DNA of 64,000 nt from a phage: the NCBI GenBank assembly GCA_024572335.1, contig GCA_024572335.1_3052.1, one strand, 5' to 3'. The notes beneath the pieces are model-generated. The model did not search any database. It saw nothing but the letters and a program-made list of their open reading frames with translations, and was not told the origin of the DNA. Below, piece after piece: positions 1 through 64,000 of this stretch (positions within the stretch are counted from its first letter, which is position 1; the number at the start of each line of letters is the position of its first letter). Made by a program: the position numbers and the translations under genes.

Positions 1-29
1 AAAAAAAAAAATTTAAACTTTATGCAAAT

Positions 30-449
30 TTATGCTAAAGCTGCTTCGCACCATTTTTTAATTTGGAATTCAGGAACTACCATGAACTGGCCTGCAAAAA
101 CAATATTGTAGAGCTTGACACCATCTTCTACCCAACGGTCCGAAATAAAACCAGCGACTTGATTCGTTGTCCATGGAGTTCCATCTGTTGCCGCCGCAAT
201 TGTGAATTTATGGTCTTTTACAACTAAAACTGAAGAACAAAGTTTCCATTTAAATGCGCTTTCTTCTGGCTCAATGAACTGACTTGAGACATAACCAATG
301 TTACCATCAGCGTCACGAACTTTAACCTCGTTACGACCAAAAACTGGATCACTTACAGAAAGAACTTCAACCAGCTTTCCTGCAACTTTAGAACGAGAAG
401 CAACGGATACATATACGTAATCACCAGTAGAGAGATTTACAATATTCAT
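30..449 (-). CDS. Hypothetical early protein; member 1 of a tandem paralog trio sharing a C-terminal domain
   Basis: 139 aa ATG ORF, SD AAGGA upstream; C-terminal motif ISDRWVEDGVKLYNIVFAGQF shared with the next two ORFs. Confidence 0.6.
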   Translation of the reverse strand: MNIVNLSTGDYVYVSVASRSKVAGKLVEVLSVSDPVFGRNEVKVRDADGNIGYVSSQFIEPEESAFKWKLCSSVLVVKDHKFTIAAATDGTPWTTNQVAGFISDRWVEDGVKLYNIVFAGQFMVVPEFQIKKWCEAALA

Positions 450-458
450 AATAATTCC

Positions 459-932
459 TTAAGCTTTACGAGGAGAAGCATAACGAGTGATTTCAGATTC
501 TTCAACAACCCGGAAGTCACCTAAGAATACGATATTGTAGAGCTTTTCACCATCTTCAACCCATTGGTCTGTGATGAAGCCACACATCCTATCAGTTTTA
601 CTTGGACCAGCGAAATCATCAATATAATCGAATTCTTCATCAGTTACAAATTCAACGCCTTTACACAACGCCCATTTAAATTGTGCATTAGACTCAGTGG
701 ATTCAACTTCTTCAACAGAAGCAAAATGAGAGCTAACACGAGTTTCCAGAAATTTAGGACTTACGTAAGCGTACTGAGTTTCAGTTTTTCCAGAACTAGG
801 AATGATTCGAACTTTAACTTCTATAACACGACCAGTACCATTAGTACGAAGTCCTACCACTTCAACTAGACGACCTGCAGCTTTAGAACGAGATGCAGAC
901 GATACACGCTTAATTTCACCGATAGTAATCAT
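459..932 (-). CDS. Hypothetical early protein; paralog trio member 2
   Basis: 157 aa ATG ORF; C-terminal ITDQWVEDGEKLYNIVFLGDF; N-terminal SASRSKAAGRLVEV resembles member 1. Confidence 0.6.
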   Translation of the reverse strand: MITIGEIKRVSSASRSKAAGRLVEVVGLRTNGTGRVIEVKVRIIPSSGKTETQYAYVSPKFLETRVSSHFASVEEVESTESNAQFKWALCKGVEFVTDEEFDYIDDFAGPSKTDRMCGFITDQWVEDGEKLYNIVFLGDFRVVEESEITRYASPRKA

Positions 933-1004
933 AATTTTTCTCTCTTTGTTGTTAAGATTTATTCTCCATGAGAGCCATTATAACAGGCTCTCTATAAAGT
1001 AAAC

Positions 1005-1499
1005 TTAATTAAGGATATTAATTACTGCACTACGTGGAACTACACTAAAATCACCTGCATGAACAACGTTCAGAAGTTCAACACCGTCTTCAATCCACTG
1101 ATCAGTTACCCATCCACTCACTGGACCTGCGAACGGACGTCGAATTGAAACAGCTTTACACAACAAATCAGTAGGCTCAATAGGCTTAACCAGAGTACCG
1201 TACATACAAGCGATATCCATATCAATACAGATGTCTTTAACGGGTTCTACTTCTTCAATCAACAGTTCAAAGTCGGTGCTTGGAAGGGCGGTAGTAGAAA
1301 TTGTACCGTATGAATTTTTAATTTCTAAGAATAACCAAGGGCCTTCAGCTTGTTTGATGAAGTTAACAATAGTGAAACTATTACCTTGAGTGGCGCCTAA
1401 AATTTCACAAAACTTTTCATAAGCTCGCACTGAAGCACCATACCAGTTGATTTGCTTTTCGTCTTTCAGGATGTAAGTAGCTGTAGTACTGATATTCAT
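1005..1499 (-). CDS. Hypothetical early protein; paralog trio member 3 (C-terminal domain only)
   Basis: 164 aa ATG ORF; C-terminal VTDQWIEDGVELLNVVHAGDF. Confidence 0.6.
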   Translation of the reverse strand: MNISTTATYILKDEKQINWYGASVRAYEKFCEILGATQGNSFTIVNFIKQAEGPWLFLEIKNSYGTISTTALPSTDFELLIEEVEPVKDICIDMDIACMYGTLVKPIEPTDLLCKAVSIRRPFAGPVSGWVTDQWIEDGVELLNVVHAGDFSVVPRSAVINILN

Positions 1500-1511
1500 G
1501 ATGTTTTCCCC

Positions 1512-2024
1512 TTAATCTAAGGTAATAAAGCCTTTTAATTCGGCGTGTGATTTGCGGAACATTACTTGATGTCCGCCAATGATAACTTGGTCATCTGGAA
1601 CTTCATAAATCGCAATGTACATTCCACGTTCTTTTAAGTCTTCACGCTCTTCTCGAGTGAACCATCTCATCATATCATATTCACTAGCGAAAGCAAAATG
1701 ATATAATGCAATAAACCACAATGGAATATAATTTTCAATTCGTGAATAATCTTTATTCCATTTAGTTTTAATAACATCATTAGCATTTTCAACTAATAAC
1801 TTATCATCGTGTGGAATAGGAATACTTTCATGGCTTTCATAATTATCGCTATGATGATGAAATGACGATGAATTAATACCGCAAAATTTTAGCCAAGTTC
1901 GAGTTTTCATAGAATCAAATCCACGATAAGGAGTTGATTGAACGCATAACTCTTGCCTAATTTTCATTATACCACTATCATCATTTAATGCGCTAAACGA
2001 TGATTCAACACGATAAATTTTCAT
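1512..2024 (-). CDS. Hypothetical protein
   Basis: Track ORF 1512..2063 begins at TTG inside a promoter; internal ATG at 2024 (MKIYRV) follows SD GAGGA. Confidence 0.5.
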   Translation of the reverse strand: MKIYRVESSFSALNDDSGIMKIRQELCVQSTPYRGFDSMKTRTWLKFCGINSSSFHHHSDNYESHESIPIPHDDKLLVENANDVIKTKWNKDYSRIENYIPLWFIALYHFAFASEYDMMRWFTREEREDLKERGMYIAIYEVPDDQVIIGGHQVMFRKSHAELKGFITLD

Positions 2025-2050
2025 TTTATTATCCTCAGTAGCTATGGTGT

Positions 2051-2081
2051 TATAATACCACAACTAACCGAGGAAGTAAAC
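2051..2081 (-). promoter_or_regulatory. Early-type promoter
   Basis: Minus strand GTTTAC, 18 nt, TATTAT; followed by SD GAGGA and ATG 2024. Confidence 0.5.
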
Positions 2082-2087
2082 AACTTT

Positions 2088-2771
2088 TTATCGTTTTGTT
2101 GGAAGAGACAGAGGATCGCACTCTTCCTCTGACGGAGCATCTTCAAGACCCATAGCATATCGCAAAGCATACTTCATCATCAGGATGTCTTTCGCACAAT
2201 CATGAATAGAATCATGCGCAACGAATCCATCTAAAGTTCCCTTTGGAAGAGGACATGTAGTCATATCACGAACAAGCAGAAGTGCTTCAATTCTGGTACG
2301 AATATCACGCTGATTCCAAAATTTACAAGGTTCTAACTTAAATGTATCAAGCTCATTCTCGGAAACACCATTAAGACGTTGAATATCGCGAATGAGATCA
2401 ACTAAAATTGGAAAATCAAACGACATTCCACGGCACCAGCCTTGAGATTTCCAAGGATCGATGTTATGTGCATTGATGTAATCATTAAATTTTGCAATAC
2501 CATCGATAGTGCTTACATCTTCATCTGATGGTGCAATATTTTTTCGAGCTTCAGGAGATTGATTTTTCCACCATTCGATAGTGCTTTTAGTAAAAAGACG
2601 ATGTCCTTTTTGACTTTTTAAGTCAAATTTAATTTTAATGCCACGTGAAACTAATTCATCGAATGTTTCAACAACTTCCGGGTTAGGGTCAAAAGCAATT
2701 ACAGCCAAATCAATAACAGCTGCTTTTTCACCGCTTCCCATCGTTTCAAAATCTATAATAAAATCAAACAT
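2088..2771 (-). CDS. dexA: Exonuclease A (DexA), DEDD-type 3'-5' exonuclease
   Basis: 227 aa, matching T4 DexA size; N-terminal FIIDFETMG acidic motif; position below dda. Confidence 0.8.
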   Translation of the reverse strand: MFDFIIDFETMGSGEKAAVIDLAVIAFDPNPEVVETFDELVSRGIKIKFDLKSQKGHRLFTKSTIEWWKNQSPEARKNIAPSDEDVSTIDGIAKFNDYINAHNIDPWKSQGWCRGMSFDFPILVDLIRDIQRLNGVSENELDTFKLEPCKFWNQRDIRTRIEALLLVRDMTTCPLPKGTLDGFVAHDSIHDCAKDILMMKYALRYAMGLEDAPSEEECDPLSLPTKR

Positions 2772-3013
2772 TAAACTTTCCTCGCTAAATCGCGAATTTG
2801 ACCTACAGTATAATCTTGGATATAAACTTTATTAATGGGCTCATCAATAAATTTTGCCATAGATTCAATATCTTTTTGCATCTCTTCAAGACTGTATACT
2901 ATCTTTGAAGCTTTTTCACGAATAGTTACATTTTCAGGTCCTGGATTTTCTTCAATGACAGCTTTAACATTTGCCATAAGAGATTTAAACTGATACCAAC
3001 TTAATTCAATCAT
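2771..3013 (-). CDS. Hypothetical small protein
   Basis: 80 aa ATG ORF, start overlaps dexA stop. Confidence 0.45.
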   Translation of the reverse strand: MIELSWYQFKSLMANVKAVIEENPGPENVTIREKASKIVYSLEEMQKDIESMAKFIDEPINKVYIQDYTVGQIRDLARKV

Positions 3014-3266
3014 TAATAATCGCCTTATAAAGATGGCTAATTTCGCCTAAAACATAATCACTGATTGTAACAGTTTTCACTTCACCACAAAAGAATTCTA
3101 ACGCAATTAAATCTCGTTCAATTTCTTCTAATTGAAGCATTAACTTGCCTGATTCAGTTTTCACATTTTTGCGATTTTTACTATAAGCTATTTCATAAAT
3201 TTCGCTTACTTTATCTTGAAGAAGATAAAACTGGTCTTTAGTTATTTCCACGAATAGCTTCCTCAA
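3006..3266 (-). CDS. Hypothetical small protein (start uncertain)
   Basis: 86 aa track ORF with TTG start; in-frame GTG at 3251 preceded by GAGGAA is a possible true start. Confidence 0.4.
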   Translation of the reverse strand: MRKLFVEITKDQFYLLQDKVSEIYEIAYSKNRKNVKTESGKLMLQLEEIERDLIALEFFCGEVKTVTISDYVLGEISHLYKAIIND

Positions 3267-3498
3267 ATTTAATTAGTAATTTACAGACACTTTCATCTAG
3301 TGTAATTACCGTATCTGTATTACTGTGATATGATTGTTTTTCAATTCGTTTAATTGCTAATATAGTATCACTTATAAGATAAAGCTTATGAAGGAGCTCA
3401 GCTCCTGTTACCATAACATCGAGATTATCTTGCTTATTAGTATGCTTCCTTATACCATCTATTAGACGATTTAAATATTTTGAATTGATGTTAATCAT
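3238..3498 (-). CDS. Hypothetical small protein
   Basis: 86 aa ATG ORF directly downstream of dda. Confidence 0.45.
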   Translation of the reverse strand: MININSKYLNRLIDGIRKHTNKQDNLDVMVTGAELLHKLYLISDTILAIKRIEKQSYHSNTDTVITLDESVCKLLIKFEEAIRGNN

Positions 3499-3504
3499 AT
3501 AGCC

Positions 3505-4824
3505 TCACACATAAAACACATCATAACGACCACGTGTTACACCAACATAAAGAAGCTGCTGAGCTAGTTCAGCATCTGCATAATGAATACAAGGCGTATA
3601 AATGAAAGCACGGTCTACAGACATACCCTGAGCTTTATGGAATGTTGATGCAGGAAGCGCTTTCACTTTACTAAACTGTGATTTAGCATCCCAAAAATCA
3701 CTCCACGGAGCTTTTCCGCCTTTATTCCAATTTTTATAAGTTTCTGCCGTTTTACCTAAAAACAGGTTAAACTTATATAGCTCTTCATCAGATGAAATTA
3801 TTTTAATCTTTTCACGATAATATTCATCATCGCCGTAAGTTTCTACTGTTAAATCCCAATGACGAATTAAGTATTCTCCAGGAACACCACGAGCTTTAAC
3901 AAACGTTGATGTATACTCTGCTTCTATAATACGAACTAATTGTCCATTATTAAAAATAATTTCTGATACAGGCTTTCCATCAATTTTATATGTTTTAATT
4001 AACGGTTCTTGCATTACAATAATTTCACCGACAATAAAATCTTTATCAGTTTCAAAAATCTTTTTACGAATAATGCTATTTAACTTATCAACAGATTTAT
4101 TCGTAAATGCCATTACGCGATTTTCAAACAAATCATCTAGTGATTTGACGATTGAAAAATAATTTACCATAAAATCGCGTAAAGCGGTATCACCAGTAAA
4201 TCCACGTACTCCATGACCGTCAACAACTTTATCATAAATCCACTTACCGTTACGAACGTCAGTAGCTACATCAATAATAGGAGCATTACTGCGTTTAACT
4301 TCAGTGAGTTCACACTGATAAAAATCTTTGTGTGTAAAGAATGGACTGATATAAGCAGTATTTTCTCCTGGATCAACAGGTCTAATTTGCTTATTATCAC
4401 CTATTCCAATTATAGTACACCACGGTGGGATAGTTGAAAGCAGAATTTTAAATAGCTTTCTATCATACATTGACACTTCGTCGCAGATTAATACCCTGCA
4501 TTTAGCTAAATCTGGTACTTCCTTCTGTTCAAAAAGAACGTTTTCTTCATACGTAACTGGGTTAATTTTAAGAATACTGTGAATAGTACTCGCTTCTTTC
4601 CCCGACAGTTTTGAAAGAATCTTTTTAGCTGCATGTGTAGGAGCTGCCAAAATGATACCAGTTTCGCCTGTTGATATTAAAGCTTCAATGATGAACTTAG
4701 TAAGAGTAGTCTTACCAGTACCAGCAGGTCCATTAATAGTTACATGATGTTTCTTTTCTTTAATAGCCCTCATAACGATGTTAAAGGCATTTTTCTGGCC
4801 TTCTGTCAAATCATCAAATGTCAT
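3505..4824 (-). CDS. dda: Dda DNA helicase (SF1B)
   Basis: 439 aa; Walker A GPAGTGKTT, Walker B CDEVSMYD; N-terminus matches recalled T4 Dda. Confidence 0.9.
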   Translation of the reverse strand: MTFDDLTEGQKNAFNIVMRAIKEKKHHVTINGPAGTGKTTLTKFIIEALISTGETGIILAAPTHAAKKILSKLSGKEASTIHSILKINPVTYEENVLFEQKEVPDLAKCRVLICDEVSMYDRKLFKILLSTIPPWCTIIGIGDNKQIRPVDPGENTAYISPFFTHKDFYQCELTEVKRSNAPIIDVATDVRNGKWIYDKVVDGHGVRGFTGDTALRDFMVNYFSIVKSLDDLFENRVMAFTNKSVDKLNSIIRKKIFETDKDFIVGEIIVMQEPLIKTYKIDGKPVSEIIFNNGQLVRIIEAEYTSTFVKARGVPGEYLIRHWDLTVETYGDDEYYREKIKIISSDEELYKFNLFLGKTAETYKNWNKGGKAPWSDFWDAKSQFSKVKALPASTFHKAQGMSVDRAFIYTPCIHYADAELAQQLLYVGVTRGRYDVFYV

Positions 4825-5132
4825 CGGAAAGTCCCTGCAATTGGAATACTAACAATACGCCCAGTATCTAGAATTCGTTGATATAATCTTTGTGTATCTA
4901 CATCAGGCTTAACATGTTTAACTTCTATTTTATTAAACCAAAACTTGCGTGGAGTCTCAACTAGTCTTGGAATTCCCATACCTAAAGCTAGTTTATATTG
5001 GTCTTTGAGAGTAGTAAAAACTCTATCAGCAATCTCTCTTTCAAAAAACACAGCAGGACGATGTTCATCAAGTGGAACTGGCGCCGTAAATCCGTCTTTG
5101 TCTCGGTAAACTATCGCATATACATAAACCAT
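4821..5132 (-). CDS. Hypothetical protein (dda.1 position)
   Basis: 103 aa ATG ORF overlapping dda start by 4 nt. Confidence 0.5.
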   Translation of the reverse strand: MVYVYAIVYRDKDGFTAPVPLDEHRPAVFFEREIADRVFTTLKDQYKLALGMGIPRLVETPRKFWFNKIEVKHVKPDVDTQRLYQRILDTGRIVSIPIAGTFR

Positions 5133-5133
5133 A

Positions 5134-5880
5134 TTATCCTCGGATAAGTTTAAAAATTGAACAATTTAGCGGGTATCCTCTTTTCAGTTTAAGTTTATCA
5201 ATAAAAGACAAGTTTTGATACCGCTCTACACCTTGAATAATTTTATCACACATATCATATTGCATTTCTGCTTCTGACAACTTTTTCACAATTTTCCAAT
5301 CCGAGCCTTTAAGAAGAACGTTCAGTTTAACAACTTCAGCGCCTTCTGCTATGCGAGAACCATCAATACGAGCTTTAAGTGCTATAATCCTTAGCTTAAT
5401 GTCAGAGGTCTGTTTTGATTTAGAAAGCTGAGAAATGTGTTCAATTCGATTTTCACGCTTTTTCTGTATAGCTTTAATTTGATTATAAGTCTTTTTGATT
5501 TTAGCCCATTTCTTTTCATCTAAATTTAGTTTATGAACTTTTTTCGCAGATGAACGACCAATTCGCAAAGCAAATAAATCCCGTTTTTCAATCAACTCTT
5601 CTAAAGTATAATCAGAACGAAATGTATTATACTTTTTCTTTACTGCAATAACATTCCCTTTAATGTATCCAATGTTATTATCAAAACGTTCTAATGATAA
5701 TTTCTCTCCTTCAATACGATTATCAAAAGGTTCTCCCGAGTAAGCACAAACTTTTTGATCTAAAATGTTCTTAATGTAATTGAAGTCTAAGTTAAAATCT
5801 TTAGAACGTCTTTTTGCAGATGCCTGAGTATGCTCTAAACGACGTTTAATTTTACGAATTTGGTTATTAGACAGTTTCAT
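5134..5880 (-). CDS. Hypothetical protein at the T4 srd position
   Basis: 248 aa ATG ORF; size and position fit T4 Srd; sequence not independently recognised. Confidence 0.5.
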   Translation of the reverse strand: MKLSNNQIRKIKRRLEHTQASAKRRSKDFNLDFNYIKNILDQKVCAYSGEPFDNRIEGEKLSLERFDNNIGYIKGNVIAVKKKYNTFRSDYTLEELIEKRDLFALRIGRSSAKKVHKLNLDEKKWAKIKKTYNQIKAIQKKRENRIEHISQLSKSKQTSDIKLRIIALKARIDGSRIAEGAEVVKLNVLLKGSDWKIVKKLSEAEMQYDMCDKIIQGVERYQNLSFIDKLKLKRGYPLNCSIFKLIRG

Positions 5881-5910
5881 ATTTTTCTCACGGACGGTTA
5901 ACTTACTTAT

Positions 5911-5940
5911 ACTATATCATTTTTACTTCAGCTTGTAAAC
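5911..5940 (-). promoter_or_regulatory. Early-type promoter upstream of the srd-position gene
   Basis: GTTTAC, 18 nt, TATAGT on minus strand. Confidence 0.5.
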
Positions 5941-5996
5941 AACTTTATGTAAAATGCTTCAAAAATTTCATGGTATAATGAATCTAAGTCCTTCCA

Positions 5997-6599
5997 TTAT
6001 AGATTAAATCCTTCAAAATCAAGAGTATAGATAGTGTATGTTGAATACTTTTTATACTCATATCTATCTGCAATTCTAAATACACTTCCAGCTGGTATCA
6101 TTACTTCTTGTTCATCTGAAACTAATTCCATATTACGATAACGATGGCTATCCGGAAACTTAAAGTTTGGATTGTATTCTTTACAGCGTAGAGCTTTTAT
6201 AGCATACTCCTGGAAATTGAATACCATAGGAGCTTTGAATTCAAAAATAACTTGTGTGTTATACTCTAAACCAGAAGCAAAATGTAGAGCTATATTTTTA
6301 TCATATGAAGCTGATACGACTTTATCAAATGTAATAATATCAATTCCTTGATTTAACACCTGCTTAGTCTCGACTGGAACACCTCTCCAAAGAGGTTTAT
6401 CGTTTGGAACCAAACGAGATTTGATTATTTCATTTAACCAAGTATGGTCATCTGGTTTGTTGGTAATACAATGAATTAAAAGTTCAATTTCAGATAAATT
6501 AAACCCTTCAGAAAGTAATTCTTCACGAATAGAAGCACGCACCGATGCATCCATTGATTTTATTTTAAAATCTTTTAGTTGCATTACTGAGTATTTCAT
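5997..6599 (-). CDS. modA: ADP-ribosyltransferase ModA
   Basis: 200 aa; R (LWRG), S-x-S (VSASY) and E-x-E (DEQEVMIP) ART motifs; size and position as T4 ModA. Confidence 0.75.
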   Translation of the reverse strand: MKYSVMQLKDFKIKSMDASVRASIREELLSEGFNLSEIELLIHCITNKPDDHTWLNEIIKSRLVPNDKPLWRGVPVETKQVLNQGIDIITFDKVVSASYDKNIALHFASGLEYNTQVIFEFKAPMVFNFQEYAIKALRCKEYNPNFKFPDSHRYRNMELVSDEQEVMIPAGSVFRIADRYEYKKYSTYTIYTLDFEGFNL

Positions 6600-7219
6600 T
6601 CAACTACCTCAATATCATAAACTTTAAATGTTCCAAACGAATCGTGTAATTTTTCTTTTGAAATAGAAGTTATTTTATACTTTCCAATTGGAATCATCCA
6701 TTCTTGTTCACACACAATCATCATTAAGTTATCAGTTCTTTCTGAATCTAACCCGTCAGTATCTTCATACGTGTACTTAAACTCAGTATTAGGAGAAGAA
6801 AGTATAATATCGCTGATATGGTCAGAATAATTAAAAGCTTTATCAGTTTTTAAGCGAAAAATTATTTCAGTGAAATACTCAAAATAAGAAAAACCACATG
6901 CTGTGTGCAAACTAGTAGTAAATGAATCTACCCTGTTCGTTGAAAACACTTCTCCAACTTGTAAATCTTTAATAAGTTCTTCTGTTGATTTTGATATACC
7001 ACGATATAACTGATAAGGTGATTTAGTTAAATGCTTTTTAATGATTTTATTCAACTGCCGATGAAGAGCTTCATTCTTTTTGGCTTCCATACATTGCCAA
7101 AGAACAGACTGCTCAAAATCAGTAAATTTTTCACAGACCTTTTTATACATATCATATTGAAAATCAACGCTTTCAGCTTTTATAGATAACTGTTCAACAT
7201 CTGCAAGATTAATAATCAT
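6596..7219 (-). CDS. modB: ADP-ribosyltransferase ModB
   Basis: 207 aa; R (LYRG), S-T-x-S (FSTNRVDSFTTS), E-x-E (CEQEWMIP); strong SD GGAGG. Confidence 0.75.
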   Translation of the reverse strand: MIINLADVEQLSIKAESVDFQYDMYKKVCEKFTDFEQSVLWQCMEAKKNEALHRQLNKIIKKHLTKSPYQLYRGISKSTEELIKDLQVGEVFSTNRVDSFTTSLHTACGFSYFEYFTEIIFRLKTDKAFNYSDHISDIILSSPNTEFKYTYEDTDGLDSERTDNLMMIVCEQEWMIPIGKYKITSISKEKLHDSFGTFKVYDIEVVE

Positions 7220-7246
7220 GATAGCCTCCGTATACTTCAGAAGCTA

Positions 7247-7275
7247 TCATATCATCGTTAGAAAGGAAAGTAAAC
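7247..7275 (-). promoter_or_regulatory. Early-type promoter upstream of modB
   Basis: GTTTAC, 18 nt, TATGAT. Confidence 0.45.
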
Positions 7276-7286
7276 AACTTTTTGAA

Positions 7287-7469
7287 TTATTTTGCCCAGG
7301 GAGCCCAAGGCGGAGGGTCAAGATGGTATGAAGCTAGTTCTTCTAGAAGAGCATCTGGGGCTTCAATTCCATAATTCTGTAATACTATACGGTATTCTTT
7401 CTTATAATCACTAGAATCATTCTGGATATTCGTAGAATGATTATCTTCTAACATCTCAAATAAATCCAT
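7287..7469 (-). CDS. Hypothetical small acidic protein
   Basis: 60 aa ATG ORF. Confidence 0.4.
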   Translation of the reverse strand: MDLFEMLEDNHSTNIQNDSSDYKKEYRIVLQNYGIEAPDALLEELASYHLDPPPWAPWAK

Positions 7470-7477
7470 ACTAATTC

Positions 7478-7948
7478 CTAGCGATAAAAACCAAATTGAC
7501 GATTAGTTTCAATGATCTTTCTTTCTTCTTCGGACATTCTCCAGCGTAGTCCAACATCAAAATGAGCCCAGACCATCCTAACAAATGCATTTATATCTTT
7601 AATATCTTCAATAATGAATGTTTTACTTTTAGAAGGTTGACTCGCTAATTTAACTTTATCGTCTTCAAACATGTCAAAAAGACCATATTCATGAGCTCTT
7701 TTATAGCCTTTAATAGTTAAAGCTTCAGAAGAAGAAAATGGTGAATCTGTATTCTGCAAAATATCTTCAGTATGCTTTATAATTAGAATAATATTTTCTG
7801 GATATTTTCTTTCTTTTATATCTTTAATTAAAATATCCGGATTTTCTGCTAAAGGAATAATTAACGAGCATTTTTTATCAAGTGTATTTACTGATTTACC
7901 TTCTTTAGACATAAATCCTATTGAATACAGTTTTGCTACTTCAATCAT
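7478..7948 (-). CDS. Hypothetical protein
   Basis: 156 aa ATG ORF. Confidence 0.5.
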
Positions 7949-8101
7949 GTGATTTCCTCTTGCCTACTAATGGACCGTCAGGAATTTTATTTTCCTGAAT
8001 GTATTTTTCATTTTCTTCCATCATTTTACTGCCAATTTTAAGAAGCAAATCCAAAGCTTCATTTGCTTTAGCCTTTGCCTCTTCTAACGTCATATCTTTG
8101 G

Positions 8102-8305
8102 TCATGATTTATCACCATAGATGTCTCTCATCAATTTAAGCGCTGAGCGTTCTAATTTCTTTTCTTTCTCAGCACTAATCATTGATTTCATCCATTCTTC
8201 TGACTCGTTCTGCATTTCTTTATTTGCTTGTTCAACCCAACCATCATCAATATACATTGAGTTTGGTCTATTGAACCATTCAAGAATCTTCTTGAGAGCT
8301 TTCAT
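8102..8305 (-). CDS. Hypothetical small protein
   Basis: 67 aa ATG ORF. Confidence 0.4.
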
Positions 8306-8765
8306 TTATTTTACCTAAAACAATAGTATGGACACCGTCAAATTCATGAATTTTTAGCAAATTTGGATGTAAACTATTCCATACAGAAGAAATAAAGTAT
8401 GATAACGCATCTTCACTCGCAATTATAAATTTGTTTCCTTTATCTATTTTCCAGTTATATATTGAATCGTACGAATAAAAAGATAAGGGTTTATCATTAT
8501 ATTGTTCTGCGCTAACATTAATGTATTCGGATTTAGTAAATGCTTCAATTGCTCTAAATGGAATATTTGGTACAGTTTCAATAATTCCGATCTTTTTAAG
8601 TTTTATTTCAGCATCTTCTGGAACTGGCATTGAAACGAAATTTTCTACGAGATACATTGGGTCACAATAACCCTTATCAATCACTACGGCTACAGTAATT
8701 GGAACATCTTTAGCAAACGACATGCTATTACTGCTAATATACATTTCAAACAAAATCGCTTCCAT
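8280..8765 (-). CDS. Hypothetical protein
   Basis: Track ORF 8280..8777 has TTG start; internal ATG at 8765 (MEAILF) follows SD GAGGA. Confidence 0.45.
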
Positions 8766-8773
8766 AATTTTCC

Positions 8774-9115
8774 TCAATCACAAGATGTAGATGAACAACT
8801 AGAATCACAAGAACTTCCACATGAATCACCTGCCCATACATGAACAGGAACATTGGTGTCATATGAATCAGAACTAGACTGTGTATTCTGTGCATTAGAT
8901 GATGTAGTAGGTACTGACCAGCGCCAAGGATTTTTATAATATTCTTGGGCTTCTTCATAAGTCATAGTAACTGCTTCTACTGTTCCATCTCCCATATAAA
9001 CATATTCAACTACAGTTAAAGGAAGATAGTCATTTGAGATAGGAACTACACCTTCTCCCGGAGTTGTAGAGAAAAAATCTGTAAAGAAATTTTTAAACCA
9101 ATTAAAGATAAACAT
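8774..9115 (-). CDS. Hypothetical protein with Cys/Ser-rich C-terminal tail
   Basis: 113 aa; C-terminus [18 protein letters not shown]. Confidence 0.45.
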
Positions 9116-9327
9116 TACAAAAAGCCTCTTTGAAATTCGACTCTTTGAAATCCACCCCAGTCAGTATATCGCATTTCAGCATTGAACTCGACTGAACCAT
9201 CTGCATGCATCATGAATGAATGCGTGACGACATCACAATCCCAGCTTTTCATACCCCATTTATCAGAGATAGCTTTATCAAGAACCTTCTGAAGGTCTTC
9301 ATTTGGTTTAATCCAACGATTTAACAT
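9115..9327 (-). CDS. Hypothetical small protein
   Basis: 70 aa ATG ORF downstream of a canonical early promoter and SD GGAG. Confidence 0.45.
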   Translation of the reverse strand: MLNRWIKPNEDLQKVLDKAISDKWGMKSWDCDVVTHSFMMHADGSVEFNAEMRYTDWGGFQRVEFQRGFL

Positions 9328-9353
9328 AGTGTTCTCCTCTATAAGATATTTTT

Positions 9354-9383
9354 ATTATACCATACTCATTTTGGAAAGTAAAC
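9354..9383 (-). promoter_or_regulatory. Early promoter (canonical)
   Basis: GTTTAC, 17 nt, tgGTATAAT extended -10; SD GGAG then ATG 9327. Confidence 0.65.
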
Positions 9384-9397
9384 CAGTAAAATGAAAA

Positions 9398-9419
9398 AAG
9401 GACTCCCGGAGGAGTCCTT
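9398..9419 (-). terminator. Intrinsic terminator after soc
   Basis: Minus-strand RNA AAGGACUCC-UCCG-GGAGUCCUU followed by UUUUUUCAUUUU. Confidence 0.75.
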
Positions 9420-9423
9420 GAAA

Positions 9424-9669
9424 TTATTCACCAATTACTTTCCACAAATCTTCGTTTGCAGTAATCCATTCAGTACGTTGATTTTCTTCATATACTGTAG
9501 AATATGCTGCTTTTTCAGAAGGGAATGTCTGATAATGAGCACCAGAAATTTTGTGAACGTCAGAATAAAGAGGGAAAGCTACTGAAATTTCCTTTCCTTC
9601 AATTTTCTTATTTCCATCTAATTTCTGCTCAAATGTTTTGATATTAACATAACCGCGAGTACTAGCCAT
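9424..9669 (-). CDS. soc: Small outer capsid protein Soc
   Basis: 81-codon ORF matching recalled T4 Soc (MASTRGYVNIKTFEQKLDGNKKIEGKEISVAF...); late promoter TATAAATA upstream, terminator downstream. Confidence 0.85.
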   Translation of the reverse strand: MASTRGYVNIKTFEQKLDGNKKIEGKEISVAFPLYSDVHKISGAHYQTFPSEKAAYSTVYEENQRTEWITANEDLWKVIGE

Positions 9670-9699
9670 GTAATTCTCCTTTTATTTAAATTACATGAT

Positions 9700-9707
9700 T
9701 ATTTATA
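9700..9707 (-). promoter_or_regulatory. Late promoter for soc
   Basis: TATAAATA on minus strand about 30 nt upstream of soc ATG, then SD AAGGAG. Confidence 0.65.
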
Positions 9708-9751
9708 ATAATTCTCACGGCTTTTAAGTCGTCGTTTAAATAAACGAGCTA

Positions 9752-10270
9752 TTAATAACCTCGGTCTTGACGAGCGAAGTTTTCAGCATTTTTCAGATAA
9801 TAAAGTTTAAAGATTTCTTCAGCCGTAAGACCAAGACCTTGGAACATGTTCAGAACGAAATGAAGAATATCAATCATTTCGAATTTAATTTCCAATTGGT
9901 CTTGCGGAGACAAATCAGTAATTAGAGTTTCACGACGTTCACCATGCTGAGCTTTCCACGGCTTCCATACAGCAGATGCATCTTTTTCGCCATTGCTCAT
10001 ACCACCAAGAGAAGTCAGAAGTTCGCGGAATTCATCATCAATATAATCTTTCTGATTACGCAGCCAATCAACAACTTCACCTGCGGTAGCCAAATCATCA
10101 GGATGACGATTATATTCAGGTTTATCTTTAGCTAAACGAATCTGCAGAGATTTCTGCATGTCAAGCATTACCTGTAGCGGGTCTTTTTCATCACCGAGAA
10201 TATCCCAATATTCATTTTGAGCTTTATCAGCGCCTTCGATCAGTTGACTACATTCGTTAAAGTAAGCCAT
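9752..10270 (-). CDS. 56: dCTPase/dUTPase gp56 (MazG-like pyrophosphatase)
   Basis: Track ORF has TTG start; ATG at 10270 (MAYFNECSQ) gives a size matching T4 gp56; MazG-like EExxE/D helices. Confidence 0.8.
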   Translation of the reverse strand: MAYFNECSQLIEGADKAQNEYWDILGDEKDPLQVMLDMQKSLQIRLAKDKPEYNRHPDDLATAGEVVDWLRNQKDYIDDEFRELLTSLGGMSNGEKDASAVWKPWKAQHGERRETLITDLSPQDQLEIKFEMIDILHFVLNMFQGLGLTAEEIFKLYYLKNAENFARQDRGY

Positions 10271-10330
10271 TATTTTTCCTTTCAATTCATTAATAAGTTA
10301 AATAATTATATCATTTGAGTATGTAAGCAA

Positions 10331-11670
<1,340 letters not shown>

Positions 11671-11695
11671 TATATCATCCTCAGCAATTTATTTT

Positions 11696-11725
11696 ATAAT
11701 ACCATAACAAGCTGAGAAAGTAAAC
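11696..11725 (-). promoter_or_regulatory. Early promoter upstream of the 186-aa ORF and dam
   Basis: GTTTAC, 18 nt, GTATTATA; SD GAGGA. Confidence 0.55.
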
Positions 11726-11769
11726 AAATTTATGAAATTTATGATAAATATTAATTTAAAGGAGGATAC

Positions 11770-11970
11770 ATGGTACAAAAATTAATGGCACTTGTTAATG
11801 CCATAAAAGGTAATAAGAAACGTATAGCTTTTACTATTTCTGCTATGATAGGAATTTTACTTTGGAATTTTGTTTTATCGCCAGTTGCTATTGCTCATGG
11901 CGTTAGTATTCCAGTAGTTACTCTTGATACATTCGTAGATTTAGCATTTGCTTTAGTTGGGTTAATTTAA
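11770..11970 (+). CDS. Small hydrophobic membrane protein, the only convincing plus-strand gene
   Basis: 66 aa; strong RBS AAAGGAGG 5 nt before ATG; predicted TM helix; stop codon overlaps gene 61 stop on the opposite strand. Confidence 0.5.
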   Translation: MVQKLMALVNAIKGNKKRIAFTISAMIGILLWNFVLSPVAIAHGVSIPVVTLDTFVDLAFALVGLI

Positions 11971-12995
11971 ATCTTAGCATATTTAGATAGCCGCATTTTA
12001 GCCATCAACCCCTGGGCAATATTATTTTTCATATATTCCATAATTTGTTCAGGGGTTGCACCTTCCTTTCTAATCATATCATTAACATCTTTTGATTTCC
12101 AGGGAGATTTATCCCAAAACATAACCCTTTCTCCTGCATCAACTAATTTAGTCATTCGTTTAATAGTGTCAGGGTGACGAGGTTCATTATCTAAGACCCA
12201 CACTCGTCTATCTTTAAATGGAACAACTTCTAGGTCTAATTGACCACCCGTAATAGCTATACCATTTTCAATAAAAAGTGAATCTATAGGTCCTTCTAGA
12301 ACATATACATCACCATCTTTGACTCGTTCGACTCCATAGATTTTTGTTGCCTCAGGATAAGCTTTGATGGTGATATATTTTTGAGGAGCATCTTTCTTTA
12401 ATGCACGTCCTTGAAAAGACTCAGCTTTTCCGTTAGCATTATAAATTGGAATAACAAGACGAGGCTCAGGTGTTTCCTTTTTATATGTTCCTGGAGCTAT
12501 ACTATTAACTAATTTAGGCCATTCAGTTGTAAACCAAAGATATTTCCATTTATCCTTTGGAATACAACGAGCTTTTACATATTTTATAATTGCATGGTCT
12601 TCCGCCAATTTATCTAATCTGATGCATGACGGAAGAGATTTAATTATTTTCTTCTCAGGTTGTTTAGGAAGTTCTTTAGGTTTTTCTACTGGACGACTTT
12701 TACCTTTTTCTTTTCTTATTTCAAAGATATACTCACGATATAAATCAGGTTCAAACTCCTTTAAATATATTCCGATTGGTGCATGATAGTTACAGTTATA
12801 ACAATGAATATTTCCTTCATTATTATCACCGTAATACCATCCACGGGCTTTATTCTGGTCGGTTTTTGAATCTCCACAAACAGGACATCTAAACCGTAAT
12901 TTAAAAGTTGAACTATTATTTACTTGTGTGAATTTAGGTAAATGAGCTAATGCACGGTATGCAAACTCATTATCAATCCAAGGTATTGATGACAT
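11967..12995 (-). CDS. 61: DNA primase gp61
   Basis: 342 aa; zinc ribbon CPVCGDSK...CYNC; TOPRIM-like EGPIDSL; adjacent to helicase 41 region. Confidence 0.9.
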   Translation of the reverse strand: MSSIPWIDNEFAYRALAHLPKFTQVNNSSTFKLRFRCPVCGDSKTDQNKARGWYYGDNNEGNIHCYNCNYHAPIGIYLKEFEPDLYREYIFEIRKEKGKSRPVEKPKELPKQPEKKIIKSLPSCIRLDKLAEDHAIIKYVKARCIPKDKWKYLWFTTEWPKLVNSIAPGTYKKETPEPRLVIPIYNANGKAESFQGRALKKDAPQKYITIKAYPEATKIYGVERVKDGDVYVLEGPIDSLFIENGIAITGGQLDLEVVPFKDRRVWVLDNEPRHPDTIKRMTKLVDAGERVMFWDKSPWKSKDVNDMIRKEGATPEQIMEYMKNNIAQGLMAKMRLSKYAKI

Positions 12996-12997
12996 TT

Positions 12998-13162
12998 TTA
13001 CTCTTCTTTTTCTTTAGATTCCTCTTTTTTCTTTTTAGGAATCTGTTCAGGACCTTTATTTACTACAGCGCCTGATGTTGTTCCAGTAGAGATATTTTCA
13101 GGACTACCACCTGAATCTCCAGCGACCATATTTTCTTTGATAAATTCTTTATATGTTTTCAT
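12998..13162 (-). CDS. Small low-complexity protein with capsid-targeting-like N-terminus
   Basis: 54 aa ORF not in track (below 60 aa); translated by hand: MKTYKEFIKENMVAGDSGGSPENISTGTTSGAVVNKGPEQIPKKKKEESKEKEE; stop 2 nt before gene 61 ATG. Confidence 0.35.
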   Translation of the reverse strand: MKTYKEFIKENMVAGDSGGSPENISTGTTSGAVVNKGPEQIPKKKKEESKEKEE

Positions 13163-13206
13163 ATTAACCTCTATTCATAAAAGCATTAAAAATTTGGTCA
13201 TCAATA
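13160..13206. repeat. Direct repeat copy A (3' end of the 118-aa gene plus next start codon)
   Basis: About 47 nt, roughly 90 percent identical to 13518..13564. Confidence 0.8.
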
Positions 13207-13520
13207 GATGGCGCAGTAATATTTTCTGCATCATTTAGCAAATCATTAATTTCATCAGATAGCATAACACACGTACCTTTATTTCCTGTAATTGTTACTG
13301 CACAATTACGAACGTTTTCTTTATCAAATTTTAGGTTAATATTTTCATAGTGAAAATCCTTTAATGCCGAATATATCTTTAAAATGAAATTGTCTTTTAC
13401 TACAATAAACCCAACCTCACTATTAAAACGCGGTTCATGGAAACTGTAATAAACCTTTTCATCTATAAAATCGTATGAAATTTTTTCCATTTTTAAATAT
13501 GAAAATTCAGAACTATACAT
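13164..13520 (-). CDS. Hypothetical protein (61.1/61.2 region)
   Basis: 118 aa ATG ORF; C-terminal SIDDQIFNAFMNRG duplicated from upstream gene. Confidence 0.5.
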   Translation of the reverse strand: MYSSEFSYLKMEKISYDFIDEKVYYSFHEPRFNSEVGFIVVKDNFILKIYSALKDFHYENINLKFDKENVRNCAVTITGNKGTCVMLSDEINDLLNDAENITAPSIDDQIFNAFMNRG

Positions 13521-13564
13521 ATTAACCTTTATTCATAAAAGCATTAAAAATTTGATCGTCAATA
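13518..13564. repeat. Direct repeat copy B (3' end of the 213-aa gene plus next start codon)
   Basis: Near-identical to 13160..13206; both encode IDDQIFNAFMN[RK]G-stop. Confidence 0.8.
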
Positions 13565-14154
13565 GAAACTTTTACTTTAGGCTGTTCTTCAAACGGTAAT
13601 TCATATCCACATATTACAATTTTGTGATCGATACCAAAATACACAGAAGCAATATTATTAATATTATTTTCAGTGAAATCTAAATCAACATCAATATCTT
13701 TTTGACTAACGCTCAAAGGATAATTAATACGAATAATTCGATTATCTTTAACAAAGATTCCACCGACATACTCTGTGCTGCGTTTAAAGTTTACACGTTT
13801 CCTAAATGAAAAATATTCAGGTTCTTTATGCGCTCGACTCATAGGGCTTAAAGTGTATTCCGAATATGAAATATCAAATCCTACACCTTCAATATGAGCC
13901 AACGTGTCATGATTAAACCAATTATAATCATATGCCAAATCCATTATATTGTAATATGTGAAAGGCACCGGATTAACATCATGTGTTGTACCTTTAAAAT
14001 CTGCCCAGGCAACGATTTCGTTATCTTTAACAATTACAAAAATTGTGCCAATAAGATATCCACGGTTATTTTCATCAGGCGTTATATTATAACATTGTGC
14101 ATCAGGAAATTTACCGTATTTAAACGGTGGATTTTTGTGCATATAATAAATCAT
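13522..14154 (-). CDS. Hypothetical protein (61.1/61.2 region)
   Basis: Track ORF 13522..14163 has GTG start; ATG at 14154; C-terminal SIDDQIFNAFMNKG. Confidence 0.5.
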   Translation of the reverse strand: MIYYMHKNPPFKYGKFPDAQCYNITPDENNRGYLIGTIFVIVKDNEIVAWADFKGTTHDVNPVPFTYYNIMDLAYDYNWFNHDTLAHIEGVGFDISYSEYTLSPMSRAHKEPEYFSFRKRVNFKRSTEYVGGIFVKDNRIIRINYPLSVSQKDIDVDLDFTENNINNIASVYFGIDHKIVICGYELPFEEQPKVKVSIDDQIFNAFMNKG

Positions 14155-14155
14155 A

Positions 14156-14449
14156 TTATTCACCTGTGATTTCAGTTACGATATTTTTGTTATTAAAGTT
14201 TTTATCGCAATACAAAACATAATTATACTGCATTACACCACCAGACTTAAGCTGTTTTTGTACTTCAGCTTTCATTTCAGGGCGATCACGCTCAACGATA
14301 TTCATAATATCTGCTTCAATCTGAGTTTCAACTTCAGTCTGATCCGCAGTCATAGACCATTCACACAAATCTTTATCATAACCTGCCATAGCAGGCTGAG
14401 CAGCACAAGAAGCTAAAGCAAAAATTGCAGCAAAAACAAATTTTTTCAT
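14156..14449 (-). CDS. sp: Periplasmic protein Spackle-like (Sp)
   Basis: 97 aa with cleavable signal peptide MKKFVFAAIFALASCAAQPAMA; size and position as T4 sp. Confidence 0.6.
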   Translation of the reverse strand: MKKFVFAAIFALASCAAQPAMAGYDKDLCEWSMTADQTEVETQIEADIMNIVERDRPEMKAEVQKQLKSGGVMQYNYVLYCDKNFNNKNIVTEITGE

Positions 14450-14476
14450 GATAATCTCCTCAGTAGTTTATGTTTA

Positions 14477-14507
14477 TATAGTATCTCAATTTCCAACAAA
14501 AGTAAAC
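14477..14507 (-). promoter_or_regulatory. Early promoter upstream of sp
   Basis: GTTTAC, 17 nt, TACTAT; SD GAGGAG. Confidence 0.55.
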
Positions 14508-14509
14508 AG

Positions 14510-14767
14510 TTATTTTAAAACTTCTGCATAATCACATGTTACAAACTGTTTCTCTAACTTGACGATTTTACGAAAGTATCTTTTGCATTGACGAATCTGT
14601 CGCTTCGTAGGACGTACAGCAAACTTAATAAATTCCACTCGACCAAATGGAGGACTTTCTTCTGCTGGAATATCTAACACCAATTCCCACGTATCTGCAA
14701 TAAGTGCTTTGAATTGAGTATTTTTCCTGACGTTATACGGAGTAGGTTTAAATAAAACAATATGCAT
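14510..14767 (-). CDS. Hypothetical protein (61.4 position)
   Basis: Track ORF 14510..14821 has TTG start; ATG at 14767 (MHIVLF) follows SD AGGA and abuts dmd stop. Confidence 0.45.
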   Translation of the reverse strand: MHIVLFKPTPYNVRKNTQFKALIADTWELVLDIPAEESPPFGRVEFIKFAVRPTKRQIRQCKRYFRKIVKLEKQFVTCDYAEVLK

Positions 14768-14768
14768 A

Positions 14769-14951
14769 TTATCCTCGGAAATCCACTTCGCACACTTTCT
14801 TGTCATCAATGAAAGCTTCAACTAATGCTTTATTAACTTCAGCATATTGAGTAGTAGCCCATTGAACGTCATCTTTCATCATTGTGATTTCTTTAGTAAA
14901 CATGCTTTCATTCTTAAACCACCCCATAAAAACTACCTTTACCAATTCCAT
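14769..14951 (-). CDS. dmd: Dmd-like antitoxin (discriminator of mRNA degradation)
   Basis: 60 aa, same length and position as T4 Dmd (gene 61.5) just downstream of gene 41; own early promoter. Confidence 0.6.
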   Translation of the reverse strand: MELVKVVFMGWFKNESMFTKEITMMKDDVQWATTQYAEVNKALVEAFIDDKKVCEVDFRG

Positions 14952-14980
14952 AACAATCTCCTCATTTAACCAACAAGACT

Positions 14981-15010
14981 ACTATACCATAGTCTTGTCA
15001 GCTTGTAAAC
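14981..15010 (-). promoter_or_regulatory. Early promoter upstream of dmd
   Basis: GTTTAC overlapping gene 41 stop, 17 nt, GTATAGT; SD GAGGAG. Confidence 0.55.
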
Positions 15011-16437
15011 TAAAATTTTAATTCATTCGCCAAAGCATCTAACTGAGCTCGAGCTGATTCATTTCTTTGATAGCGATTTTGCTCAGCCTGAATCTGTTGT
15101 GAACCTGCTACTTCGTTCACTTCGGTTGGAGTAGAATCTTGTTCAATTTCTACCCATTTCTGATTTCCTTTTTGAACACCCATCAAAAACTTATTCCACT
15201 TATTCTTATCGCCATATCGTGATTTGATTTGCTTAATGAGTTGTTGTTCAGCAGCTGCTAGCTCCTCGGTTTCAATGACCGCAAGCATAAAATCAGCTGT
15301 TGCTGGAAGACCAGCAGATTCTGCAATATCGCTCATGTTAACATCGGAAGAGTCCCAAGCTTGTTTACCAACCTGTGCTGCAGTCCAAAGAACGGTTTCG
15401 GTTTCAACAGCCAGAGCACGTAATTCCTCTGCAATAGCTTTAACAGTTGTGTAACTATTTTCTGAATAAACTCTAATGCGGCAAGATTTACAAATACCTA
15501 GATAGTCGACAATAATGATTGTTGGAACAAAATTCTTTTTGAGCTTCAATTCATTCAAGAGAGACCTGAATGTATTAGCGTCTGCTCCACCAGTAGGATA
15601 TTGTTTAACGATTAAACGACCGAGAGTAGATTTCTCACGCCATTTTTCCATTTTTCCTTTATACTCAGCGTAAGAAATATGCCCATCATCAATGTCATCA
15701 AGAGAAACATCAAGCATATTAGCATCAATACGCTTAGCACAGACTTCTTCTGCCATTTCCATGGAGATATAAAGAACGTTATGACCAAGCTGCAAATAAT
15801 CTGCTGCTAATGAACAAAGTCCTAATGATTTACCAACGTTAACACCAGCCATTAAAACGTTCAGTGTTCCAGTCTCAGCTCCGCCTTTAGTAATTTTGTT
15901 TAGAATTCTGAGTTTAAATGGAACCTTACGAGCTTTATTCATATAAGATAGCCAACGTGCTTCGTAGTCATCCATCCAATCATGACCAACGTAGCTATCA
16001 AATGAAATTGATAATGCTTGACGCATGATGTCAGGAATAGCACCAACATCCGGCATTTTCTTATTTCGTTTTTCCGGAGGAAGCTCAGCATTAGTTTGAA
16101 TTTCGATTATTTTAGACGTAGCATTAAACATTGCTCGTTGCTGAACATATTTTTCAGTTTCTTTTACTAACCAACTGTGATCTTCTGGAGAATCAACTAG
16201 TTTTGAAATAAGTGTTTTTACACCAGAATATTCTGTTTCAGTAAATGAACTATTTTCTAATGCAACAATTAACGCATTAATAGATGGAACGCTATGGTAC
16301 TCATTAACATGAGATTTAATTAATTTGAATGTATTTTTAGCTGGACCACTTTCAAAATATTCTGAATCCATATATGGCCAAACTTTTGAAAAATAAGCTT
16401 GATCAAATATGAGATGAGAAAGAATAATTTCTACCAC
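15010..16437 (-). CDS. 41: Replicative DNA helicase gp41 (DnaB family)
   Basis: 475 aa; Walker A GVNVGKS; GTG start with strong SD TAAGGAG. Confidence 0.9.
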   Translation of the reverse strand: MVEIILSHLIFDQAYFSKVWPYMDSEYFESGPAKNTFKLIKSHVNEYHSVPSINALIVALENSSFTETEYSGVKTLISKLVDSPEDHSWLVKETEKYVQQRAMFNATSKIIEIQTNAELPPEKRNKKMPDVGAIPDIMRQALSISFDSYVGHDWMDDYEARWLSYMNKARKVPFKLRILNKITKGGAETGTLNVLMAGVNVGKSLGLCSLAADYLQLGHNVLYISMEMAEEVCAKRIDANMLDVSLDDIDDGHISYAEYKGKMEKWREKSTLGRLIVKQYPTGGADANTFRSLLNELKLKKNFVPTIIIVDYLGICKSCRIRVYSENSYTTVKAIAEELRALAVETETVLWTAAQVGKQAWDSSDVNMSDIAESAGLPATADFMLAVIETEELAAAEQQLIKQIKSRYGDKNKWNKFLMGVQKGNQKWVEIEQDSTPTEVNEVAGSQQIQAEQNRYQRNESARAQLDALANELKF

Positions 16438-16446
16438 ACTTACTCC

Positions 16447-16791
16447 TTAAAAGAATTTAAATTTTTTCTTTGACCTTTTATTAAATGCATCTTGTAGTTG
16501 CATTGTAATACATTTTTCTACATGAGGAGCTAACTCAGCTTTTCTTTCTTGGTCAAGAACAGCAAAGTCCATTACAACCTTTCCATCAACCCAATCTAAT
16601 TTTGTCACATACACAATGTGTGTAGAACCATCTTCTAGTTTAATGACAATCTCCTGGATAACATTTTCCATGGCAGATTTAATTATCTTAAGAGATTCAT
16701 TAAAAAGACGTTCTTTTCTTTTTTCTTCCCCCTCCGAAGAGGGGGATTCATCTATAATTTCTAGATCTAAGTCTAAATCATCTTTATTCAT
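16447..16791 (-). CDS. 40: gp40-position protein (head vertex assembly factor in T4)
   Basis: Track ORF has GTG start at 16809; ATG at 16791 overlaps uvsX stop; size about 114-120 aa. Confidence 0.55.
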   Translation of the reverse strand: MNKDDLDLDLEIIDESPSSEGEEKRKERLFNESLKIIKSAMENVIQEIVIKLEDGSTHIVYVTKLDWVDGKVVMDFAVLDQERKAELAPHVEKCITMQLQDAFNKRSKKKFKFF

Positions 16792-17965
16792 TAAATTCTT
16801 CCATACCACTTAACTGCTCGAGGTCAGTTTCTAAATCAGCAGCTGATTTACTTTTACTTTCTGGAGATTTAAATTTTTCAACCTTTGAGTTAATCAATTC
16901 ATCAACTTCAGCTTCAACAATTTCATTACTATCAATAGCACCTAACTGATAAGCACGTTTAATAGCATCTCGGAATGGTTGATGCTTAAATAAAGGACCC
17001 CAGAATGTAGTGCAGTTGGTATCTTTTGCACGCCAAGATTTTTCTTCGCGAATCATCTCGCCGGTTTCTTCGTCAAGAAATTCACGCGCATACCAGCCAT
17101 TTTTAGGTTTTACTACAAATCCTAATTCTAGAGCCATATCTAACAATCCAGAATAAGGATCGATACCACCGTCAAATTTAACATCAATAAAGAATTTACT
17201 TTTTTCTTTAACGGTACGAGATTTTTCTACATTTAGAACAAATTGATATCCCTGAAGATCAGAACCATCTTTAATCTGACGTTTACCGATAATGAATACA
17301 GTATCAGCCGAATACATTACGCCTGTACCGCCTGTCATCACGGTTTTACTAAACATTTCAATTGTTTCAATTGTATGGTTAACCGCAACACATGGAATAT
17401 TTTTAATGCTAAAGTAAGGAGTAACAATACGGAATAATGACTTCAGTGATTTAGCACGAGTCATATCTGCCACAGATTTTTCATTCAAGGCATCTTCCGT
17501 TTCTTTCTTAGAAGCCATATTACCAATTGAGTCGATGAATACAATAACCTTTTCACCACGCTCAATAGCTTCAAGCTGGTTCACCATATCAATTTTCAGC
17601 TGTTCAACTGACTGGATTGGTGTATGAATTACTCGTTCCGGGTCAACTCCCATAGATCGCAAATAAGCTGGAGTGATACCAAATTCGCTATCATAGAATA
17701 GACAAACCGCGTCAGGATATTTGTTCAAATATGCCGCAACCATAGTCAAAGACATATTTGATTTAAAGTGTTTAGAAGGCCCTGCGAAAATAGTTAAACC
17801 AGACTGCATGCCGCCATCAATCGCACCAGAAATAGCAATATTAAGCATTGGGATTTTTGTACGGATTACATCCTTTTCATTAAAGAATTTAGATGTAGTC
17901 AGTTCAGCAGTCATTTTAGAAGTTGAAGCTTTAATCAAACGGGATTTTAAATCTGCAATAGACAT
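16784..17965 (-). CDS. uvsX: Recombinase UvsX (RecA/Rad51 family)
   Basis: 393 aa; Walker A GPSKHFKS; highly similar but not identical to recalled T4 UvsX. Confidence 0.9.
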   Translation of the reverse strand: MSIADLKSRLIKASTSKMTAELTTSKFFNEKDVIRTKIPMLNIAISGAIDGGMQSGLTIFAGPSKHFKSNMSLTMVAAYLNKYPDAVCLFYDSEFGITPAYLRSMGVDPERVIHTPIQSVEQLKIDMVNQLEAIERGEKVIVFIDSIGNMASKKETEDALNEKSVADMTRAKSLKSLFRIVTPYFSIKNIPCVAVNHTIETIEMFSKTVMTGGTGVMYSADTVFIIGKRQIKDGSDLQGYQFVLNVEKSRTVKEKSKFFIDVKFDGGIDPYSGLLDMALELGFVVKPKNGWYAREFLDEETGEMIREEKSWRAKDTNCTTFWGPLFKHQPFRDAIKRAYQLGAIDSNEIVEAEVDELINSKVEKFKSPESKSKSAADLETDLEQLSGMEEFNE

Positions 17966-18042
17966 TCATTTTTTCCATAGGCATCATTATATTTTCCTCA
18001 CTGGTTAAAGATAGAGTAATTATAACACAATAAATTTAGGCA

Positions 18043-18885
18043 TTAATCAACTGCTATCGGATGAATAGCATTAAACTTATGAAATGCTTCTGATTTTTCT
18101 TTGCGCGAAACACACATGCGAAGAACCTTTAATGGCTCGTCTTCTTCACCCAACGATTTTCGTTTTTCAATATTAGAAGTTTTCCAACGAGCTTGCTCTG
18201 GAAACTCTCTATTGATTTGCTCAAGCGCTCTATTATGTTTAGAATTACTACGAATTGAACTGCACCCGCCAGGAGCTTGTGCTTTTCCAGATACAACCAG
18301 ATATTTGAACAAGGCCAAATGCGGATAACCTTGATTAATTAAATTGAGAAATGCATACATATCTTCGCACAAATCAATTTTTCCATACCCAATTTGTTCT
18401 GTAGTAAGTTTTCCGAGGTCATACCATGTATTCGTGAATCCATATGAATTTTCACGATAATTACCCCAAGATGAAGTAATTTTAAAAATAGGTAGACGAG
18501 CATGACCGTGATAATACCCACAATCCATGGCATCTTCGACGTATTGAATCAATTCATAGAACTGTTCACGGGTTAATTGATTGACTTTATCCACACAACG
18601 ACGGTCATCTCTTTTTCGCATTGAACTCATACGAATAGTAGTATCATCGTCAATCATCCAGATTCGTTGACCTGCATACATATCAGTAATTGCTTTACGA
18701 GTACCGGCAATTCCGTTTACATCATCAGGAATAGTTATAATTTTAGCTCTAGACCCATAGGCATCATAATAAGCTTTTTCTTCATGTTCACGCACTACAA
18801 TATGGGGTTCATAATCAGTCGGAAACATATCAAGGGCAGAAACTGCCCCGACACGCTGATAACTTGGAATTACGAATTGAATCAT
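18043..18885 (-). CDS. GT-A fold glycosyltransferase at the beta-gt locus (not T4 Bgt)
   Basis: About 280 aa; GT2-like N-terminus FVIPSYQR and DxD-type motif IWMIDDDTTI; sits between uvsX and gene 42 where T4 has bgt. Confidence 0.6.
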   Translation of the reverse strand: MIQFVIPSYQRVGAVSALDMFPTDYEPHIVVREHEEKAYYDAYGSRAKIITIPDDVNGIAGTRKAITDMYAGQRIWMIDDDTTIRMSSMRKRDDRRCVDKVNQLTREQFYELIQYVEDAMDCGYYHGHARLPIFKITSSWGNYRENSYGFTNTWYDLGKLTTEQIGYGKIDLCEDMYAFLNLINQGYPHLALFKYLVVSGKAQAPGGCSSIRSNSKHNRALEQINREFPEQARWKTSNIEKRKSLGEEDEPLKVLRMCVSRKEKSEAFHKFNAIHPIAVD

Positions 18886-19622
18886 TTCCACTCACCTTTA
18901 TAGTCTTTTTTCACAATATGAGTTTCGCCAGTATTCCACCAATGATCAACCAAGTAAAAATGACGAGAATATACATGAAGACTTCCGACATTCCATATAA
19001 TAGAACCTGCTTTATACTGACGAGTTGAATCGCCGGCATTCAAATCAGATACTAATTTATCTAATACGTATTTTTGCCATGCATAATCATTACGGAATCC
19101 GAAGACCACGTCATTTGAGCGCATGCTTACTACTGCATTGACTTTCTTATCACGAATCAGGTACTGTACTGTATTAGTACACATGAAATCTGACATACCA
19201 TCTTTATTGTAGTCAAATTGCATGGATGGACGAGTATAAATCATAATACCACGTCGAGAATCAGGGTTTTGACCAAGTTCAGCTAAACACATATCATACT
19301 GGGCGTAGTTATCTTCTGACCAAATAGCCCAACCGTAATTCGAATTAATTTCGCCTTTAGAAGATGCGACCTGCTGCCAAATCTTTGGTGTTTCACCTGG
19401 AATATCTTTAACAAACAAGCTCTTAGATTTATACCATTCAAGTTCACGCTGAATGTATTCATCATTAAGAGCGCCAAAAATAAACGGTTCATCTGCTACA
19501 AATGATGTGCCAATAATTTCAATAGTTTTAACACCAGTTTTATCAACTACGAAATCTTTTTCTTTTAATGCAAGCCCCAAATGAAGACGGATTTCTTCAA
19601 CTGTCATAGAGTCACTAATCAT
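18882..19622 (-). CDS. 42: dCMP hydroxymethylase gp42
   Basis: 246 aa, size and position as T4 gp42; thymidylate-synthase-like fold. Confidence 0.85.
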   Translation of the reverse strand: MISDSMTVEEIRLHLGLALKEKDFVVDKTGVKTIEIIGTSFVADEPFIFGALNDEYIQRELEWYKSKSLFVKDIPGETPKIWQQVASSKGEINSNYGWAIWSEDNYAQYDMCLAELGQNPDSRRGIMIYTRPSMQFDYNKDGMSDFMCTNTVQYLIRDKKVNAVVSMRSNDVVFGFRNDYAWQKYVLDKLVSDLNAGDSTRQYKAGSIIWNVGSLHVYSRHFYLVDHWWNTGETHIVKKDYKGEWK

Positions 19623-19775
19623 TTAAACCTCAATTGATACATTCATATTTAACTTGTAACAGTAATAAACCCCAACCTAAAATAATAGTTGGAATCATAA
19701 GAGGAACCGTTACACTATAGTATATACTTATTATAATCATCAAGATTAAAAGCAACACTGCTATAATTTTGCTTT

Positions 19776-20027
19776 TCATTCCTTCTCTCTGATGATAATT
19801 ACCTGATTTGGTTGTGCAGACTTTTTAGTTTCACCCGCAATTGACCAAATAAATGTAATAAACCAACCAATAATTGACCAGTTAAACAGTAAAGATGTGA
19901 AAAAGATTCCTACTGTCGATTTTGACCCACGCATCAAGGCAATGAACCATGGAAGCATGTATATAATAATAGCCAACACACCTGAAACTAAAACCATAAA
20001 AATTGAACCTGCTACTAAAGTTTCCAT
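19776..20027 (-). CDS. imm: Immunity protein Imm (membrane)
   Basis: 83 aa, two predicted TM helices; size and position as T4 imm. Confidence 0.6.
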   Translation of the reverse strand: METLVAGSIFMVLVSGVLAIIIYMLPWFIALMRGSKSTVGIFFTSLLFNWSIIGWFITFIWSIAGETKKSAQPNQVIIIREKE

Positions 20028-20034
20028 GTTTTCC

Positions 20035-20415
20035 TCACTTAGTCAAATTTTTTACACATGAATTATAAGAATTCACTACATACTCCATCGGAGCATTTTT
20101 ACCAGTACGCCATTGGTAATTATTAGCCCAATTAGCCCAAAGCTCGGCGCAGTAGTTTTCAATTTTTTCTTCGCGTGTAATTACATCAGAATTACGATAT
20201 GCTTGAGCAGATTCATCTGGACGAATAGCTTCGTCAAAATTCGCCTGCATTTGTTCGACTGTTTGATTTGGAGCTTCTTTATAACACTTGACATTAGGAT
20301 TATAAAATTTGCTTGAACAGTTTACAATTTTTCCTACATCAGACTGATTTACTACCGGTCCTTGAGCCACACAACCAGTAAGACCTAATGCAATAACCAA
20401 AATAGCGATTTTCAT
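20035..20415 (-). CDS. Lipoprotein (imm.1 position)
   Basis: Track has TTG start; ATG at 20415; lipobox LTGC after signal peptide MKIAILVIALG; SD GGAGA. Confidence 0.55.
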   Translation of the reverse strand: MKIAILVIALGLTGCVAQGPVVNQSDVGKIVNCSSKFYNPNVKCYKEAPNQTVEQMQANFDEAIRPDESAQAYRNSDVITREEKIENYCAELWANWANNYQWRTGKNAPMEYVVNSYNSCVKNLTK

Positions 20416-20450
20416 TTCATTCTCCAAATCCGTATCAGTAGTTGATATTG

Positions 20451-20483
20451 ATATAGTACCATGGAAGAACAGTCTTGTAAACA
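20451..20483 (-). promoter_or_regulatory. Early promoter of a repeated promoter-leader cassette
   Basis: A/T-rich UP-like run, GTTTAC, GGTACTATAT -10, then conserved leader with SD GGAGA. Confidence 0.55.
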
Positions 20484-20570
20484 GTTTTGTGAAAAAATTT
20501 TTAATGAATTCTAAAGGTCCAGAATCATCTGTTTTTCATAAGTATAGATTTATATTACTTGTATGAAAAA

Positions 20571-20586
20571 GGGACCCGGAGGTCCC
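20571..20586 (-). terminator. Intrinsic terminator after gene 43
   Basis: GGGACC-UCCG-GGUCCC hairpin followed by U5 on the minus transcript. Confidence 0.75.
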
Positions 20587-20599
20587 TAGATTTATTCTA

Positions 20600-23296
20600 T
20601 CAGCCAAACAGGAAGTCTAACGAAGCTTTTTCTTCATAGTCCATACCAGCCGATTCACACATGCCTGCAAGCGGTTTAACAAACGATTTTTGGAACAAAG
20701 TTGAGTAGTCAATCCAAGACAGTACGTCAGAACGAATTTCTTTTGGAAGTTCTGTACCCGACGGCCAAGCAATGCATTTGTCACCAAATGGATTTCCTTC
20801 ACGCAATGGAAGAACCATTACTTTATTTCCATCCAAAATTGGAGCTACACCTAAACCGCTAACAGCTCGACGATAAGTTAGCACACCACGAATATGGAAC
20901 GGGCATTTAAATCCTGGCCAACCTTTATCATCATATTTCGCTATATCGTTCGCAGTTTTTACTTCAGCAATAACTTTATAGTCAAGTTGACGATATTCTT
21001 TCTCGAAGTTCTTGTAATATTCTTGGACAGACTCTTCACCTTCCTGAAGAATACGACGAATACTTTCTTCGAGAGCTTCTTGAACCGCTTTAGGCGTTGA
21101 ACTCTGCTGAGTTTCCATACCCATGATTTTTAGATGTGGTTCAGCAAAACGCTTATCTTCCATATCATATACGTTCAGAGCATAACGCTTTTTCGCTTTC
21201 CAAAATCCACCAACGCCCTTTGAACCAAGTGGAGGGCAAGAAATAGCTTCACGGTCCATATGCATCAGATGCTCGCGGTTATTCATATAATCACATAACT
21301 CACGATATGCAGCATCAATCATAGGTTCCATCTTTTTCTTACCGAACTGATTCATGAATTCAACTAAATCGTTCTGCTCTTTGAATCGGTCAAGACCAAC
21401 TTTTTCAATAACTTTATCTACACAAACATATACCGAATCAGTATCACCTGCTGCAATGAAATCTTCGCCATTAGTTCCGCATACTTTATTCAGATATTCA
21501 TTAATTTTACGAGCAATCCACTGAATACCAACTTGGCCGAAAATTGTGATAGCAGTAGCATTTCGCAAATCATAGTAACGGAAATGAATATTACCAAGAG
21601 CACCATAAAGACTGTTAATAAGAATTTTACGGTTCAGCTGATTTGTATTAGCAAGTGTAGCCGCTTTTTCACATTCTTCAATCAAACTATTGAGAACAGA
21701 TTCAGTATAATTCGATAGTTCATTTAAGAAATCATCACTGAACTTAACATATCGTTCAACTTCAGGTTTAGTTGAACAAGACCCTGCGCCTTTCATAATA
21801 ATCTTTTTAATAGCTTCGGCATTCATTTCTTCAGCGAACATTTTCTTTTTCCAATCTTTACGCTGGAAAAATACTTTAGCGATTTCCTTTGGAATGATAC
21901 CTTCTTGATGCTTATCGTACATCCATCCATTCGGAGAACAAGAATATTCATCACTCGGTTTAGGAGCTGTTCCTGCGATATATTCATGAATTGGATGAAC
22001 TTTAAACTGACCACGAATAGTCTCAGGACTAATGTTAACCTGACGAATAATGCTCGGATACAGAGACGTCAAGTCAAAACTCATAATATATCGACGAGCA
22101 ATTGGTTTAGGTTCAAACACAAATGCACCCGGAAAACTCTGTTTAACATGCGAACCTTGTTGAGGAATAACCTTATGTTCACCTTTCAATGAGTTAAAAA
22201 TAATAGCATCCCAGGTTTTAATAGGACTCATTACACCAGAAAAAGGCATTTTAGCGTAATAAGACATACTTAAAACTAGATCGATAAACCCGCGAATTTT
22301 ATCAATTGCTTGAACTGATTCTACGTCAATGATGTTATAACTAATGTATCGTTGATGATTAGTCTCACGAAGTTTATTAATAGGACCGTCGTATGGTAAT
22401 TTACCTTTTTTGGTTTCATGCTGAGCAACTGATTCCAAAGAGAATGACGGCAAATTAGTAAATGCGAATTTCTTATACAAATCTAAATAATCAAGAATAG
22501 ATACGCCATCAATAGAATAAATTTCTTTGCTACCGTACATATTTTGAATAAGTTTAGATTTTACTCGACCGATTGGAGAGAAGCGTTTCATACTACGTTC
22601 ACCGAGAACCATTTTAACACGATTCATGATATACGGAACGTCAAATCCCTCAATATTCCAACCAGTAAAAATAGCAGGTCGTTTCTGTTCCCAAAGATTG
22701 ATATATTCCATGAGCATATCACGCTCGTTATCGAATGGCATATAAATTACTCGGTCAAGAATTTCTTGAGGAACTTCATCACCACCTTCACAGTCAAGCT
22801 TAGCAGCTAACTTTGCATCCCATTTTGATACTGAACCATACATTGAATTCAAAAGGTCGAAAACATAAAAACGATCATCAATTGAATCGTAATGAGTGAT
22901 AGCATCAATTTCATATTCAGCTTTCATTGGGTCAGGAAATTTATCACCAGTAACCTCAATGTCACAGTTAGCTACACGAACAAATTTTCGGTCATAAACA
23001 ATTTCTGAACCATACGTATCACTGATATAAGCGAGTTTAAAATCGTTCATACCGAGAGCTTCGAAACCGATGTCTTCCATTCGTTTCATCCAATCTCGAG
23101 CATCTTTCATTGATGGAAATTTTTGAGGAGCGCAGTTTTTACCATAGATGTCTTTGTACTTTGACTCTTCCTTACAATGCCTAAACATAGTCGGAAGATA
23201 TTCTACTTCACGAGTACGTTCCTTTCCGTTTTCATCAATATAACGTTCAACAATGTTATTTCCGACTGTTTCGATAGAGATATAAAATTCTTTCAT
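20600..23296 (-). CDS. 43: DNA polymerase gp43 (family B)
   Basis: 898 aa; PolB motif DTDS (AAGDTDSVYV), exonuclease motifs; matches T4 gp43 length. Confidence 0.95.
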   Translation of the reverse strand: MKEFYISIETVGNNIVERYIDENGKERTREVEYLPTMFRHCKEESKYKDIYGKNCAPQKFPSMKDARDWMKRMEDIGFEALGMNDFKLAYISDTYGSEIVYDRKFVRVANCDIEVTGDKFPDPMKAEYEIDAITHYDSIDDRFYVFDLLNSMYGSVSKWDAKLAAKLDCEGGDEVPQEILDRVIYMPFDNERDMLMEYINLWEQKRPAIFTGWNIEGFDVPYIMNRVKMVLGERSMKRFSPIGRVKSKLIQNMYGSKEIYSIDGVSILDYLDLYKKFAFTNLPSFSLESVAQHETKKGKLPYDGPINKLRETNHQRYISYNIIDVESVQAIDKIRGFIDLVLSMSYYAKMPFSGVMSPIKTWDAIIFNSLKGEHKVIPQQGSHVKQSFPGAFVFEPKPIARRYIMSFDLTSLYPSIIRQVNISPETIRGQFKVHPIHEYIAGTAPKPSDEYSCSPNGWMYDKHQEGIIPKEIAKVFFQRKDWKKKMFAEEMNAEAIKKIIMKGAGSCSTKPEVERYVKFSDDFLNELSNYTESVLNSLIEECEKAATLANTNQLNRKILINSLYGALGNIHFRYYDLRNATAITIFGQVGIQWIARKINEYLNKVCGTNGEDFIAAGDTDSVYVCVDKVIEKVGLDRFKEQNDLVEFMNQFGKKKMEPMIDAAYRELCDYMNNREHLMHMDREAISCPPLGSKGVGGFWKAKKRYALNVYDMEDKRFAEPHLKIMGMETQQSSTPKAVQEALEESIRRILQEGEESVQEYYKNFEKEYRQLDYKVIAEVKTANDIAKYDDKGWPGFKCPFHIRGVLTYRRAVSGLGVAPILDGNKVMVLPLREGNPFGDKCIAWPSGTELPKEIRSDVLSWIDYSTLFQKSFVKPLAGMCESAGMDYEEKASLDFLFG

Positions 23297-23356
23297 AGAT
23301 ATTCCTTAGTTTATAGCCCGAGTTATTAGGCTCTTGATATATTATACTCCAAATAA

Positions 23357-23370
23357 GGGGCCGAAGCCCC
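23357..23370 (-). terminator. Terminator-like hairpin between regA and gene 43
   Basis: GGGGC-UUCG-GCCCC tetraloop hairpin then UUAUUUGG. Confidence 0.6.
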
Positions 23371-23374
23371 TTGC

Positions 23375-23743
23375 TTAATTACCAATCGTATATTTAGGAA
23401 CGAGTTTCCATTCATGTTTTTGTTTAAAAGAAATAACTCGGAAGTTATTAGTTAAATCTTTCATAAAAGTTCTTTGACCAGGGACGATTTCAATCAGTCC
23501 CCAATCTTCTAACAGCCATGCAATCGAATCACGACGAACTTCATCTTCTTCTGTCATTTCAACTTGACGGCCATCCATACGAAGCATTTCTTTAAAATGA
23601 ACGATATAGTATAGTCCTTTTTTCTGAAGAATATGACAGGACTGATACAGAACTTTATCTTTATTATTAGCAATTCCCATACGAGTCAAAGTTTCTTTTA
23701 CTTTCAGAAAATCTTCAGGTTTTTTAAGAGTAATTTCAATCAT
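23375..23743 (-). CDS. regA: Translational repressor RegA
   Basis: 122 aa between genes 43 and 62, as in T4. Confidence 0.8.
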   Translation of the reverse strand: MIEITLKKPEDFLKVKETLTRMGIANNKDKVLYQSCHILQKKGLYYIVHFKEMLRMDGRQVEMTEEDEVRRDSIAWLLEDWGLIEIVPGQRTFMKDLTNNFRVISFKQKHEWKLVPKYTIGN

Positions 23744-23744
23744 T

Positions 23745-24308
23745 TTACCATTCCAATGCTAGTTTTTTGAGTTGTTTCTGTTCTTTTACGTTCTTAGTCA
23801 CTTCTTTCAAAAAATCATCCGTGACTAATCCTTTAAGTTCTTTTAATACTAAAGGTAGTTTTCCATTTTTAGTAAGAATTGATTTATAGTTAATTGCATC
23901 ATTTGTATTAACTTGATACCGCTTAGCAAGTAACTTAATAATCAATACTTCGGTGGAATCTTCAACTAGTTTTGCCCATTTACCATATCTTTTACCACGA
24001 GGAACTGCAGCCATTAGATAATTAAAATGAGCTTCATCACTTAAACCTGATCCAATTAAATTCATAGCATATACAGCTGGCATGCACTCTGGAAATTGTG
24101 ATAATGCATTTTCAACCATGAATTTTGAATAATCTTTTTGAGCAATAGAGCATTTAGTTTTATTATTAATAGCTCCAATTATTTCAAAAAATTCATTTTC
24201 AGCTTTTTCTTTAAAAGAATCAGCAGCGGATTGGACAGCTGTCCAATCTTTTGAATACCAAGCAACTTGATGCTCGTTTAATTGAATATCATCTTCAAAT
24301 AAGCTCAT
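23745..24308 (-). CDS. 62: Clamp loader small subunit gp62
   Basis: Track has GTG start; ATG at 24308 gives 187 aa as T4 gp62. Confidence 0.8.
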
Positions 24309-24309
24309 A

Positions 24310-25269
24310 TCACTTCCACTGCATTTCACATGCTAACTGAATGAAAAGATAAGCTAAATGCAATTCAGTATTAGCTGCAATACCATGATACTGATTATTT
24401 TCGCCGACAATTTCGTACATACGAATAATACTCTGTGGAGTTACACGTGAATAGATTTCTTCGGCAAGTTTACCCACGAACCACGAATAATCGGCTGCAT
24501 ATTTTGGTGCTAAAGCTCTGAGTTGTTTAACATCTTTATTTTTGAGAGACTCAAGAACATCATCAATAGCACCACGATCGTTAGTAACCAGTGATAAAAT
24601 ACCAGCATCCAAAACACCTTTAGATGAATAACTATCGAGCTCGCCAATAGTTTTACGAAAATCAGGAAAATTCTTTTTAACCAAAGCTGCTACAACTTTC
24701 ATATCAGCTATAGCAATTCCTTCATGCTTGCAGATTTCAGTCAATCGACGAATCATCTGCTTCATCATTTCAATTTTATCTTCATCGGTCGGTTGACCGA
24801 ACGTAATAACTCGGCAGCGTGACTGAAGCGGTTTAATAATACCATCAATATTGTTAGCAGTAATAATAATACTACAGTTTGAACTATAAGCTTCCATAAA
24901 GGAACGAAGATGTCGCTGAGACTCTGCTAATCCTGAGCGGTCAAATTCATCAATAACGATTACTTTTTGACGACCATCAAATGAAGCTGCACTGGCAAAA
25001 TTAGTCAAAGGACCACGAACGAAATCAATTTTACAATCTGATCCATTCACAAACATCATATCAGCATTTACATCATGACACAGTGCTTTTGCTACAGTTG
25101 TTTTACCTGTTCCTGGAGAAGGAGAATGAAGAATAATATGTGGAATCTTACCTTTACTTGTAATAGATTTAAAGGTTTCTTTATCAAAGGCGGGAAGAAT
25201 ACATTCATCGATAGTAGATGGACGATATTTCTGTTCAAGAATGTGTTCTTTTTCATTTACGGTAATCAT
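24310..25269 (-). CDS. 44: Clamp loader large subunit gp44 (AAA+)
   Basis: Track has TTG start; ATG at 25269 gives 319 aa; Walker A GTGKTT, Walker B DEFD, SRC motif. Confidence 0.9.
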
Positions 25270-25304
25270 AATTTCCTCATTCAAGTTTTAGTGTAAATTA
25301 TAAA

Positions 25305-25316
25305 GGGCCGAAGCCC
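25305..25316 (-). terminator. Terminator-like hairpin between genes 45 and 44
   Basis: GGGC-UUCG-GCCC then UUUAUAAUUU on minus transcript. Confidence 0.6.
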
Positions 25317-25320
25317 TCTA

Positions 25321-26007
25321 TTAAAAATCGTGGGTAGAATCAGCTTCAAGAGCTACTACATAATTCGCGTGTTCACCTTCAAATTTAGCAGCACCTTGTT
25401 TACCTTTTGCCCAGAGCAGAAGTTTATAATTTCCTGGTTGCATTTTCATATTTGCCATATTGATAATGAAATTAAATGTATTTTCACCATCATAATCACC
25501 AAGAGTCAAAGAATATTTAACACGGGTCAGAGCAGAATCTTCTACTTTATTAAAACCGTTAATTACGATTTTACCCTCTTTTACCGTGATAGCAATTGTA
25601 TCAATCTGCAGACCACGAGATACACGCAACAGTTGTTGAAGGTCTTCAGCTTTAATTTCAGTAACAACAGATGCTACCGGGAATGGAATTGGTTTATTAG
25701 GAGCAACTACTGTACTCGGATCGGCTGCTGGCCAAAAAATTGTTGAGCGGGCATCAGCAATTTTAATATTTCCATCTTCTGACTGGGAAATTTCTGCATC
25801 ATCATTAACTAAAGACAGAATACCGAGAAAACCGTTCAAATCGTAAATTGCTACATCAAAATCAATAACGTCAGAAATATTTGCTTCCGCATAAGTTGTA
25901 CCATTAACTGCGCGAGTCATAATAAATTGACCGGATTTAAGCATAATACCAGAGTTAATAGTAGCGAAATTTTTAAGCAGAGCAGTAGTATCTTTAGACA
26001 GTTTCAT
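25321..26007 (-). CDS. 45: Sliding clamp gp45
   Basis: 228 aa, position between 44 and rpbA; middle promoter upstream. Confidence 0.85.
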   Translation of the reverse strand: MKLSKDTTALLKNFATINSGIMLKSGQFIMTRAVNGTTYAEANISDVIDFDVAIYDLNGFLGILSLVNDDAEISQSEDGNIKIADARSTIFWPAADPSTVVAPNKPIPFPVASVVTEIKAEDLQQLLRVSRGLQIDTIAITVKEGKIVINGFNKVEDSALTRVKYSLTLGDYDGENTFNFIINMANMKMQPGNYKLLLWAKGKQGAAKFEGEHANYVVALEADSTHDF

Positions 26008-26038
26008 GTAATTTCCTTCAATTCAAATGAGATTTAAT

Positions 26039-26062
26039 TTTATAACTAATTTAATAAAGCAA
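26039..26062 (-). promoter_or_regulatory. Middle (MotA-dependent) promoter candidate upstream of gene 45
   Basis: MotA-box-like TTGCTTTA about 10-12 nt upstream of TATAAA on minus strand. Confidence 0.45.
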
Positions 26063-26452
26063 TTAACGATTAAAATCAGCCGCAATTGTTTCCGCAACAA
26101 TTTGAGCAGCAACAATTAGACGTTCATCTGCATTACCGCAATAATCATCTTCAAGGCGTTCACCACATGAAGTCATAATAAATTTAGCACCAGCATTTAA
26201 AGATTCTGTCGTATGTTTGCGCATCAGTTCAATCCATTTATTACTTACTTCACGATCGATAGCTTCATAATACGCATGACGAGCAGGTGCAGATTTAATT
26301 TTGTTCTGAATAACTTCCATTGCGTTATCAGAAAGAGACAAAACCCATGCTCGACGAATTTTATTTTGGTTTTGTGGATTTGATTCAGAACGCACGTGTT
26401 TTGGCTGAATATCTTTTACATCAACAGTATAATTCACAGTAATTTTAGTCAT
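26063..26452 (-). CDS. rpbA: RNA polymerase binding protein RpbA
   Basis: 129 aa, position between 45 and 46 as in T4. Confidence 0.7.
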
Positions 26453-26461
26453 AATACACCT

Positions 26462-26650
26462 TTAGTCATAATAATCAGTAACAGTCCAAGCTTCATTTCT
26501 ATTGGACATTATTTTTGTATATTCTGCTTTAAATGCATTCCTAAGCATAGATTCAGTAACTATATGCTCTTCATTAGAAAAATTATTTCTCAGAATATAT
26601 CGTTTTATTTCAGGAATAGTTAATAGATGCTGTCCAGTTGAATATTCCAT
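26462..26650 (-). CDS. Hypothetical small protein
   Basis: 62 aa ATG ORF. Confidence 0.4.
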   Translation of the reverse strand: MEYSTGQHLLTIPEIKRYILRNNFSNEEHIVTESMLRNAFKAEYTKIMSNRNEAWTVTDYYD

Positions 26651-26705
26651 GTTTTTCCTCCATAGAGATTATACTCTAATAAATTAAAGCATAATCTCTT
26701 ATAAA

Positions 26706-28388
26706 TTAAACCATTACAGTAAATCGACCAACTTTCTTCATTTGAAGATGCTGACCATATGCTTGTGGGTCATGGTCTCTATGTGAAATAACAAAAACAT
26801 TAGTATTTTTTAAACTATCTAAAATAGTTGAAATAGCTTTTACACCTTCAACGTCGGTCGCTGAATCAAAAACTTCATCAAGAATTAGTGTGTTTATTTT
26901 AACACCTGAAACTTTTTCAGCAATATCACGCCAAGTAAATAAAAGAGCAATATCAATTCGCGCTTTTTCACCTTGACTGAATGAAGCATAACTAAAATCT
27001 TCACGACCACGGGATTTAATTGTCTCATTAAATTCTTCATCTAATGTAAACACATAATCCGCTTCCATTATTTTAAGATAATGGTTAATCTGCTTATTAA
27101 ATAATGGAATGTACTTTTTAATAATAGCACCTTTAATACCAGAATCTTTGAGCATATCAGTCAAAATTCCTCGGTGGTATTTTTCCATTACTAAATTAGT
27201 TTTTGTCTTAACAATTTTATCAAGTTCTTCTTGAAGCAGTGCTATTTCATCAGCATGGTCAATAAACTCAGAAGATGCTTTTTCTATAGCTGCTTTAACT
27301 TTTTTAGCTTTATCTACCGTCGTGATTAGAGATTGCTTTTTATTGCGAATATCATTTGCCAACGACTGCTGTGTTTTAATATTATCTCGGTATTCATCAA
27401 CAAGAACTTTTAAATTATCACGATGTGTTGAAAGCTGTTCAAACGAATGCGTACATTCAGAAACTTTATCTTTAATTTTAGAAACAACTTTATCACCGGA
27501 ACTTAATTGTGACAAGCAGGTTGGACATAATCCACCTTCGTGATACATATTAATGACTTTATTATACGAGTCAATTTTTGATTTAATTAAAACTGCTTCT
27601 TGACCGATTTTATTAAATGCATCAGTCGGGTCTTCGTCTAAAACAATATTAACTAATCTTTCATTAGCTTCTTCTATTTCTGATTTTAGCGTTCTAGCTT
27701 CTTTTGCCAAATCATCATACATATTTTGTAGACGAGTAAGGTTGTCACCCGTTAATTTTTTATGGCGTTCAACGTTATCATTATATATTTTAATTTGTTG
27801 GATAATACTATCTTTTTTAACATCAAGCACTTGGTTCTGCGAATTTAATTCGCGTATTAGTGCTTTATTAAGCTTATCCATTTCAGCTAATGTTCCTACC
27901 TCAAGCAGGTCTTCCACAAGCTTTCTTCGTGCAGGGGTCGACAAACCCATGAAAGGGGTATACCCTGCTGTACCAAGGACAACAATCTGCTTGAAACTGG
28001 CATATGACATTCCAATAAGCTGTTCAAATTCTGCTTGGAAATCTTTACTGCTGGCAGATTCATTAAGACGTGTACCGTTAACGGTGATTTCGAAAACGTT
28101 CGGTTTTTGTCCTCTTTTGATATAGTACTTTTTCTCATCATATTCCATCCACAGTTCAACTAAAAGTTCTTTCTTATTTGTACTGTTTATTAATTGACCT
28201 TTCTTTACATCACGAAATGGCTTGCCAAAAAGCCCAAATGTGATGGCTTCTAACATAGTAGACTTACCACCGCCATTTCGTCCAGTAATAAGAGTTTTTT
28301 GAACCTTATCTAATTGAATGTCAATAGGATTTCCACCTACTGACATTATATTTTGATACCTAACTCGGTTTAGTTTAAAATTCTTCAC
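26706..28388 (-). CDS. 46: Recombination nuclease subunit gp46 (Rad50/SbcC-like)
   Basis: 560 aa; Walker A GRNGGGKST, coiled coil with CPTC zinc hook, signature FSQGEKA; GTG start. Confidence 0.9.
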   Translation of the reverse strand: MKNFKLNRVRYQNIMSVGGNPIDIQLDKVQKTLITGRNGGGKSTMLEAITFGLFGKPFRDVKKGQLINSTNKKELLVELWMEYDEKKYYIKRGQKPNVFEITVNGTRLNESASSKDFQAEFEQLIGMSYASFKQIVVLGTAGYTPFMGLSTPARRKLVEDLLEVGTLAEMDKLNKALIRELNSQNQVLDVKKDSIIQQIKIYNDNVERHKKLTGDNLTRLQNMYDDLAKEARTLKSEIEEANERLVNIVLDEDPTDAFNKIGQEAVLIKSKIDSYNKVINMYHEGGLCPTCLSQLSSGDKVVSKIKDKVSECTHSFEQLSTHRDNLKVLVDEYRDNIKTQQSLANDIRNKKQSLITTVDKAKKVKAAIEKASSEFIDHADEIALLQEELDKIVKTKTNLVMEKYHRGILTDMLKDSGIKGAIIKKYIPLFNKQINHYLKIMEADYVFTLDEEFNETIKSRGREDFSYASFSQGEKARIDIALLFTWRDIAEKVSGVKINTLILDEVFDSATDVEGVKAISTILDSLKNTNVFVISHRDHDPQAYGQHLQMKKVGRFTVMV

Positions 28389-28648
28389 AAAAGATTCCTT
28401 TTAATGTATCTTTTAGACCATTCTATCATATCATCATAATCTAAAAAGTATTCATCAAATTCAGCCATGCAAACAACGCCTTGTGCTGTTTTTGATGTAA
28501 TATAAATTATTCCAACATATCTAGAATCTTCTTCGGTATAATCAATATTTGCTATGAATTCATCATTAATGTCAAATGTCGAAAACTTCACAGTATGCAT
28601 CCTTAATACAAGATACAGCCATATCTTGTAATGATTTAGGTGTGTCAT
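28385..28648 (-). CDS. Hypothetical small protein (46.1 position); start uncertain
   Basis: 87 aa track ORF overlapping next ORF by 77 nt; true start probably internal. Confidence 0.35.
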   Translation of the reverse strand: MTHLNHYKIWLYLVLRMHTVKFSTFDINDEFIANIDYTEEDSRYVGIIYITSKTAQGVVCMAEFDEYFLDYDDMIEWSKRYIKRNLL

Positions 28649-28835
28649 TATCTAAAATGTTGAAGTTAAAAGATACAGCCCAGTCAGTGCAGACCGTAAC
28701 CTTTTTAATACAATTATCTTCAACCTCTAGCGGTTCAAACCAATATTCAATAATTTCTTTATGACCAATATCATCTTTTACTTCGCATTCAAAATGCTGA
28801 CTCATCATAACATTTTTAAATTCATCAAAAGTCAT
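28572..28835 (-). CDS. Hypothetical small protein (46.2 position)
   Basis: 87 aa ORF, start overlaps gene 47 stop. Confidence 0.4.
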   Translation of the reverse strand: MTFDEFKNVMMSQHFECEVKDDIGHKEIIEYWFEPLEVEDNCIKKVTVCTDWAVSFNFNILDNDTPKSLQDMAVSCIKDAYCEVFDI

Positions 28836-29851
28836 TGCGTTGCCTCTACATATAACTGATTTGCATATTGAATAAGTGCTTCGCGGTCAGAATCAGTGAT
28901 GTCTGGAATTGCATTAATGTATTCTTCCATCAACGTCTGAAGAGATTGAACTTCAACTTCTTCACTGTCATCTGACTCGACAGAGTTATCAATCTTTGAC
29001 ACAACTCGTAACGAATGCACAACTTTTTCTAGTTCAGATTCGAACTTCGTTAGATTTTTGTCTACTTCAGTTACTATAACACGTACTGATAGATTTGTAA
29101 AATCTTTATAGTCAATTTTTCCTTTAAATGGATAATGAATTCTACGATGCCAGGTAGTGTTGTTTGGAATAAATTCCATTCGTTCTGTTTCTGTATCAAA
29201 CATCCAGAACCCACGAGGGTCATTCTCGTCACCTGCAGTTAGTGTCCATGGTGTCCCAATATATCTGACGTTTGCAGCCTCAGAAATAGTATGGAAGTGA
29301 CCAGACCACACCTCTTTATAAGTCTTAAGGAAATCAGGTTCAAGACCGTGAGATTTCATTCCTTTATAAAAATAAAATCCATTCAGTTCCCAGTGACCAA
29401 CACAAAAAGAAGCAGAAGAAGTTTTTATGTGCTCGAGAATTTCACCAGTATTTTCTTCACACATCCAAGGAATTAAATCAATTAAACATCCGTCAAAATC
29501 TACTGTAGTAGGCTTATCATATACTTTAACATTAGGATATTTAGCCAAAAGCTCAGTAGAGGCATTTGGAGTTAAAGTATTTTTAAAGTGCATATCATGG
29601 TTTCCTACAACAGTATGCAGGGTAATACCAGCATCATCAAGCATTTGAACTATTTCACGAGCGAACTCCATAGTTTTATGTGTGATTGCTTTTCGCACAT
29701 CAAAAATATCACCATATTGAATCCAGGTAGTAATTCCATTTTTCTTAGAATATTCTATTGCTTGTTTAATTCCATCTAACTGAATGGATTGAACCCACTC
29801 ATCATCGGCTTTAACGCCTAAATGCCAATCACCTAAATTTAAAATTTTCAT
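28832..29851 (-). CDS. 47: Recombination nuclease subunit gp47 (Mre11/SbcD-like)
   Basis: 339 aa; calcineurin-like phosphoesterase motifs GDWHLG, GDIFD, GNHD. Confidence 0.9.
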   Translation of the reverse strand: MKILNLGDWHLGVKADDEWVQSIQLDGIKQAIEYSKKNGITTWIQYGDIFDVRKAITHKTMEFAREIVQMLDDAGITLHTVVGNHDMHFKNTLTPNASTELLAKYPNVKVYDKPTTVDFDGCLIDLIPWMCEENTGEILEHIKTSSASFCVGHWELNGFYFYKGMKSHGLEPDFLKTYKEVWSGHFHTISEAANVRYIGTPWTLTAGDENDPRGFWMFDTETERMEFIPNNTTWHRRIHYPFKGKIDYKDFTNLSVRVIVTEVDKNLTKFESELEKVVHSLRVVSKIDNSVESDDSEEVEVQSLQTLMEEYINAIPDITDSDREALIQYANQLYVEATQ

Positions 29852-30011
29852 ATATCAAGAACCGTCATTGAAATGCAAAATAAAATTATTGAAATAAATC
29901 CATCTGGAGTGCTAAAGAACCCAATCCAACATGCTCTAGTGAATAGATAAAATGCAAGAAAAAGTATCACATATCCAAGAAATATCATTATATCAAACTC
30001 CGTATAAAGCT

Positions 30012-30029
30012 AAAGGGCCGAAGCCCTTT
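30012..30029 (-). terminator. Terminator hairpin at the agt stop
   Basis: AAAGGGC-UUCG-GCCCUUU then UAGCUUUAUAC. Confidence 0.6.
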
Positions 30030-31230
30030 ATTTTGTAATAATGTCAAACTGTTCTTTAAAACAGAAGCTTGAATCTTGATGCTGATACAAAAATTCATAT
30101 GCTTTTTCTCGCTCACGGTCATAAAGAGCTCGGTCAGATGACAGTTCTTTAATACGTTCAAATGTTGATTCCATATCATTTTCATCAAACCAAATGATAC
30201 CGCTATCATGCGAGGTCAAAGGAGTATTATCAACACGGAATTTTAAATTTTCGCCAGTAGATTTCCAAAATACCGGAATTGTTCCACATGCACCAAGCTC
30301 GAGATGAGTATATTCTAAAGAACGTTGTAAATATTTTTTGTCCAACTTACTCAGTTGATAACCAAATCCGGATTTACTCATGCGTTCAAGCATTTCGCTA
30401 TTTACATAACGGTCAAGAATTTGCGTTGGCAAATTAGGAGCAATTTTAATTTGGTCTACTTGATGAAGACGATAATACTCGTATGGAATTCCTTTTTCTT
30501 TAATAGGAATGAACGCTGGAGAACGTTCCAGACCTTCCATAATAGTACTTAGTCCTGCAGGTTTAAGATGTTTTTCATGAAAATCAAACATCTGATAAAA
30601 ACCTTTCCATGTAGTAGTACGACCAATCCAACGGTTGATATTCATGTTAATTTCAGAAACATCTTTCCAGTAGGTTGATCGAACCTTCGCAATATCCATA
30701 GGAGGCTGAAAGTTGTATACGGTCGGTGCTTCTTCAACATCATCAAACAGTGAAACAGTTTCTGGATACCATTCTTTCATTAAAACTTTATTAAAATCAC
30801 CATTATCAGAATGGCTAAAAATAACATCAGCTCGACGAACAGTTTCTTCTAATCCCAAATTTCGACGCAAAGAAAGAGAAGAATGGTCATGCTGATAAAC
30901 TACAACACGAACAGAAGGTTTAATGTTATCAATAATTTTTTTATAGTTATTAATAGTGTCTTCTTCAACCGAAGTAGCAGGAACTGAATTGATAATTAGA
31001 ATATCACAATCATTTACCAGCTTAAGTGTTTTATCGTATTCTTTTGCCAATAAAACCGGAATTGAAAATGATTTATAATCATGCGCGCAATTACGAGTAA
31101 ATGATTTATCTTTAGCATAAACCAAAGTCACTTCATGACCATTTTTAATAAACCAATCACGTTGCTCGAGTGAGAATTTTGTTACACCACAACCTTCAAG
31201 ACCTCGAGCCATAAAAATACATACTTTCAT
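30028..31230 (-). CDS. agt: Alpha-glucosyltransferase
   Basis: 400 aa; sequence closely matches recalled T4 Agt (MKVCIFMARGLEGCGVTKFSLEQRDWFIKNGHEVTLVYAKDKSF...). Confidence 0.85.
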   Translation of the reverse strand: MKVCIFMARGLEGCGVTKFSLEQRDWFIKNGHEVTLVYAKDKSFTRNCAHDYKSFSIPVLLAKEYDKTLKLVNDCDILIINSVPATSVEEDTINNYKKIIDNIKPSVRVVVYQHDHSSLSLRRNLGLEETVRRADVIFSHSDNGDFNKVLMKEWYPETVSLFDDVEEAPTVYNFQPPMDIAKVRSTYWKDVSEINMNINRWIGRTTTWKGFYQMFDFHEKHLKPAGLSTIMEGLERSPAFIPIKEKGIPYEYYRLHQVDQIKIAPNLPTQILDRYVNSEMLERMSKSGFGYQLSKLDKKYLQRSLEYTHLELGACGTIPVFWKSTGENLKFRVDNTPLTSHDSGIIWFDENDMESTFERIKELSSDRALYDREREKAYEFLYQHQDSSFCFKEQFDIITK

Positions 31231-31280
31231 TTAATATCCTCTTTGTTTTGGTTTATTTTACCAAAAATTTATAAAGCAAT

Positions 31281-31300
31281 ATAGGAGCCGAAGCTCCTAT
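31281..31300 (-). terminator. Terminator-like hairpin upstream of agt
   Basis: AUAGGAGC-UUCG-GCUCCUAU then AUUGCUUUAUAAAUUUUU. Confidence 0.6.
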
Positions 31301-31470
31301 CCGCATAATACACCGTATAGAGGCTCATTAGAGCTTCTAAATTTTATACGCTTATATGTTATAGTTCCTTCTGCTTTAGCTTTATCATGAGACTCTTTAA
31401 AGCGTCTCATCATTTCCTCTTTAGAGGAACGAATTTTATTATAATCTATTTCAGAAGTCTGGGTGTTCAT
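31297..31470 (-). CDS. Small basic protein (unlisted ORF)
   Basis: 57 aa hand-translated ORF MNTQTSEIDYNKIRSSKEEMMRRFKESHDK...; stop lies inside a terminator hairpin. Confidence 0.3.
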   Translation of the reverse strand: MNTQTSEIDYNKIRSSKEEMMRRFKESHDKAKAEGTITYKRIKFRSSNEPLYGVLCG

Positions 31471-31473
31471 CTT

Positions 31474-31680
31474 TCATAGTTGCCACCATTTTTTGACTTG
31501 ATAGGAATCAACCCACACTTTCATATTAGGGTCTGCTCTTACAATAGGAGGATTAACTTCTTTAATTGAACTATCATGGTATTCTTTTTCAGAAATTTTC
31601 ACACAAAGATGACCATTCAAAGATTCAGTAAATCCTGCATTAATTTTAAGACGCTTGAATTTTACGTGTGTAAGCATCAA
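31474..31680 (-). CDS. Hypothetical small protein
   Basis: 68 aa ORF. Confidence 0.4.
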   Translation of the reverse strand: MMLTHVKFKRLKINAGFTESLNGHLCVKISEKEYHDSSIKEVNPPIVRADPNMKVWVDSYQVKKWWQL

Positions 31681-31963
31681 TCATATCCTCAATTTGCGAT
31701 CTAGTAGTCTTCCAAAGAATACTGATGAGTTCATCGTTATATGGCTGTTTTAGAATATCCCGACTTTTCTTGATAGCATATTCGTATTGAGCAAAATTAT
31801 TGTTTTCAGCTGCAATCTGAGCGTGCTTATAAAGACGATTCAGTTCGCGTTTGTTTTTAGACAATAACTTATTTGCTTTTCTTTCTGCTTCAAGACGGTT
31901 CTTTTCTTCAATAGAAGAAATAAGCTTTTCCACTTCATCATTAATTTCGGGTTTATCAGTCAT
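31646..31963 (-). CDS. Hypothetical protein
   Basis: 105 aa ATG ORF. Confidence 0.45.
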   Translation of the reverse strand: MTDKPEINDEVEKLISSIEEKNRLEAERKANKLLSKNKRELNRLYKHAQIAAENNNFAQYEYAIKKSRDILKQPYNDELISILWKTTRSQIEDMIDAYTRKIQAS

Positions 31964-31964
31964 A

Positions 31965-32183
31965 TTATTTCTCTAATATAAAATAAAAATCATCATCTGT
32001 TAAATGATACCGATAGTTTAATTCTACACCATTAGATTTAAAAGCGGTATCATACGGATTTTCTGGATCAATATCAATGTCAAGAGCTAAAACTTCCCTG
32101 AGATACATTTTAAGTAAATAGGGAATAGCTTCAACTTCAGGTATTTCTTCCAAGAATCCGGAGAGGTTAATCGTTAGCCTCAT
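31965..32183 (-). CDS. Hypothetical small protein
   Basis: 72 aa ATG ORF. Confidence 0.4.
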
Positions 32184-32724
32184 ATAAAAAATCCAAACTA
32201 GGAGAATCGTCTACAACACTTTTCTTTTCAGCCCCCGGTGTTCTATAGGTTGATTCTTCGTAATGCGTCATTTTATCGTAGATGTCTTGAATAAAAGTTT
32301 CATCTACTAACGCAACCATATCGTCGTCACGACTGTCATAGACATTGTGAACGAAGTAACTGTATTTCTTTGCAACTTCCTTACGTTCTTTTTTAATACG
32401 TTGGACGAATGCATTAAAACAAGCTTGAGTTATATATGCATGTGGGTTTTTATATTTCGTTTCATCAAAATTATGAAGCCCCTTAATAGAAGCTTCTATA
32501 CCATCTGCAATCATTTCTTGTTTCCAAGACTGGGTGTATCCTGAAAAGTTGAAACGCTTAGATAAGCCTTCTGCAATAAGCATAATGGCTAATCCGATAG
32601 TATCATTCTGACGAACTACTTTATTTGGGTCTTTATTATTTGCTAATTCTGTTTTCCAATCAATAATAGCTTGTAAAAGCTCTTTATTGTTTACGTAATT
32701 ATATTTAGGCTTAGTTTCTGACAT
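32167..32724 (-). CDS. 55: Late sigma factor gp55
   Basis: Track has GTG start; ATG at 32724 gives 185 aa matching recalled T4 gp55 ([26 protein letters not shown]...). Confidence 0.9.
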
Positions 32725-32802
32725 TTTCACCTCTTAGCTCAATTCATAGATCTATTATATCATAATATTTGAAGATCTATCTTAAAGCATAGAGGATATC
32801 AG

Positions 32803-33072
32803 TTATCTAAGTAAGCAGTATGCTTGGAATACTTTCTCCATCATCTTTTTAAATTCATGAATATCTATATAATGACTAGTTAGATCAGCATGATATAAAA
32901 AGTCTAAAAACTTTTCATGTGTGCTAACATATTCGCTTTCATTTAATTCAGAAACATGGCTTTCCCAATATCCAACACCAGTCTTATTTGGGAAAAATGA
33001 AATTTTCATGTATTGGTCAACATAGAAAATGCCATAATTTTCAATAGTAATAGAAATATTAATAAATTTCAT
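32803..33072 (-). CDS. Hypothetical protein
   Basis: 89 aa ATG ORF. Confidence 0.4.
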   Translation of the reverse strand: MKFINISITIENYGIFYVDQYMKISFFPNKTGVGYWESHVSELNESEYVSTHEKFLDFLYHADLTSHYIDIHEFKKMMEKVFQAYCLLR

Positions 33073-33284
33073 ACATTCATCAACTTAGCCGCTTCAAGAG
33101 CTGCATCTAGTGAATCAAATTGATCGACATATTCAATCAGTTCGCCATAATTGGCATATAACCACCATTGGCTAAATTCATACTCAAGGATGAATCCGTT
33201 TCCTTCAATTTGAGTTAAACCAATGCCATTTGTATTTACTTCATACCCAGCAAGACGCAAATCGTTAATAAGAGCTTCGTTCAT
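33069..33284 (-). CDS. Hypothetical small protein
   Basis: 71 aa ATG ORF. Confidence 0.4.
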   Translation of the reverse strand: MNEALINDLRLAGYEVNTNGIGLTQIEGNGFILEYEFSQWWLYANYGELIEYVDQFDSLDAALEAAKLMNV

Positions 33285-33286
33285 AA

Positions 33287-33613
33287 TTATACCTTAGTAA
33301 TTTTCAGGTCTGCAAATTTTTTCTTGCGTTGATTTTTCATGCGACGAATAGTTTTATCGGAAATTTCATGCTTTTGATAAGCTTTAGATTCTACACCAAA
33401 AGCTTTAACATCAAATTCTGACAAGATATATTGAACCAGCAATTCACGGACAGTATTGCGTCCAATCTTCTGATCATTCTGTTTCATCGTCTGATGAAGC
33501 TCTTTTTCCCATTTATCCAAAATTTGAGGAGTTACAATATCGCCTTTTTCTAGCAGAGAAACTACTTTATCATATGCATAAGAATTGATGGCGTTTTTAA
33601 TTTGAATAGTCAT
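33287..33613 (-). CDS. Hypothetical protein
   Basis: 108 aa ATG ORF. Confidence 0.45.
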   Translation of the reverse strand: MTIQIKNAINSYAYDKVVSLLEKGDIVTPQILDKWEKELHQTMKQNDQKIGRNTVRELLVQYILSEFDVKAFGVESKAYQKHEISDKTIRRMKNQRKKKFADLKITKV

Positions 33614-33651
33614 ACATTATCCTCAATTACATTAAAATTTTATTATCCAAA

Positions 33652-33667
33652 AAGGGCCGAAGCCCTT
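33652..33667 (-). terminator. Intrinsic terminator
   Basis: AAGGGC-UUCG-GCCCUU followed by UUUUGG and AU-rich tail. Confidence 0.7.
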
Positions 33668-33866
33668 AGCTAAACTGTTTGGCACCCTTCCAGCCTTCAT
33701 ACATCATTGCGACTGACAATGACAAAGCTCCTTCACATGCTGCATACTTATTATTCCAGAACCAATTTAGAAAAACTTCATCCTCAATACCATTGTGTTT
33801 CATGTTCTGGAAAAATTTGGCGCGTTCTTCACGAAGCTTTTGCGATAATTTAGATTCAGGATTCAT
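33666..33866 (-). CDS. Hypothetical small protein
   Basis: 66 aa ATG ORF; stop inside a strong terminator. Confidence 0.4.
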   Translation of the reverse strand: MNPESKLSQKLREERAKFFQNMKHNGIEDEVFLNWFWNNKYAACEGALSLSVAMMYEGWKGAKQFS

Positions 33867-33998
33867 TTAAATTTCCCAATTACCATTTTCATCAATAAAT
33901 TTAATCCAGTCATTTACTGACCACTTGGTCGTATCGCCTTTTGGAGCAACATTTAAAGTGTATAATCCTTGTTTAAAAAGCATTCGTTTGATATTCAT
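33867..33998 (-). CDS. Hypothetical small protein (start corrected)
   Basis: Track ORF 33867..34082 overlaps the next gene; internal ATG at 33998 follows SD GAGGA, giving 43 aa. Confidence 0.3.
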   Translation of the reverse strand: MNIKRMLFKQGLYTLNVAPKGDTTKWSVNDWIKFIDENGNWEI

Positions 33999-34005
33999 AT
34001 TTTCC

Positions 34006-34299
34006 TCAGCTGTAACGATAGCACTCGTTTGATTTGCGCTTAGCAACTCGTTGAGAAGTATTGTAATCAAAATCATCGTCAATGTAAACTGATTTTTTCA
34101 ACTTTCTTACTTCACCACGTAATTGGCGATTTAGCTCATCTTTAACTTCTGAATCAATACCTTTCATTCTACGCCATTTATCAGAGCGAAAAATGTTTTC
34201 AACCATATCTTTATGACTTACCCCATCAGGAGCTTTACGCTTTCCGAAATAGTCATAATCACGCACTTTTAAGTCTTTACGACGATACGTTTTACCCAT
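34006..34299 (-). CDS. Hypothetical basic protein
   Basis: Track ORF 34006..34338; ATG at 34299 (MGKTYRRKDLK) follows AAGGAA. Confidence 0.4.
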   Translation of the reverse strand: MGKTYRRKDLKVRDYDYFGKRKAPDGVSHKDMVENIFRSDKWRRMKGIDSEVKDELNRQLRGEVRKLKKSVYIDDDFDYNTSQRVAKRKSNECYRYS

Positions 34300-34474
34300 G
34301 GAGTTTAATTTCCTTAGCAACTGAACTAAATACAGCACGATCGCAAATCATGCGTTTATGTAACTTGAGTATAATATAGCAAACTTCAAAACTATTTACA
34401 TGAGTAACACGAACAGCATTACCATTAATGAGATAATACTGCCCCTTTTTAATTTCTTTATCAACCATAACCAT
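34292..34474 (-). CDS. Hypothetical small protein
   Basis: 60 aa ATG ORF downstream of an early promoter. Confidence 0.4.
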   Translation of the reverse strand: MVMVDKEIKKGQYYLINGNAVRVTHVNSFEVCYIILKLHKRMICDRAVFSSVAKEIKLHG

Positions 34475-34504
34475 ATCAATTCCTCAAAGGCAATTCATAT
34501 GTTA

Positions 34505-34534
34505 ATAATACCACAGTTTGAGCTTGTTGTAAAC
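34505..34534 (-). promoter_or_regulatory. Early-type promoter
   Basis: GTTTAC, about 17 nt, GTATTATTA; SD GAGGA. Confidence 0.45.
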
Positions 34535-34614
34535 AACTTTGTGAAAATTATTTTAGGGAATGATAAGAAGGGAACGATAGCTTAGAATGGTAATATACAG
34601 AATGTGAGAAAGAA

Positions 34615-34629
34615 AGGCCCAGAGGGCCC
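34615..34629 (-). terminator. Terminator after nrdH
   Basis: GGGCC-UCU-GGGCC hairpin then UUUCUUUCU. Confidence 0.55.
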
Positions 34630-34632
34630 GTC

Positions 34633-34956
34633 TTAGTCTTCTATGATATCTCTATCATATCCAAGTGAAATGAGAGTTTCTTTGAAGTGTTTAATGTTCT
34701 TTTGTCTAGAATCATTAATGAAAATGACTGGATAACGAATGTTAAGAGATGTGAATCCAGCGCGTTTAGCAAGAGATACAATCAGCGGACGATCATACTC
34801 AATCTTACCGTTATTTGTAAGAACTTTATAGAAAGTAAAAGGAGCATTAAGCTCCTTTAGAAGTTTTGTAACTGATTGACATCCAGGACAACGACCTACT
34901 TCTTCGGGGATGCCATAGATTTCAATCTTATTCTTTAAATTCGAGTTTTGTTCCAC
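34633..34956 (-). CDS. nrdH: Glutaredoxin-like protein NrdH
   Basis: CPGC redox motif; track ORF 34633..35085 over-extends; in-frame GTG at 34956 preceded by AAGGA is a plausible start; adjacent to nrdG/nrdD. Confidence 0.5.
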   Translation of the reverse strand: MEQNSNLKNKIEIYGIPEEVGRCPGCQSVTKLLKELNAPFTFYKVLTNNGKIEYDRPLIVSLAKRAGFTSLNIRYPVIFINDSRQKNIKHFKETLISLGYDRDIIED

Positions 34957-35239
34957 GAGAAATAATTCCTTGATAAGCCCAGTATGGCGGGTTAACAGAA
35001 TCCTCACCAGAGTTTTCTTCAGGAAAATAAACCTGGATAACGAAGCCGGATTCATCAAAGGTGAAATAAGTAGTAGGCAGTTCACCTAACAAATCGGCAC
35101 GAGCGTTGATTTCTTCGAGGTCTTGTTCACGTCCAGCCCAGAAGCTTGGGTTCAGACTACATTCATAGAAATAATAGTCATTACCGAACATATCAAAACC
35201 ATTCCAACTCTCTACTACATACCGCTCAAAACTAATCAT
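34928..35239 (-). CDS. Hypothetical protein
   Basis: 103 aa ORF upstream of nrdH. Confidence 0.45.
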   Translation of the reverse strand: MISFERYVVESWNGFDMFGNDYYFYECSLNPSFWAGREQDLEEINARADLLGELPTTYFTFDESGFVIQVYFPEENSGEDSVNPPYWAYQGIISRGTKLEFKE

Positions 35240-35241
35240 AA

Positions 35242-35457
35242 TTAAGCCTTTTTATCAAGAACAGCATTCAGCTTGTTAGTAATTTTATCCAGACGCTTAT
35301 TGAACTCACTAGAAGATAAGCCCTTTTCTGGAGAAATTAAACTAATAACGAAAAATACAACAATAAAAGGAATAAGAAAAATAGCTCCAACTGCCATAAA
35401 CAAAAAGAACGTTACAGTTGTAAGAAAATCAGCTAAACCTTTACGAAATTTATACAT
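35242..35457 (-). CDS. Small membrane protein
   Basis: 71 aa; hydrophobic stretch FLFMAVGAIFLIPFIVVFFVISLI. Confidence 0.45.
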   Translation of the reverse strand: MYKFRKGLADFLTTVTFFLFMAVGAIFLIPFIVVFFVISLISPEKGLSSSEFNKRLDKITNKLNAVLDKKA

Positions 35458-35572
35458 ATTTTACCCTTAATTGATTAACCAAGCATTGATAAGCACTAAA
35501 CTATATTGGGAATAAAATTCTGGACCAAAATGAAAAATCATATCATTTATAGTATCCATAATGTAATTCAGT

Positions 35573-36043
35573 TTAATCATGTTTCCACACCCCATCGGTA
35601 TTTGACCAAAGTCGCTGATTATCTGATCCTCGCCACAGCTTTTTGGTCGGAAGATTTTTCTCATACTTCCCATCAATAATAACATCAACATATTTAAGCA
35701 TTTCTAGTTGTTTAATATCTTCAAACTTATATCCTGTCCACAACCAAATGCTTTTATTGGGATAAAGATTTTTAACTGTTTGAACGATGCAATGAATCAC
35801 GTCTCTGTTATCAGGATAAAGAGGGTCACCTCCGGTTATAGTTAATCCTTCTATATAATCATTATTCAAACATTCAATTAATTGTTCTAGTGTTTCACCA
35901 GTGAATGGAATACCATTTCTAGCATTCCATGTTGATTTATTATAACACCCTTCACATTTATGCAAACAACCTGTAACGAAAAGAACGGTCCTGCAGCCAG
36001 GACCATTAACAAAATCGCAAGGATAAAATCTATCATAATTCAT
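35573..36043 (-). CDS. nrdG: Anaerobic ribonucleotide reductase activating protein NrdG (radical SAM)
   Basis: 156 aa; CxxxCxxC cluster motif GCLHKCEGC. Confidence 0.85.
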   Translation of the reverse strand: MNYDRFYPCDFVNGPGCRTVLFVTGCLHKCEGCYNKSTWNARNGIPFTGETLEQLIECLNNDYIEGLTITGGDPLYPDNRDVIHCIVQTVKNLYPNKSIWLWTGYKFEDIKQLEMLKYVDVIIDGKYEKNLPTKKLWRGSDNQRLWSNTDGVWKHD

Positions 36044-37857
36044 TGGTGCTTAACCCTATGCATGATTTCTTTATTTTTGCCGAGATTAAATCCGCGTTCG
36101 TTCGGATTTCCAAGATAGCCGCATGTTCTTCTTATTGTGTTCATCTTTTTAGGATCAGTTTCTCCACAGATAGAACAAACAAATCCGTTTTCAGTAGGAG
36201 TCATTTCATGGGTGCTTCCGCATGTAAAACATTTATCTACTGGCATATTAACACCAAAATAATCTAAATGTTGTGCAGCATAATCCCATACAGCCTCAAG
36301 GCCTTTTAGGTTATTTTTCATATCAGGAAGTTCAACATAAGAAATGTGACCACCTGTCGCAATGAAATGATATGGCGCTTCACGAGAAATCTTTTCAAAC
36401 GGAGTAATATTTTCTTCTACTGAAACATGGAAACTGTTAGTGTACCATCCTTTATCGGTAACATCTTTTACACTTCCATATTTTTCTGTATCAAGTTTAC
36501 AGAAGCGATAACAAAGGTTTTCAGCAGGAGTCGAATACAAACTAAAAGCAAACCCAGTTCTTTCAGCCCACTGTTTAAGACGAGCATTCATTTTAGTTAA
36601 AATTTCTTGTCCAATGTCACGACCGACAAGAATATTCAATTCATGAATACCAATGTATCCTAAAGACACTGAACTTCTACCGTTTTTAAATAACTCAATT
36701 ATGTCGTCATCAGGTTTAAGACGAACCCCGAATGCACCTTCTTGGTAAAGAATAGGAGCAACAGTAGCTTTAACTCCTTTTAAGGAACTAATTCTACACA
36801 TCAAAGCTTCAAAACACAAATCCATACGTTCATTGAATAATTCAACAAATTTCTGTTCATTGAACTGTGTTCCAATATAAGAATCCAACGCGATGCGAGG
36901 AAGATTCAGTGTTACAACACCAAGATTATTACGTCCATCAAGAATTTCATTACCAGTCGAATCTTTCCATACGCTCAAGAAACTACGGCAACCCATTGGA
37001 GAAACAGGAATAGATGAACCGGTGATAGCTTTATTATTCTTAACTGAAATAATATCAGGATACATCCTTTTGCTTGCACACTCTAGAGCAAGCTGCTTAA
37101 TATCATAGTTCGGATCGTCTTTATAAAGATTAACGCCTTCTTCAACGAACATAACAAGTTTAGGAAAAATAGGAGTTATCCCATCACGACCAAGACCTTT
37201 AATACGATTTTTCAGAATTGCTTTCTGAATCATTCGTTCAGTCCAGTCAGTTCCCGTACCAAATGTAATTGTTACAAAGGGAGTCTGTCCGTTTGAACTA
37301 AAGAGAGTATTTACTTCATATTCATAAGCTTGGAATGCATCGTATACGTCTTTTTCTGTTTTAGATTGGGCATAATTCAGTGCATCGGCGATTTGCCATT
37401 TTTCTGCGTCCTCGATATGTTTTGCATAGGTGCGTTTAACATAAGGAGAAAGTACTTTATCTACATTCGCAAAAGTCGTTCCGCCGTATTGGTGAGAAGC
37501 AACCTGTGCGGTAATTTGTGCCATAATTGCAGTAGCAACGCCAATTGATTTAGGAGTTTCAATCTGTGCATTACCAAGCTTAAATCCGTTTTCAAGCATT
37601 CCTTTTAAATCTACTAAACAACAATTAGTAAATGGAAGAGCAGGGGAATAATCAATATCATGGAAATGAATAATTCCGCTTTCATGCGCTTTCATAATAA
37701 AAGACGGGACCATATTTTTGGCAATGTGTTTAGACACAATACCAGCCATAAGGTCCCGTTGAGTTGGAAAAACACGAGAATCTTTATTAGCATTCTCGTT
37801 TAAAAGGTCTTTATTAGTTTTATGAATCAATCCTTCAATTTCTTTTTCAATTGTCAT
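36040..37857 (-). CDS. nrdD: Anaerobic ribonucleotide reductase NrdD, uninterrupted
   Basis: 605 aa continuous ORF; C-terminal glycyl radical motif RRTCGYLG and Zn site CFTCGS...CSICG. Confidence 0.9.
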   Translation of the reverse strand: MTIEKEIEGLIHKTNKDLLNENANKDSRVFPTQRDLMAGIVSKHIAKNMVPSFIMKAHESGIIHFHDIDYSPALPFTNCCLVDLKGMLENGFKLGNAQIETPKSIGVATAIMAQITAQVASHQYGGTTFANVDKVLSPYVKRTYAKHIEDAEKWQIADALNYAQSKTEKDVYDAFQAYEYEVNTLFSSNGQTPFVTITFGTGTDWTERMIQKAILKNRIKGLGRDGITPIFPKLVMFVEEGVNLYKDDPNYDIKQLALECASKRMYPDIISVKNNKAITGSSIPVSPMGCRSFLSVWKDSTGNEILDGRNNLGVVTLNLPRIALDSYIGTQFNEQKFVELFNERMDLCFEALMCRISSLKGVKATVAPILYQEGAFGVRLKPDDDIIELFKNGRSSVSLGYIGIHELNILVGRDIGQEILTKMNARLKQWAERTGFAFSLYSTPAENLCYRFCKLDTEKYGSVKDVTDKGWYTNSFHVSVEENITPFEKISREAPYHFIATGGHISYVELPDMKNNLKGLEAVWDYAAQHLDYFGVNMPVDKCFTCGSTHEMTPTENGFVCSICGETDPKKMNTIRRTCGYLGNPNERGFNLGKNKEIMHRVKHQ

Positions 37858-38327
37858 TTTAAACTCTTTCTAAGCTGCTTCTTAAATGAAGCTATTAATT
37901 GTGTTTTGGTGTCAAATTCATTATATTCAAATCCTCTTTGAAGCATCTCAGCCATCATTTCCTCTTTTCCTAAACGAGAAAATTCCTTTGATTTATCTCC
38001 AACGAAGTTAGGGTGAATATTATTTTGGGTGTAATCGGATTTTAAATAAGTAAGTAAATTTTCTAACCATTCAAGATAATCAACACCCTGTCCCTTTAAT
38101 CCAGAACGATTAAATTTATGCTTCATTTGACCTTCTGCAGCATTGCAGAGATTACAGAGCAATCCACGTACCTTTCCTGCTTTTGGTCCATTTAATTCAT
38201 GGTCATGGTCGAGGTGATTAGCTTGAACATCAGGATTTAGTTCTCGTTGGCAAATTAAACATTTACCATTTTGTGCATCATAAAATTTCTGTTTTTCTTC
38301 TTTATATAATTTGCCAGTCAATAACAT
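37854..38327 (-). CDS. 49: Endonuclease VII gp49 (Holliday junction resolvase)
   Basis: 157 aa; zinc-binding CLICQ...HLDHDH...CNLCN. Confidence 0.85.
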   Translation of the reverse strand: MLLTGKLYKEEKQKFYDAQNGKCLICQRELNPDVQANHLDHDHELNGPKAGKVRGLLCNLCNAAEGQMKHKFNRSGLKGQGVDYLEWLENLLTYLKSDYTQNNIHPNFVGDKSKEFSRLGKEEMMAEMLQRGFEYNEFDTKTQLIASFKKQLRKSLK

Positions 38328-38368
38328 AATAAACCCTTACCTTAAATAGATAAGGGTATTTATTATTT

Positions 38369-38854
38369 TCAAGTATTGTAAAACATTTGATTCAATCGCT
38401 TATATTGCCGAATCTTTTGGTCAGAAAAAGAAATTTGAGTTTCAAGCCATTCAATGTACTCTGCGGCAGCTTGCATTAAATTTCCTTCATAGCCATCGTT
38501 ATTTTCTTGTGCAGCTAATTTAGCTAATGCGTATGGAATACGTTCACCTTGAAAATCGGCTTTAGGCTTCTGAACAACTTGATTAGTTCTCTCTACAACT
38601 TCTTCAATTTCGCCATTTTCGACTGATTCAGTATTCCACAAGCACCAATACGTAATTGGCTTATCGTAGATATTAATAATCTTTCCATCAGAAAGTTCAA
38701 TTTCAATAATTCCAGTAACAGGTTCTATATCATCTTCACATTCTTTTGCAAGTTCACGAACTTTAAAGACAGTACCTGCACTAAGTTCCGGCCAGTAATT
38801 ACACAGCCCTGTATCAGCACGATTAATTCTAAACCACTTATCTACTGTAATCAT
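38369..38854 (-). CDS. Hypothetical protein at the T4 pin position
   Basis: Track ORF starts at TTG 38872; ATG at 38854 gives 161 aa (T4 Pin size); own early promoter. Confidence 0.5.
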   Translation of the reverse strand: MITVDKWFRINRADTGLCNYWPELSAGTVFKVRELAKECEDDIEPVTGIIEIELSDGKIINIYDKPITYWCLWNTESVENGEIEEVVERTNQVVQKPKADFQGERIPYALAKLAAQENNDGYEGNLMQAAAEYIEWLETQISFSDQKIRQYKRLNQMFYNT

Positions 38855-38904
38855 GTCCCATCTCCATATCAATTAAGTCATTTATCGTTGGTTCATTATA
38901 TACT

Positions 38905-38934
38905 GTTTCTTCATCAGTGTAAACCGGTTCTTCC
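38905..38934 (-). promoter_or_regulatory. Early-type promoter upstream of the pin-position gene
   Basis: GTTTAC, 16 nt, TATATAAT; SD GGAGA. Confidence 0.5.
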
Positions 38935-38976
38935 GGCTCTGGCTCTACAGTTTCCCATCTAGCCGCCCACCAAGGT

Positions 38977-39147
38977 TTAACCCCGAAGCTTATTAAGTTC
39001 TTCATAATCAATCCAGGATTCTAATCCTGATGGCAGGTCACATTCAATTTCCCAAAGAAGTTCTTCAATTTTATGAAGACGATCTAATTCTTCAACAGGA
39101 ATAGTAACCATTGATGGAGCTCTTGCTGCACTAATATCGTATATCAT
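38977..39147 (-). CDS. Small acidic protein (unlisted ORF)
   Basis: 56 aa hand-translated: MIYDISAARAPSMVTIPVEELDRLHKIEELLWEIECDLPSGLESWIDYEELNKLRG. Confidence 0.3.
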   Translation of the reverse strand: MIYDISAARAPSMVTIPVEELDRLHKIEELLWEIECDLPSGLESWIDYEELNKLRG

Positions 39148-39149
39148 AT

Positions 39150-39365
39150 TTACCCCAATTTAACCATACAATCGCCATATTTCCACTTAGAAATAGACTT
39201 TTCACCATTAGAATAATAAACTTCGAGTTTAGCACGATTATTTTTAATTTGAATAACCTTGGCTGTCATCAAAGTTCCATACCCATAATAAACTGCAACT
39301 TCATCACCTACATATACCGCGCTTCCGCGGTAATCATGAATATAGTCAGTTCCTTCAAGCATCAT
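39150..39365 (-). CDS. Hypothetical small protein
   Basis: 71 aa ATG ORF overlapping nrdC stop. Confidence 0.4.
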   Translation of the reverse strand: MMLEGTDYIHDYRGSAVYVGDEVAVYYGYGTLMTAKVIQIKNNRAKLEVYYSNGEKSISKWKYGDCMVKLG

Positions 39366-39625
39366 TTAAAATATTCTCGCAATTGGTCAAATCCACCAAT
39401 ATGACTTCCATCAGGAGCAAATACCTGAGGCATTGTCAAGCCGATTTGAGTATCACGACCTAGTTTAGTCAGAAGCTCAGCAATTTTCTCATCATCAAAA
39501 ACACCTTTTTCTGGCATAATGTTGATAAATTCAAATGGCTGTTTCTTCACGGTCAAAAGACGTTTTGCATTATCGCAATACACACATTTATGGATGTTGC
39601 TATCATAACCATATACTTTAAACAT
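39362..39625 (-). CDS. nrdC: Thioredoxin/glutaredoxin NrdC
   Basis: 87 aa; CVYC redox motif; size matches T4 NrdC. Confidence 0.7.
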   Translation of the reverse strand: MFKVYGYDSNIHKCVYCDNAKRLLTVKKQPFEFINIMPEKGVFDDEKIAELLTKLGRDTQIGLTMPQVFAPDGSHIGGFDQLREYFK

Positions 39626-39626
39626 A

Positions 39627-39884
39627 TTATTCCTTAATTCCTAGTACTTGTTTAAAAGTCTCGTCGTAATCAAGACTTTGGCCCGTTTGTTCTTTATGTT
39701 TGTATATAATATCACTTACTTCTGATAGCATATTTTTATATGAACGAGTTAAAGCAGATTTAAGCACGCTGTATCTATCAGGAAATTTACCATGTTCATT
39801 ATAATACGCTATTGCTAATTCACGGACTGCCTTTTCAGCAGTCTCCATATATTCTTTACGCTTTGTCATTTTCTTCTCGGTCAA
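39627..39884 (-). CDS. Hypothetical small protein (start uncertain)
   Basis: 85 aa track ORF with TTG start; internal ATGs at 39869 and 39848. Confidence 0.4.
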
Positions 39885-40173
39885 ATCGGTGTTTACAATG
39901 ACGACATTTATAACGAAGATTACTAGTCTGCCAATGAACTAATTGTACCTGTTCAGTACCGCATTCAGGACAATTAGGAACGCTTTTAGAAGCCCTTTCG
40001 CGACGTTCAACCATAGCCATAATGGCATCCCAAGCTGGAGGTTTAAAATCTAAATCATCACAACCGTGAATCTTTCCACGCATTTCCAGATCGTCTTCTT
40101 CACCAGCCATAATAATTTTAATTAGACTGGAATTACTTGAAGCTGCAATATCTTCTAATAGACGCTTTTTCAT
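39856..40173 (-). CDS. Zinc-ribbon protein
   Basis: 105 aa; CPECG...(18 aa)...CRHCKH four-cysteine ribbon. Confidence 0.45.
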
Positions 40174-41093
40174 TTCAGTACCTCAATAGCATCACGTAAA
40201 CCATTTGCTTTGGCGGTTAAAGCCTTAATAACTTTAGTATGCTCTTCAATCTGTTTTTCAACTTCAATCAAACGGGCACTGAGATATTCGCGTTCTTCTT
40301 TCATAGTATCATTCCCATGATTGGGCTTTGGCGTAGATTTAAATTTACTAGGGTCCTTTAACTTAATAACAACTTTAGTTTCAAACAGTGAAAGACCATA
40401 ATTCGTATTATCATCAAAGGATTCAACTACGTCCATTTTAGACAATAACGTACGAAGATTATAAGTCAAAGAACGAATCGTTTTATTATGTTTATTAGCT
40501 TCGCATGGTTTCATATATGGAAGATTTTTATATATTTCATGTGGAGCACAAACAATAATTGACAATTCAACTGGTCCATTCTGCGATGGAATGAATTTAG
40601 CCGTAACCCAATCTTTTACATTTACATTAATAGTACGGTCATCGCCATGACAAAACAGTCTACGAGAATGCTTAAAAAGCATATTCACATTATTATTAAA
40701 TTCGTGTGAAAACTCACTAGCAAATTTTTCTTTACTATTTTTAGAAAACCATTCTTCTAAATAAGTTCTTTTCACGTCATTAATAATATTAAATGTAACA
40801 ACATTAGCATTTGATACATTAGTCTCAATGTAGCTTGGATACATAAATTTTTTAACATTATTAACAGCTATCACAGAAGATAGTAATCGGGAACGTTTAA
40901 ACCATTCAAGCAAATTGCCTAACGAATGAGAATAAGCGTTTTGAGTATCTTTACAGATATGATTTTCCTGACCAACATATTGAAGGAAATCACGAAGAAT
41001 ATTATTGATTACTGCTCTGTGCCCGATCTGATAATTACGGTGTTTAGTAATAAGACTGTCAAAATAATCAATATAATGTTTACGAGTTTTCAT
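40170..41093 (-). CDS. Hypothetical protein with C-terminal coiled coil (array member 1)
   Basis: 307 aa; last about 40 aa heptad-like [42 protein letters not shown]. Confidence 0.5.
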   Translation of the reverse strand: MKTRKHYIDYFDSLITKHRNYQIGHRAVINNILRDFLQYVGQENHICKDTQNAYSHSLGNLLEWFKRSRLLSSVIAVNNVKKFMYPSYIETNVSNANVVTFNIINDVKRTYLEEWFSKNSKEKFASEFSHEFNNNVNMLFKHSRRLFCHGDDRTINVNVKDWVTAKFIPSQNGPVELSIIVCAPHEIYKNLPYMKPCEANKHNKTIRSLTYNLRTLLSKMDVVESFDDNTNYGLSLFETKVVIKLKDPSKFKSTPKPNHGNDTMKEEREYLSARLIEVEKQIEEHTKVIKALTAKANGLRDAIEVLK

Positions 41094-41145
41094 ATTCTTC
41101 TCACTTGGTTAATGGTTTATACTCCGAGCCATCCTTGGCTTTAAA

Positions 41146-42147
41146 TTACTTAATTAACTGTAAAGCTTGTTCAAGACGATCAAGACGATTAACGGATTCT
41201 TCCCAAATCTTTTTAGCCTGCTCATATTCTTTCTGCGCTTTATTAGAAATTTCTAGAACTTCTTTATAAGCTTTTTCTAGTGCAATAACTTCTGGACGAA
41301 TTTCTACCGGTTCAGGTGAATCGTCAAGATTATCCATTAGTTCCTCAAGGGTAGTTTCTTCTTTAGGAGTATTCACAATTTCCTCACATTTTTGTTGATA
41401 AATTTCTTTATCAGTAGGTGAATAAGCACATTTCACTTCACGAAGACTAATTACAATTTTATATCCTTCCCATCCGCATATATTCTTAAAAGGATATGTA
41501 TGAATATTTTCTACTGTTTCCATACAAAGTAATGCAGTCTCTAACTGACGAGTTATAGTGCTAGCAATTGAGAAAAATTTATTAATATTCTTTTGGTTAG
41601 TTTCTGGTGTAAAAAATCCATAATTCACAAAAATAGCTACTTTATTTTTATCAAGCTCATATTCTTTTACGATAATCATATCAGAAGCCAAAGGATGAAT
41701 TTGACGATAATCGCCATAACATAATTTAGAAGCTGATTTTAGAATTTGTCCTTTGAAAAGTCTGAAATTACTAATCCAACGACGAGTAAAAATATTCTCA
41801 GGGTCTTCTTTATTATTAAGATGATAAGAATTAACATCACCGAACCAATTATATCCTACTACATCTTTAGTTCGTTTAATTTCTTTCCCAAAATTACCAA
41901 GAATATCCCGATTAACCAAATATGAAAGAAGACGAGACTCTTTAAAAGTTTTTTTGATAACATCTTTATCTACACGGCTAGAAATTTTACGAATTTCATG
42001 AATAAATTTAGTAGAAGAAACAATACTTGCATCAACACTATTGAGCCATTGATTGATAATAGAAAGAACGATATTTTGACCAAACATCGGTATAGCTTTA
42101 TCATCAATAACGCTATTGAATGATTTGATATATTCGTTACGAGTCAT
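41146..42147 (-). CDS. Hypothetical protein with C-terminal coiled coil (array member 2)
   Basis: Track start TTG at 42201 lies in a promoter; ATG at 42147 (MTRNEY) follows SD GAGGAG; C-terminal coiled coil. Confidence 0.5.
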   Translation of the reverse strand: MTRNEYIKSFNSVIDDKAIPMFGQNIVLSIINQWLNSVDASIVSSTKFIHEIRKISSRVDKDVIKKTFKESRLLSYLVNRDILGNFGKEIKRTKDVVGYNWFGDVNSYHLNNKEDPENIFTRRWISNFRLFKGQILKSASKLCYGDYRQIHPLASDMIIVKEYELDKNKVAIFVNYGFFTPETNQKNINKFFSIASTITRQLETALLCMETVENIHTYPFKNICGWEGYKIVISLREVKCAYSPTDKEIYQQKCEEIVNTPKEETTLEELMDNLDDSPEPVEIRPEVIALEKAYKEVLEISNKAQKEYEQAKKIWEESVNRLDRLEQALQLIK

Positions 42148-42175
42148 AATAATAATCTCCTCAGTAGAAAGTAAG

Positions 42176-42208
42176 AACATTATACCACATCCTTGTGGCA
42201 ATGTAAAC
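42176..42208 (-). promoter_or_regulatory. Early promoter
   Basis: GTTTAC, 17 nt, tgGTATAAT; SD GAGGAG then ATG 42147. Confidence 0.55.
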
Positions 42209-43227
42209 TAGTTCAGTGCATTTAGTGCATTGTTCAGTTTAGAACGTTGCTTCGTAAGATTTTTGACTTTTTCTTGAGCTTTTTCCAACATCTTTTCAGC
42301 TTCTAGCACTTCATTAGTTGCTTTAACGAGTTCATCATCTACTGCCTTAAGGGACTTCTCAATCGCATCCGCGTGCCATTTTTCAACAGGTTTAAGACTC
42401 GGATTTTCAATAGGAAGAAAATTCACTTTATTGAATTTCCATGCATCTTTATTACCTGAACTATACATCCAAAATTTAGGATCATTTGACGAGTAATTAG
42501 ATAAATTTAAGGTATCTTGTACTTCCTGCTTTTTCTCTTGTGTAACTTCGTCCTTTCTCAAAAAATCGTATTTAAATGAAACGATCATATCAAGTTCATA
42601 TGTTGTTGTGTCTAATTTAAATCGTTCGAAATGCTGTGAAATCTTAGACTGAACTGCAGCAACAACATCCATATACTTAAATGCTTCTGTCAGCTGTGAT
42701 TTAAGGCATTCACAAATTGAAAGAGAATTTTTTGTATTAGGTTTAAAGCTAATTCGTGCAGTTCTATTATTTTCTTTTAATGGTCTTACTTCCATCTGAA
42801 GAGTATAACCATCAAATTTCAGATTCTTTAAGTTAATATCAGAGCCTTTTAATCGACTAGCCGTCGACAAAATTTGCTTTAATTGTTTACGGAATAGAGC
42901 AATAAATCTCCACTCAAGACGATAATGATTTGGATTAAAAAATCCAGATGATAAATCGACCTTACTCTGACCAACACCTTGAACAAACAGAGGATTTTTA
43001 TAATCAATAGTTTTACAGAAATCGGTGAGCTGCTCACGAGCAGTCATTTGTGTAATATACCCCGCTTTACTAAAATGACGTAACCATTCACTGCTATTCA
43101 TATATTTAAAGTGAATATCACGATTAACTTTATCAGGGTCTAAATTATTTTGGCACAAAAATGTCATAACATCACGAGTATAGCTGGCATTACGAACCAT
43201 ATCTTCAATTTGAGAACGAGTTTTCAT
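42208..43227 (-). CDS. Hypothetical protein with C-terminal coiled coil (array member 3)
   Basis: 339 aa; C-terminus LVKATNEVLEAEKMLEKAQEKVKNLTKQRSKLNNALNALN. Confidence 0.5.
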   Translation of the reverse strand: MKTRSQIEDMVRNASYTRDVMTFLCQNNLDPDKVNRDIHFKYMNSSEWLRHFSKAGYITQMTAREQLTDFCKTIDYKNPLFVQGVGQSKVDLSSGFFNPNHYRLEWRFIALFRKQLKQILSTASRLKGSDINLKNLKFDGYTLQMEVRPLKENNRTARISFKPNTKNSLSICECLKSQLTEAFKYMDVVAAVQSKISQHFERFKLDTTTYELDMIVSFKYDFLRKDEVTQEKKQEVQDTLNLSNYSSNDPKFWMYSSGNKDAWKFNKVNFLPIENPSLKPVEKWHADAIEKSLKAVDDELVKATNEVLEAEKMLEKAQEKVKNLTKQRSKLNNALNALN

Positions 43228-43235
43228 GGTGTTCC

Positions 43236-44123
43236 TTAAGATTTAAGTAAATCGACAATTTTAATTAACTTTTCACGCTCAGATTTAGCTTTACTACTCA
43301 ATCCAGATAGTCTGAAAATTTCATCGTCATACTGTTGAATAGAAATATTCAGCTCTTCAATTTGCTTATTAAAATAATCAATTTGTTCAGAATGTTTTTC
43401 ATTACTACGAACTGGTACAGGTTTTGTAGGTAATTTAGATGAACTGGATTCATCCGGGCGATAAATTAAAATACAACTTGAACCAATCGGGCATTTAGCA
43501 CCAGATGAATATTCTAATGTTCCGACTTCTTTTAAAACTTCAAAAGCTAAACAGAGATGATGCCCCATATTAACATAATCTGTAGAGCGAGCTCTGATGT
43601 AATAATCATCTCCGCGAATACTAAATTTAAAGCATTTAAGGTCTTCTGTATTATTGGTCTTAAAAATCATTTGTTTATCTAGACCTTTAGCTAATCGAGC
43701 GCCTAATGCTAATAATCGTCGTTGATTTTCCCACAAATCCGCAATCATTTGGTCAAATGATAATTTCGGCATTAGTCGACCATAAAGGTCGTATCCTTTA
43801 TTATAATTGCGAAGGATTTCACTCGCGTTAATACGAGACAATGCTCCAATTTTATTAAGTGCTTTCATAATGCGATTAGATAAACTCATTCCAGATCCGT
43901 TTGTTCGCTGTAAATGTTTTTCTAATCCAAATCCAATATCAACTTTAAATTTATCTAAAATTTCAGCATGAACATCTCTGTCAATAACATTCAAATCCAA
44001 AGTTGGGTTAAATCTATGAAAAAATTTATCTGGCTCTCCACGACGAAGTACAGTCCATTCATTTAATTTTTTATTAACTAAAGATTTAATTACTGCATTG
44101 ACATTATTAATTACTACTGACAT
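43236..44123 (-). CDS. Hypothetical protein with C-terminal coiled coil (array member 4)
   Basis: Track has TTG start; ATG at 44123; C-terminus QIEELNISIQQYDDEIFRLSGLSSKAKSEREKLIKIVDLLKS. Confidence 0.5.
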   Translation of the reverse strand: MSVVINNVNAVIKSLVNKKLNEWTVLRRGEPDKFFHRFNPTLDLNVIDRDVHAEILDKFKVDIGFGLEKHLQRTNGSGMSLSNRIMKALNKIGALSRINASEILRNYNKGYDLYGRLMPKLSFDQMIADLWENQRRLLALGARLAKGLDKQMIFKTNNTEDLKCFKFSIRGDDYYIRARSTDYVNMGHHLCLAFEVLKEVGTLEYSSGAKCPIGSSCILIYRPDESSSSKLPTKPVPVRSNEKHSEQIDYFNKQIEELNISIQQYDDEIFRLSGLSSKAKSEREKLIKIVDLLKS

Positions 44124-44134
44124 ATTTTTCTCAC

Positions 44135-44539
44135 TCAATTTTCAATTTTACTAAATACACAGAATATGATGGAAAAGACTATATAAGCACCGCATACAGA
44201 TTGAACTAATACCATTCCAAAGAACCAAACAATATTATCAAACAATGTCTGTTTTACGTCGAAAGGACGTAAACTTACAGTAATATTATCGCCTTTTTCT
44301 ATTGATGAATACATCTCTGGTGAAATATATTCACTAAATCTATAACCGTCTTTGAGTTCATATACGGCAATAAACGATAAACTAGACCCCTTTCCTTGAG
44401 TTCCTGTAAGGGTATTAACTACAGTAACATCATAATCTTTATAATGCATATAATCATTAATTGCGTAATAACCATATGCAATTACTACACATAAACAACA
44501 TATCAATAAATTCAATCTTTTAATTATCAACTGTTTCAT
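44135..44539 (-). CDS. Membrane protein
   Basis: 134 aa; N- and C-terminal hydrophobic helices. Confidence 0.45.
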   Translation of the reverse strand: MKQLIIKRLNLLICCLCVVIAYGYYAINDYMHYKDYDVTVVNTLTGTQGKGSSLSFIAVYELKDGYRFSEYISPEMYSSIEKGDNITVSLRPFDVKQTLFDNIVWFFGMVLVQSVCGAYIVFSIIFCVFSKIEN

Positions 44540-44594
44540 AATAATCTCAATTAAAAGGGCTTAGAACCATTATACCATCCTTGGTATAAAGCGG

Positions 44595-45122
44595 TTATGC
44601 GAGTACCGTCTTTAACCGTTCTTCAAACTTCCGAAGAGTATTTTGGCGTTCAGCTCTTTGCTTTTTGTAAGTTTCAATACGCTCTGAAATGAGAGTGTAT
44701 CGCTCATTTACTGATTCTTTCATAAAATCAGGAATTTCACGAGAAGCTTTAATCTCGTCAAATTTATCAATAACAGCTTGCTCTTCAGCAATTAAGTTAT
44801 CATACATTAAAATATCTTTCTTGATAAACTCAATATCTTCTTGAGTTACACGAGATAATTTAGATGCTTTATCCTTTTTGTACTGTTCGTTAGTATCACG
44901 AGACCAGTGTAATGTACGATTTTTATTCGTGTTCTTGTAAATTTCTACAATACCAATCTCATCGATAATAACGATCCAATTCCAACGGGATTTGTAAATT
45001 TGTCCTCCATCAACAGTGATTTCACCACCGATTGAGACATCATTAAAGAACTTGCTTTGAGCTTCAGATTTAAATTTACCATCGTTATAATTTATCAGGT
45101 TGAAAATATCTTTAGCGTTCAT
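44595..45122 (-). CDS. Hypothetical protein with helical C-terminus
   Basis: 175 aa; strong SD GGAGG; own early promoter. Confidence 0.5.
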   Translation of the reverse strand: MNAKDIFNLINYNDGKFKSEAQSKFFNDVSIGGEITVDGGQIYKSRWNWIVIIDEIGIVEIYKNTNKNRTLHWSRDTNEQYKKDKASKLSRVTQEDIEFIKKDILMYDNLIAEEQAVIDKFDEIKASREIPDFMKESVNERYTLISERIETYKKQRAERQNTLRKFEERLKTVLA

Positions 45123-45146
45123 TTTTGTTCCTCCGTAGTTGATAGT

Positions 45147-45179
45147 TGCATAGTACCACAGAGGAACGGTCTTGTAAAC
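45147..45179 (-). promoter_or_regulatory. Early promoter
   Basis: GTTTAC, 17 nt, GGTACTATG; SD GGAGG. Confidence 0.5.
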
Positions 45180-45181
45180 AA

Positions 45182-45484
45182 CTAAAAGAAACTTCTTTCA
45201 CAATTTTTTCCACTGAACCAAGCGCTCACTGCTTTCTTAGTCTCAGGAGCAGTGTTATCCATAAACCATTCAAAGGCAGCCTTTTTATGATTCTGGAGGG
45301 CTTCTCGGGCTTTAATCTGCTCACGGTCTATTAACACTAACATATGAGCCTTTCTTGTCACCAAAGGCTTCTTATGATTTTTTGAATACTCCCAATCATT
45401 TGTCCAACGCATTGTCGTTGCGAACTGATGAACCGCGTCTTTAATTTTAGTTTCATAAATTTCACGAGCTTTTGAGTATAACAT
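45182..45484 (-). CDS. Hypothetical protein
   Basis: Track ORF 45182..45496; ATG at 45484 follows SD GGAGG. Confidence 0.4.
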   Translation of the reverse strand: MLYSKAREIYETKIKDAVHQFATTMRWTNDWEYSKNHKKPLVTRKAHMLVLIDREQIKAREALQNHKKAAFEWFMDNTAPETKKAVSAWFSGKNCERSFF

Positions 45485-45585
45485 CTTTACCTCCATTTAC
45501 CAGTTTAATTCTAGTCATCTTTTTAATGGCAGTCCATATAATCTATTTCTGAACTGCCTTTTTGTCTTAGAAGTCCTCTTATGAA

Positions 45586-46554
45586 TTATTTCAGAAGAGT
45601 AACCTCAGCGATTTCTTCCCAACCGTTTTTGTCGGTCATAATAAAGTCAGCAAGATAAAGCGCAGTACGCAGTGAAACATTGCGTAAACGATTAACATTG
45701 ACTTTCATCCATGATAATGCTTTATAAGTTTCTTCATCAGAAAGACCGCGCTTTTGCATCATGTCAGTTGAAAGAATAACATCTTCAACCCTGACCATAA
45801 TTTCTTCATTAGTGTGAACACCCAAATCCAAATAAACTGAGCGGGACACTAATGCTTGTAAATGCGGAGCAAGTTTAGTACCACGGTCTAATTCGCGGTC
45901 AATGTCAACGTTTGTGATAAAAACAATCGTTCCTTTAAATTCAAACTCACGCTCAATGCCTTTTTCTTCTAAGTAAGAAGATGTGGTGCTCCAGCAGACT
46001 TTACGGGTCTCTCCAGTGTCCAGAGCAGCTTTCAGAAGATTAAGAATGTCCATATCAGAGAAAACATCCACATCATCAATCAAAAGGACAGAATTCTCTT
46101 CACGATTATTCCAAAGCTGTTCATAAAGACCAATACCAGAGATTTTACCATTAATGCTTTTATATTCAATGTATCCAATATCATTTGCTTTATTTAAAGC
46201 TTTATCTAAAGAATACGTTTTACCAATACCCGCCGCACCAGAGATAATTAATGAACGAATGTTTCCGTTAATAATACCATTCGTCATCATTCCCATAACA
46301 TTAAATCTTTTATTAATGCGGGTTTTCATATCTTCATACGATTCTTTAACTTCTTCAACTTTTACACCATCATATGAAATGTCTGATTTATAAACCCAAA
46401 CACCGCGACGTTTACCGTCAATTTCAACAAAAACTTTACCATCTCCTTGTGCATCTACCGGAGCATTATCTGGGAACCATTCGCCTAAGAGCTCAAAAGT
46501 TCCAGAGATTTCTTTACCGAAGTAGATACCCTTATTGATAGTTACAGTTTTCAT
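45586..46554 (-). CDS. AAA+/P-loop ATPase
   Basis: Walker A GAAGIGKT, Walker B VLLIDDVD, sensor-1-like TIVFITN; ATG at 46554 with SD GGAGA (track start is TTG). Confidence 0.6.
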   Translation of the reverse strand: MKTVTINKGIYFGKEISGTFELLGEWFPDNAPVDAQGDGKVFVEIDGKRRGVWVYKSDISYDGVKVEEVKESYEDMKTRINKRFNVMGMMTNGIINGNIRSLIISGAAGIGKTYSLDKALNKANDIGYIEYKSINGKISGIGLYEQLWNNREENSVLLIDDVDVFSDMDILNLLKAALDTGETRKVCWSTTSSYLEEKGIEREFEFKGTIVFITNVDIDRELDRGTKLAPHLQALVSRSVYLDLGVHTNEEIMVRVEDVILSTDMMQKRGLSDEETYKALSWMKVNVNRLRNVSLRTALYLADFIMTDKNGWEEIAEVTLLK

Positions 46555-46586
46555 TTTATTCTCCAAATCCGTATCAGTTGATAGTT

Positions 46587-46618
46587 GTATAGTACCATAA
46601 AGCTTTATGCTTGTAAAC
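46587..46618 (-). promoter_or_regulatory. Early promoter of the repeated promoter-leader cassette, upstream of the AAA+ ATPase
   Basis: GTTTAC, 17 nt, GGTACTATAC; conserved leader and SD GGAGA. Confidence 0.55.
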
Positions 46619-46648
46619 CGTTTTGTGAAAAATTTTTGAAATAAAAAA

Positions 46649-46666
46649 GGGAGCCCGAAGGCTCCC
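46649..46666 (-). terminator. Intrinsic terminator after the nucleotidyltransferase-like gene
   Basis: GGGAGCC-UUCG-GGCUCCC followed by U6. Confidence 0.8.
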
Positions 46667-46668
46667 TA

Positions 46669-47682
46669 TCATTTATAATAACTTCGGTGGTTTTCAAGAT
46701 AAACCCTCTCAAGGAAGTCATCCCAAAAACCCATGTCTACTTTTTGCTGCATACCGTTCTTAGAAGCTTCAATAGATGCTGCTTCTACTTGATCGACCAC
46801 ATCTTCCAAAAACTCTTGAACAGTTTTAAATGGGTGTTTACCCAGCTTCACGTCGAGAATAAATGGAGCGTCTTGAAGTGGATAGACTAAGTCACCAGTT
46901 TTGTAAATTTCCAATAGTTGGAGTCCACCACGACAAGCATGACTCAGAGCTTTCCAGTCAATGCCCTCATTCGCTTCAGCCTTACGAGCACGTTCGCCGT
47001 ATTCAGCATCAAGTTTATTCAAAGACTGCTTAAGCTCAATAAGAGAAAGTGTTGTCTGATATTTACGACCCAACACAGTGTAGAACGTTTGTGGACCGGT
47101 TTTCTCATGATTATGGAATACCCATTCACAAAACTCGTTTTCAGGGAGTCGGTGTTTGATATCTTCTACCTTAGTTCGGCGTAAACGATCTGGAATTCCC
47201 TCTTGGTAATCAACCCACTGGTCAGGGATTTGATTAACTACTTTCAATACATCACGTAATGCGGCCAAACGAGAACCCTTGACACCGTATTTAGAAGCTT
47301 GCTTGCGGACATATCCTAAATAGGATTTCATGTTAGTCGTATAAAAACGAGAACGGTTGTCTTGAATAAACTTCCACACATCAGGCAAATCAGATTTAAC
47401 CACTAGTTCAGGTGGAGTGTGAAGCATATCCAATGCTACAGTTTCACCATCTGCTGCTAATTTAAAGAAATATTTAAGACTGTATAGTTCATGGTCAATA
47501 TCATCTTTAGTGTTTTTAGATGATGTGTTGTTAGTGTTTTTACTCATGTGCTCTTTGACATTTCCGATAAGAATATCGCGGGCAGGAGGAACAAAGATTT
47601 CTTTAAAATCTACATCAGATTCTGGGGTAGAAGTTCCATAAAGATGACTACCAAAATAGCTTTTCATTACTGTTTTCATCAT
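46669..47682 (-). CDS. Pol-beta superfamily nucleotidyltransferase-like protein
   Basis: 337 aa; N-terminal hG[GS]x9DxD motif YFGSHLYGTSTPESDVDF and downstream VALDML acidic motif. Confidence 0.55.
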   Translation of the reverse strand: MMKTVMKSYFGSHLYGTSTPESDVDFKEIFVPPARDILIGNVKEHMSKNTNNTSSKNTKDDIDHELYSLKYFFKLAADGETVALDMLHTPPELVVKSDLPDVWKFIQDNRSRFYTTNMKSYLGYVRKQASKYGVKGSRLAALRDVLKVVNQIPDQWVDYQEGIPDRLRRTKVEDIKHRLPENEFCEWVFHNHEKTGPQTFYTVLGRKYQTTLSLIELKQSLNKLDAEYGERARKAEANEGIDWKALSHACRGGLQLLEIYKTGDLVYPLQDAPFILDVKLGKHPFKTVQEFLEDVVDQVEAASIEASKNGMQQKVDMGFWDDFLERVYLENHRSYYK

Positions 47683-48140
47683 TCAGCCTTATATTCAATA
47701 ACAGGACATACTTTAGCTTTACGAGCTTTTAAAAATTCAACGATAATCGATTTCTTGGGTTGAATAGGAGGTAAACCTTTATTTTTCCTATCAATGTTTT
47801 CTACGTGTAAAGCATAATCCTTTTTCCATTTATAATCTTTATATTTTTCACGCAAATGTGCAGGAATAACAAATGAACCGATAATAAGTAAAACAACCAA
47901 AAGCGCAAGTATAAATGCCGATGGAAGAAGAGCCCATAAACTACCGAAAATAAGCCAACGTTGTAGGCTTTCTGCACAAATAATTGTTAACCCTACGAGT
48001 ATAGCACACCCAAAAATAGAAACGAAAAATGTAGGTATGGCAATAGACCAAAAATATGCGCATAGTGTCTTAGGTCGTTGCCATTCATCGTTAAACAATT
48101 TGAATAATTTATAGTGCCAAGAGTTTTCATTAATAATCAT
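47679..48140 (-). CDS. Membrane protein, translationally coupled to the nucleotidyltransferase-like gene
   Basis: 153 aa; 2-3 predicted TM helices; stop overlaps downstream start. Confidence 0.5.
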   Translation of the reverse strand: MIINENSWHYKLFKLFNDEWQRPKTLCAYFWSIAIPTFFVSIFGCAILVGLTIICAESLQRWLIFGSLWALLPSAFILALLVVLLIIGSFVIPAHLREKYKDYKWKKDYALHVENIDRKNKGLPPIQPKKSIIVEFLKARKAKVCPVIEYKAE

Positions 48141-48142
48141 AA

Positions 48143-48664
48143 TTATCCTTTCATTGAAGGCGTAACGGTTGTTAAATACTTAATCATAGCTTCAGCTTCT
48201 GATTTTGATAGTGAAATTTCTTCACCGTTTTGGCGAATAGAAACAAAATCTGGATGACGATCACCACCAGCTTTTAAAACACACATATAAGTATCAGCTT
48301 CGCCTTCAATATTTGAAATGATTGAAGCAGTTCCACACGAATGTGGTTTTTGATAAATCAATACAGCTTTTCTTCCACCATTTGACTGTTCATAGGCTTT
48401 TAATACATCAAACAAATCAGTTCTTTTATCAATAGCTAAAATGTTATTTTCATCTTCAATGTTAAATCCTTCGGATACTTCATAAAGCGTTACCCATAAA
48501 TCGCCAATATCAATAACAGCATTTACTTTTCCACGGCTTTCAAGAGTATGACAAATTTTCTTGATTTCGTCATAACTCATTTTAATAATATCATCTCCTT
48601 GACTAAGAAAGATGTCATTTTTAAATTCAACACGAATTAAACCACTTCCACTTGAAATAAACAT
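48143..48664 (-). CDS. Hypothetical protein (paralog pair member)
   Basis: 173 aa; C-terminal EAEAMIKYLTTVTPSM resembles next ORF. Confidence 0.45.
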   Translation of the reverse strand: MFISSGSGLIRVEFKNDIFLSQGDDIIKMSYDEIKKICHTLESRGKVNAVIDIGDLWVTLYEVSEGFNIEDENNILAIDKRTDLFDVLKAYEQSNGGRKAVLIYQKPHSCGTASIISNIEGEADTYMCVLKAGGDRHPDFVSIRQNGEEISLSKSEAEAMIKYLTTVTPSMKG

Positions 48665-48670
48665 ATTTCC

Positions 48671-49228
48671 TCACTTTGAAATCATAGTTGGAATAACAGA
48701 ATCAAGATAAGTCTTTAGTGCAATAGCTTCGTCTTTGGTAAATGTGACAATATGTGCTCGAAAATCGTCAATTTGACGAATAGTTAAGACATCTCCTTCT
48801 TCATAACATTTTGATACGTTTAAAACAGTTTCATCATTCTGATTGCAAGCGTTAGTAATAATAGCATTGCAATTTTTAAACCATTTTAAACTATGTTTTC
48901 TTTCATTAGAATAATAAAAATATTTAATCTTATCTATAAAACTATCCCAATGGATAACTGATAAGCATATTGACTCGCTTTCAATATTAAATCCTGGGCA
49001 TGAAGAATAAAAATGAATTTTATGCTCATCATTAATGCTTACAATTTTATCAGTATAAGGATTTTCAATTTTGGTTAAATGAATGATTTCACTAGGCGTA
49101 AAATATAACATGTCATCTTCTTGCGTCAAACGATACATGTTATTTACTTTTTCTATAGCCAATTCACCAAAAAGTGGACTAACTTCTAATACTAATCGTT
49201 TCATATTGATTCTCTTCGACTCGCTCAC
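48671..49228 (-). CDS. Hypothetical protein (paralog pair member)
   Basis: 185 aa; GTG start with AAAGGAG 9 nt upstream; C-terminal DEAIALKTYLDSVIPTM. Confidence 0.45.
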   Translation of the reverse strand: MSESKRINMKRLVLEVSPLFGELAIEKVNNMYRLTQEDDMLYFTPSEIIHLTKIENPYTDKIVSINDEHKIHFYSSCPGFNIESESICLSVIHWDSFIDKIKYFYYSNERKHSLKWFKNCNAIITNACNQNDETVLNVSKCYEEGDVLTIRQIDDFRAHIVTFTKDEAIALKTYLDSVIPTMISK

Positions 49229-49230
49229 AA

Positions 49231-49335
49231 TTACATACTCCTTTGAATAATATCAATAATGTTGTTCACCAGATTATAGGTAAACAAAGGATAATTATAT
49301 TGAATCATCACATACACAACAAACAAAATTTTCAT
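49231..49335 (-). CDS. Very small hydrophobic ORF (leader peptide candidate)
   Basis: 34 aa hand-translated MKILFVVYVMIQYNYPLFTYNLVNNIIDIIQRSM; SD GAGGAG; immediately downstream of an early promoter. Confidence 0.25.
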   Translation of the reverse strand: MKILFVVYVMIQYNYPLFTYNLVNNIIDIIQRSM

Positions 49336-49360
49336 TCTCTTCTCCTCAGTAGTTGACAAG

Positions 49361-49393
49361 ATTACTATACCATAACCTTGCCAACTTGTAAAC
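49361..49393 (-). promoter_or_regulatory. Early promoter
   Basis: GTTTAC, 17 nt, GGTATAGTAA; followed by 34-aa leader ORF. Confidence 0.5.
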
Positions 49394-49558
49394 CATTAAA
49401 TGACGTTTTCGATAAAATTCTGAAGCTTTGTATGAGCATCAACCATGATTTTCATTTCTTCTTTAGCGAAAGCTGTGCCTCTTTCTCGAGAAGAACATTC
49501 ATAGTCAGAAACTGCGTTAGCATATTCTTCAATTAGTTTCATTAAAAACATCTGCTTT

Positions 49559-49753
49559 TCAGTTTTCATTATTCCACCTAATCATTTCAAGATATTGAAC
49601 TAACTTAGCTTTAGATTTATCCAAATCCTTTTTAGCTGTTTCTATACCGTCGTATGAATATCCTTCACAATGCTCAACCGCTAATTGATATGAATCTATT
49701 TCAATATCACGTGCTAATTTAATGATTTTTTCAAACTGTTCGCGTGTTAGCAT
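49559..49753 (-). CDS. Hypothetical small protein
   Basis: 64 aa ATG ORF. Confidence 0.35.
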   Translation of the reverse strand: MLTREQFEKIIKLARDIEIDSYQLAVEHCEGYSYDGIETAKKDLDKSKAKLVQYLEMIRWNNEN

Positions 49754-49755
49754 AC

Positions 49756-49959
49756 TTAAACTCTCGTATTATGATCGATAATTTCATCAAGAAACATATC
49801 TAACGCTTCTATAGCATTATCCACTTTAGTTTCAAAGTCTTTAATGCCTTTATTCGAAATACCCGATGAATACCAAGCAAAGTCAATCAGCTCTTCATCT
49901 GCTTTACGAATTGAAGCCACTAATTCCTTGATTTTATCTGCTTGCTCTATACTAATCAT
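49756..49959 (-). CDS. Hypothetical small protein
   Basis: Track ORF 49756..49995 has GTG start; ATG at 49959. Confidence 0.35.
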   Translation of the reverse strand: MISIEQADKIKELVASIRKADEELIDFAWYSSGISNKGIKDFETKVDNAIEALDMFLDEIIDHNTRV

Positions 49960-50147
49960 TATTCCACCACATATGACAGAGAGAATATTGCACACGCCAT
50001 GTGAGTTGCAACTTCATCACACATATTATAACGTTTCTTAAGAAGTTCTACAAGTTCTTCACTAGTAACTTCATCCATGTCGACGAAAAAATCACCATTA
50101 ATGATGACGTAGATATTTCCTTCTTGATTGAGCGCTTCAATTTTCAT
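49959..50147 (-). CDS. Hypothetical small protein
   Basis: Track start TTG at 50192 lies in a promoter; ATG at 50147 follows SD GAGGAG. Confidence 0.35.
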
Positions 50148-50174
50148 GATGTTCTCCTCTTTATCTAATAGTTG

Positions 50175-50205
50175 TATAGTATCACAGCTCAAACGGAAAG
50201 TAAAC
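50175..50205 (-). promoter_or_regulatory. Early promoter
   Basis: GTTTAC, 17 nt, GATACTATAC; directly downstream of a terminator. Confidence 0.5.
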
Positions 50206-50221
50206 CGGTAAAATGAAAAAA

Positions 50222-50237
50222 GTCTCCCGAAGGAGAC
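50222..50237 (-). terminator. Intrinsic terminator
   Basis: GUCUCC-UUCG-GGAGAC followed by U6. Confidence 0.8.
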
Positions 50238-50242
50238 TAATG

Positions 50243-50629
50243 TTATTCGAGGGAAAGAAGATACTTACTCTGGTAAAACATTCCAGTAATATCATCTATC
50301 GTGCTTTGAATGGCTGGAGGCATTTCTTTATAAATGCTGTTAGATTGGTCTAGTATGCGATCAATCATTTTAATTGTGTCGGTAGGAAGTTTACTGGCAT
50401 CTGGAATTGAAGGCGTGTATTTTCTACCAGAATACCCCAAATATTGCTCACCAAATTTATCAATCAAATCTGGCAACTCGGAGAAAATAAAATCGTATGC
50501 TTTGTGTCTAGCATAACTTTTAGTTTCAAAATGCGCAGAATGAAAATAAGCTTGTGCAGCCATTAATAAACCTAAGTATTCATCTGCCTTTGAAGGTTTT
50601 CCACTTTGTGAAAAGTCGCTGAATTTCAT
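50243..50629 (-). CDS. Hypothetical protein (rI.-1 position)
   Basis: 128 aa ATG ORF between a terminator and rI. Confidence 0.45.
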
Positions 50630-50919
50630 TCAGTCTCCAATTTAATGTTCATAATTCTAGCGTATGATTGTGCCATCTCCGCGCCTCGTTCTATACATTC
50701 AAAATCAGAAGAGCACGGGTCATTTTTATAGGTCGTTCTCATAAAACTATAGAACTGTTCAGATGATTCTACGCTTTTATTTTCAAAAAGCATATAAACA
50801 TGTCTAATACCAGATTCCATAAATTTATCAAAATGAGGATCGACATTCGCTTCAATTGATGGAGATAAAGCAAATGACAATCCTAGCATGGCAAAAAGTG
50901 CCGTTGCTTTTAAGGCCAT
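50626..50919 (-). CDS. rI: Lysis inhibition regulator RI (periplasmic, signal-anchored)
   Basis: 97 aa; N-terminal MALKATALFAMLGLSFALSPSIEA signal sequence; size and position as T4 RI next to tk. Confidence 0.6.
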   Translation of the reverse strand: MALKATALFAMLGLSFALSPSIEANVDPHFDKFMESGIRHVYMLFENKSVESSEQFYSFMRTTYKNDPCSSDFECIERGAEMAQSYARIMNIKLETE

Positions 50920-50931
50920 AAAGGCCTCCTA

Positions 50932-51144
50932 TCATTTTTGTCCTGTATTTACTTTATGCCGGTGCACGGCCTTAACTTTATCAAGGTATTTTTCAAAATT
51001 TCGCAATCTAGTATAGTCTGCCGGAGATTGGTTGAGTGATACTTCTCGACGCAAAGCTGAAATGATATTTCCAACTTCCCTACGAATTTCATCTAATTGA
51101 AGCACAGTAAGATTGCGAAGTTGCTTTTCAGTTAATTGTAGCAT
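50932..51144 (-). CDS. Hypothetical small protein
   Basis: 70 aa ATG ORF. Confidence 0.4.
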
Positions 51145-51186
51145 ATATACCCCTTTAGTTAGATAAACCTATTTATAACTTTTGCA

Positions 51187-51768
51187 CTAACCGAGCTTTT
51201 TAGTTAATTCGTTCCAGTGTTTTCTACACAAAGAAACATAAATTTCATCACCAATACAGATTTGATTACCTTCTTTAACTGGTGTTCCATCTTCCATTAA
51301 TCGAGCTGTCATAATCGCTTTTTTACCACAATGACAAACTGCCTTTAGTTCAATAAGTTTATCTGCAATCGCTAAAAGTTCTTTAGAACCTTCAAACAAT
51401 TTTCCAGCGAAATCAGTCCTTAATCCATAAGCCATAACAGGAACATTATATGTATCAACAATTCGGCTCAATTGATGCACTTGTTCAGTTTTTAAAAACT
51501 GAGCTTCATCTACAAATACACAATGAATATCTTTTTGTGCTTCAGCCCATTTATAGAACTCGAAAATATCCATATCATCTGTAATAATATTCGCTTCCTG
51601 CTTAATTCCAATGCGAGAAACAACTTCACAGACAGAATCGCGAGTATCAATAGCAGGCTTAAGAACTAATACACCCATTCCACGTTCTTTATAATTATGT
51701 GCAGCAGTCAAAAGAGAAGCAGATTTTCCAGCATTCATTGCTGCATAAGTAAAAATTAAACTCGCCAT
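51187..51768 (-). CDS. tk: Thymidine kinase
   Basis: 193 aa; P-loop MNAGKSASLL; C-terminal zinc-binding cysteines/His. Confidence 0.85.
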   Translation of the reverse strand: MASLIFTYAAMNAGKSASLLTAAHNYKERGMGVLVLKPAIDTRDSVCEVVSRIGIKQEANIITDDMDIFEFYKWAEAQKDIHCVFVDEAQFLKTEQVHQLSRIVDTYNVPVMAYGLRTDFAGKLFEGSKELLAIADKLIELKAVCHCGKKAIMTARLMEDGTPVKEGNQICIGDEIYVSLCRKHWNELTKKLG

Positions 51769-51777
51769 ATCACCTTC

Positions 51778-51963
51778 TTAAAGCGTATTCACATAAGCTA
51801 TTAATTCATTTTCTTTCTTATCAAACCGATCAGCAAATTCTTCCTGCTGTTCGGGAGATAGCGGGCCGTATTCATCATAAAAGGTGTTTGCTTCTGTATG
51901 CTCATCTAGAAGTTCATGGATAAGCTCAAACAATTTATCTTTTTGTTCTTTACTCAGACTCAT
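51778..51963 (-). CDS. Hypothetical small acidic protein
   Basis: 61 aa ATG ORF. Confidence 0.4.
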   Translation of the reverse strand: MSLSKEQKDKLFELIHELLDEHTEANTFYDEYGPLSPEQQEEFADRFDKKENELIAYVNTL

Positions 51964-52129
51964 ATATTAATTTCCAGGAGTTTTAAAATAATTCGCTTTT
52001 GCTTAAATATTTCCATAGTTAAATGATCAGTATCTTTTTGACCAATTCCAATGGCAAAACCTTTATTAGCAGCGAGTTCAATTAAATTATCAAGCTCACG
52101 TAACACTTCGTATTGTAACTCAAAACTAT

Positions 52130-52336
52130 TCATTTTGGTTTACCTTCTTTAACGAAATCTGGATAAGGATAAAATCCCGAATAAAATCCTTCACCTTTAT
52201 GATTGATACATCCTTTATTAGAACAATAGCACCAATAATCGAAATCACAAGTCATTTCATCGTTGCATAAAGCAAAAACAACCGGCCACTTACACTTTTC
52301 ACAGTGGGCATTTTTAAGAATGCTAGTTTGGCTCAT
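52130..52336 (-). CDS. Small Cys-rich protein
   Basis: Track ORF 52130..52357; ATG at 52336 follows AGGTGA; cysteine pattern CEKC...C...C...CYC...C. Confidence 0.4.
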   Translation of the reverse strand: MSQTSILKNAHCEKCKWPVVFALCNDEMTCDFDYWCYCSNKGCINHKGEGFYSGFYPYPDFVKEGKPK

Positions 52337-52545
52337 AACCATGTCACCTTTAAGCAATATTCTTCTACGTGCTGTTTACGACCTTTCTTATCAATAAAGG
52401 TATATTCAACGAATGTTCCAATGTAGTCTTTATCTACATCATGTGGACTATTAATTGGACATTTAGTACGGCAAATGCGTTCCCATTGACGAATAATTAC
52501 TGCTTTGTTTTTAGGATCAAACGGATGCGGGTAATGTACTTTCAT
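52333..52545 (-). CDS. Hypothetical small protein
   Basis: 70 aa ATG ORF. Confidence 0.4.
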   Translation of the reverse strand: MKVHYPHPFDPKNKAVIIRQWERICRTKCPINSPHDVDKDYIGTFVEYTFIDKKGRKQHVEEYCLKVTWL

Positions 52546-52996
52546 AATCCACCACTATTAAATCAATATCAGGAGTAAACATGTCAATTAATTTAGAAAC
52601 CTTATCCCAATCGCCGCCAGCGATACCACAACCTATGCGTGGAATGTAAATTACTGGTTTGAACAAAAGGGTTTCTGCCTGTAGATTTAATTCTATCATG
52701 CAGTTTACTAAAGCACCATAATCAAGATTAGGACCTGGTTCGTATTGCGTATACAGGTTATAGCATATACCAAATCCCGTAGGACTATGTTTAAAAACAA
52801 TAGACATATCGCCTAATTTATCACGAGAACCGTACTCAGTAGTGGTTTTATCTATTTCTAAAATTTTGGGATAGGCTCTTGCTAATTGACCCGCTACACC
52901 TGAACCCATAGTATGAAAACAATTGCACCCGTGCGCAATAATATTACCTTGAAGAAATAGGGCGACAATATCGCCCTTGATATATTTTACAATCAT
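52517..52996 (-). CDS. Macro domain protein (ADP-ribose binding/hydrolase fold)
   Basis: 159 aa; GDIV...NIIAHGCNC...GSGVAG and IPRIGCGIAGG motifs typical of macro domains. Confidence 0.65.
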   Translation of the reverse strand: MIVKYIKGDIVALFLQGNIIAHGCNCFHTMGSGVAGQLARAYPKILEIDKTTTEYGSRDKLGDMSIVFKHSPTGFGICYNLYTQYEPGPNLDYGALVNCMIELNLQAETLLFKPVIYIPRIGCGIAGGDWDKVSKLIDMFTPDIDLIVVDYESTLPASV

Positions 52997-53334
52997 CTAG
53001 TACTCAATCCTCGATTATAAGAATCTACCAAACGGTCAACCATTGAATGACAAGCGGCTTTATCTTTCTCCTCCGCAACTGAACATTCTAAGGTATTCCA
53101 CTTTTTAGCATATCGTTTTAACAATGTATCATTTTTGTATCTGCTTGATTTATCTCTTTCTCCGTCTTTATATGCATATATTAATTTCTGCGCAAATTCA
53201 GCTTGGCATGCTTTATTTTTCCCGCAATAATCCGCTGCAGTACGGTTTACATACTCTCTAATTTCAGTATATGATGTATCTGCTAACGCAGAAAATGAAA
53301 TTAATCCTATACATAAAACCAAAATTTTAGTCAT
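52993..53334 (-). CDS. Secreted/periplasmic protein
   Basis: 113 aa; signal peptide MTKILVLCIGLISFSALA; four conserved Cys. Confidence 0.45.
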   Translation of the reverse strand: MTKILVLCIGLISFSALADTSYTEIREYVNRTAADYCGKNKACQAEFAQKLIYAYKDGERDKSSRYKNDTLLKRYAKKWNTLECSVAEEKDKAACHSMVDRLVDSYNRGLSTR

Positions 53335-53872
53335 TTACTATTTCCAAAAGTTTATTATTTTTAAGGTAATTAGCCTTTTCTAGGACTTCAGAAGCATATT
53401 TAGAACCTGCTTTAACATTCCATCCCGAATTATAAGAGGATATTGCTTTTCTTATATCGCCCTTATGTATATTTAACCAATAAGAAAGTTCAATGTACGC
53501 CCAGGAAGCTGAATTGGACCGTTTATTCAACATTCTTTTTATTTCAGCATCGGTCATATTATAACCAAGTTCCTTAACTCTTGCTCGCATAGTAGGCAAA
53601 TAATTTTGGAACATTCCATAAGCGTGATGCTTTGGTTTAGATTTTAAATTAACTCCGCCAGAGCTTTCTTGCCATAAAATAGCAGCCATTATATGACCTA
53701 ATCCGCTCTTGTGGATATTTTTGTGTGTTTTATATTTTCCATCCTTAGAAAATTGTTCCCCGAATTGATACGCGTAACGCATGTTATCGAGTTGGACATT
53801 ACTGAAAGTATGCTCGGAGCTATGTGCCATCATTGAAATGGCCAATAGACCAGCGAGTAGTGCTTTTCTCAT
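53327..53872 (-). CDS. Secreted lytic transglycosylase-like (SLT domain) protein
   Basis: 181 aa; signal peptide; SLT-like ILWQESSGG ... GMFQ ... YNSG motifs. Confidence 0.55.
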   Translation of the reverse strand: MRKALLAGLLAISMMAHSSEHTFSNVQLDNMRYAYQFGEQFSKDGKYKTHKNIHKSGLGHIMAAILWQESSGGVNLKSKPKHHAYGMFQNYLPTMRARVKELGYNMTDAEIKRMLNKRSNSASWAYIELSYWLNIHKGDIRKAISSYNSGWNVKAGSKYASEVLEKANYLKNNKLLEIVND

Positions 53873-53879
53873 GCTTACC

Positions 53880-54341
53880 TCATTGAGTTTTAATTACTGC
53901 TTTAGAAGCCTTTCCTGGTAAACGACGACTGTTGATAATTGCCATCCTACATTGAAGTGACGGGTCTTTGAACTTCGCATTAGGTTTACAAACTGTAAAT
54001 CCAAGCCAAAGATTTCCATTTGTGATTTCTAAACGTCCAGGACGGTATTCAACCCCATCAATAAAATCCTCGTCAATGTCAGGACGCGGAGGCATACTCA
54101 GGAATTCATTAACTTCTAAAACATGGTCTTTTATTTTATGGAATAATTCAAAAACGTATGTCTCATCAATCTCCCGTTGAATTGCACGATCAAGAAGATG
54201 TTGAGAATATTTTAGATGAAACGATGAGACTCCTTCTGCTTTTGATGCTTCACGAATCTCATTGTTAATTTGACGAAACTCCGACTCAAAGTGACGACGA
54301 AGCTTATTTCGACGGATAAAAACTTCTGTATTGATAGTCAT
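53880..54341 (-). CDS. regB: Endoribonuclease RegB
   Basis: 153 aa as T4 RegB; position between tk-side ORFs and the lysozyme side; own early promoter and SD GGAG. Confidence 0.55.
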   Translation of the reverse strand: MTINTEVFIRRNKLRRHFESEFRQINNEIREASKAEGVSSFHLKYSQHLLDRAIQREIDETYVFELFHKIKDHVLEVNEFLSMPPRPDIDEDFIDGVEYRPGRLEITNGNLWLGFTVCKPNAKFKDPSLQCRMAIINSRRLPGKASKAVIKTQ

Positions 54342-54369
54342 GTTATTCTCCTCTTAACTGATAGAAAAA

Positions 54370-54398
54370 TTATACCACAGTCAAGAGGAAAAGTAAAC
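54370..54398 (-). promoter_or_regulatory. Early promoter upstream of regB
   Basis: GTTTAC, 17 nt, tgGTATAAT; SD GGAG. Confidence 0.55.
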
Positions 54399-54400
54399 AG

Positions 54401-54679
54401 TTATTCTTTAAATCTAATCAATTTATTCATAGACTTTGAAACTTCTGCACGAACCTCATGTAAGTTTTTAAGCTGTTCAAGACGCTGCTCATAGTAAGCA
54501 ATTTCATCTTCTTCGAGACAGTCCTGTGAATCTTCTTTAAGATAACGTGCATAGTCCTGAAAAGCTTTACGGACTACTTCCTGAAAGTCATCAAGACTTT
54601 GAATTTTCTTAGGAGCGGCAGATACACGACGAGGTGCAGTATAATACTCATAACCAAACCCTGCACTTAATTGAGCCAT
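54401..54679 (-). CDS. Hypothetical protein
   Basis: Track ORF 54401..54721 has GTG start; ATG at 54679. Confidence 0.4.
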
Positions 54680-54945
54680 TAGTATTTTTCCTCTGGTTGG
54701 AACACTGCACGACAAGCCCACATACTGGCTTCTTTGAGTTTCGTTTTAGCAATAGTTAACTGATCGAGGCTTTCAGCATAATTCTTCGCGAGTTCATAGT
54801 CTTCACAGCTATTAAATGCTTCCCAAAATTCATCGTATAAAGCATCAAAGATAAGTCCTAAACGAACTTCAGCGTCTTTGATAGCATTCACTTTACCGAT
54901 TTTCTCTTCAGTATGCGGCTTATAACTTTTAATGTCTTCAATCAT
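54679..54945 (-). CDS. Hypothetical protein
   Basis: Track ORF 54679..54981 has TTG start; ATG at 54945 follows SD GAGGAAG. Confidence 0.4.
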
Positions 54946-55159
54946 ATTTGACTTCCTCACCAGTACATAAATCATATTCAACTAAACGAATAGGTTCATG
55001 AATGCCATATCCTTGAACAGAAATTTCTGTCGTAGGATAAATTCCATCAATATCACCCATATTCCAGGCTTCGTTAAATTGCTGTTCGCCTGAATTACTA
55101 AACCACTCGGCGAAAGCATTTAGCACATCTTTAGAACCTTCAATAATTATCTTTGCCAT
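54938..55159 (-). CDS. Hypothetical small protein
   Basis: 73 aa ATG ORF. Confidence 0.4.
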   Translation of the reverse strand: MAKIIIEGSKDVLNAFAEWFSNSGEQQFNEAWNMGDIDGIYPTTEISVQGYGIHEPIRLVEYDLCTGEEVKYD

Positions 55160-55521
55160 TACAAACTCTCAGTAAAGGTACGAGCGATAACGTCGCGCTG
55201 CTGTTCCGGAGTCAGAGAGTTAAAGCGAACTGCATATCCGGATACACGGATGGTCAGCTGCGGATATTTTTCCGGATGCTTAACTGCATCTTCCAGAGTT
55301 TCGCGACGCAGAACGTTAACGTTCAGGTGTTGACCACCTTCAATTTTAACTGTAGGCTGTTGCTCAATTTCAATTTCACGGGCATGCAAACCGTAGAAAA
55401 TTTCTGGGTCTACAAAAGAGTCCTCTTTAAAGGTTTTGGAGACAATAATTCGTGCTTGAATACCATCTTCAAAATAAATAGTACCTTTATGTGTGCCTTC
55501 AAGAATTTGATATGCTTTCAT
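55159..55521 (-). CDS. Autonomous glycyl radical cofactor-like protein (GrcA/YfiD-like)
   Basis: 120 aa; glycyl radical signature [11 protein letters not shown] near C-terminus. Confidence 0.6.
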
Positions 55522-55528
55522 ATAAACC

Positions 55529-55909
55529 TCAATTAGAAAATAAATTTATCCAAGATTGTTCTTTAATTAAAAATGGCTCAGAATCATATGCCATTAAACT
55601 CTGTGTGATTAGTCCTTTAAAAGGCCCATCAATAAATTCCATGGTAAAATATGGAATTTTATTCATTAGCCGTGCATTAGGAGCAGTACATAAAACTCTG
55701 CATCCTTTGAATACGCCTTTTTGTAATTTGTATTGCTTAGGATAAAATTCGCTTAAAATGTTATTTTTTGCCAAAATTTCAAAATGATTCACCAATTTAT
55801 TTTTAATAGTTTTTGGCGAAAAATAAAGATATTCGAAAAGCTGAGTGTCTGTCATCATTGCATTCCAATCACAAAAAATTGAGGACGAGTAATACCACCA
55901 ATGCAACAT
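55529..55909 (-). CDS. Hypothetical protein
   Basis: 126 aa ATG ORF. Confidence 0.4.
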
Positions 55910-56394
55910 TTACTATTACAGCAGTAGTGTACAGTGTCAATATGGACACTATAAATCTTATCCATATCAGGAGATTTGACAGGCTCATCAATTATATACA
56001 AAATTCGCGAAAGCGATAAACCTCTGAACTTGCTTCCTTTATTACCAATAAAACTGCGCACAGAATCAGTAAATAAACGAAAACGTATATCATCATTAGA
56101 ATAACGCGAAAATTCCTTTTTAATGTTATTTGCAGAAATTTTAGCGTAAGCTGAAGTATTAGAAAGAACAATAACTGTTCCGCCATCATACAGCCAATTA
56201 GCAGCAAAGTTAGTCACAGCAATTGATTTACCAGATTGACGTCCACCGTCTAGTCGAAGTGTGCAATACTGCTTAAATAATTCTTCAAATGGCGGGATAT
56301 ATTCGTTTTTACAAATTTCTTCTACTCTAGCATCAGAATGGTGTGTAAAAGCATTCATCAGGGATAGATAAGGACCAGTTAAAAATGTTCTCAT
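55855..56394 (-). CDS. Small P-loop NTPase
   Basis: Walker A DGGRQSGKS, Walker B ILYIIDEP; likely start ATG 56394 (track start 56442). Confidence 0.5.
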   Translation of the reverse strand: MRTFLTGPYLSLMNAFTHHSDARVEEICKNEYIPPFEELFKQYCTLRLDGGRQSGKSIAVTNFAANWLYDGGTVIVLSNTSAYAKISANNIKKEFSRYSNDDIRFRLFTDSVRSFIGNKGSKFRGLSLSRILYIIDEPVKSPDMDKIYSVHIDTVHYCCNSKCCIGGITRPQFFVIGMQ

Positions 56395-56535
56395 TTTATT
56401 CTCTCTAGGTTTGGGCCATTCCGTGGCGCATGAATTGTCCATTTCTGTATTTACCCATTACCGCACTTGGGCTCGACCTTATTACAGGTTGGCGGGAATC
56501 CCTCATAGAATCATGAGGTCCAGTTTGTTCCCATA

Positions 56536-57009
56536 TTATTTGAACGATTTAACGTACTGAATAGAACCCTTACTATTCACAAAGGCAATTTTACCATTTT
56601 TATTATACATGGTAGCAGTACGCTGATAACCATAGGTTTGTTTACCAGATTGATAACCAACTAATGCAAAATTATCTTCACCCATTTTATTCTGTTTAGC
56701 GCGAATGCGTTCATGACCATGTGCCATAAGAACCTTAGCATCACCAGTTGCAATGGATCGACGAGTTTTTTCATCTTCAACTGCATTAACAAAGTCGTCA
56801 AATGAATCAAATTTAGCATGAGATTTATTATACAATTTTCCATCTACTGCATAATTATATCCCTGTACATCCATCTCAACTTCTGTACCATCATCCAATA
56901 CAGCAGTAATTTTTTGACCTTTTTTAAATTTCAAAAGATCAGTAAAAGATTCAGCAATAATTTGAGAATTAATAGCTGCTTCAGTGATAAATTCTTGATA
57001 TGTTTTCAT
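56536..57009 (-). CDS. Internal protein (IP) with capsid targeting sequence
   Basis: 157 aa; N-terminal MKTYQEFITEA matches the T4 IP capsid-targeting decapeptide; located just downstream of e as T4 ipIII/ipII. Confidence 0.6.
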   Translation of the reverse strand: MKTYQEFITEAAINSQIIAESFTDLLKFKKGQKITAVLDDGTEVEMDVQGYNYAVDGKLYNKSHAKFDSFDDFVNAVEDEKTRRSIATGDAKVLMAHGHERIRAKQNKMGEDNFALVGYQSGKQTYGYQRTATMYNKNGKIAFVNSKGSIQYVKSFK

Positions 57010-57060
57010 GGGTTTCCTTTAAATATTTTAATTAGTAATTTGTCTCTTCAAGCAACTGTG

Positions 57061-57093
57061 AATATACTATCACAATTCTAGGAGAAAGTAAAC
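57061..57093 (-). promoter_or_regulatory. Early promoter upstream of the IP gene
   Basis: GTTTAC, 17 nt, GATAGTATAT. Confidence 0.5.
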
Positions 57094-57097
57094 AACT

Positions 57098-58066
<969 letters not shown>

Positions 58067-58085
<19 letters not shown>

Positions 58086-58555
58086 TCAGTGATAAAGTTA
58101 TTTAAATTTTGAGTGTATTTCTTTTCATCAAAAATCTTTTGCTGTCTGCGTAGCCGCCATGGCATTTCAATGAACACGCACCATATCCCAGATAATATTG
58201 CTGCAGTAAAAATATTAACAAGTATGGTTAAAAGAATCCAATCTCCTATTCTGTCCATTGGATTTTTTATAAAAAAGTAAAATACGAATGATGTCACAGG
58301 AAGACTAATAATATACCACAGAATCATAATTTTATCTGTGAACCAATCAGCGTTCGTTAACTTAGCGCGACCATTATGAATACACACGAATTTATCATCT
58401 GTTATAATAGATGGCTTAGCTGCTTGATATCCCATTCTAAACTCACTAATCAACAAATTTTTCATATCTTCGGAACAACCATTCCAGTCAACTCTATCAA
58501 CTGAAATGCCATCATCCCCATCATCTAAATCATACCAGCGAGTTTTTAAAATCAT
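58067..58555 (-). CDS. Membrane protein
   Basis: 162 aa; two predicted TM helices. Confidence 0.45.
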
Positions 58556-58914
58556 TTAATTTTCCTACAATCACTCACAAACTCTTCCATTGATTCTTTT
58601 TCAATATAAGACATGTAGCTATTATATTCCTTTAATTGTATTTTGTAATCTTTTTTTCTTTGCCAATTTATTTTAAAATTATCATAATGAAAATATAACA
58701 TGGTACCAAAGAATGAAAATAATGAAATAATTTTAGTATAGTGAAGTTCACTCCAAACTTCTATTATATTTACTGTGCCGTCAATGTTTAAAATAAGACA
58801 GTCAATTAACAATCCAAAAAGACTACCCGCAAGAGCTGCAGCCAACGCTACAGCAAAAATTAAAAATGACTCAGGAAGAGAATATTTGACTTTATTTAGT
58901 TTTGGCTTTTGCAT
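58552..58914 (-). CDS. Membrane protein
   Basis: 120 aa; predicted TM helices. Confidence 0.45.
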   Translation of the reverse strand: MQKPKLNKVKYSLPESFLIFAVALAAALAGSLFGLLIDCLILNIDGTVNIIEVWSELHYTKIISLFSFFGTMLYFHYDNFKINWQRKKDYKIQLKEYNSYMSYIEKESMEEFVSDCRKIK

Positions 58915-59288
58915 CGTGATTCCTTAACAAATTTCATAATTTCATCAAATTCATGCGCAGCAAGTTTAAGCTGATGTTCCTTTTTAATCTTTTTACACTG
59001 AGCTTTCCAATCACGTACACGTTTACGATAGTGTCTTCCTTGATACCAATATCCTATCCAATTTATAGGTACTAATAAAAGCGGAACTACCAATGGAAGA
59101 ATTAGTGTTGCTCCAAATATTGCACCAGATTCAATATCAGTCATAACGTCTATAACTATTCCAGCAATCAACAGAATCACAAATGATACGGCTACCACAG
59201 GACCTATTAACACATCAGTAGAAATTATCTGACGCTTTAATTCATACTTTAAGGGTTTACTTGGAAGATACATTGATGGCTTTGACAT
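58896..59288 (-). CDS. Membrane protein
   Basis: Track ORF 58896..59309 has TTG start; ATG at 59288 follows AAGGAA; two TM helices. Confidence 0.45.
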   Translation of the reverse strand: MSKPSMYLPSKPLKYELKRQIISTDVLIGPVVAVSFVILLIAGIVIDVMTDIESGAIFGATLILPLVVPLLLVPINWIGYWYQGRHYRKRVRDWKAQCKKIKKEHQLKLAAHEFDEIMKFVKESRCKSQN

Positions 59289-59862
59289 ATTCTCTACATT
59301 CCTTAACAAATTTTTCTAATAATAAATCGCTTTCAAAATTAGGATTTTCCACGAATTTATCAAAAAGATCATCGACAACAGTTAAGATATTCTTTTTATT
59401 AAGAATACGCTTATTTTCATATTTTGTTTCAGAGTCAACTATAAGAGTAAAGAAATATTTCTTTCCCTGAAATTTTACCGTAGTATCAATATAGAACAAA
59501 TTTGACTTTTGTAAATTACGTTTAAACCATGCGTCACTTAAACTGTAAACGCCAAGATAATCATAATCGTCATTTAAATAACAAACTGTCCATTCAGGAG
59601 AAATGAAATCAGTAAATTCAACATCAAAATCACACGTCAATGAATGAATTGATTCAATACTTTTAATGAGTATTCCAGGACGTATTAAAGACTTTTTACC
59701 TTTATAAAATCCAGAAAGACTTTCATCAGTTTCGTATGAAGACCCCCAATAATAATTACGTCCTTCTGCCATATGTTTAAGAGCATTTAGTAATTGATCT
59801 GGAACATCAACCTGTCTTTGGAACTCTTCAAACATTGAATTGAAATCACTTTGCATTTTCAT
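59257..59862 (-). CDS. Hypothetical protein
   Basis: 201 aa ATG ORF. Confidence 0.45.
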   Translation of the reverse strand: MKMQSDFNSMFEEFQRQVDVPDQLLNALKHMAEGRNYYWGSSYETDESLSGFYKGKKSLIRPGILIKSIESIHSLTCDFDVEFTDFISPEWTVCYLNDDYDYLGVYSLSDAWFKRNLQKSNLFYIDTTVKFQGKKYFFTLIVDSETKYENKRILNKKNILTVVDDLFDKFVENPNFESDLLLEKFVKECREYVKAINVSSK

Positions 59863-59882
59863 TCCTATTTACTCCAAGTAAT

Positions 59883-59898
59883 AGGGGCCGAAGCCCCT
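59883..59898 (-). terminator. Terminator-like hairpin
   Basis: AGGGGC-UUCG-GCCCCU then UAUUACUUGG. Confidence 0.55.
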
Positions 59899-59903
59899 TA
59901 TCA

Positions 59904-60497
59904 TTATTTCAGAGAATTAATATATTCCTGAACATCGGCAGAGGTAGTTTCAACCCCAGAAATATTGCCATTAAAGGTTTCAACTCGGGCAAGAGTATCT
60001 TCAATATCAACCTTAGTCAGCGCTGCAATTTCAACTACATCATCAGCAGTACTAATTCCGAGGGCATTCGCGGCGCGAGTTTCACGGATATATTCCAATT
60101 TAACTGCAAGTTCTTGGCGAGCATCATCTAACTCAACTACTTTCTTGGCGATTTCAATTCGCATTTCAGCATAACCATCAGCTTTAGTAGTCAACTGCTC
60201 AGCTGTTCGACGATATAGTAAACCAAGTTTAGCATGCATTGTTACATCTTGACCTTCCGAAAGAAGCTTGCGAATTTCACGCTCTTTTGATTCGGCCTGC
60301 TTATTCTTTTCGACAATAAGTTCACGAATACGCTTTTCTTCATTAATAGATTTAACAGAAGCAGTTTTTAGATCTTTAATCTTATCAAGTAGTTTTGCTG
60401 CTGCAGCAGTATACTGTTCTTCAACAGATAGATTTTTAGCCATAGCAGAACCAAGTTTAGTGCGAATAAACTCAACAATTTTCTTCAGTGTGTTCAT
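59904..60497 (-). CDS. Coiled-coil protein, PspA/IM30-like by composition
   Basis: 197 aa almost entirely helical heptad-like sequence; early promoter upstream. Confidence 0.45.
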
Positions 60498-60541
60498 AGC
60501 ATTTCCTTTAGTTAATTAAGGGTTTTATAATCCGTGGGAGT

Positions 60542-60571
60542 ATTATACTCTACTCCCAAGAGTTTGTAAAC
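60542..60571 (-). promoter_or_regulatory. Early-type promoter
   Basis: GTTTAC, about 18 nt, GTATAATA. Confidence 0.5.
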
Positions 60572-60904
60572 TTATTCTTCGTCCAATTCATCAATAAATT
60601 TATCGATACTACTATTAATAGACTCATCGATGATTAACAAAGCATCATCATCTATAATATTAATATTTTCTAAAGCATCAATATAAGCTTGATTGACTAT
60701 AGACCATGCCCTTTGAAAATATGGGGTTTCATCATCAGGACTGAACCAACGTACACCTTCAAAGATACGTTTAGCATAATCCAACACCCATTGTACAGGC
60801 ATGTTTTGAGAGCGTTCATTAAACTCTTCAAAGTCCTTAGATTCAAAAAGCTCTTCAGGATAATAATTTCTATTACAAAAAGCTTTACTAAAGTTACGTT
60901 TCAT
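60572..60904 (-). CDS. Hypothetical acidic protein
   Basis: 110 aa ATG ORF. Confidence 0.4.
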   Translation of the reverse strand: MKRNFSKAFCNRNYYPEELFESKDFEEFNERSQNMPVQWVLDYAKRIFEGVRWFSPDDETPYFQRAWSIVNQAYIDALENINIIDDDALLIIDESINSSIDKFIDELDEE

Positions 60905-60960
60905 AATGTTCTCCTCAAAGTTATAGGCTCATAATATCTCAATCATGAGCCTGTGTAAAC

Positions 60961-61224
60961 TTATTTCATATTATTGAAATATTCTTCAGCAATTTCATCA
61001 TTATCATGATAAACTTTAGAAGACAGTTTAACATAACTTTCAGCAGTGAACATGTTAATCACAACCTTTACAGTATACCACTGACCATCTTCATTACCCA
61101 TTACTGCGTAAGTTTCAAACAACGGATGATCAGGACCGATAACTTTAATATCATTCACTGTACGACCGAAATCTTCTGAAACACATTTCATAAAGAAGTT
61201 GAACAGTTCGCCGTAATTATCCAT
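60961..61224 (-). CDS. Hypothetical small protein
   Basis: Track start TTG at 61287 lies in a promoter; ATG at 61224 follows SD GGAGA. Confidence 0.4.
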   Translation of the reverse strand: MDNYGELFNFFMKCVSEDFGRTVNDIKVIGPDHPLFETYAVMGNEDGQWYTVKVVINMFTAESYVKLSSKVYHDNDEIAEEYFNNMK

Positions 61225-61265
61225 TTCGTTCTCCAAGTTGTTTTCTGTATCAGTAGTTGATAGTT

Positions 61266-61297
61266 GTATAGTACCATGGAAGGACAAGGATGTAAAC
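61266..61297 (-). promoter_or_regulatory. Early promoter of the repeated promoter-leader cassette
   Basis: GTTTAC, 17 nt, GGTACTATAC; conserved leader and SD GGAGA. Confidence 0.55.
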
Positions 61298-61327
61298 CGT
61301 TTTGTGAAAAAATTTTTAAAAAGTTTT

Positions 61328-61351
61328 GGGGAATTCTAGGGCAGGGAGGGG
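61328..61351 (+). other. G-quadruplex-forming motif in non-coding DNA
   Basis: GGGG-N7-GGG-N2-GGG-N1-GGGG on the plus strand in an otherwise AT-rich genome. Confidence 0.5.
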
Positions 61352-61434
61352 AAATCAAAGGATAGGATAATATATTATAAAGGGTAGAAACTAAATGATG
61401 TCTAGAGAGGCCTGGAAAGGCCTAGATACCAAAA

Positions 61435-61458
61435 AGCCCCAACCTTTCGGCTAGGGCT
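61435..61458 (-). terminator. Terminator after the IP-like gene (copy 1 of a repeated hairpin)
   Basis: AGCCCxAGCCGAAAGGUUGGGGCU bulged hairpin followed by U5. Confidence 0.65.
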
Positions 61459-61465
61459 AAGAATG

Positions 61466-61939
61466 TTATTTGATTTGTTTAGCAGACCAAATGCGGTCTT
61501 TAATAATTTTTTGGATGTCTTCAACATACTCAAGAGAGTGAGCATGTGGGTTATCTTTGAAACTATAAGCACGAGCTAACTTTTGACCTTCAGTTTTGAT
61601 TACTAAAAGCTCTTTAAGGATAGCTTCATATTTGGAGATAATTCCTTTAACAATATTTTTCTCTTGTGCGACTTTAGGATCTGCTTTAGGAGCAGGTTTA
61701 CCCGAAGCCTTTGCAAAAGCAGCGCCAGTAGCAACTAAACTTTTCCAGGCCATACTAACTGCATTTCCCGTAAATCCTTCTGCTTTCATGTCGCGAGCAA
61801 ATTGGAATCGTGATTCATCAGAAGCATCTTTATAGGAATATTTACCCGCTGCAATGGCTGCTTTTGCGACAGCTTGAATTTCGGTGCTAGACGCTTCATT
61901 TAACACCGCTTCATTTAAAAATTGAGTATATGATTTCAT
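61466..61939 (-). CDS. Internal-protein-like gene with capsid-targeting-like N-terminus
   Basis: 157 aa; N-terminal MKSYTQFLNEA; late promoter TATAAATA upstream; flanked by duplicated terminator hairpins. Confidence 0.5.
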   Translation of the reverse strand: MKSYTQFLNEAVLNEASSTEIQAVAKAAIAAGKYSYKDASDESRFQFARDMKAEGFTGNAVSMAWKSLVATGAAFAKASGKPAPKADPKVAQEKNIVKGIISKYEAILKELLVIKTEGQKLARAYSFKDNPHAHSLEYVEDIQKIIKDRIWSAKQIK

Positions 61940-61975
61940 CTTATTTCCTGTTTTAATTTGTAGATTTAATATACT

Positions 61976-61983
61976 TATTTATA
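61976..61983 (-). promoter_or_regulatory. Late promoter upstream of the IP-like gene
   Basis: TATAAATA on minus strand about 35 nt upstream of ATG 61939. Confidence 0.55.
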
Positions 61984-61989
61984 CTAAAA

Positions 61990-62013
61990 AGCCCCAACCT
62001 TTCGGCTGGGGCT
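61990..62013 (-). terminator. Terminator after the tRNA/stable-RNA region (copy 2 of the repeated hairpin)
   Basis: AGCCCCAGCCGAAAGGUUGGGGCU followed by U5. Confidence 0.7.
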
Positions 62014-62064
62014 AAGCCTTGCGGCAACCTTGTCGGGGTTCCACCTGCTAAGGCAAGTGTTTGT

Positions 62065-62157
62065 ACGAAACGCCGGGATTCGAACCCGGTTATCAAGCAG
62101 TTGACGCTACTCAATATTTTTAAAAGGCCATATCTCGACCATATCCGAACGTTCCGT
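62065..62157 (-). ncRNA. tRNA-like stable RNA candidate (T4 rnaC/rnaD-type)
   Basis: 8-bp acceptor-like stem (ACGGAACG/CGTTTCGT) enclosing a perfect T-arm CCGGG-TTCGAAT-CCCGG but about 60 nt of non-canonical internal sequence. Confidence 0.3.
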
Positions 62158-62324
62158 CAAAAACGCTACTCGGCTTACGGCAAAGATATTTCCTCGAATC
62201 GATAATTCGGTGCGCCGTTTCTGCTGTGATATAAGGGGACATTAACAAAACATAAAGATTTATTAATGCCAGTCCTTAAACAGGGAACATCAGTCCGACG
62301 ACTTACCGGTAGCGACCCGGTTTC

Positions 62325-62675
62325 TTAATATTCTTTTAAAGCATCAATCTGTTCACGGCGTTTACGCCATAAATCAATTGCTTCATACGCAGATTCAGCA
62401 TTTCGAATTAGCCGGCATTTATGTAAAGACTTATGATTTTGATATTGTGTAGATAATGGAATTGTATCTAAAAGGTCTTTACGATCAAAGTATTCGTAAC
62501 CATCTAAACCAAATGAACGATTTTTGAGAAATTGCCAATGGCCAAATTCATTTTCAACATAAACATAATCTGCATGCTGATAAAGTAAATTAATTACACG
62601 TTCAGAAATAGCAGTATCATTATGATTAAAATAGAATGTTAAATCATGAACTACTAAATAAACATTACCTTTCAT
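62325..62675 (-). CDS. Hypothetical protein within the tRNA region
   Basis: Track ORF 62325..62723 starts at TTG inside tRNA-Arg; ATG at 62675 follows SD GAGGA. Confidence 0.4.
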   Translation of the reverse strand: MKGNVYLVVHDLTFYFNHNDTAISERVINLLYQHADYVYVENEFGHWQFLKNRSFGLDGYEYFDRKDLLDTIPLSTQYQNHKSLHKCRLIRNAESAYEAIDLWRKRREQIDALKEY

Positions 62676-62693
62676 ATTTTCCTCACTTATAAT

Positions 62694-62770
<77 letters not shown>

Positions 62771-62777
62771 TATTTTG

Positions 62778-62849
62778 CGGACGTGATAGGATTCGAACCT
62801 ATAACCAATCGCTTAACAGGCGATCGCTCTGCCATTGAGCTACACATCC
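62778..62849 (-). tRNA. tRNA-Asn (anticodon GUU)
   Basis: Acceptor GGATGTG/CACGTCC, D-stem GCTC/GAGC, anticodon stem ATCGC/GCGAT, loop CTGTTAA, T-loop TTCGAAT; CCA not encoded. Confidence 0.8.
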
Positions 62850-62853
62850 AAAT

Positions 62854-62940
62854 TGGTGGGGAGTGGTGGAGTCGAACCACCCGAGTCGCAATGACAATGA
62901 ATTTACAGTCCACACCGCTACCTCTACGGGATAACTCCCC
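62854..62940 (-). tRNA. tRNA-Tyr (anticodon GUA), long variable arm
   Basis: Acceptor GGGGAGT/ACTCCCC, anticodon loop CTGTAAA, variable arm TGTCATTGCGACTCG similar to E. coli tRNA-Tyr; CCA encoded. Confidence 0.75.
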
Positions 62941-62949
62941 AAATTAATT

Positions 62950-63024
62950 TGGTGGCCCTGGGTGGAATTGAACCACCATCTGGCGATTATGAGTCGCTTG
63001 CTTGAACCTTCCAGCTACAGGGCC
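62950..63024 (-). tRNA. tRNA-Ile (anticodon CAU, lysidine-type as in T4) or Met
   Basis: Acceptor GGCCCTG/CAGGGCC, anticodon loop CTCATAA, T-arm GGTGG-TTCAATT-CCACC; CCA encoded. Confidence 0.75.
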
Positions 63025-63025
63025 T

Positions 63026-63101
63026 TGGTGCTGATTAACGGAATCGAACCGCCGACCTTCTCATTACAAGTGAGTTGCTCTACCTACTGAGCTAAATCAG
63101 C
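63026..63101 (-). tRNA. tRNA-Thr (anticodon UGU)
   Basis: Acceptor GCTGATT, D-stem GCTC/GAGC, anticodon loop CTTGTAA, T-loop TTCGATT; CCA encoded. Confidence 0.85.
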
Positions 63102-63106
63102 AAAAC

Positions 63107-63196
63107 TGGCGGAGGCGATAGGATTTGAACCTATGAGTCGCCGGAGCGACTGCCGGTTTTCAAGACCGGTGCATTAAACCACTCTGCCACGCCTCC
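63107..63196 (-). tRNA. tRNA-Ser (anticodon UGA), long variable arm
   Basis: Acceptor GGAGGCG, anticodon stem CCGGT/ACCGG, loop CTTGAAA, long variable arm; CCA encoded. Confidence 0.85.
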
Positions 63197-63198
63197 AG

Positions 63199-63272
63199 TC
63201 TCCATACAAGGATTTGAACCTTGGACCTCCTGATCCCAAATCAGGCGCTCTACCAAACTGAGCTACACGGAG
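63199..63272 (-). tRNA. tRNA-Pro (anticodon UGG)
   Basis: Acceptor CTCCGTG, anticodon stem CCTGA/TCAGG, loop TTTGGGA, T-loop TTCAAAT; CCA not encoded. Confidence 0.85.
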
Positions 63273-63282
63273 TAAATTAAAT

Positions 63283-63356
<74 letters not shown>

Positions 63357-63361
63357 AAATT

Positions 63362-63448
63362 TGGTGCGAGAAGTGGGACTCGAACCCACAAGGAAATCAT
63401 TCCGCAGCATTTTAAGTGCTGTGCCTTTACCAATTTGACCATTCTCGC
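63362..63448 (-). tRNA. tRNA-Leu (anticodon UAA), long variable arm
   Basis: Acceptor GCGAGAA, anticodon stem CAGCA/TGCTG, loop CTTAAAA, long variable arm, T-loop TTCGAGT; CCA encoded. Confidence 0.85.
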
Positions 63449-63449
63449 G

Positions 63450-63522
63450 CTGGGAATAAAGGACTCGAACCTTTGCATCCTGGAATCAAAATCCAGTGCC
63501 TTACCAACTTGGCTAATTCCCA
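63450..63522 (-). tRNA. tRNA-Gln (anticodon UUG)
   Basis: Acceptor TGGGAAT/ATTCCCA, anticodon stem CTGGA/TCCAG, loop TTTTGAT; CCA not encoded; separated from tRNA-Leu by 1 nt. Confidence 0.85.
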
Positions 63523-63619
63523 ATTATTAACAAAGGCTCTCAAGCAAGAACCCTTGATGATAGAGGGTATTAATCAGTGCGGTATGAGTTAATAATAACA
63601 AATAATTCTTAAAGCATAT

Positions 63620-63907
63620 TTACCATTTATGATAATACATATTTACGATGCACTCAAGACCCAAAGGATTCTTGAAAATATCATATTCAAGAGGACCTTT
63701 TTCTGTTTCAATAAAGAAATCAAAATTTACTGTATTAAATTTACGGTCTTCCTTCACTAATTTAACTTGAGAAGATGAACGGTCAACATAAACCTTTTCA
63801 ACTTCAAAACATGTTAAAACGCCATAATCATCAATCAAGGCTTTAGCCGCGTCTTGATCATATTTATATCCATTTTCAATGGACGATACTTTAGCATAAA
63901 GAATCAT
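63620..63907 (-). CDS. Hypothetical protein upstream of the tRNA cluster
   Basis: 95 aa ATG ORF. Confidence 0.4.
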   Translation of the reverse strand: MILYAKVSSIENGYKYDQDAAKALIDDYGVLTCFEVEKVYVDRSSSQVKLVKEDRKFNTVNFDFFIETEKGPLEYDIFKNPLGLECIVNMYYHKW

Positions 63908-64000
63908 TATTACCCTTCATCAACAATAGTATGAGTGTGGGCATTTACAATTTGCCACCAATCAAAGCGATTAGAACCATACATTGGTTTGTTCTCATTT
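63908..64000 (-). CDS. 3' end of a gene truncated by the window edge
   Basis: Open frame running off the window end, stop at 63908..63910; C-terminus ...RFDWWQIVNAHTHTIVDEG. Confidence 0.3.

Follow-up and report, generated by a model that had tools for sequence, protein, structure and literature searches.

The three consecutive ORFs at the start of the window (the whole 64-kb stretch of DNA that was analysed) correspond, by homology and gene order, to motB.1, motB and motB-like, early genes of a T4-type phage whose products are all members of the MotB family (PF17613). The explanation that accounts best for the data as a whole, to which we assign a probability of roughly 70%, is that these genes form a motB cluster, that the C-terminal domain common to their products (the tail) has the fold of an SH3/Tudor-like small barrel, that the KOW-like N-terminal domain (the head) of MotB is the likelier DNA binder, and that the tail would be a shared protein-protein module. 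The gene triplet is already known: a 2021 publication described the head/tail relationship, and hundreds of phage genomes carry annotations of these genes as a matter of routine. The triplet therefore matters little in itself, and the modest by-products of the analysis are a reassignment of the tail fold, a charge asymmetry between domains and a frameshift in T4 motB.1. An earlier note on this DNA had reported three consecutive ORFs between positions 30 and 1499, and these were recovered with exactly matching coordinates, all on the minus strand:

30-449, minus strand: motB-like second paralogue, 139 aa, of the RB51ncORF010c / RB69 'second motB' type
33-257, minus strand: shared tail of the 139-aa protein (domain HMM E = 3e-33, family alignment)
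459-932, minus strand: motB orthologue, 157 aa (Smith-Waterman alignment to T4 MotB, Pfam motB)
462-686, minus strand: shared tail of the 157-aa protein (domain HMM E = 8e-36)
933-1004, minus strand: motB.1-motB intergenic region, 72 nt (read from the sequence)
1005-1499, minus strand: motB.1 orthologue, 164 aa (homology to T4/RB51 MotB.1, Pfam, PHROG 2333)
1008-1184, minus strand: shared tail of the 164-aa protein (domain HMM E = 1e-26)
1512-2063, minus strand: motB.2 (order as in RB51 and T4)
2088-2771, minus strand: dexA (order as in RB51 and T4)
3505-4824, minus strand: dda (order as in RB51 and T4)
139-aa protein, minus strand: near-neutral KOW-like head; very short linker; long-form tail
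157-aa protein, minus strand: residues 1-64, basic KOW-like head; 65-83, acidic disordered linker; 84-157, long-form tail (AF2, Pfam)
164-aa protein, minus strand: residues 1-85, putative LSm-like/SH3-like head; 86-107, low-confidence linker; 108-164, short-form tail (AF2)

On nucleotide comparison, the window is a segment of a Tequatrovirus genome: bases 1-2100 share 99.8% DNA identity with Shigella phage ESh31, 96% with many other Tequatroviruses and 91% with RB51/RB68. Positions 1-5000 represent the early region, on the minus strand, of a T4-type phage, and dda, dexA, motB.2, motB.1, motB and motB-like follow one another in the same order in RB51 and T4. The three genes lie where the MotB family is placed in the Tevenvirinae early region, from dexA/motB.2 to cef, with the window stopping before cef. 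All three proteins pass the gathering cut-off of 25 bits of the Pfam motB model (PF17613), the 139-, 157- and 164-aa proteins scoring 72.1, 140.4 and 35.0 bits, respectively, and they match the PHROG MotB families 1671/2333.

Elsewhere in this region, the dexA-dda interval (2771-3498) holds three small ORFs of 80, 86 and 86 aa where T4 has two (dexA.1 and dexA.2), the third being the counterpart of an extra RB51 ORF (RB14ncORF017c). The mechanically called motB.2 ORF opens at a TTG and is 183 aa long; since the MotB.2 proteins of T4 and RB51 begin MKIYRVESSF, translation probably initiates at the ATG at 2024 instead, which would give 170 aa.

The 157-aa protein displays the architecture of MotB proper ('Category 1'), i.e., a KOW-like head and a long tail, over its full length. 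It aligns end to end with T4 MotB (Smith-Waterman z = 73), and the Pfam motB model covers its residues 1-153 (model positions 2-158 of 162). In its AF2 model (mean pLDDT 84.9) the tail strands lie at residues 92-105, 109-126, 129-136, 139-144 and, after a short helix, 148-151, with a pLDDT of about 90-97 and an elongated first hairpin. Being the orthologue of T4 MotB, the 157-aa protein most likely acts as T4 MotB does. The latter is an abundant, early-made protein that binds host and phage DNA, modified or unmodified, tightly and independently of sequence; it co-purifies with H-NS/StpA only when DNA is present, alters the H-NS footprint, up-regulates or de-represses H-NS-silenced genes, is toxic on over-expression and increases burst size twofold (PMC6070864, PMC7827196). 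According to work cited in a preprint, MotB in addition compacts the nucleoid, with about 40,000 monomers per cell (bioRxiv 10.1101/2022.01.19.477023). Among the proteins considered here, DNA binding, H-NS/StpA co-purification and toxicity are established for T4 MotB alone (PMC6070864, PMC7827196).

The 139-aa protein does not differ from RB51 ORF010c (100% identity) and shares 92% identity with JS09 gp170, which occupies the same post-motB position. In RB51 its gene bears the annotation 'RB51ncORF010c, similar to motB', NCBI names it a 'MotB-like transcriptional regulator', and the protein matches PHROG 1671 end to end and the Pfam motB model in two stretches. The 164-aa protein matches PHROG 2333 (E = 1e-82) and is related to MotB.1, with Smith-Waterman z values of 44.5 and 113 against the T4 and RB51 proteins, respectively. 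The alignment to T4 MotB.1 spans the head, such that the N-terminal domain is homologous to that of T4 MotB.1; the architecture of MotB proper was not found in this protein, of which the tail alone matches. The MotB.1 head has been placed in the phage LSm-like fold family with GoF and Frd.2 (Kim et al. 2025, PMC12152347). AF2 predicts two domains for MotB.1 (mean pLDDT 80.3), with tail strands at residues 116-119, 127-137, 140-147, 150-155 and, following a short helix, 159-163. The short-form MotB.1 tail is devoid of the beta-hairpin extension, roughly 15 residues in length, of the MotB type.

The low-confidence linker of the 164-aa protein contains the motif DMDIACMY (residues 93-100, window 1200-1223). 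The corresponding pattern, D[FM]D[IV]A[SC][MT]Y(G), occurs in 96 of 296 family sequences, including those catalogued as P0052, P0076, P0081, P0105, P0145 and P0277, where it precedes the tail or a second head and accompanies differing heads. It may act as a short linear motif for docking.

Structure prediction, which the earlier note had proposed as a check, yielded with AF2 (family alignments) a confident head and a confident tail for both MotB and MotB.1, the linker between them being of low confidence. The tails, at a pLDDT of about 85-97, are five-stranded, a one-turn helix separating strands 4 and 5, and because SH3-like barrels have a helix in this place the tail fold is read as SH3-like. 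In the models the tail thus looks like an SH3/Tudor-like small barrel and not like an OB-fold. Many Tudor entries recur as structural matches of both models, which have only the tail in common. The C-terminal domain had been assigned to the cold-shock DNA-binding OB-fold (PMC7827196); the models do not support this fold, the combination of a five-stranded Greek key, a helix between strands 3 and 4 and OB-fold structural matches not being found in the tail. A PDB search with the domain profile returned no solved structure of the tail domain up to E = 10, and isolated tails matched no Pfam family besides motB at E values up to 10. By sequence the tail is a member of neither the Tudor/'Royal' nor the KOW families. 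Its conserved aromatic residues lie in G[WFY], DQW and G.[FY].

Each of the three proteins would have two domains, a variable head and a conserved C-terminal beta-barrel tail of 55-75 residues, connected by an acidic, flexible linker, and the charges of these parts differ. Heads of the MotB type have a mean net charge of +5.3 (pI about 10) and tails of this type one of -2.4; tails of the MotB.1 type average -3.6 and are never positive. In the 157-aa protein, head, linker and tail carry +6, -3 and -7, respectively. Since the head is basic and the tail acidic, the KOW-like head of MotB orthologues is the likelier DNA-binding part, and the tail may rather serve as a common protein-protein module, by which paralogues would self- or cross-associate or dock on one partner. 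The head of the 139-aa protein is near-neutral (-1 to +1 in four orthologues), MotB's basic head not having been kept, and that of the 164-aa protein is probably LSm-like and acidic (net charge of the protein, -9); both proteins would for this reason be unlikely to coat DNA in the manner of MotB, and more probably contribute further activities to the same complex or modulate it. For work on MotB, this difference in charge makes the KOW head the candidate for DNA binding and the tail a candidate shared interaction module. The argument is weaker in T4, where the MotB tail is about neutral (+1).

It is possible, if unlikely in our estimation, that the shared tail itself binds nucleic acid, in line with its published description as a cold-shock-like OB-fold, and that binding of DNA or RNA is common to the three proteins, the heads tuning only specificity or partners. 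Sso7d-type proteins and the integrase C-terminal domain are SH3-like barrels that bind nucleic acids, PWWP and KOW barrels do so as well, and the tail has conserved aromatic residues, all of which was counted against the explanation preferred here; the acidity of the tail, set beside the basic head, speaks for the head. Patterson-West et al. 2021 (PMC7827196) considered that either MotB domain could bind DNA. A further and more speculative reading, to which we give little credence, takes the tail to be not a nucleic-acid-binding domain but a phage-specific SH3/Tudor-like docking or oligomerisation module. Paralogues with different heads (basic KOW, neutral KOW, acidic LSm-like, and further types in related phages) would then assemble together or on a host target (e.g., the H-NS/StpA nucleoprotein filament), the family would represent a modular, exchangeable anti-xenogeneic-silencing toolkit, and MotB's toxic coating of DNA would be tempered or redirected by its acidic paralogues. 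A host-interaction role of the kind that the earlier note had suggested fits the published activity of T4 MotB, i.e., DNA coating and H-NS perturbation (PMC6070864, PMC7827196).

The tail was detected in 775 of 50,697 phage records, at 1494 sites, and its carriers are nearly all T4-type phages of Escherichia, Shigella, Yersinia, Salmonella, Klebsiella and Enterobacter. Copy number in related phages, another check that had been proposed, amounts to 1-3 tail copies per genome. When 1.84 billion cluster representatives were searched exhaustively with a profile, 31 matches were obtained at E up to 0.001, about 27 of which are real members, being phage-type proteins of 43-251 aa; four long repetitive proteins matched only through a short '...TEQWVE..GYL' repeat and were rejected as members. 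No relatives outside T4-type phages were found among the 1.84 billion representatives at E up to 0.001, and the MotB tail family is, by these searches, narrow and phage-specific. A word-indexed homologue search with a tail-only profile returned 48 proteins and missed the main orthologues, for which full-length queries were needed.

Within this family, a KOW-like head is combined with a long tail in MotB and with a short MotB.1-type tail in proteins of 125-126 aa from Klebsiella phages; a putatively LSm-like head is joined to a short tail in proteins of 143-169 aa, and members of about 180 aa or of about 250 aa have other or doubled heads. Patterson-West et al. 2021 (PMC7827196) had already described the common C-terminal domain with differing N-termini, divided the homologues into four categories by N-terminus and suggested that one gene might derive from duplication of the other; extra copies are present in some phages, RB69 having two motB genes, one motB.1 and a 29-aa remnant (PMC7827196). 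The scenario advanced in the earlier note, local duplication followed by N-terminal swapping, stands as far as swapping is concerned, the same tail being visible with various heads across the family. The duplication, in turn, is to be regarded as old rather than recent and local, since the paralogous tail-coding segments are only about 70% identical at the DNA level; the motB.1-motB-motB-like order is found in another genus, Mosigvirus, as well. Recent gene conversion between the copies was not seen, the longest DNA repeat being 93 nt at 71% identity. Relative to RB51, identity is about 100% over the 139- and 157-aa genes, and two sharply divergent patches interrupt DNA that is otherwise 90-100% identical: 58-62% at about 1150-1400 (the head of motB.1) and 44-65% at 1750-1950 (the middle of motB.2). 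This mosaic divergence suggests exchange of head modules, and a mosaic pattern is all that the comparison with RB51 contributes to the idea of selection put forward in the earlier note.

Mini-ORFs of 35-43 aa that consist of the tail core alone were also encountered (P0048, from Escherichia phage BYEP01, P0033 and P0046), and in one 43-aa protein the N-terminal 17 residues of MotB.2 are fused to the C-terminal 26 of MotB.1; both are signs of deletions within the motB locus.

That one or both of the extra copies (139 aa, 164 aa) represent redundant or decaying motB duplicates without a function of their own is considered very improbable. Such a view could draw on the dispensability of the region in T4, from which the 139-aa gene is absent, on the lack of a phenotype of a T4 motB.1 deletion in laboratory conditions (PMC12152347) and on the remnants of 29-43 aa and deletion fusions of some phages, but both ORFs are intact and have ribosome-binding sites, the paralogues have diverged consistently in charge and AF2 predicts well-folded domains. 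Furthermore, the 139-aa gene is 100% identical to that of RB51 and is found at an identity of at least 80% in 208 of 715 matching phage records from two genera, including Mosigviruses in which the gene order is kept.

The paralogy of the three ORFs, which the earlier note had deduced from a C-terminal motif, is borne out by alignment statistics. Each of the three proteins contains this motif (ISDRWVEDGVKLYNIVFAGQFMVV, ITDQWVEDGEKLYNIVFLGDFRVV and VTDQWIEDGVELLNVVHAGDFSVV), and Smith-Waterman local alignment with 300 shuffles gave z = 39.8 for the 139- versus the 157-aa protein, z = 16.4 for the 139- versus the 164-aa protein and z = 15.8 for the 157- versus the 164-aa protein. When the family alignments were cut into heads and tails and compared with hhalign, the two tail types proved to be related with a probability of 99.3% (E = 4e-20). 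Chance or compositional resemblance can be dismissed as an explanation of the similarity, as none of 300 shuffles, the control named in the earlier note, reached the observed score for any pair (z = 16-40), the profile-profile probability is 99.3% and all three proteins pass a curated Pfam threshold. As had also been proposed, two of the copies share their N-terminus, the heads of the 139- and 157-aa proteins being KOW-like, and that of the third is unrelated, with no homology detectable by hhalign between the KOW-type and MotB.1-type heads (probability 0.8%). The N-terminal motif given for these two copies occurs in the 157-aa protein (SASRSKAAGRLVEV); the 139-aa protein carries VASRSKVAGKLVEV, so that 'SASRSK' is off by one residue there.

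An internal duplication, with the head related to the tail, or a hidden kinship of the heads was likewise evaluated and is unsupported at the sequence level (hhalign 0.4-12%). The domain HMM, run in all six frames, located exactly three tail copies in the 64-kb window and none elsewhere in it. The motB.2 ORF (183 aa, 1512-2063) was discarded as a fourth member, with z about 0 and no Pfam match.

The genes of the cluster are closely spaced, with gaps of 12 nt between motB.2 and motB.1 and of 9 nt between motB and the motB-like gene, where the ribosome-binding site AAGGA of the 139-aa gene overlaps the motB stop codon. The motB.1-motB spacer contains GTTTAC (999-1004) and, after a 16-nt spacer, TATAAT (977-982); because this arrangement resembles the T4 early-promoter consensus it is considered a putative early promoter, and it is not listed by the sigma-70 scan. 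The putative -10 box TATAAT falls within the loop of a hairpin at 964-999 (minus strand), whose predicted folding energy is -17 kcal/mol (z = -3.3). T4 has a hairpin in the same place (T4 NC_000866 segment, about 2185-2220 in segment numbering), and the stem is GAGAGCC/GGCTCTC here versus GGGACC/GGTCCC in T4, i.e., with compensatory changes. The hairpin may affect the stability or processing of read-through RNA, or may modulate the promoter. No intrinsic terminators were found in positions 1-2900.

The T4 reference motB.1 gene (NC_000866; 119 aa, '13.8 kDa') stops within the conserved motif, its product ending …WVTDQWIGRWR (segment 2292-2651 vs window 1005-1110). It has one extra G (tggattGgaagat, versus tggattgaagac in the window), owing to which the reference MotB.1 is cut short; the alternative frame continues …EDGVELLNVVHAGEYSVVPRSAVVAILN up to its stop. 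The extra G is absent from 13 of 13 other T4, T4T, RB55 and RB59 records (a 1-nt gap, 220 vs 221 nt), and MT984581 annotates a MotB.1 of 143 aa. The 119-aa T4 MotB.1 appears to be without the last three strands of the shared domain owing to a single-base discrepancy. In the study of Kim et al. 2025 (PMC12152347), motB.1 was synthesised by GenScript and the constructs cite T4 sequence NC_000866.4; since this is the T4 sequence that they cite, the MotB.1 tested was probably truncated, and negative results obtained with the 119-aa protein may need redoing with the 143-aa form.

Compared with known systems, the 157-aa protein has the same KOW-like head and tail as T4 MotB (PF17613; PHROG 1671) and lies in the same position downstream of motB.1, although its tail carries a charge of -7 versus +1 in T4 MotB and the whole protein is net acidic (pI 5.2 vs 9.2). 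Homology between the 164-aa protein and T4 MotB.1 ('Category 2' of Patterson-West 2021; PHROG 2333), whose gene is likewise located directly upstream of motB, extends through both domains. The 164-aa protein differs in about 20 extra linker residues, which include DMDIACMY and are absent from T4 MotB.1, and in being complete, whereas the T4 reference protein is cut inside the shared domain by the 1-nt insertion. The 139-aa ORF is the same gene as RB51ncORF010c and the second motB of RB69-type phages, with no notable difference. The encoded protein shares the architecture of T4 MotB at 43-46% identity, yet the gene itself has no T4 counterpart, and its product is distinguished by a near-neutral head and the near absence of a linker. 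Finally, the tail resembles the Tudor, KOW, PWWP and chromo small barrels in fold only, with no sequence relationship to them.

Follow-up and report, generated by a model that had tools for sequence, protein, structure and literature searches.

The conserved C-terminal Cys-Asp tail of Mrh.1, a DUF7206 protein of T-even phages

What purpose might be served by a short tail, rich in cysteine and serine, at the end of a small phage protein that has no other cysteine? This question is raised by an open reading frame at positions 8774..9115 of the reverse strand in a 64,000-nt stretch of phage DNA (the window; contig GCA_024572335.1_3052.1 of assembly GCA_024572335.1). A preliminary description, made from the sequence alone, had singled out the tail as a separate module unlike the remaining protein, and had suggested that it might bind metal, undergo post-translational modification or act as a disulfide-rich secreted tag. 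The reading frame and the tail are exactly as described there, and the modular character of the tail is borne out by the comparisons reported below.

Identity and genomic context of mrh.1

The window phage is a T4-like phage of the genus Tequatrovirus which, unlike T4 itself, carries no segF between soc and 56. The reading frame starts with ATG, encodes 113 amino acids and is the mrh.1 gene of this phage; as judged by sequence its product is the orthologue of T4 Mrh.1 (UniProt P20706), with which it shares 110 of 113 residues. Relative to the T4 protein it carries the substitutions N9 for S, V68 for T and A75 for T, and the tails of the two are identical. In T4, too, the gene lies between mrh.2 and mrh and has the same early promoter context. 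The window protein matches the Pfam family DUF7206 (PF23836) over the entire profile (positions 1-107 of 107; 104.1 bits against a cut-off of 25.6, E=7.7e-30) as well as phrog_2031 (E=1.8e-33). It also carries both DUF7206 features, namely the signature E-Y-x-Y-[MV]-G-D-G-x-x-E-x-V and a C-terminus of the form ...S-C-D-S...S-C-[DEN]. Mrh.1 is an ordinary member of this already catalogued family, which has no assigned function. A full-text literature search returned no paper on mrh.1 or DUF7206, and the literature around mrh, mrh.2 and modA.x comprised only work on Mrh, a CRISPR-escape study using mrh.2, and unrelated papers.

The RNA of T4 mrh.1 has been classed as early, and the protein was not detected in a T4 time-course proteome (PMC9697503 supplement); this non-detection is weak evidence because trypsin yields only peptides of 8, 53, 4 and 48 residues from Mrh.1. 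Mrh.1 is a small early product of the T-even host-takeover region and is dispensable in the laboratory.

The gene order 56-soc-mrh.2-mrh.1-mrh/srh-modB-dda is found in every genus and extends to the most divergent members; the neighbours of mrh.1 across genera are soc, mrh.2, mrh, srh, modA.2-.4, modB and dda. Directly upstream in the window lies mrh.2 (9115..9327, reverse strand; 70 aa, phrog_1873), whose stop codon overlaps the mrh.1 start in the sequence TAATG, implying translational coupling. This arrangement is common to most genera; the Kosakonia phage Kc304 is without mrh.2. The best promoter match in the region, at 9354..9382 on the reverse strand, is of the early sigma-70 type (TTTACT-17 nt-TATAAT with an extended TG, 10/12 matching) and, on its sequence, serves mrh.2, mrh.1 and mrh as well as the genes that follow them. 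Upstream of it, a predicted intrinsic terminator hairpin follows soc (9398..9419, reverse strand; 9 pairs, 5 of them GC, and a T-run). At the other end of mrh.1, the stop codon overlaps the mrh Shine-Dalgarno sequence GAGG within TGAGGAAAATTATG (8763..8776, reverse strand; mrh ATG at 8765..8763). No Rfam family was found in the mrh.1 region. Among the neighbours, srh is annotated as a sigma-32 decoy and Mrh as affecting sigma-32 phosphorylation.

Conservation of the tail and selection at the protein level

The tail comprises residues 96-113 (8777..8830, reverse strand, with the stop codon at 8774..8776). All cysteines of the protein reside in it, at positions 99, 103, 107 and 112, giving the pattern C-x3-C-x3-C-x4-C. 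Such a composition is not expected by chance: given the composition of the window's own long reading frames (1.4% Cys, 6.6% Ser), the probability of at least 4 Cys in 18 residues is 1e-4, and that of at least 9 Ser is 6e-7. Among the other window reading frames of at least 40 aa, none shows a comparable tail or a C[DE] terminus.

To appreciate how far this feature extends, we compared 115 full-length relatives from at least 10 genera of enterobacterial T-even phages (the DUF7206 family itself has 138 members). Searches of phages with tblastn mask the tail as low complexity, and the orthologue tails were read directly from fetched DNA. Complete phage genomes contain roughly 780 orthologues. An exhaustive single-sequence search of 1.84 billion representatives gave only 10 matches; of these, P0010 and P0013 were set aside as low-complexity artefacts, being long and repetitive and aligning with the Ser-rich linker. 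A scan of IMG/VR gave only 7 loci, nearly all from Tequatrovirus.

None of the 115 relatives is without a recognisable version of the tail, and in every one of them Cys is the penultimate residue, which answers the possibility, allowed for in the preliminary description, that the tail might be conserved in no homologue. The last residue is D (110 sequences), E (3) or N (2), and position -3 is S or G. Exactly two tail cysteines, 4-9 residues apart and each normally within S-C-D, occur in 112 of the 115, and Asp follows the upstream Cys in 107. RB69 ORF025c and JS98 Mrh.1 are examples of two-Cys orthologues. Cysteine makes up 8.2% of the family's tails against 0.1% of the rest of the protein, and the overall tail composition is 41% S, 15% G, 14% D and 8.5% Y. 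In a Yersinia phage, vB_YenM_P8, the terminal S-C-D alone is kept, and this protein represents a natural one-Cys variant.

Against this background, C103-D104 and C112-D113 of the window protein represent the ancestral pair of S-C-D motifs, and C99 and C107 are specific to Tequatrovirus; the matching positions in other genera hold Ser, Gly, Asp or Tyr. These additional cysteines, both encoded by TGT, sit four residues to each side of C103 and are fixed in all sampled Tequatrovirus sequences, the whole tail being identical among T4, T2, RB14, EO1, IME537 and slur07. The Cys/Ser-rich tail first noted in the window is therefore real, but its four-Cys look belongs to the T4 group only, and the family as a whole has a Ser/Gly/Asp/Tyr-rich tail with two cysteines.

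Could such a tail be conserved for reasons unrelated to the protein, as a neutral low-complexity run or as DNA kept because the next gene has its ribosome-binding site or its start there? The overlap between the mrh.1 stop and the mrh Shine-Dalgarno sequence might suggest so, as might two divergent phages in which about 50 nt of the tail-coding DNA also belong to the following gene. However, the stop/Shine-Dalgarno overlap is specific to Tequatrovirus and so cannot explain a family-wide C-terminal Cys-Asp. The sequence 3' of the stop varies by genus (the mrh Shine-Dalgarno, an overlapping srh start, or no adjacent gene at all), with C-[D/E/N]-stop kept throughout. Moreover, TGT and TGC, GAT and GAC, and even the TCN and AGY serine codons interchange within the tail while the amino acids stay unchanged. 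The synonymous variation and the differing downstream contexts together show protein-level selection on the tail, and with its conservation in 115 of 115 relatives they effectively refute a tail without function of its own, to which we give almost no credence.

Modular architecture and a putative membrane-targeting helix

We modelled two family members with AlphaFold, the window protein and a Gaprivervirus member. Both models were of low confidence and mostly disordered (pLDDT of 56.6 for the window protein), and neither contained a predicted transmembrane segment. Mrh.1 would be built of short functional pieces rather than a globular domain.

The first of these pieces is an amphipathic, aromatic helix at the N-terminus (residues 1-15; 9071..9115, reverse strand), modelled at residues 2-15 in the window protein and 3-8 in the Gaprivervirus member, which we regard as a putative membrane-targeting element. 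The family consensus here is M-I-x-W-L-K-N-L-F-K, continued in most members by T-K-P-G-E-G. K8 and F11 are invariant in one alignment (A2), and K8 is near-invariant in another of 83 sequences (A3). The hydrophobic moment of this segment is 0.49 in the window protein and 0.58 and 0.61 in two other members. Compared with the reading frames of the window (mean 0.29, 95th percentile 0.57), the latter two reach the 95th percentile and the first lies well above the mean.

Membrane-targeting helices of the MinD/FtsA type are terminal and amphipathic, with Lys/Arg flanking a hydrophobic face, and the Mrh.1 N-terminus has this form. It is like those of MinD (whose MTS is KGFLKRLFGG; PMC5471200), FtsA and ARF1 (PMC3189734) in being a short, Lys-flanked amphipathic helix with a core of [FW]-L-K-x-L-F and a comparable hydrophobic moment. 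The Mrh.1 helix is N-terminal, whereas those of MinD and FtsA are C-terminal, and unlike that of ARF1 it is not myristoylated; the relation is a resemblance and not homology. From the resemblance and the hydrophobic moment we infer that Mrh.1 is tethered to the membrane, the helix most likely parking the protein on the cytoplasmic face of the inner membrane.

The character of this N-terminus also bears on the suggestion of a disulfide-rich secreted tag. An even number of cysteines could give one or two disulfide loops, but we found no signal-peptide h-region by inspection of 115 N-termini and no predicted transmembrane segment. Where a signal peptide would have its hydrophobic core, Mrh.1 has a short amphipathic helix that contains Lys and leads into PGEG, and the gene is of an early, cytoplasmic type. 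Secretion is thus unsupported, and we consider it very improbable.

The helix is followed by a Pro/Gly motif, PGEGVVPI (residues 19-26; 9038..9061, reverse strand), in which P19 and P25 are invariant in A2 and P19 is near-invariant in A3. The sole predicted folded element, a beta-hairpin with a short helix, spans residues 34-61 (8933..9016, reverse strand; strands 34-40 and 46-52, helix 53-61, pLDDT 70-79). It carries the E-Y-x-Y-[MV]-G-D-G-x-x-E-x-V signature, whose Y40, G42, G44 and E47 have zero column entropy and whose D43 and V49 are near-invariant. Residues 62-95 (8831..8932, reverse strand) form a variable Ser/Thr/Asn/Gln-rich linker that is predicted to be disordered, with pLDDT below 50 from residue 69. 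Its length varies through indels within Tequatrovirus (proteins of 110-113 aa), and other genera have longer, helical linkers instead, such as the helices modelled at 55-74 and 78-88 of the Gaprivervirus member. The tail itself has pLDDT below 50 in both independent models. Mrh.1 would thus consist of a membrane helix, a tiny folded core and a variable disordered spacer, ending in a flexible C-terminal peptide with two invariant Cys-Asp dyads, the second of them at the very end.

A profile search of the PDB found no relative (best E=0.17), and Foldseek found nothing there below E=2, although such a search has little power at a model pLDDT of 56.6. Against BFVD, Foldseek gave one significant match (E=1.4e-11), a member of the same family, with all others at E of 0.05 or above. 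PADLOC gave no match at E<=1, and no annotated anti-defence family was found.

Possible functions of the Cys-Asp tail

Of the roles suggested for the tail in the preliminary description, metal binding appears the most plausible, although we hold even this putative role with low confidence. An unstructured terminus rich in Cys, Asp, Gly and Ser could bind metal as metallothioneins and metal-binding tails do, a known example of a Cys-rich metal-binding tail being the C-terminus of SlyD. Mrh.1 departs from metallothioneins in having only two cysteines (four in the T4 group), no CxC or CxxC clusters and no His. A search for metallothionein motifs with the whole protein or the tail alone returned no such Pfam family at E<=10. 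The FeoB-associated Cys-rich family (PF12669) appeared at E=2.4, with 9 bits against a cut-off of 27, and was rejected as a chance match. These proteins resemble Mrh.1 in being small, with an N-terminal membrane element (putative in Mrh.1) and a short Cys-rich C-terminal tail, but they have a true transmembrane helix and CxxC-type spacing, and Mrh.1 is not a member.

The modification role fares worse. A RiPP-like precursor would have an N-terminal leader and a Ser/Cys core converted to thiazoles or oxazoles, lanthionines or thioethers. Mrh.1 has superficially this layout: its conserved N-terminal part followed by a Gly/Ser/Cys-rich C-terminus recalls Cys/Ser-rich precursors such as McbA, the microcin B17 precursor, which has a C-terminus of this kind. 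Yet neither the protein nor its tail nor a two-Cys orthologue matched any NCBIfam family at E<=10, and Pfam gave only DUF7206. Unlike the case of McbA, no synthetase or maturase gene lies nearby; in none of the at least 10 genera did we find a modifying enzyme near mrh.1, be it a cyclodehydratase, a dehydratase or a radical-SAM enzyme, nor an adjoining protease or exporter. As mrh.1 is, in addition, an early gene of a lytic phage, a RiPP precursor seems highly unlikely.

Our best guess, a tentative one, is that Mrh.1, an early protein, is tethered to the membrane and uses the thiolates of its flexible C-terminus, aided by the adjacent carboxylates, to chelate a metal ion or a small Fe-S cluster. 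Two chains, or one chain and a host partner, might build the site jointly in the ancestral two-Cys proteins, and in the T4 group, where two cysteines were gained at regular spacing, a single chain could supply all four ligands. We hypothesise that the step from two to four cysteines reflects the completion of a four-ligand site, a pattern that a single-nucleophile or single-disulfide role would not predict; the chelation itself and any host target are likewise hypothesised. A precedent for a shared site is the Rad50-type zinc hook, in which two cysteines from each of two chains form one Cys4 metal site. Two-Cys Mrh.1 members would fit this idea, although the zinc hook places its CxxC at the tip of a coiled coil, whereas in Mrh.1 the cysteines lie 4-9 residues from each other on a C-terminus predicted to be disordered, and a dimer would be hypothetical. 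A possible passage from dimer to monomer, in which loss of the linker helices would accompany the gain of two cysteines, is a weak argument, with counter-examples in the two-Cys members with short linkers from Mosigvirus (82 aa) and P0011 (96 aa) and in the hybrid P0003.

Several observations weigh against a chelate. The cysteines are spaced by x3/x4 in T4 and x4-x9 elsewhere, rather than by the CxxC or CxC of zinc and metallothionein sites; adjacent Cys and Asp rarely both bind the same ion; and no metal-binding family matches Mrh.1. The strict C-terminal placing of the last Cys-Asp is unexplained by metal binding alone, and the vB_YenM_P8 protein is more easily reconciled with a single thiol or with C-terminal recognition than with a chelate.

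A single-thiol role could take the form of a relay or covalent capture, in which the C-terminal Cys, as a nucleophile, receives a persulfide or becomes linked to a host protein through a mixed disulfide. By mimicking the mobile catalytic loop of IscS, for instance, it could tap or block host sulfur and Fe-S trafficking. Class I cysteine desulfurases carry the signature S-S-G-S-A-C-T-S on a flexible loop (PMC8300815), which the family tail D-S-G-S-C-D-S resembles; both are Ser/Gly-rich flexible segments with a Cys, reactive in IscS/NifS. An invariant Cys on a disordered, solvent-exposed, Ser/Gly-rich tail would suit this role, and the one-Cys variant would be tolerated by it. The likeness to desulfurases, however, is limited to seven low-complexity residues with a one-residue gap and may be due to chance, and Mrh.1 has no PLP domain. 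A single nucleophile gives no reason for two cysteines in 112 of 115 relatives or for the two extra in T4, and the gene neighbourhood has no link to sulfur metabolism. We regard this relay as rather unlikely.

Alternatively, ...S-C-[D/E/N]-COOH may be a C-terminal recognition peptide, read by a host or phage protease, adaptor or chaperone as a degron, decoy or anchor, with Cys serving recognition and not chemistry. Such a role would account for a motif that is strictly C-terminal in all 115 relatives, with its restricted last residue and S/G at -3, on a tail disordered in both models; the neighbouring genes, moreover, are host-takeover factors that include the annotated sigma-32 decoy srh. On the other hand, we found no reader of a Cys-Asp C-terminus and know of none in bacteria, and the equally conserved internal S-C-D-S and the extra T4 cysteines are left unaccounted for. 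A recognition peptide thus seems to us an unlikely explanation.

The composition of the tail raises yet another alternative, that of a low-complexity Ser/Tyr/Gly/Asp segment used for self-association or as a phospho-acceptor decoy, the cysteines only locking assemblies by oxidation. Its [S/G]-Y-[S/G] and D-S-G-S repeats might make the protein cluster reversibly, or might titrate a Ser/Tyr kinase or phosphatase of the host that belongs to the sigma-32 module. The abundance of S, G, D and Y given above agrees with this, as does the alternation of Y and C at equivalent places of a loose S-[Y/C]-D-S-G-S repeat; adjoining Mrh, too, is the protein annotated as affecting sigma-32 phosphorylation. But the tails of the T4 group are without Tyr, and their Cys is not only kept but multiplied, so that the invariant positions of the tail are Cys and Asp and not aromatics. 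We therefore consider this alternative improbable.

The chelating and relay readings can be combined in a bolder proposal, which we offer as speculation with little chance of being right in full: that Mrh.1 acts as a membrane-tethered, disordered "thiol hook" whose Cys-Asp dyads form an interchain or host-shared metal or Fe-S site, or mimic the mobile IscS loop. Within minutes of the onset of infection it could in this way rewire the trafficking of sulfur or iron or the redox traffic of the host, or else a stress pathway bound to the membrane, sigma-32 control being one example.

Although no lytic phage has been studied more thoroughly than T4, roughly half of its genes, mrh.1 included, are without known function. 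The present analysis resolves one such hypothetical protein into parts that can be tested: a helix that probably targets it to the membrane, a very small folded core, and a C-terminal Cys-Asp peptide whose two dyads are conserved across all sampled enterobacterial T-even genera. If the tail does not bind metal or an Fe-S cluster, or react with a host thiol protein, mrh.1 would be one more conserved accessory gene. If it does, it would reveal a host-takeover target that has gone unexamined. Either way the advance is modest, in that it points to a real, conserved and unexplained feature in a family that had already been catalogued.

The mrh.1 gene, its neighbours and its expression

The open reading frame at 8774..9115 (- strand; ATG start, 113 aa) carries the annotation mrh.1 in T4-type records. 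Its product is identical to T4 Mrh.1 at 110 of 113 residues, including the entire tail, and matches Pfam DUF7206 (PF23836) across the full profile (104 bits; cut-off 25.6) as well as phrog_2031, labelled 'unknown function'. Neither 'mrh.1' nor 'DUF7206' occurs in any paper of the full-text literature searched. Judged by sequence, the gene is a near-identical orthologue of a catalogued T4 gene, in a family that is known and uncharacterised. The Cys/Ser-rich C-terminus reported in the preliminary description is indeed present: residues 96-113 (8777..8830, -) contain 9 Ser in 18 residues and four Cys, at positions 99, 103, 107 and 112 (C-x3-C-x3-C-x4-C), and the protein has no other Cys. Given how frequent Cys (1.4%) and Ser (6.6%) are in the window's long ORFs, the binomial probabilities of these counts are 1e-4 for Cys and 6e-7 for Ser. 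Among the ORFs of at least 40 aa in the 64-kb window, no other shows a similar tail or a Cys-Asp/Glu ending.

The window is DNA of a T4-like phage: the 2.3 kb surrounding mrh.1 match 749 phage records, nearly all Tequatrovirus (best identity ~95-96%), and the gene order on the - strand is dda, modA, modB, modA.2-.4, srh, mrh, mrh.1, mrh.2, soc, 56, dam, 61. Genes soc and 56, separated in T4 by the homing endonuclease gene segF, adjoin here (9670..9751); the phage is a T4 relative without segF. Nine clustered tRNA genes (62697..63522, -) represent the T-even tRNA region.

Several observations concern the neighbouring genes. The label 'molybdenum ABC transporter, periplasmic molybdenum-binding protein ModA', which modA.2, modA.3 and modA.4 widely carry (L001, L009, L010 and many of the matching phage records), is an error propagated from the shared gene name modA. 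ModA.3 (7478..7948, -) and Mrh (8280..8765, -) are paralogues, each matching phrog_1234, 'Mrh transcription modulator' (E=8e-52 and 2e-59), so the locus has two genes of the Mrh family, which flank srh and modA.4. Next to dam (10331..11110) lies a 186-aa ORF (11110..11670, -) whose stop directly adjoins the dam start. It carries a PD-(D/E)xK-like stretch and has a sub-threshold match to the Pfam family of the DpnII restriction endonuclease (E=0.0045, 16.8 bits, cut-off 23); one possibility is a GATC-type nuclease remnant or partner that is coupled to Dam. The 54-aa gp61.1 orthologue (12998..13162, -; phrog_1823, labelled unknown function) begins MKTYKEFIKE, closely resembling the sequence MKTYQEFIAE that targets T4 internal proteins to the capsid from their N-terminus, and continues with a Gly/Ser-rich part and a Lys/Glu-rich tail. 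Finally, full-length AdfA (anti-DarT factor A, E=3e-138; 13522..14163, -) is followed by a truncated tandem paralogue, a 118-aa ORF (13164..13520, -) whose match to AdfA (E=1e-7) is confined to the C-terminal half, with the common ending SIDDQIFNAFMN[KR]G.

Directly after soc lies an intrinsic terminator (9419..9398, -), followed by the region's best promoter, of sigma-70 type (TTTACT-17-TATAAT, preceded by TG; 9382..9354, -); mrh.2 then has a strong Shine-Dalgarno sequence. The stop codon of mrh.2 and the start codon of mrh.1 overlap (TAATG), and the mrh.1 stop in turn overlaps the mrh Shine-Dalgarno sequence (TGAGGAAAATTATG). T4 time-course omics place the transcript of mrh.1 (T4 coordinates 14685..15026) in the 'early' class and the protein in class 'NA', not detected, while the mrh.2, mrh and srh proteins were detected (PMC9697503 supplement). 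By inspection, trypsin is predicted to yield Mrh.1 peptides of 8, 53, 4 and 48 residues, so non-detection is expected and is no argument against translation. As T4 mrh.1 falls within the 39-56 region, described as a non-essential deletion (PMC8262927), the gene is dispensable in laboratory hosts.

Conservation of the C-terminal tail

A single-sequence search returned close relatives only. Because BLAST masks the tail, orthologue tails were taken directly from fetched genomes of Tequatrovirus, Dhakavirus, Gaprivervirus, Moonvirus, Mosigvirus, Winklervirus, Kanagawavirus, Marfavirus and an unclassified Yersinia phage, and a profile search seeded from their alignment (A2) found 138 proteins, every one with PF23836. 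Tail statistics are restricted to the 115 full-length proteins; the few hits without a tail are frameshifted copies or contig-end fragments. The preliminary description would have counted a tail conserved in no homologue against its own reading; the penultimate residue is Cys in 115 of 115. The chain ends with Asp in 110 proteins, with Glu in 3 and with Asn in 2. Exactly two Cys, 4-9 residues apart (mostly 6 or 8), lie within the last 30 residues of 112 of the 115, and four tail Cys are confined to three Tequatrovirus-type clusters. The family tail consists of 41% Ser, 15% Gly, 14% Asp, 8.5% Tyr and 8.2% Cys, and Cys makes up 0.1% of the remaining sequence.

Anchored on the upstream Cys, the tail reads [Y/S]-[S/G]-S-C-D-S-[G/S]-S (+1 Asp in 107 and +2 Ser in 114 of the 115), and anchored on the C-terminus, [S/G]-S-C-[D/E/N]-COOH. 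These motifs point to an ancestral tail with two S-C-D dyads, corresponding to C103-D104 and C112-D113 of the window protein. At the positions of C99 and C107 (both TGT) other genera have Ser, Gly, Asp or Tyr; both Cys are fixed in all Tequatrovirus sampled (T4, T2, RB14, EO1, IME537, slur07 and others). Yersinia phage vB_YenM_P8 is a natural variant whose shortened tail keeps the terminal S-C-D alone. Neither the S-C-D...S-C-D-COOH signature nor the Tequatrovirus-specific Cys doubling appears in the literature searched.

Other variants were seen among the relatives. Mosigvirus has a short form (82 aa), often ending in Cys-Glu. In Escherichia phage HX01 (L013, NC_018855.1) the orthologue at ~1497..1730 (MLKKLFAVKPGEG...DCGSSSGSCE) is missing from the RefSeq annotation, which lists two tiny antisense ORFs across it instead. 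Protein P0003 of Escherichia phage 235Ecol030PP (also in Yersinia phage fPS-90) is a 164-aa hybrid, with a T4-type N-terminus, a four-Cys tail and an inserted Dhakavirus-like linker of ~50 residues (EEIIRQPEKAGNVGAGALPLNSKKLKEHL...PIITATAVSSW), which is evidence for modular recombination within this small gene.

Between genera, both Cys codons vary (TGT/TGC), as does the terminal Asp codon (GAT/GAC; GAA in Mosigvirus), and Ser codons switch between TCN and AGY. After the stop, Tequatrovirus has the mrh Shine-Dalgarno sequence; in Dhakavirus and Gaprivervirus the start of srh overlaps the stop (TAATG), and elsewhere the sequence is unrelated. In the two most divergent metagenomic members (L026, 4251..4306; L027, 4281..4330) the predicted start of the downstream gene lies ~50 nt within the tail-coding DNA, in another frame. 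The region contains no Rfam family. Since the codons vary synonymously and the sequence after the stop differs among genera, a ribosome-binding site or other DNA-level constraint is ruled out as the cause of the invariant Cys-[D/E/N] end. Conservation of the tail acts at the protein level.

Architecture and possible roles of the tail

A low-confidence AlphaFold model of the window protein (83-sequence alignment; pLDDT 56.6) predicts a helix (2-15), a beta-hairpin (34-40/46-52; pLDDT 70-79), a second helix (53-61) and disorder from residue 69 to the C-terminus. In the model of a two-Cys Gaprivervirus orthologue the N-terminal helix and the hairpin recur, the linker is longer and holds two helices, and the tail is likewise disordered. 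Outside the tail, the best-conserved columns are K8, F11/F15, P19, P25 and E37-Y-x-Y-x-G-D-G-x-x-E-x-V49. It is established that Mrh.1 is an early-transcribed, conserved, mostly disordered small protein, and that its flexible C-terminus carries two invariant Cys-Asp dyads under purifying selection; a tail without function is scarcely credible. The N-terminal helix is amphipathic (family consensus M-I-x-W-L-K-N-L-F-K), with a hydrophobic moment of 0.49-0.61; the N-termini of the window's ORFs average 0.29, and their 95th percentile is 0.57. Its resemblance to the lipid-binding helices of E. coli MinD (membrane-targeting sequence KGFLKRLFGG; PMC5471200) and ARF1 (N-terminus MGNIFANLFKGLF; PMC3189734) suggests that it may target or tether Mrh.1 to the membrane.

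Of the families proposed in the preliminary description, metallothioneins gave no Pfam match at E<=10, and the tail has too few Cys, wrongly spaced, to resemble them. The proposed RiPP precursor is very improbable: no NCBIfam or Pfam precursor family matched, and no maturase lies near mrh.1 in any genus examined. So is a secreted disulfide-rich tag, as no signal peptide was found. Searches of defence and counter-defence libraries and PDB sequences, and Foldseek against PDB and BFVD, returned family members and noise only. The tail alone matches FeoB-associated Cys-rich membrane proteins at chance level (E=2.4); these are architectural analogues (membrane element plus Cys tail) and no relatives.

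Invariant paired Cys in a reducing cytoplasm usually indicate metal ligation, and the T4 lineage has gained exactly two Cys, regularly spaced and then frozen. On these grounds we tentatively favour chelation of a metal ion or small Fe-S cluster by the tail thiolates and neighbouring carboxylates. Two-Cys proteins would share the site with another chain or a host partner, and in the T4 group a single chain could complete a four-Cys site. A single-nucleophile or single-disulfide role fails to predict the two extra frozen Cys. Metal chelation, however, has to contend with atypical spacings, a one-Cys natural variant and the lack of a family match of any kind, and it leaves the strict C-terminal placement unexplained. 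A C-terminal recognition peptide or degron is an improbable alternative. Slightly less improbable is a thiol-relay or covalent-capture tail, for example a mimic of the IscS loop: class I cysteine desulfurases have a flexible catalytic loop with the signature S-S-G-S-A-C-T-S (PMC8300815), and the likeness of the family tail, D-S-G-S-C-D-S, to it is one we treat as a lead only. Low-complexity self-association or a phospho-decoy has a smaller chance than either, and the RiPP precursor, the secreted tag and the functionless tail are less likely than all three; the remaining probability falls to something else. A membrane-tethered thiol hook aimed at host metal, sulfur or stress pathways would be a long shot. 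On present evidence the mrh.1 tail represents no surprising system; it is a tidy experimental handle.

Follow-up and report, generated by a model that had tools for sequence, protein, structure and literature searches.

The small plus-strand ORF that faces the primase gene 61 in the 64,000 nucleotides of phage DNA analyzed here (the window) is, judged on its sequence and on those of its relatives, almost certainly a real protein-coding gene. We think it fairly likely that it is a genuine small gene of the Tevenvirinae whose effect is exerted by the protein it encodes, an accessory inner-membrane protein that crosses the membrane once, is made late and has a partner in the cell envelope. The gene is already catalogued: from the genomes of RB69 and RB32 onward it has been entered as a hypothetical ORF, by now in hundreds of genomes, it is grouped into a PHROG family, and some records name its product "putative transmembrane protein"; full-text literature searches found no paper that names or studies it.

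The 1.4 kb around the ORF are 98–99% identical to many Tequatrovirus coliphages, with 504 matching records, and the surrounding genes are minus-strand genes of the T4 early region (41, dmd, 61.4, sp, 61.2, 61.1 and 61, then dam, 56 and soc). Minus-strand ORFs of at least 80 aa make up 85% of the window, and all ten of its tRNA genes lie on the same strand. When plus-strand ORFs of at least 50 aa lying outside these minus-strand ORFs were screened across the 64 kb, the small ORF was the sole one to combine an ATG with a Shine-Dalgarno sequence, so that by this screen there is no other credible plus-strand gene, as the initial annotation had proposed. Its reading of a near-perfect ribosome-binding site, and of a stop codon overlapping that of gene 61, is borne out as well: AAAGGAGG stands 4 nt ahead of the ATG, and two nucleotides are common to the two stop codons within a total overlap of 4 nt (Table 1). 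A GGAGG or GGAG precedes the ATG in all homologous loci compared, and the record of phage 107 annotates the homologous site as an RBS. The ORF translates as MVQKLMALVNAIKGNKKRIAFTISAMIGILLWNFVLSPVAIAHGVSIPVVTLDTFVDLAFALVGLI. The tRNA genes form a cluster at 62694..63522 (−) comprising Arg, Asn, Tyr, Met(CAT), Thr, Ser, Pro, Gly, Leu and Gln; T4 has eight tRNA genes, so the window phage has extra Asn, Tyr and CAT-anticodon tRNAs.

Table 1. The small ORF, its signals and its neighbors in the window, with homologues and promoter-box variants in related phages.
Feature	Position	Strand	Basis or remark
CDS of the 66-aa predicted small membrane protein	11770..11970	+	ATG start, TAA stop; ORF list
Shine-Dalgarno sequence AAAGGAGG	11758..11765	+	4 nt upstream of the ORF's ATG; read in the sequence
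Late-promoter-like box GATAAATA	11743..11750	+	7/8 match to the T4 consensus TATAAATA (−13 to −6)
A/T-only stretch ttaatttaaa	11751..11760	+	directly downstream of the box
Gene 61 (DNA primase), 342 aa	11967..12995 including stop	−	convergent neighbor of the small ORF
TTAA palindrome carrying both stops	11967..11970	both	ORF TAA 11968..11970; gene 61 TAA 11969..11967
Terminator-like hairpin AUGGCAUU-AACA-AGUGCCAU with U-rich tail	11775..11804	−	inside ORF codons 2–12, the hairpin itself at 11804..11785; pattern scan
Central helix, residues 16–42, containing the predicted single TM segment	11815..11895	+	AlphaFold2, pLDDT ~90 there
Conserved core W32-N33-F34...P38...A40...G44...P48.V50	11863..11919	+	alignments; kept in the most distant profile matches
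Mosigvirus homologues (WFL6982; RB69ORF029w)		+	convergent with primase
Gaprivervirus homologues (VR26, EAWsc9)		+	convergent with primase
Kanagawavirus homologue (Q7622)		+	convergent with primase
Moonvirus homologue (Moon)		+	convergent with primase
Gelderlandvirus homologue (STP4-a)		+	convergent with primase
Jiaodavirus homologue (KP1079)		+	convergent with primase
Box variant GATAAATA			window-type and T4-type Tequatrovirus arrangements
Box variant AATAAATA			gene 56-adjacent Tequatrovirus arrangement and Mosigvirus
Box variant CATAAATA			Gaprivervirus, Jiaodavirus, L018
Box variant TATAAATA			Kanagawavirus
Box variant ATTAAATA			Moon and STP4-a

The ORF is widespread among relatives of T4. 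A tblastn search with its protein matched 698 phage records, 686 of them at a coverage of at least 80%, and the ~503 records at or above 80% identity are in line with the 504 Tequatrovirus records that share the DNA. Phages G8 and ECML-123-2 have annotated hypothetical proteins that match the window protein at 100% identity, and the family as a whole comprises about 100 protein clusters, all of 41–74 aa and mostly of 65–69 aa. T4 itself carries the ORF intact at NC_000866 17738..17938 (+), inside a gap of 309 bp between dam and 61 that is unannotated in RefSeq; the ORF is annotated in newer T4 records and in most relatives, not in the T4 RefSeq. A partial match in JS10 (NC_012741) is likewise unannotated.

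Plus-strand homologues convergent with primase are found in at least seven genera, namely Tequatrovirus and six others at 30–55% identity, so the convergence with primase described in the initial annotation is an arrangement that recurs across the Tevenvirinae. The other flank of the small ORF is variable, being occupied by a nuclease-like ORF and dam, by dam alone, by gene 56, by an NTP pyrophosphohydrolase or by a homing endonuclease. The 4-nt stop overlap is also present in WFL6982, RB69, VR26 (second copy), Moon and STP4-a, and absent from KP1079 and EAWsc9, where gaps of 18 nt and 118 nt separate the two genes. RB69ORF029w, a member of the same family in the same plus-strand position, has the same 4-nt overlap with gene 61, and there is no difference of substance between the window ORF and RB69ORF029w, RB32ORF030w or the PHROG 2024 family. 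VR26 (locus L005) has two tandem plus-strand paralogues, one of subtype A (see below) at 1995..2192 and one of subtype B at 2201..2401 that adjoins gene 61, and in EAWsc9 (locus L006) a second copy of the small-protein gene appears to have decayed at 2193..2310. Together these suggest an old duplication followed by differential loss among genera.

Substitution patterns point to purifying selection on the encoded protein. Pairwise Nei-Gojobori dN/dS for the ORF is 0.10–0.22 within Tequatrovirus and 0.16 within Mosigvirus, and between genera synonymous sites are saturated (pS 0.6–0.8) at a pN of ~0.32. Variable sites are distributed over the three codon positions as 7/2/11, 6/0/11 and 13/3/10 in three genera, to be compared with 4/1/15 for the adjacent 300 nt of gene 61. 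Since the ORF overlaps no other frame beyond the 4-nt TTAA, this codon pattern reflects selection on the ORF's own protein.

The family is narrow and made up of small proteins only, as far as sequence comparison reaches. The ORF protein matches the PHROG 2024 profile with E = 8.1e-31, its residues 2–66 aligning to positions 1–65 of the 65 in the profile; this family, whose members include RB69ORF029w and RB32ORF030w, carries the category label "unknown function". Reciprocal profile searches returned only proteins of 33–74 aa, nearly all of 52–74 aa, with the W-N...P...G...P core, and a profile search of 1.84 billion representative proteins gave 17 matches of 33–70 aa (15 of the 17 at 52–70 aa), none of which links the family to a known one. 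A tblastn search with the distant match P0118 found nothing in the phage collection, and the family profile found no paralogue of the ORF among the six-frame ORFs of the window. Neither Pfam and NCBIfam scans of the ORF protein nor Pfam scans of 27 members gave a family match, a PDB sequence-profile search with the family yielded chance-level matches only (E of at least 0.3), and a Foldseek comparison of the AlphaFold2 model with viral structures retrieved family members only, one of them labeled "Holin" by its submitter. Type I toxins of the Ldr, Hok and Ibs kinds were considered and rejected, a single member of the 27 matching Ldr_toxin at a chance-level E = 0.1.

Alignments divide the family into three subtypes, A comprising Tequatrovirus, Mosigvirus and Gaprivervirus, B comprising Kanagawavirus, several Klebsiella and Enterobacter phages and the second tandem copy of VR26, and C comprising Moonvirus, Gelderlandvirus and Jiaodavirus. 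Across all three, no variation is seen at W32, N33, P38 or G44 and almost none at P48 and V50. The AlphaFold2 model, built on an alignment of 27 sequences, has a mean pLDDT of 80 and consists of helices at residues 2–14, 16–42 and 52–63 with a loop at 43–51; the 19-residue window of peak hydropathy covers residues 23–41. The description of the ORF as encoding a small hydrophobic membrane protein thus stands, for a gene that is conserved across genera and has one predicted transmembrane helix. A published TMHMM analysis likewise places one transmembrane segment at residues 21–41 of RB69ORF029w, with no signal peptide (PMC1524935, supplement).

Charge is unevenly distributed about this helix. 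A basic cluster of K13, K16, K17 and R18 lies on its N-terminal side, and the window protein has five Lys/Arg residues in the N-terminal flank and none in the C-terminal flank. The same holds across the three subtypes, where in six sequences the N-terminal flank has 4–6 Lys/Arg and the C-terminal flank 0–1 (1 only in KP1079), the latter flank being hydrophobic with a net charge of 0 to −2. By the positive-inside rule this excess places the N-terminus inside and the C-terminus outside, and we consider an N-in/C-out membrane protein likely from the model and the charge distribution; the C-terminal helix, being hydrophobic, might dip back into the membrane. With this topology the conserved core would occupy the periplasmic end of the helix together with the loop that follows, which suggests that a specific contact may be made there.

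Expression of the ORF is likely to be driven by a late promoter, as the sequence upstream of it indicates. The box GATAAATA spans 27 to 20 nt upstream of the ATG, with 19 nt between, and deviates from the T4 consensus TATAAATA only at −13, where it has G for T; T4 late promoters need no −35 element besides such a box. Position −13 is described as "poorly conserved for most phages" (PMC1524935), and A replaces T there at 9 of the 50 T4 late sites given in PMC2988020, which also identifies the region that opens at T4 late promoters as the A/T-rich segment downstream of the box. The plus strand of the 64-kb window contains three NATAAATA sites and no perfect TATAAATA, and of these three only the one at 11743..11750 precedes a Shine-Dalgarno sequence and an ORF. 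The other two, at 55473 and 58014, lie inside minus-strand genes with no accompanying Shine-Dalgarno sequence or credible ORF; they may have arisen by chance or may mark where late antisense RNAs begin.

Comparison across genera adds to this picture. A NATAAATA occurs at −20 to −30 from the ATG in Tequatrovirus, Mosigvirus, Gaprivervirus, Kanagawavirus, Jiaodavirus and the IMG/VR locus L018, and it is conserved amid upstream sequences that are otherwise unrelated, including three different Tequatrovirus contexts; at −13 most genera are off consensus, with G, A or C. The record of phage Lutter annotates the box as a promoter. Against a late promoter speak this deviation at −13, the ATTAAATA found instead in Moon and STP4-a, and the HMM-derived RB69 list of PMC1524935, none of whose 31 late promoters lies upstream of RB69ORF029w. 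The only sigma-70-type candidate for the ORF is a weak 9/12 match at 11651..11678, which falls within a segment that is deleted in T4 and so cannot be a conserved promoter. T4 early and middle transcripts all run counterclockwise, late transcripts being of either polarity (PMC2988020), and since the plus strand is used by no early or middle transcript of T4 the ORF is likely to be expressed late. The window ORF resembles T4 late genes with TATAAATA promoters in the spacing of its box from the Shine-Dalgarno sequence and ATG and in the A/T stretch, and, like most of them, it lies on the plus (clockwise) strand; unlike them, it stands alone within an early/middle region and has G rather than T at −13.

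The T4 deletion also bears on the left-hand neighbor of the ORF. Relative to window positions 11194..11741, T4 lacks 548 bp (at NC_000866 ~17707/17708), and the right edge of the deletion lies 1 nt to the left of the late-promoter-like box, which is spared. The deletion removes most of a 186-aa ORF, leaving an 84-nt 3' remnant with a 1-nt frameshift ahead of the small ORF, so that the "intergenic" DNA between dam and the small ORF of T4 is a gene remnant. In the window this 186-aa ORF occupies 11110..11670 (−), just upstream of dam, the single base 11110 being common to its stop and the dam start, and it resembles a PD-(D/E)XK nuclease of the restriction-endonuclease type. The residues D72...E85-x-K87 are invariant in seven homologues, Pfam gives sub-threshold matches to DpnII and BanI, and the AlphaFold2 model (pTM 0.79) finds its best full-length structural match in MunI (TM 0.59/0.56), followed by EcoRI, McrC, Bax1 and the nuclease domains of Can2/Card1. 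Its family is very narrow, with 10 protein clusters and a presence in ~146 of the 504 Tequatrovirus records. Together with the GATC methylase Dam, the 186-aa ORF resembles a restriction-modification cassette in a T4-type phage.

The alternative that survives best, though we regard it as distinctly unlikely, is that the selected function resides at the RNA level, in antisense control of gene 61, with the peptide secondary: polymerase collision, or duplex formation followed by RNase III cleavage, would shut off primase mRNA late or, in the reverse variant, the 3' UTR of gene 61 would silence the ORF early. The convergent adjacency to gene 61 speaks for such a role, being kept in every genus examined despite the variable other flank, as does the recurrence of the 4-nt stop overlap in Tequatrovirus, Mosigvirus, Gaprivervirus (VR26, second copy), Moonvirus and Gelderlandvirus. 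So does the likely terminator of Tequatrovirus gene 61, which lies inside the ORF and probably forms the 3' end of gene 61 transcripts. The 85-nt minus-strand segment that contains it has a minimum free energy of −8.9 kcal/mol in T4, −11.2 in the window and −13.2 in locus L009, the predicted structure being the hairpin alone in T4 and including extra pairs in the other two, and TransTermHP annotation of phage SA21RB marks the homologous site as a rho-independent terminator. Transcripts of gene 61 ending at this hairpin would have a 3' UTR complementary to nearly the whole ORF. A further point in favor is that a search from the ORF across the whole of gene 61 found no intrinsic terminator on the plus strand; a late transcript would accordingly read on into the primase gene, and it probably does extend there as antisense RNA. 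In Moon (locus L020) a terminator is annotated at 2732..2751 (+), just past the start of gene 61, and this would be the expected end of a late ORF transcript after it had crossed the primase gene in antisense. Transcription of both strands, at different times, is known for some T4 sites (PMC2988020); the present arrangement is alike in that the transcripts of the ORF and gene 61 are expected to overlap by at least ~190 nt, and differs in that its terminator arrangement is not conserved outside Tequatrovirus.

An RNA-level coupling between the ORF and gene 61, which the initial annotation had raised, is therefore possible on sequence grounds, but several observations weigh against its being what is selected. 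What is conserved is the amino-acid sequence, with synonymous sites saturated between genera and four residues invariant, and the strong Shine-Dalgarno sequence is conserved with it. A comparable minus-strand hairpin was sought in the other genera and not found, so the hairpin is specific to Tequatrovirus and not a feature of the family. The adjacency is looser in KP1079 and EAWsc9, with their gaps, and in VR26, where the second paralogue lies between, and the absence of intergenic DNA open to rearrangement can account for it. The two genes are, moreover, most likely active at different times, gene 61 early or middle and the ORF late. The early and middle promoters of T4 are largely off by the time late promoters fire, which would leave little for an antisense RNA to regulate. 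With selection acting on the protein, the hairpin limited to one genus, the adjacency relaxed and the timing likely different, a role of the RNA ranks second, and we regard the antisense extension into gene 61 as incidental, or of secondary importance at most.

Among specific functions for the protein, an Imm-like membrane protein for superinfection exclusion or immunity, which would block entry of secondary phage DNA, is very unlikely. Phage membrane proteins of similar size often have exclusion-type roles, and a small predicted inner-membrane protein with its conserved motif toward the periplasm fits that pattern, as do the T4 envelope proteins Imm and Sp, which are also small; sp lies ~2 kb from the small ORF in phage 107, T4 and KP1079. 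Against this, the family profile, run with --max against the six-frame ORFs of the window, which by the T4 map presumably includes sp and imm, gave a self-hit only, with the next best match at E = 0.1. The known exclusion genes of T4 are early or middle genes on the minus strand, whereas the window ORF lies on the opposite strand behind a late-type box and can be reached only by late transcription, so that its product would come after exclusion is already set up. The initial annotation had put the ORF forward as a candidate for superinfection exclusion; the lack of similarity to Imm or Sp does not favor that proposal, and the plus-strand orientation argues against early expression.

Its other proposal, a lysis-timing factor, fares no better, and a holin or other direct lysis effector is in our view extremely unlikely. 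The protein is small and probably late, at least one transmembrane domain, a criterion for holins, is predicted in it, and these traits are shared with T4 T and RI and with holins of classes I–III; "holin", "putative holin" and "holin family protein" also appear as labels in the EAWsc9, KP1079 and OE5505 records. However, Pfam holin HMMs match none of the 27 members, even at E = 5, and most records say hypothetical, in keeping with the "unknown function" label of PHROG 2024. Holins typically have a charged cytoplasmic tail, which is absent here, five of the six sequences having no basic residue in the C-terminal flank; nor is there the linkage to endolysin or spanin genes that marks phage holins, the neighbors being primase, the nuclease-like gene, dam or gene 56. 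T4 already has T, E, RI, RIII and the spanins to explain its lysis. Taken over both processes, any specific role in lysis or exclusion is doubtful at best. That the ORF is a chance, unexpressed reading frame in the 3' UTR of gene 61 is scarcely credible, for although the curated T4 reference annotation does without it, 30–55% protein identity is maintained across genera with the length kept at ~65 aa, dN/dS is well below 1 with second-codon-position changes depleted, and the Shine-Dalgarno sequence and the promoter-like box are both conserved.

We therefore return to a late, accessory membrane protein as the preferred reading, for which the following course of events can be envisaged. Late in infection, RNA polymerase bearing gp55, together with gp33 and the gp45 clamp, would start ~6 nt after GATAAATA, near 11756, giving the ORF a leader of ~14 nt that carries the Shine-Dalgarno sequence. 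The protein would then insert in the inner membrane with its N-terminus in the cytoplasm and its C-terminus in the periplasm, where the invariant W-N...P...G...P core at the end of the helix would contact a membrane partner, and from there it may act in some accessory late process of the cell envelope. The candidates that first come to mind are the control of lysis or of lysis inhibition and a way of dealing with superinfecting phage late on, and no test here points to either. We consider it unlikely that the ORF will prove to be an overlooked late component of the T-even envelope, such as a holin or antiholin partner that tunes lysis inhibition, or that its late transcript is an antisense RNA that switches off primase.

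A conserved gene under selection is thus missing from the reference annotation of T4, which is among the best-studied of viruses, and screens of T4 based on that annotation would have missed it. The gap in the T4 reference is possibly useful to know of, as is the comparative argument for a late promoter. Adding the ORF to the T4 gene list would make expression and knock-down datasets readable for it. As matters stand, the ORF is one more conserved hypothetical small membrane protein; if a role in lysis control, late exclusion or primase shut-off were true, it would supply a small missing piece of a classic system.

Follow-up and report, generated by a model that had tools for sequence, protein, structure and literature searches.

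The 54-codon ORF in front of the primase gene in the analysed window, a stretch of 64,000 nucleotides of phage DNA, is the ortholog of T4 gene 61.1, and its product resembles the maturation junction of the capsid protein gp23 over 37–39 residues without a gap and with a protease site in register. In our reading the protein would combine the end of the gp23 propeptide and the L/I-x-E maturation site with the first ca. 28 residues of mature gp23 and a lysine-rich tail. We tentatively propose an accessory role for the small protein gp61.1, which would be directed to the prohead and cleaved by the protease gp21 after E10, both targeting and cleavage being read from sequence comparison. Head assembly of T4 is among the best-studied assembly pathways, and the component list of the prohead is regarded as complete. 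If true, a conserved copy of the capsid junction with a targeting-like start would extend this pathway by a component or regulator and would hint at how the targeting signal used to load T4 capsids in vaccine and delivery work arose in evolution. The head-directed candidate also provides a concrete hypothesis for a long-standing T4 gene of unassigned function.

Gene 61.1 and the maturation junction of gp23

The window represents a T4-like (Tequatrovirus) genome with the gene order of T4, and its region 12900–13600 is 99.7% identical to several Tequatrovirus genomes, e.g. those of Shigella phage SHBML-50-1 and Escherichia phage JLBYU31. On the minus strand, dmd, 61.4 (tifA), sp, two paralogs of 61.2 (adfA; a single gene in T4), the 54-codon ORF and primase gene 61 follow each other in downward direction (Table 1). 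The ORF reads MKTYKEFIKENMVAGDSGGSPENISTGTTSGAVVNKGPEQIPKKKKEESKEKEE and its product shares 50 of 54 residues with T4 gp61.1 (NP_049649.1, 54 aa), which is annotated as 'hypothetical' in T4. It is matched over residues 1–54 by the profile of phrog_1823 (E = 1.5e-32) and also by that of phrog_2086 (E = 4.6e-16), through the C-terminal 46 positions of the latter. An earlier sequence-only reading of the window had presented the ORF as unlisted, which does not hold because it corresponds to gene 61.1 and is annotated in most related genomes; the same reading had correctly recognised that it ends 2 nt before the ATG of gene 61, two bases lying between its stop codon and the primase start.

Table 1. 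Positions of the features discussed, in coordinates of the window.
Feature	Position	Strand	Remarks
Gene 61, DNA primase	11967..12995	minus	342 aa; ATG 2 nt past the 61.1 stop
Gene 61.1	12998..13162	minus	54 codons + stop; ortholog of T4 gene 61.1; phrog_1823
Stop codon of 61.1	12998-13000	minus
EQIPKKKKEESKEKEE	13001..13048	minus	codons 39-54 of 61.1; lysine-rich charged tail
NMVAGDSGGSPENISTGTTSGAVVNKGP	13049..13132	minus	codons 11-38 of 61.1; copy of the mature gp23 N-terminal arm (gp23 66-93)
CTS-like decapeptide MKTYKEFIKE	13133..13162	minus	codons 1-10 of 61.1; ends in I-K-E cleavage motif
Stop codon of the gene upstream of 61.1	13164-13166		TAA
Two AdfA (gene 61.2, anti-DarT) paralogs	13164..14163	minus	directly upstream of 61.1; 118 aa (13164..13520, Pfam AdfA E = 1.1e-7) and 213 aa (13522..14163, E = 2.9e-138)
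Shine-Dalgarno AGAGG of 61.1	13168-13172	minus	within the end of the upstream gene; read from sequence
Internal-virion-protein gene	56536..57009	minus	157 aa; starts MKTYQEFITE; second site IAE at 18-20; downstream of lysozyme gene e
T4 lysozyme gene e	57098..57592
Two TATAAATA late-promoter motifs	57606..57626	minus	upstream of gene e
Candidate internal-protein gene	61466..61939	minus	157 aa; starts MKSYTQFLNEAVLNE
TATAAATA late promoter	61976..61983	minus	36 nt upstream of the ATG of 61466..61939
GC-rich terminator hairpin + T-run	about 61986-62012	minus	just before the TATAAATA of 61466..61939
tRNA cluster	62694-63522		ten genes

Residues 2–38 of gp61.1 align with residues 57–93 of gp23 without gaps (BLASTP; 41% identity over 37 aa, pairwise E = 1e-8), the gp23 query being 100% identical to annotated major capsid proteins. 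Alignment of the 61.1 family profile with a gp23 profile built from four gp23 N-termini (hhalign; probability 97.1%, E = 7.5e-11) places I8–K46 onto L63–R101. Residues I8-K9-E10 are thereby in exact register with L63-T64-E65 of gp23, and E10 falls onto E65, at which gp21 removes the 65-residue gp23 propeptide (PMC9546572). The homology is confined to gp23 residues 57–101 and strong to residue 93 only; beyond, the charged tail stands opposite PAVMGMVRR of gp23, i.e. a lysine-rich segment in place of AVMGMVRR. Both proteins have the pattern G-D-x-G...N-I-A-x-G-x-T-S-G-A-V...G-P in common, whereas the signature reads GDSGG in gp61.1 and GDHGY in gp23. An interpretation of GDSGG as a serine-protease motif was rejected, the serine often being alanine (GDAGG) in orthologs.

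The copied stretch would belong to a segment of gp23 (residues 66–105) that is disordered, lies inside the unexpanded, immature shell, where it probably touches the scaffolding core, and becomes the external N-arm and 'N-fist' after expansion (PMC9546572). For the gp23-like module of the long family form (see below), disorder is predicted, which would suit an arm, and the predicted cut in gp61.1 of the window would leave a 44-aa acidic peptide with a pI of 5.4. The HK97-fold body, the long propeptide and the Gol region of gp23 are absent from the 54-aa protein, for which no Pfam match was obtained at E up to 0.1. The labels 'major capsid (domain-containing) protein' given to 61.1 homologs in GenBank and UniRef go back to the gp23 homology and, since 61.1 is devoid of the capsid fold, are an overstatement; this recurring mis-annotation as 'major capsid protein' in several records is herewith corrected. 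In an identity matrix, gp23 modules are mutually 68–87% and 61.1 modules 52–90% identical, with a cross-identity of 45–58%. Concerted evolution or co-variation with the gp23 of the same phage was considered and rejected; the two sets of modules form separate groups with no excess for the phage's own gp23, which therefore points to an ancient duplication of the gp23 junction and not to ongoing gene conversion.

The claim that three ORFs of the window carry capsid-targeting-like N-termini was borne out. Among 813 ATG-started frames of at least 30 codons, the regular expression MK[TS][YFW].[EDQ]F[ILMV].E matches exactly the three ORFs named, 12998..13162 (MKTYKEFIKE), 56536..57009 (MKTYQEFITE) and 61466..61939 (MKSYTQFLNE), and it found no match in 100 mononucleotide shuffles; a looser pattern gave a mean of 0.03 matches per shuffle. 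All three N-termini agree with the experimentally defined capsid targeting sequence (CTS), in which positions 4 and 7 are important for targeting and positions 8 and 10 for processing, and whose ten residues alone package foreign proteins (PMC9026906). In gp61.1, Y4 and F7 occupy the targeting positions, and I8-K9-E10 conforms to the (I/L)-x-E motif of a putative prohead-protease site; an aromatic residue at position 4, F at 7, I at 8 and E at 10 are likewise found in CTS-bearing internal head proteins. Eight of ten residues are identical to the T4 CTS as quoted in the earlier reading (about MKTYQEFIAE), and nine of ten to the start of JS98 ipIII (MKTYKEFIAE), while a 97-aa ORF of JS98 starts with MKTYQEFIKE. 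Judged by these comparisons, the decapeptide falls inside the range of starts that annotated internal proteins naturally show. At the nucleotide level, the first 30 positions of 61.1 are identical in 27 cases to the start of ORF 56536..57009. The capsid-targeting reading fits all three N-termini, but the resemblance of gp61.1 extends past the decapeptide into gp23.

The 61.1 family, its locus and its expression

A tblastn search with the 61.1 module retrieved about 1,480 phage records from phages of Escherichia, Klebsiella, Acinetobacter, Aeromonas, Vibrio and other hosts, with no cyanophage among the organisms listed. Short forms (52–64 aa; phrog_1823) consist of a short leader and the module, and long forms (mostly 150–177 aa, range 121–245; phrog_2086) of a helical N-terminal domain of ca. 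100 residues followed by the module, as in '61.1' of Acinetobacter phage 133, in Serratia WSPA and in the KVP40-like 'T4 GC1491'. In the T4-type phages, the N-terminal domain of a longer ancestral form may have been replaced by a start indistinguishable from a CTS. The motifs V/A-G-D-x-G, I-A-x-G-x-T-x-G-A and G-P are invariant in the family and are the same residues that are common to gp23, and a Lys/Arg-rich tail is found in all members. After the predicted cut, the product would be strongly basic in most lineages (pI 8.4–10.6), with a tail of mixed charge in the window.

Nearly all of the 52 distinct family members have [LIMV]-x-E directly before ([DEASN])MVAGD, realised as IKE, LNE, LTE, LFE, LLE, LYE, IDE, VTE, MNE or LSE, and the sequence upstream of this motif is unalignable between the forms. 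Yersinia JC221-like phages deviate with ITD/IVD, and Serratia SP1 with a shift by one residue. Short forms of distant lineages (T4, JS98, Aeromonas AhFM11- and 44RR-like phages) start with MK[ST][FY]xE[FVC], i.e. MKT[YF]KEF in T4, MKSFKEV in JS98, MKSFMEV...IDE in AhFM11, MKSFLEC...VDE in 44RR-like phages and MKSFTEFV...IEE in P0205. Since this start is kept even where the cleavage motif follows 10–16 residues further on, start and cut motif are conserved as separate elements, as for a targeting signal and a processing site. Deviations occur in JS98, whose 61.1 start MKSFKEVMNE has V and not F at position 7 while its internal proteins keep the canonical signal, and in Marfa-like short forms, which start with MTLLDQY and are not CTS-like.

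No structural match of the long form to anything characterised was found. A profile search yielded 1,629 cluster representatives, mostly through the N-terminal domain. This domain dominated the search, as the profile retained 154 positions; the result thus does not count the gp23-like module cleanly, but it added new short forms. In phrog_18642, distant relatives of the N-terminal domain stand, in two loci examined on unrelated marine phage contigs, beside ribonucleotide reductase, exonuclease genes and phrog_407. A head-module context was not found in these two loci; the presence of nucleotide-metabolism genes instead speaks against the head hypothesis.

In most loci examined 61.1 lies directly upstream of the primase gene and often right after the helicase gene, as documented for T4, JLBYU31, Acinetobacter phage 133, Serratia WSPA, Vibrio phi-Grn1 and Aeromonas AhFM11. 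This synteny would suit a replication accessory, a primase-helicase partner co-translated with gene 61 that would use its lysine-rich tail to bind DNA or the acidic end of SSB. The 2-nt gap to the gene 61 ATG in the window suggests translational coupling, and the nucleotide-metabolism and exonuclease neighbourhoods of the N-terminal-domain relatives point in the same direction, as does the lysine-rich tail itself. However, hairpins followed by a T-run separate 61.1 from primase in three lineages, so that 61.1 is not merely a primase leader, some members have a late promoter of their own, and a replication role leaves the capsid-junction homology and the conserved cleavage motif without a reason; we consider it quite improbable.

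The locus also invites an interpretation as an anti-defence factor of the T4 'anti-toxin island', the resemblance to gp23 and the CTS then being incidental. Two adfA paralogs, sp, tifA and dmd directly precede gene 61.1, and Dmd, TifA (61.4) and AdfA (61.2) are small, non-essential products of the same early cluster between helicase gene 41 and primase gene 61. The region has been proposed as an anti-TA island with its other genes named as candidates (Srikant et al., PMC9391042), and early expression and dispensability of 61.1 on the laboratory host conform to such a role. Unlike typical anti-defence genes, however, 61.1 is conserved in T4-like phages of very different hosts, far more widely than dmd, tifA and adfA, and it still adjoins primase in Vibrio, Aeromonas, Acinetobacter and Serratia phages without these three genes. 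It also has late promoters in several lineages, no sequence link to Dmd, TifA or AdfA in Pfam or PHROGs, and no similarity to known anti-defence proteins in searches of these two collections. On balance, the anti-defence interpretation appears improbable.

Upstream of 61.1, the late-promoter motif TATAAATA was found neither in the window nor in T4. The nearest copy on the same strand of the window is located at 51170, 38 kb off, and the adfA-like gene abuts 61.1. The sole near-match to a late promoter at 61.1 of the window, TATGAATA at 13172–13179, is too near to the ATG for a ribosome-binding site to fit, and a scan for sigma-70 promoters and terminators around the gene revealed nothing specific. 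Within the family, 12 of 52 distinct members, from seven lineages (JS98-like phages, three other short-form groups, Marfa-like phages, the long form of Acinetobacter phage 133 and a 245-aa form), have an exact TATAAATA that starts 21–32 nt before the ATG, compared with a chance expectation of about 0.2 derived from the motif frequency in shuffles; GATAAATA is found upstream of six further members. In most of the 52 members, long forms included, no late promoter was seen.

The 61.1 mRNA of T4 is classed as early, as are the ipII and ipIII transcripts. A time-resolved proteome of T4 infection did not reveal the protein, which is also not mentioned in one T4 virion mass-spectrometry paper with its supplements and is absent from a published prohead inventory (PMC9546572). 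Knock-down of 61.1 in a CRISPRi-ART screen of T4 did not lower fitness (score -0.84, p 0.93, 'Not Fit'; PMC11879866). Because the knock-down is cost-free, 61.1 is not an essential head gene, and its dispensability is compatible with an accessory role of the internal-protein type. Among the papers searched, none linking 61.1 to the CTS or to gp23 was found.

An undetected and dispensable product might raise the suspicion of a chance resemblance or of a decaying, functionless fragment of gene 23. T4 offers a precedent for a small ORF of this kind in alt.-1 and alt.-2, which its annotation traces to an old duplication of the first part of the gene for Alt, a head-targeted protein processed by gp21. 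Gene 61.1 is widely conserved, kept in the about 1,480 records from many host genera, and has its own ribosome-binding site as well as promoters and terminators in several lineages. Over a core of 33 codons dN/dS amounts to 0.03–0.11 between lineages with synonymous sites at or near saturation; 61.1 is therefore a genuine coding gene under strong purifying selection. The selection analysis comes close to refuting the functionless-remnant reading, which we regard as scarcely credible.

Possible functions of gp61.1

In the tentatively favoured scenario, any gp61.1 present when the prohead assembles would enter the scaffolding core by means of residues 1–10, perhaps also of its gp23-like arm. Subsequently, gp21 would cleave it after E10 in the same manner as gp23 after E65. 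The released flexible peptide of 44 aa might stay with the DNA or the shell, or leave together with other core fragments, and the role of the protein would be accessory and not essential. Several lines of evidence count for head targeting: the gp23 homology with the cleavage motif in register, the conserved [LIMV]-x-E and the MK[ST][FY]xE[FVC] start, the late promoters in seven lineages, the hairpins before primase, the predicted disorder and the purifying selection. The dispensability is in line with an accessory role of the kind played by IPIII, the loss of which is tolerated by T4 on the laboratory host (PMC9391042; PMC11879866). Further points in favour are the packaging of foreign proteins by the CTS alone, the location of gp23 residues 66–105 inside the shell and the early class of the ipII and ipIII transcripts.

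Against head targeting count the lack of a late promoter in the window and in most members, the early mRNA and the undetected protein in T4, and the silence of the virion mass-spectrometry paper and the prohead inventory about 61.1. The V7 of JS98, the MTLLDQY start of Marfa-like forms and the members with D in, or a shift of, the cleavage site weigh in the same direction, and [LI]-x-E could be kept merely as part of an inherited binding motif.

A comparison with the internal head proteins helps to delimit the proposal. Like gp61.1, they are non-essential, with T4 transcripts classed as early. Unlike them, gp61.1 has only 54 aa and carries as cargo a predicted-disordered copy of the capsid N-arm instead of a folded basic protein; IPI*, in particular, is a folded inhibitor, whereas the predicted mature peptide of gp61.1 is acidic and disorder is predicted for the module of the long form. 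Internal-protein loci are situated near gene e or near 57B and the tRNA genes and vary between lineages, whereas 61.1 occupies a conserved site beside primase; 61.1 also exists in a long form with an N-terminal domain of ca. 100 aa in place of the CTS, and its head packaging is a prediction from sequence.

Alternatively, gp61.1 might act in the cytoplasm as an early, unpackaged mimic of the gp23 maturation junction, serving as a decoy, timer or shield towards a partner such as gp21, the scaffold protein gp22, the gp31/GroEL folding machine, EF-Tu or a host sensor of capsid protein. Such a mimic would account for the coincidence of the family-invariant residues with those common to gp23, for the early transcription in T4 and for the predicted disorder of the module, which resembles a linear binding motif. 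The separate, ancient clade with 45–58% identity to gp23 and no excess for the own gp23 fits independent selection for a common partner. On the other hand, mimicry explains neither the late promoters in seven lineages nor the separately conserved MK[ST][FY]xE[FVC] start, and the homology to gp23 is strong to residue 93 only, with a charged tail beyond. The core Gol peptide presumably begins about where this strong homology ends. The idea of a Gol/Lit mechanism as an explanation in itself was dropped, the gp23 homology beyond residue 93 being replaced by the charged tail; a hint in favour of mimicry is nevertheless that the adjacent Gol region of gp23 triggers the Lit defence and binds EF-Tu (PMC3014915). 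Both the mimic and its list of candidate partners appear to us somewhat unlikely.

Returning to the head-directed substrate, a more far-reaching version would make the 61.1 family a new class of head-directed peptides, delivered by the CTS in short forms or by the ca. 100-residue domain in long forms and cut by gp21. The peptide might then participate in capsid maturation, via N-arm sites or via contacts of the lysine-rich tail with DNA, or be injected with the DNA. As a corollary, the targeting signal of internal proteins would descend from the capsid propeptide junction, with 61.1 as the surviving intermediate. We consider this generalisation distinctly unlikely.

The two 157-residue ORFs

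The sequence-only reading had compared all three ORFs with the T4 internal proteins. In sequence terms the comparison suits both 157-aa ORFs, which match internal head proteins in their basic character, CTS, extra cleavage site and late promoter, but not 61.1, which lies outside the variable internal-protein loci. Comparison of profiles with the internal-protein families, suggested there as a check, places 56536..57009 into phrog_3155/DUF7412, but 61466..61939 into phrog_2280 and 61.1 into phrog_1823.

ORF 56536..57009 is matched over its full length by phrog_3155 'internal virion protein' (E = 1.2e-101) and by DUF7412 (E = 9.4e-96), its product has a pI of 8.9, and its RefSeq relatives are annotated as internal virion proteins; its identity as an internal protein, as read from these matches, is already known. 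The TATAAATA motifs upstream of gene e could serve it by read-through.

ORF 61466..61939 belongs to a PHROG of unknown function and is called 'hypothetical' in 512 of 512 matching records. It sits in a variable locus between the e.x genes and the tRNA cluster, and its start resembles that of JS98 orf135, MKTYNEFLNESVLNEAG, which also has a late promoter. As its predicted product is basic (pI 9.5) with LNE at positions 8–10 and 13–15, and the gene has a late promoter of its own, it is likely a new internal protein. By their sequences, both 157-aa products would be CTS-bearing internal proteins of the ordinary kind, the first from a known family and the second newly proposed. An injected anti-restriction effector, as earlier envisaged for the three ORFs, appears from these features to fit 61.1 least; the product of 61466..61939 might be an injected anti-defence factor of the class of IPI and IPIII.

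Annotation of 61.1 homologs and of the long-form N-terminal domain

In several GenBank and UniRef records, homologs of 61.1, the 54-codon ORF directly upstream of primase gene 61, are named "major capsid protein" or "major capsid domain-containing protein". The label is found for WSPA, Erwinia phage Cronus (by reference), EcS1, the JLBYU phages and the teq phages; it is an annotation error that arose from the 35–40-residue homology to gp23 and has been propagated. For the homolog of Serratia phage WSPA (L004 1234..1653), the gene call moreover begins 19 codons late. The 61.1 module also contains G-D-S-G-G-S-P (codons 16–21; window 13100..13117), the string that forms the active-site motif in chymotrypsin-like serine proteases. 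The match was taken as coincidence because the serine is replaced by alanine (GDAGG) in many orthologs.

The N-terminal domain of the long forms belongs to phrog_18642, a large family of unknown function. Of the 1,629 cluster representatives obtained in a profile search, the majority fall in this family. Its C-termini are variable: lysine-rich ones occur, and one includes a segment also present in giant phage proteins. In both IMG/VR loci examined (L035 and L058, ~7630..8600), the family gene directly follows a phrog_407 gene and ribonucleotide reductase genes lie nearby.

Surroundings of 61.1 and primase

In loci of other phages, the spacer separating 61.1 from primase contains a conserved GC-rich hairpin (see the table). 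A T-run comes after it in WSPA, in phi-Grn1 and in the 175-kb short-form lineage, whereas in JS98-like phages the hairpin (GGCTCT...AGAGCC) lacks a T-run. This lineage-dependent difference suggests that transcription into primase is regulated or terminated differently between lineages.

Upstream of 61.1, the window carries a tandem pair of genes for AdfA (anti-DarT) in place of the single 61.2 of T4, and the two paralogs share the C-terminal end SIDDQIFNAFMN[RK]G. Downstream of primase, T4 encodes the GATC methylase dam, whereas the window harbors a 186-aa and a 66-aa ORF instead. The former scored 16.8 bits against the Pfam model of DpnII, a GATC restriction endonuclease, which is below the cut-off of 23.

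Positions of features in the window and in loci of other phages
Feature	Sequence	Position	Strand	Remark
186-aa ORF	window	11110..11670	-	weak, sub-threshold Pfam similarity to DpnII and BanI
Hydrophobic 66-aa ORF	window	11770..11970	+	strand opposite to 186-aa ORF
AdfA (T4 gene 61.2) paralog, 118 aa	window	13164..13520	-	C-terminal half of Pfam model only
AdfA (T4 gene 61.2) paralog, 213 aa	window	13522..14163	-	full copy
Two TATAAATA late-promoter motifs	window	57606..57626	-	13 nt apart, upstream of lysozyme gene e
Single cluster of 10 tRNA genes	window	62694..63522	-	Arg, Asn, Tyr, Met, Thr, Ser, Pro, Gly, Leu, Gln
Spacer hairpin	L016, L020	about 1665..1700
Spacer hairpin	L025	about 1675..1705
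Spacer hairpin	L004 (WSPA)	about 1655..1690
Spacer hairpin	L005	about 2665..2695
97-aa ORF, start MKTYQEFIKE	JS98, NC_010105 (L028)	72260..72553 (20261..20554)	-	between trna.4 and 57B
Three neighbouring "hypothetical" ORFs, 134/105/106 aa	Acinetobacter phage 133 (L007)	37814..38863	-

Capsid-targeting-like starts in other phages

N-termini resembling the capsid targeting sequence (CTS) of T4-type internal proteins were also detected in other phages. The 97-aa ORF of JS98 occupies the ipI locus, for which the RefSeq table contains no annotated feature, and is probably an unannotated internal protein. In Acinetobacter phage 133, the three ORFs start with MKTFTQISQE (134 aa), MKTFTQIHEE (105 aa) and MKTFRELHED (106 aa). 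They look like CTS-bearing internal proteins in a version particular to this phage. They are located near rIII/30.3, not near e.
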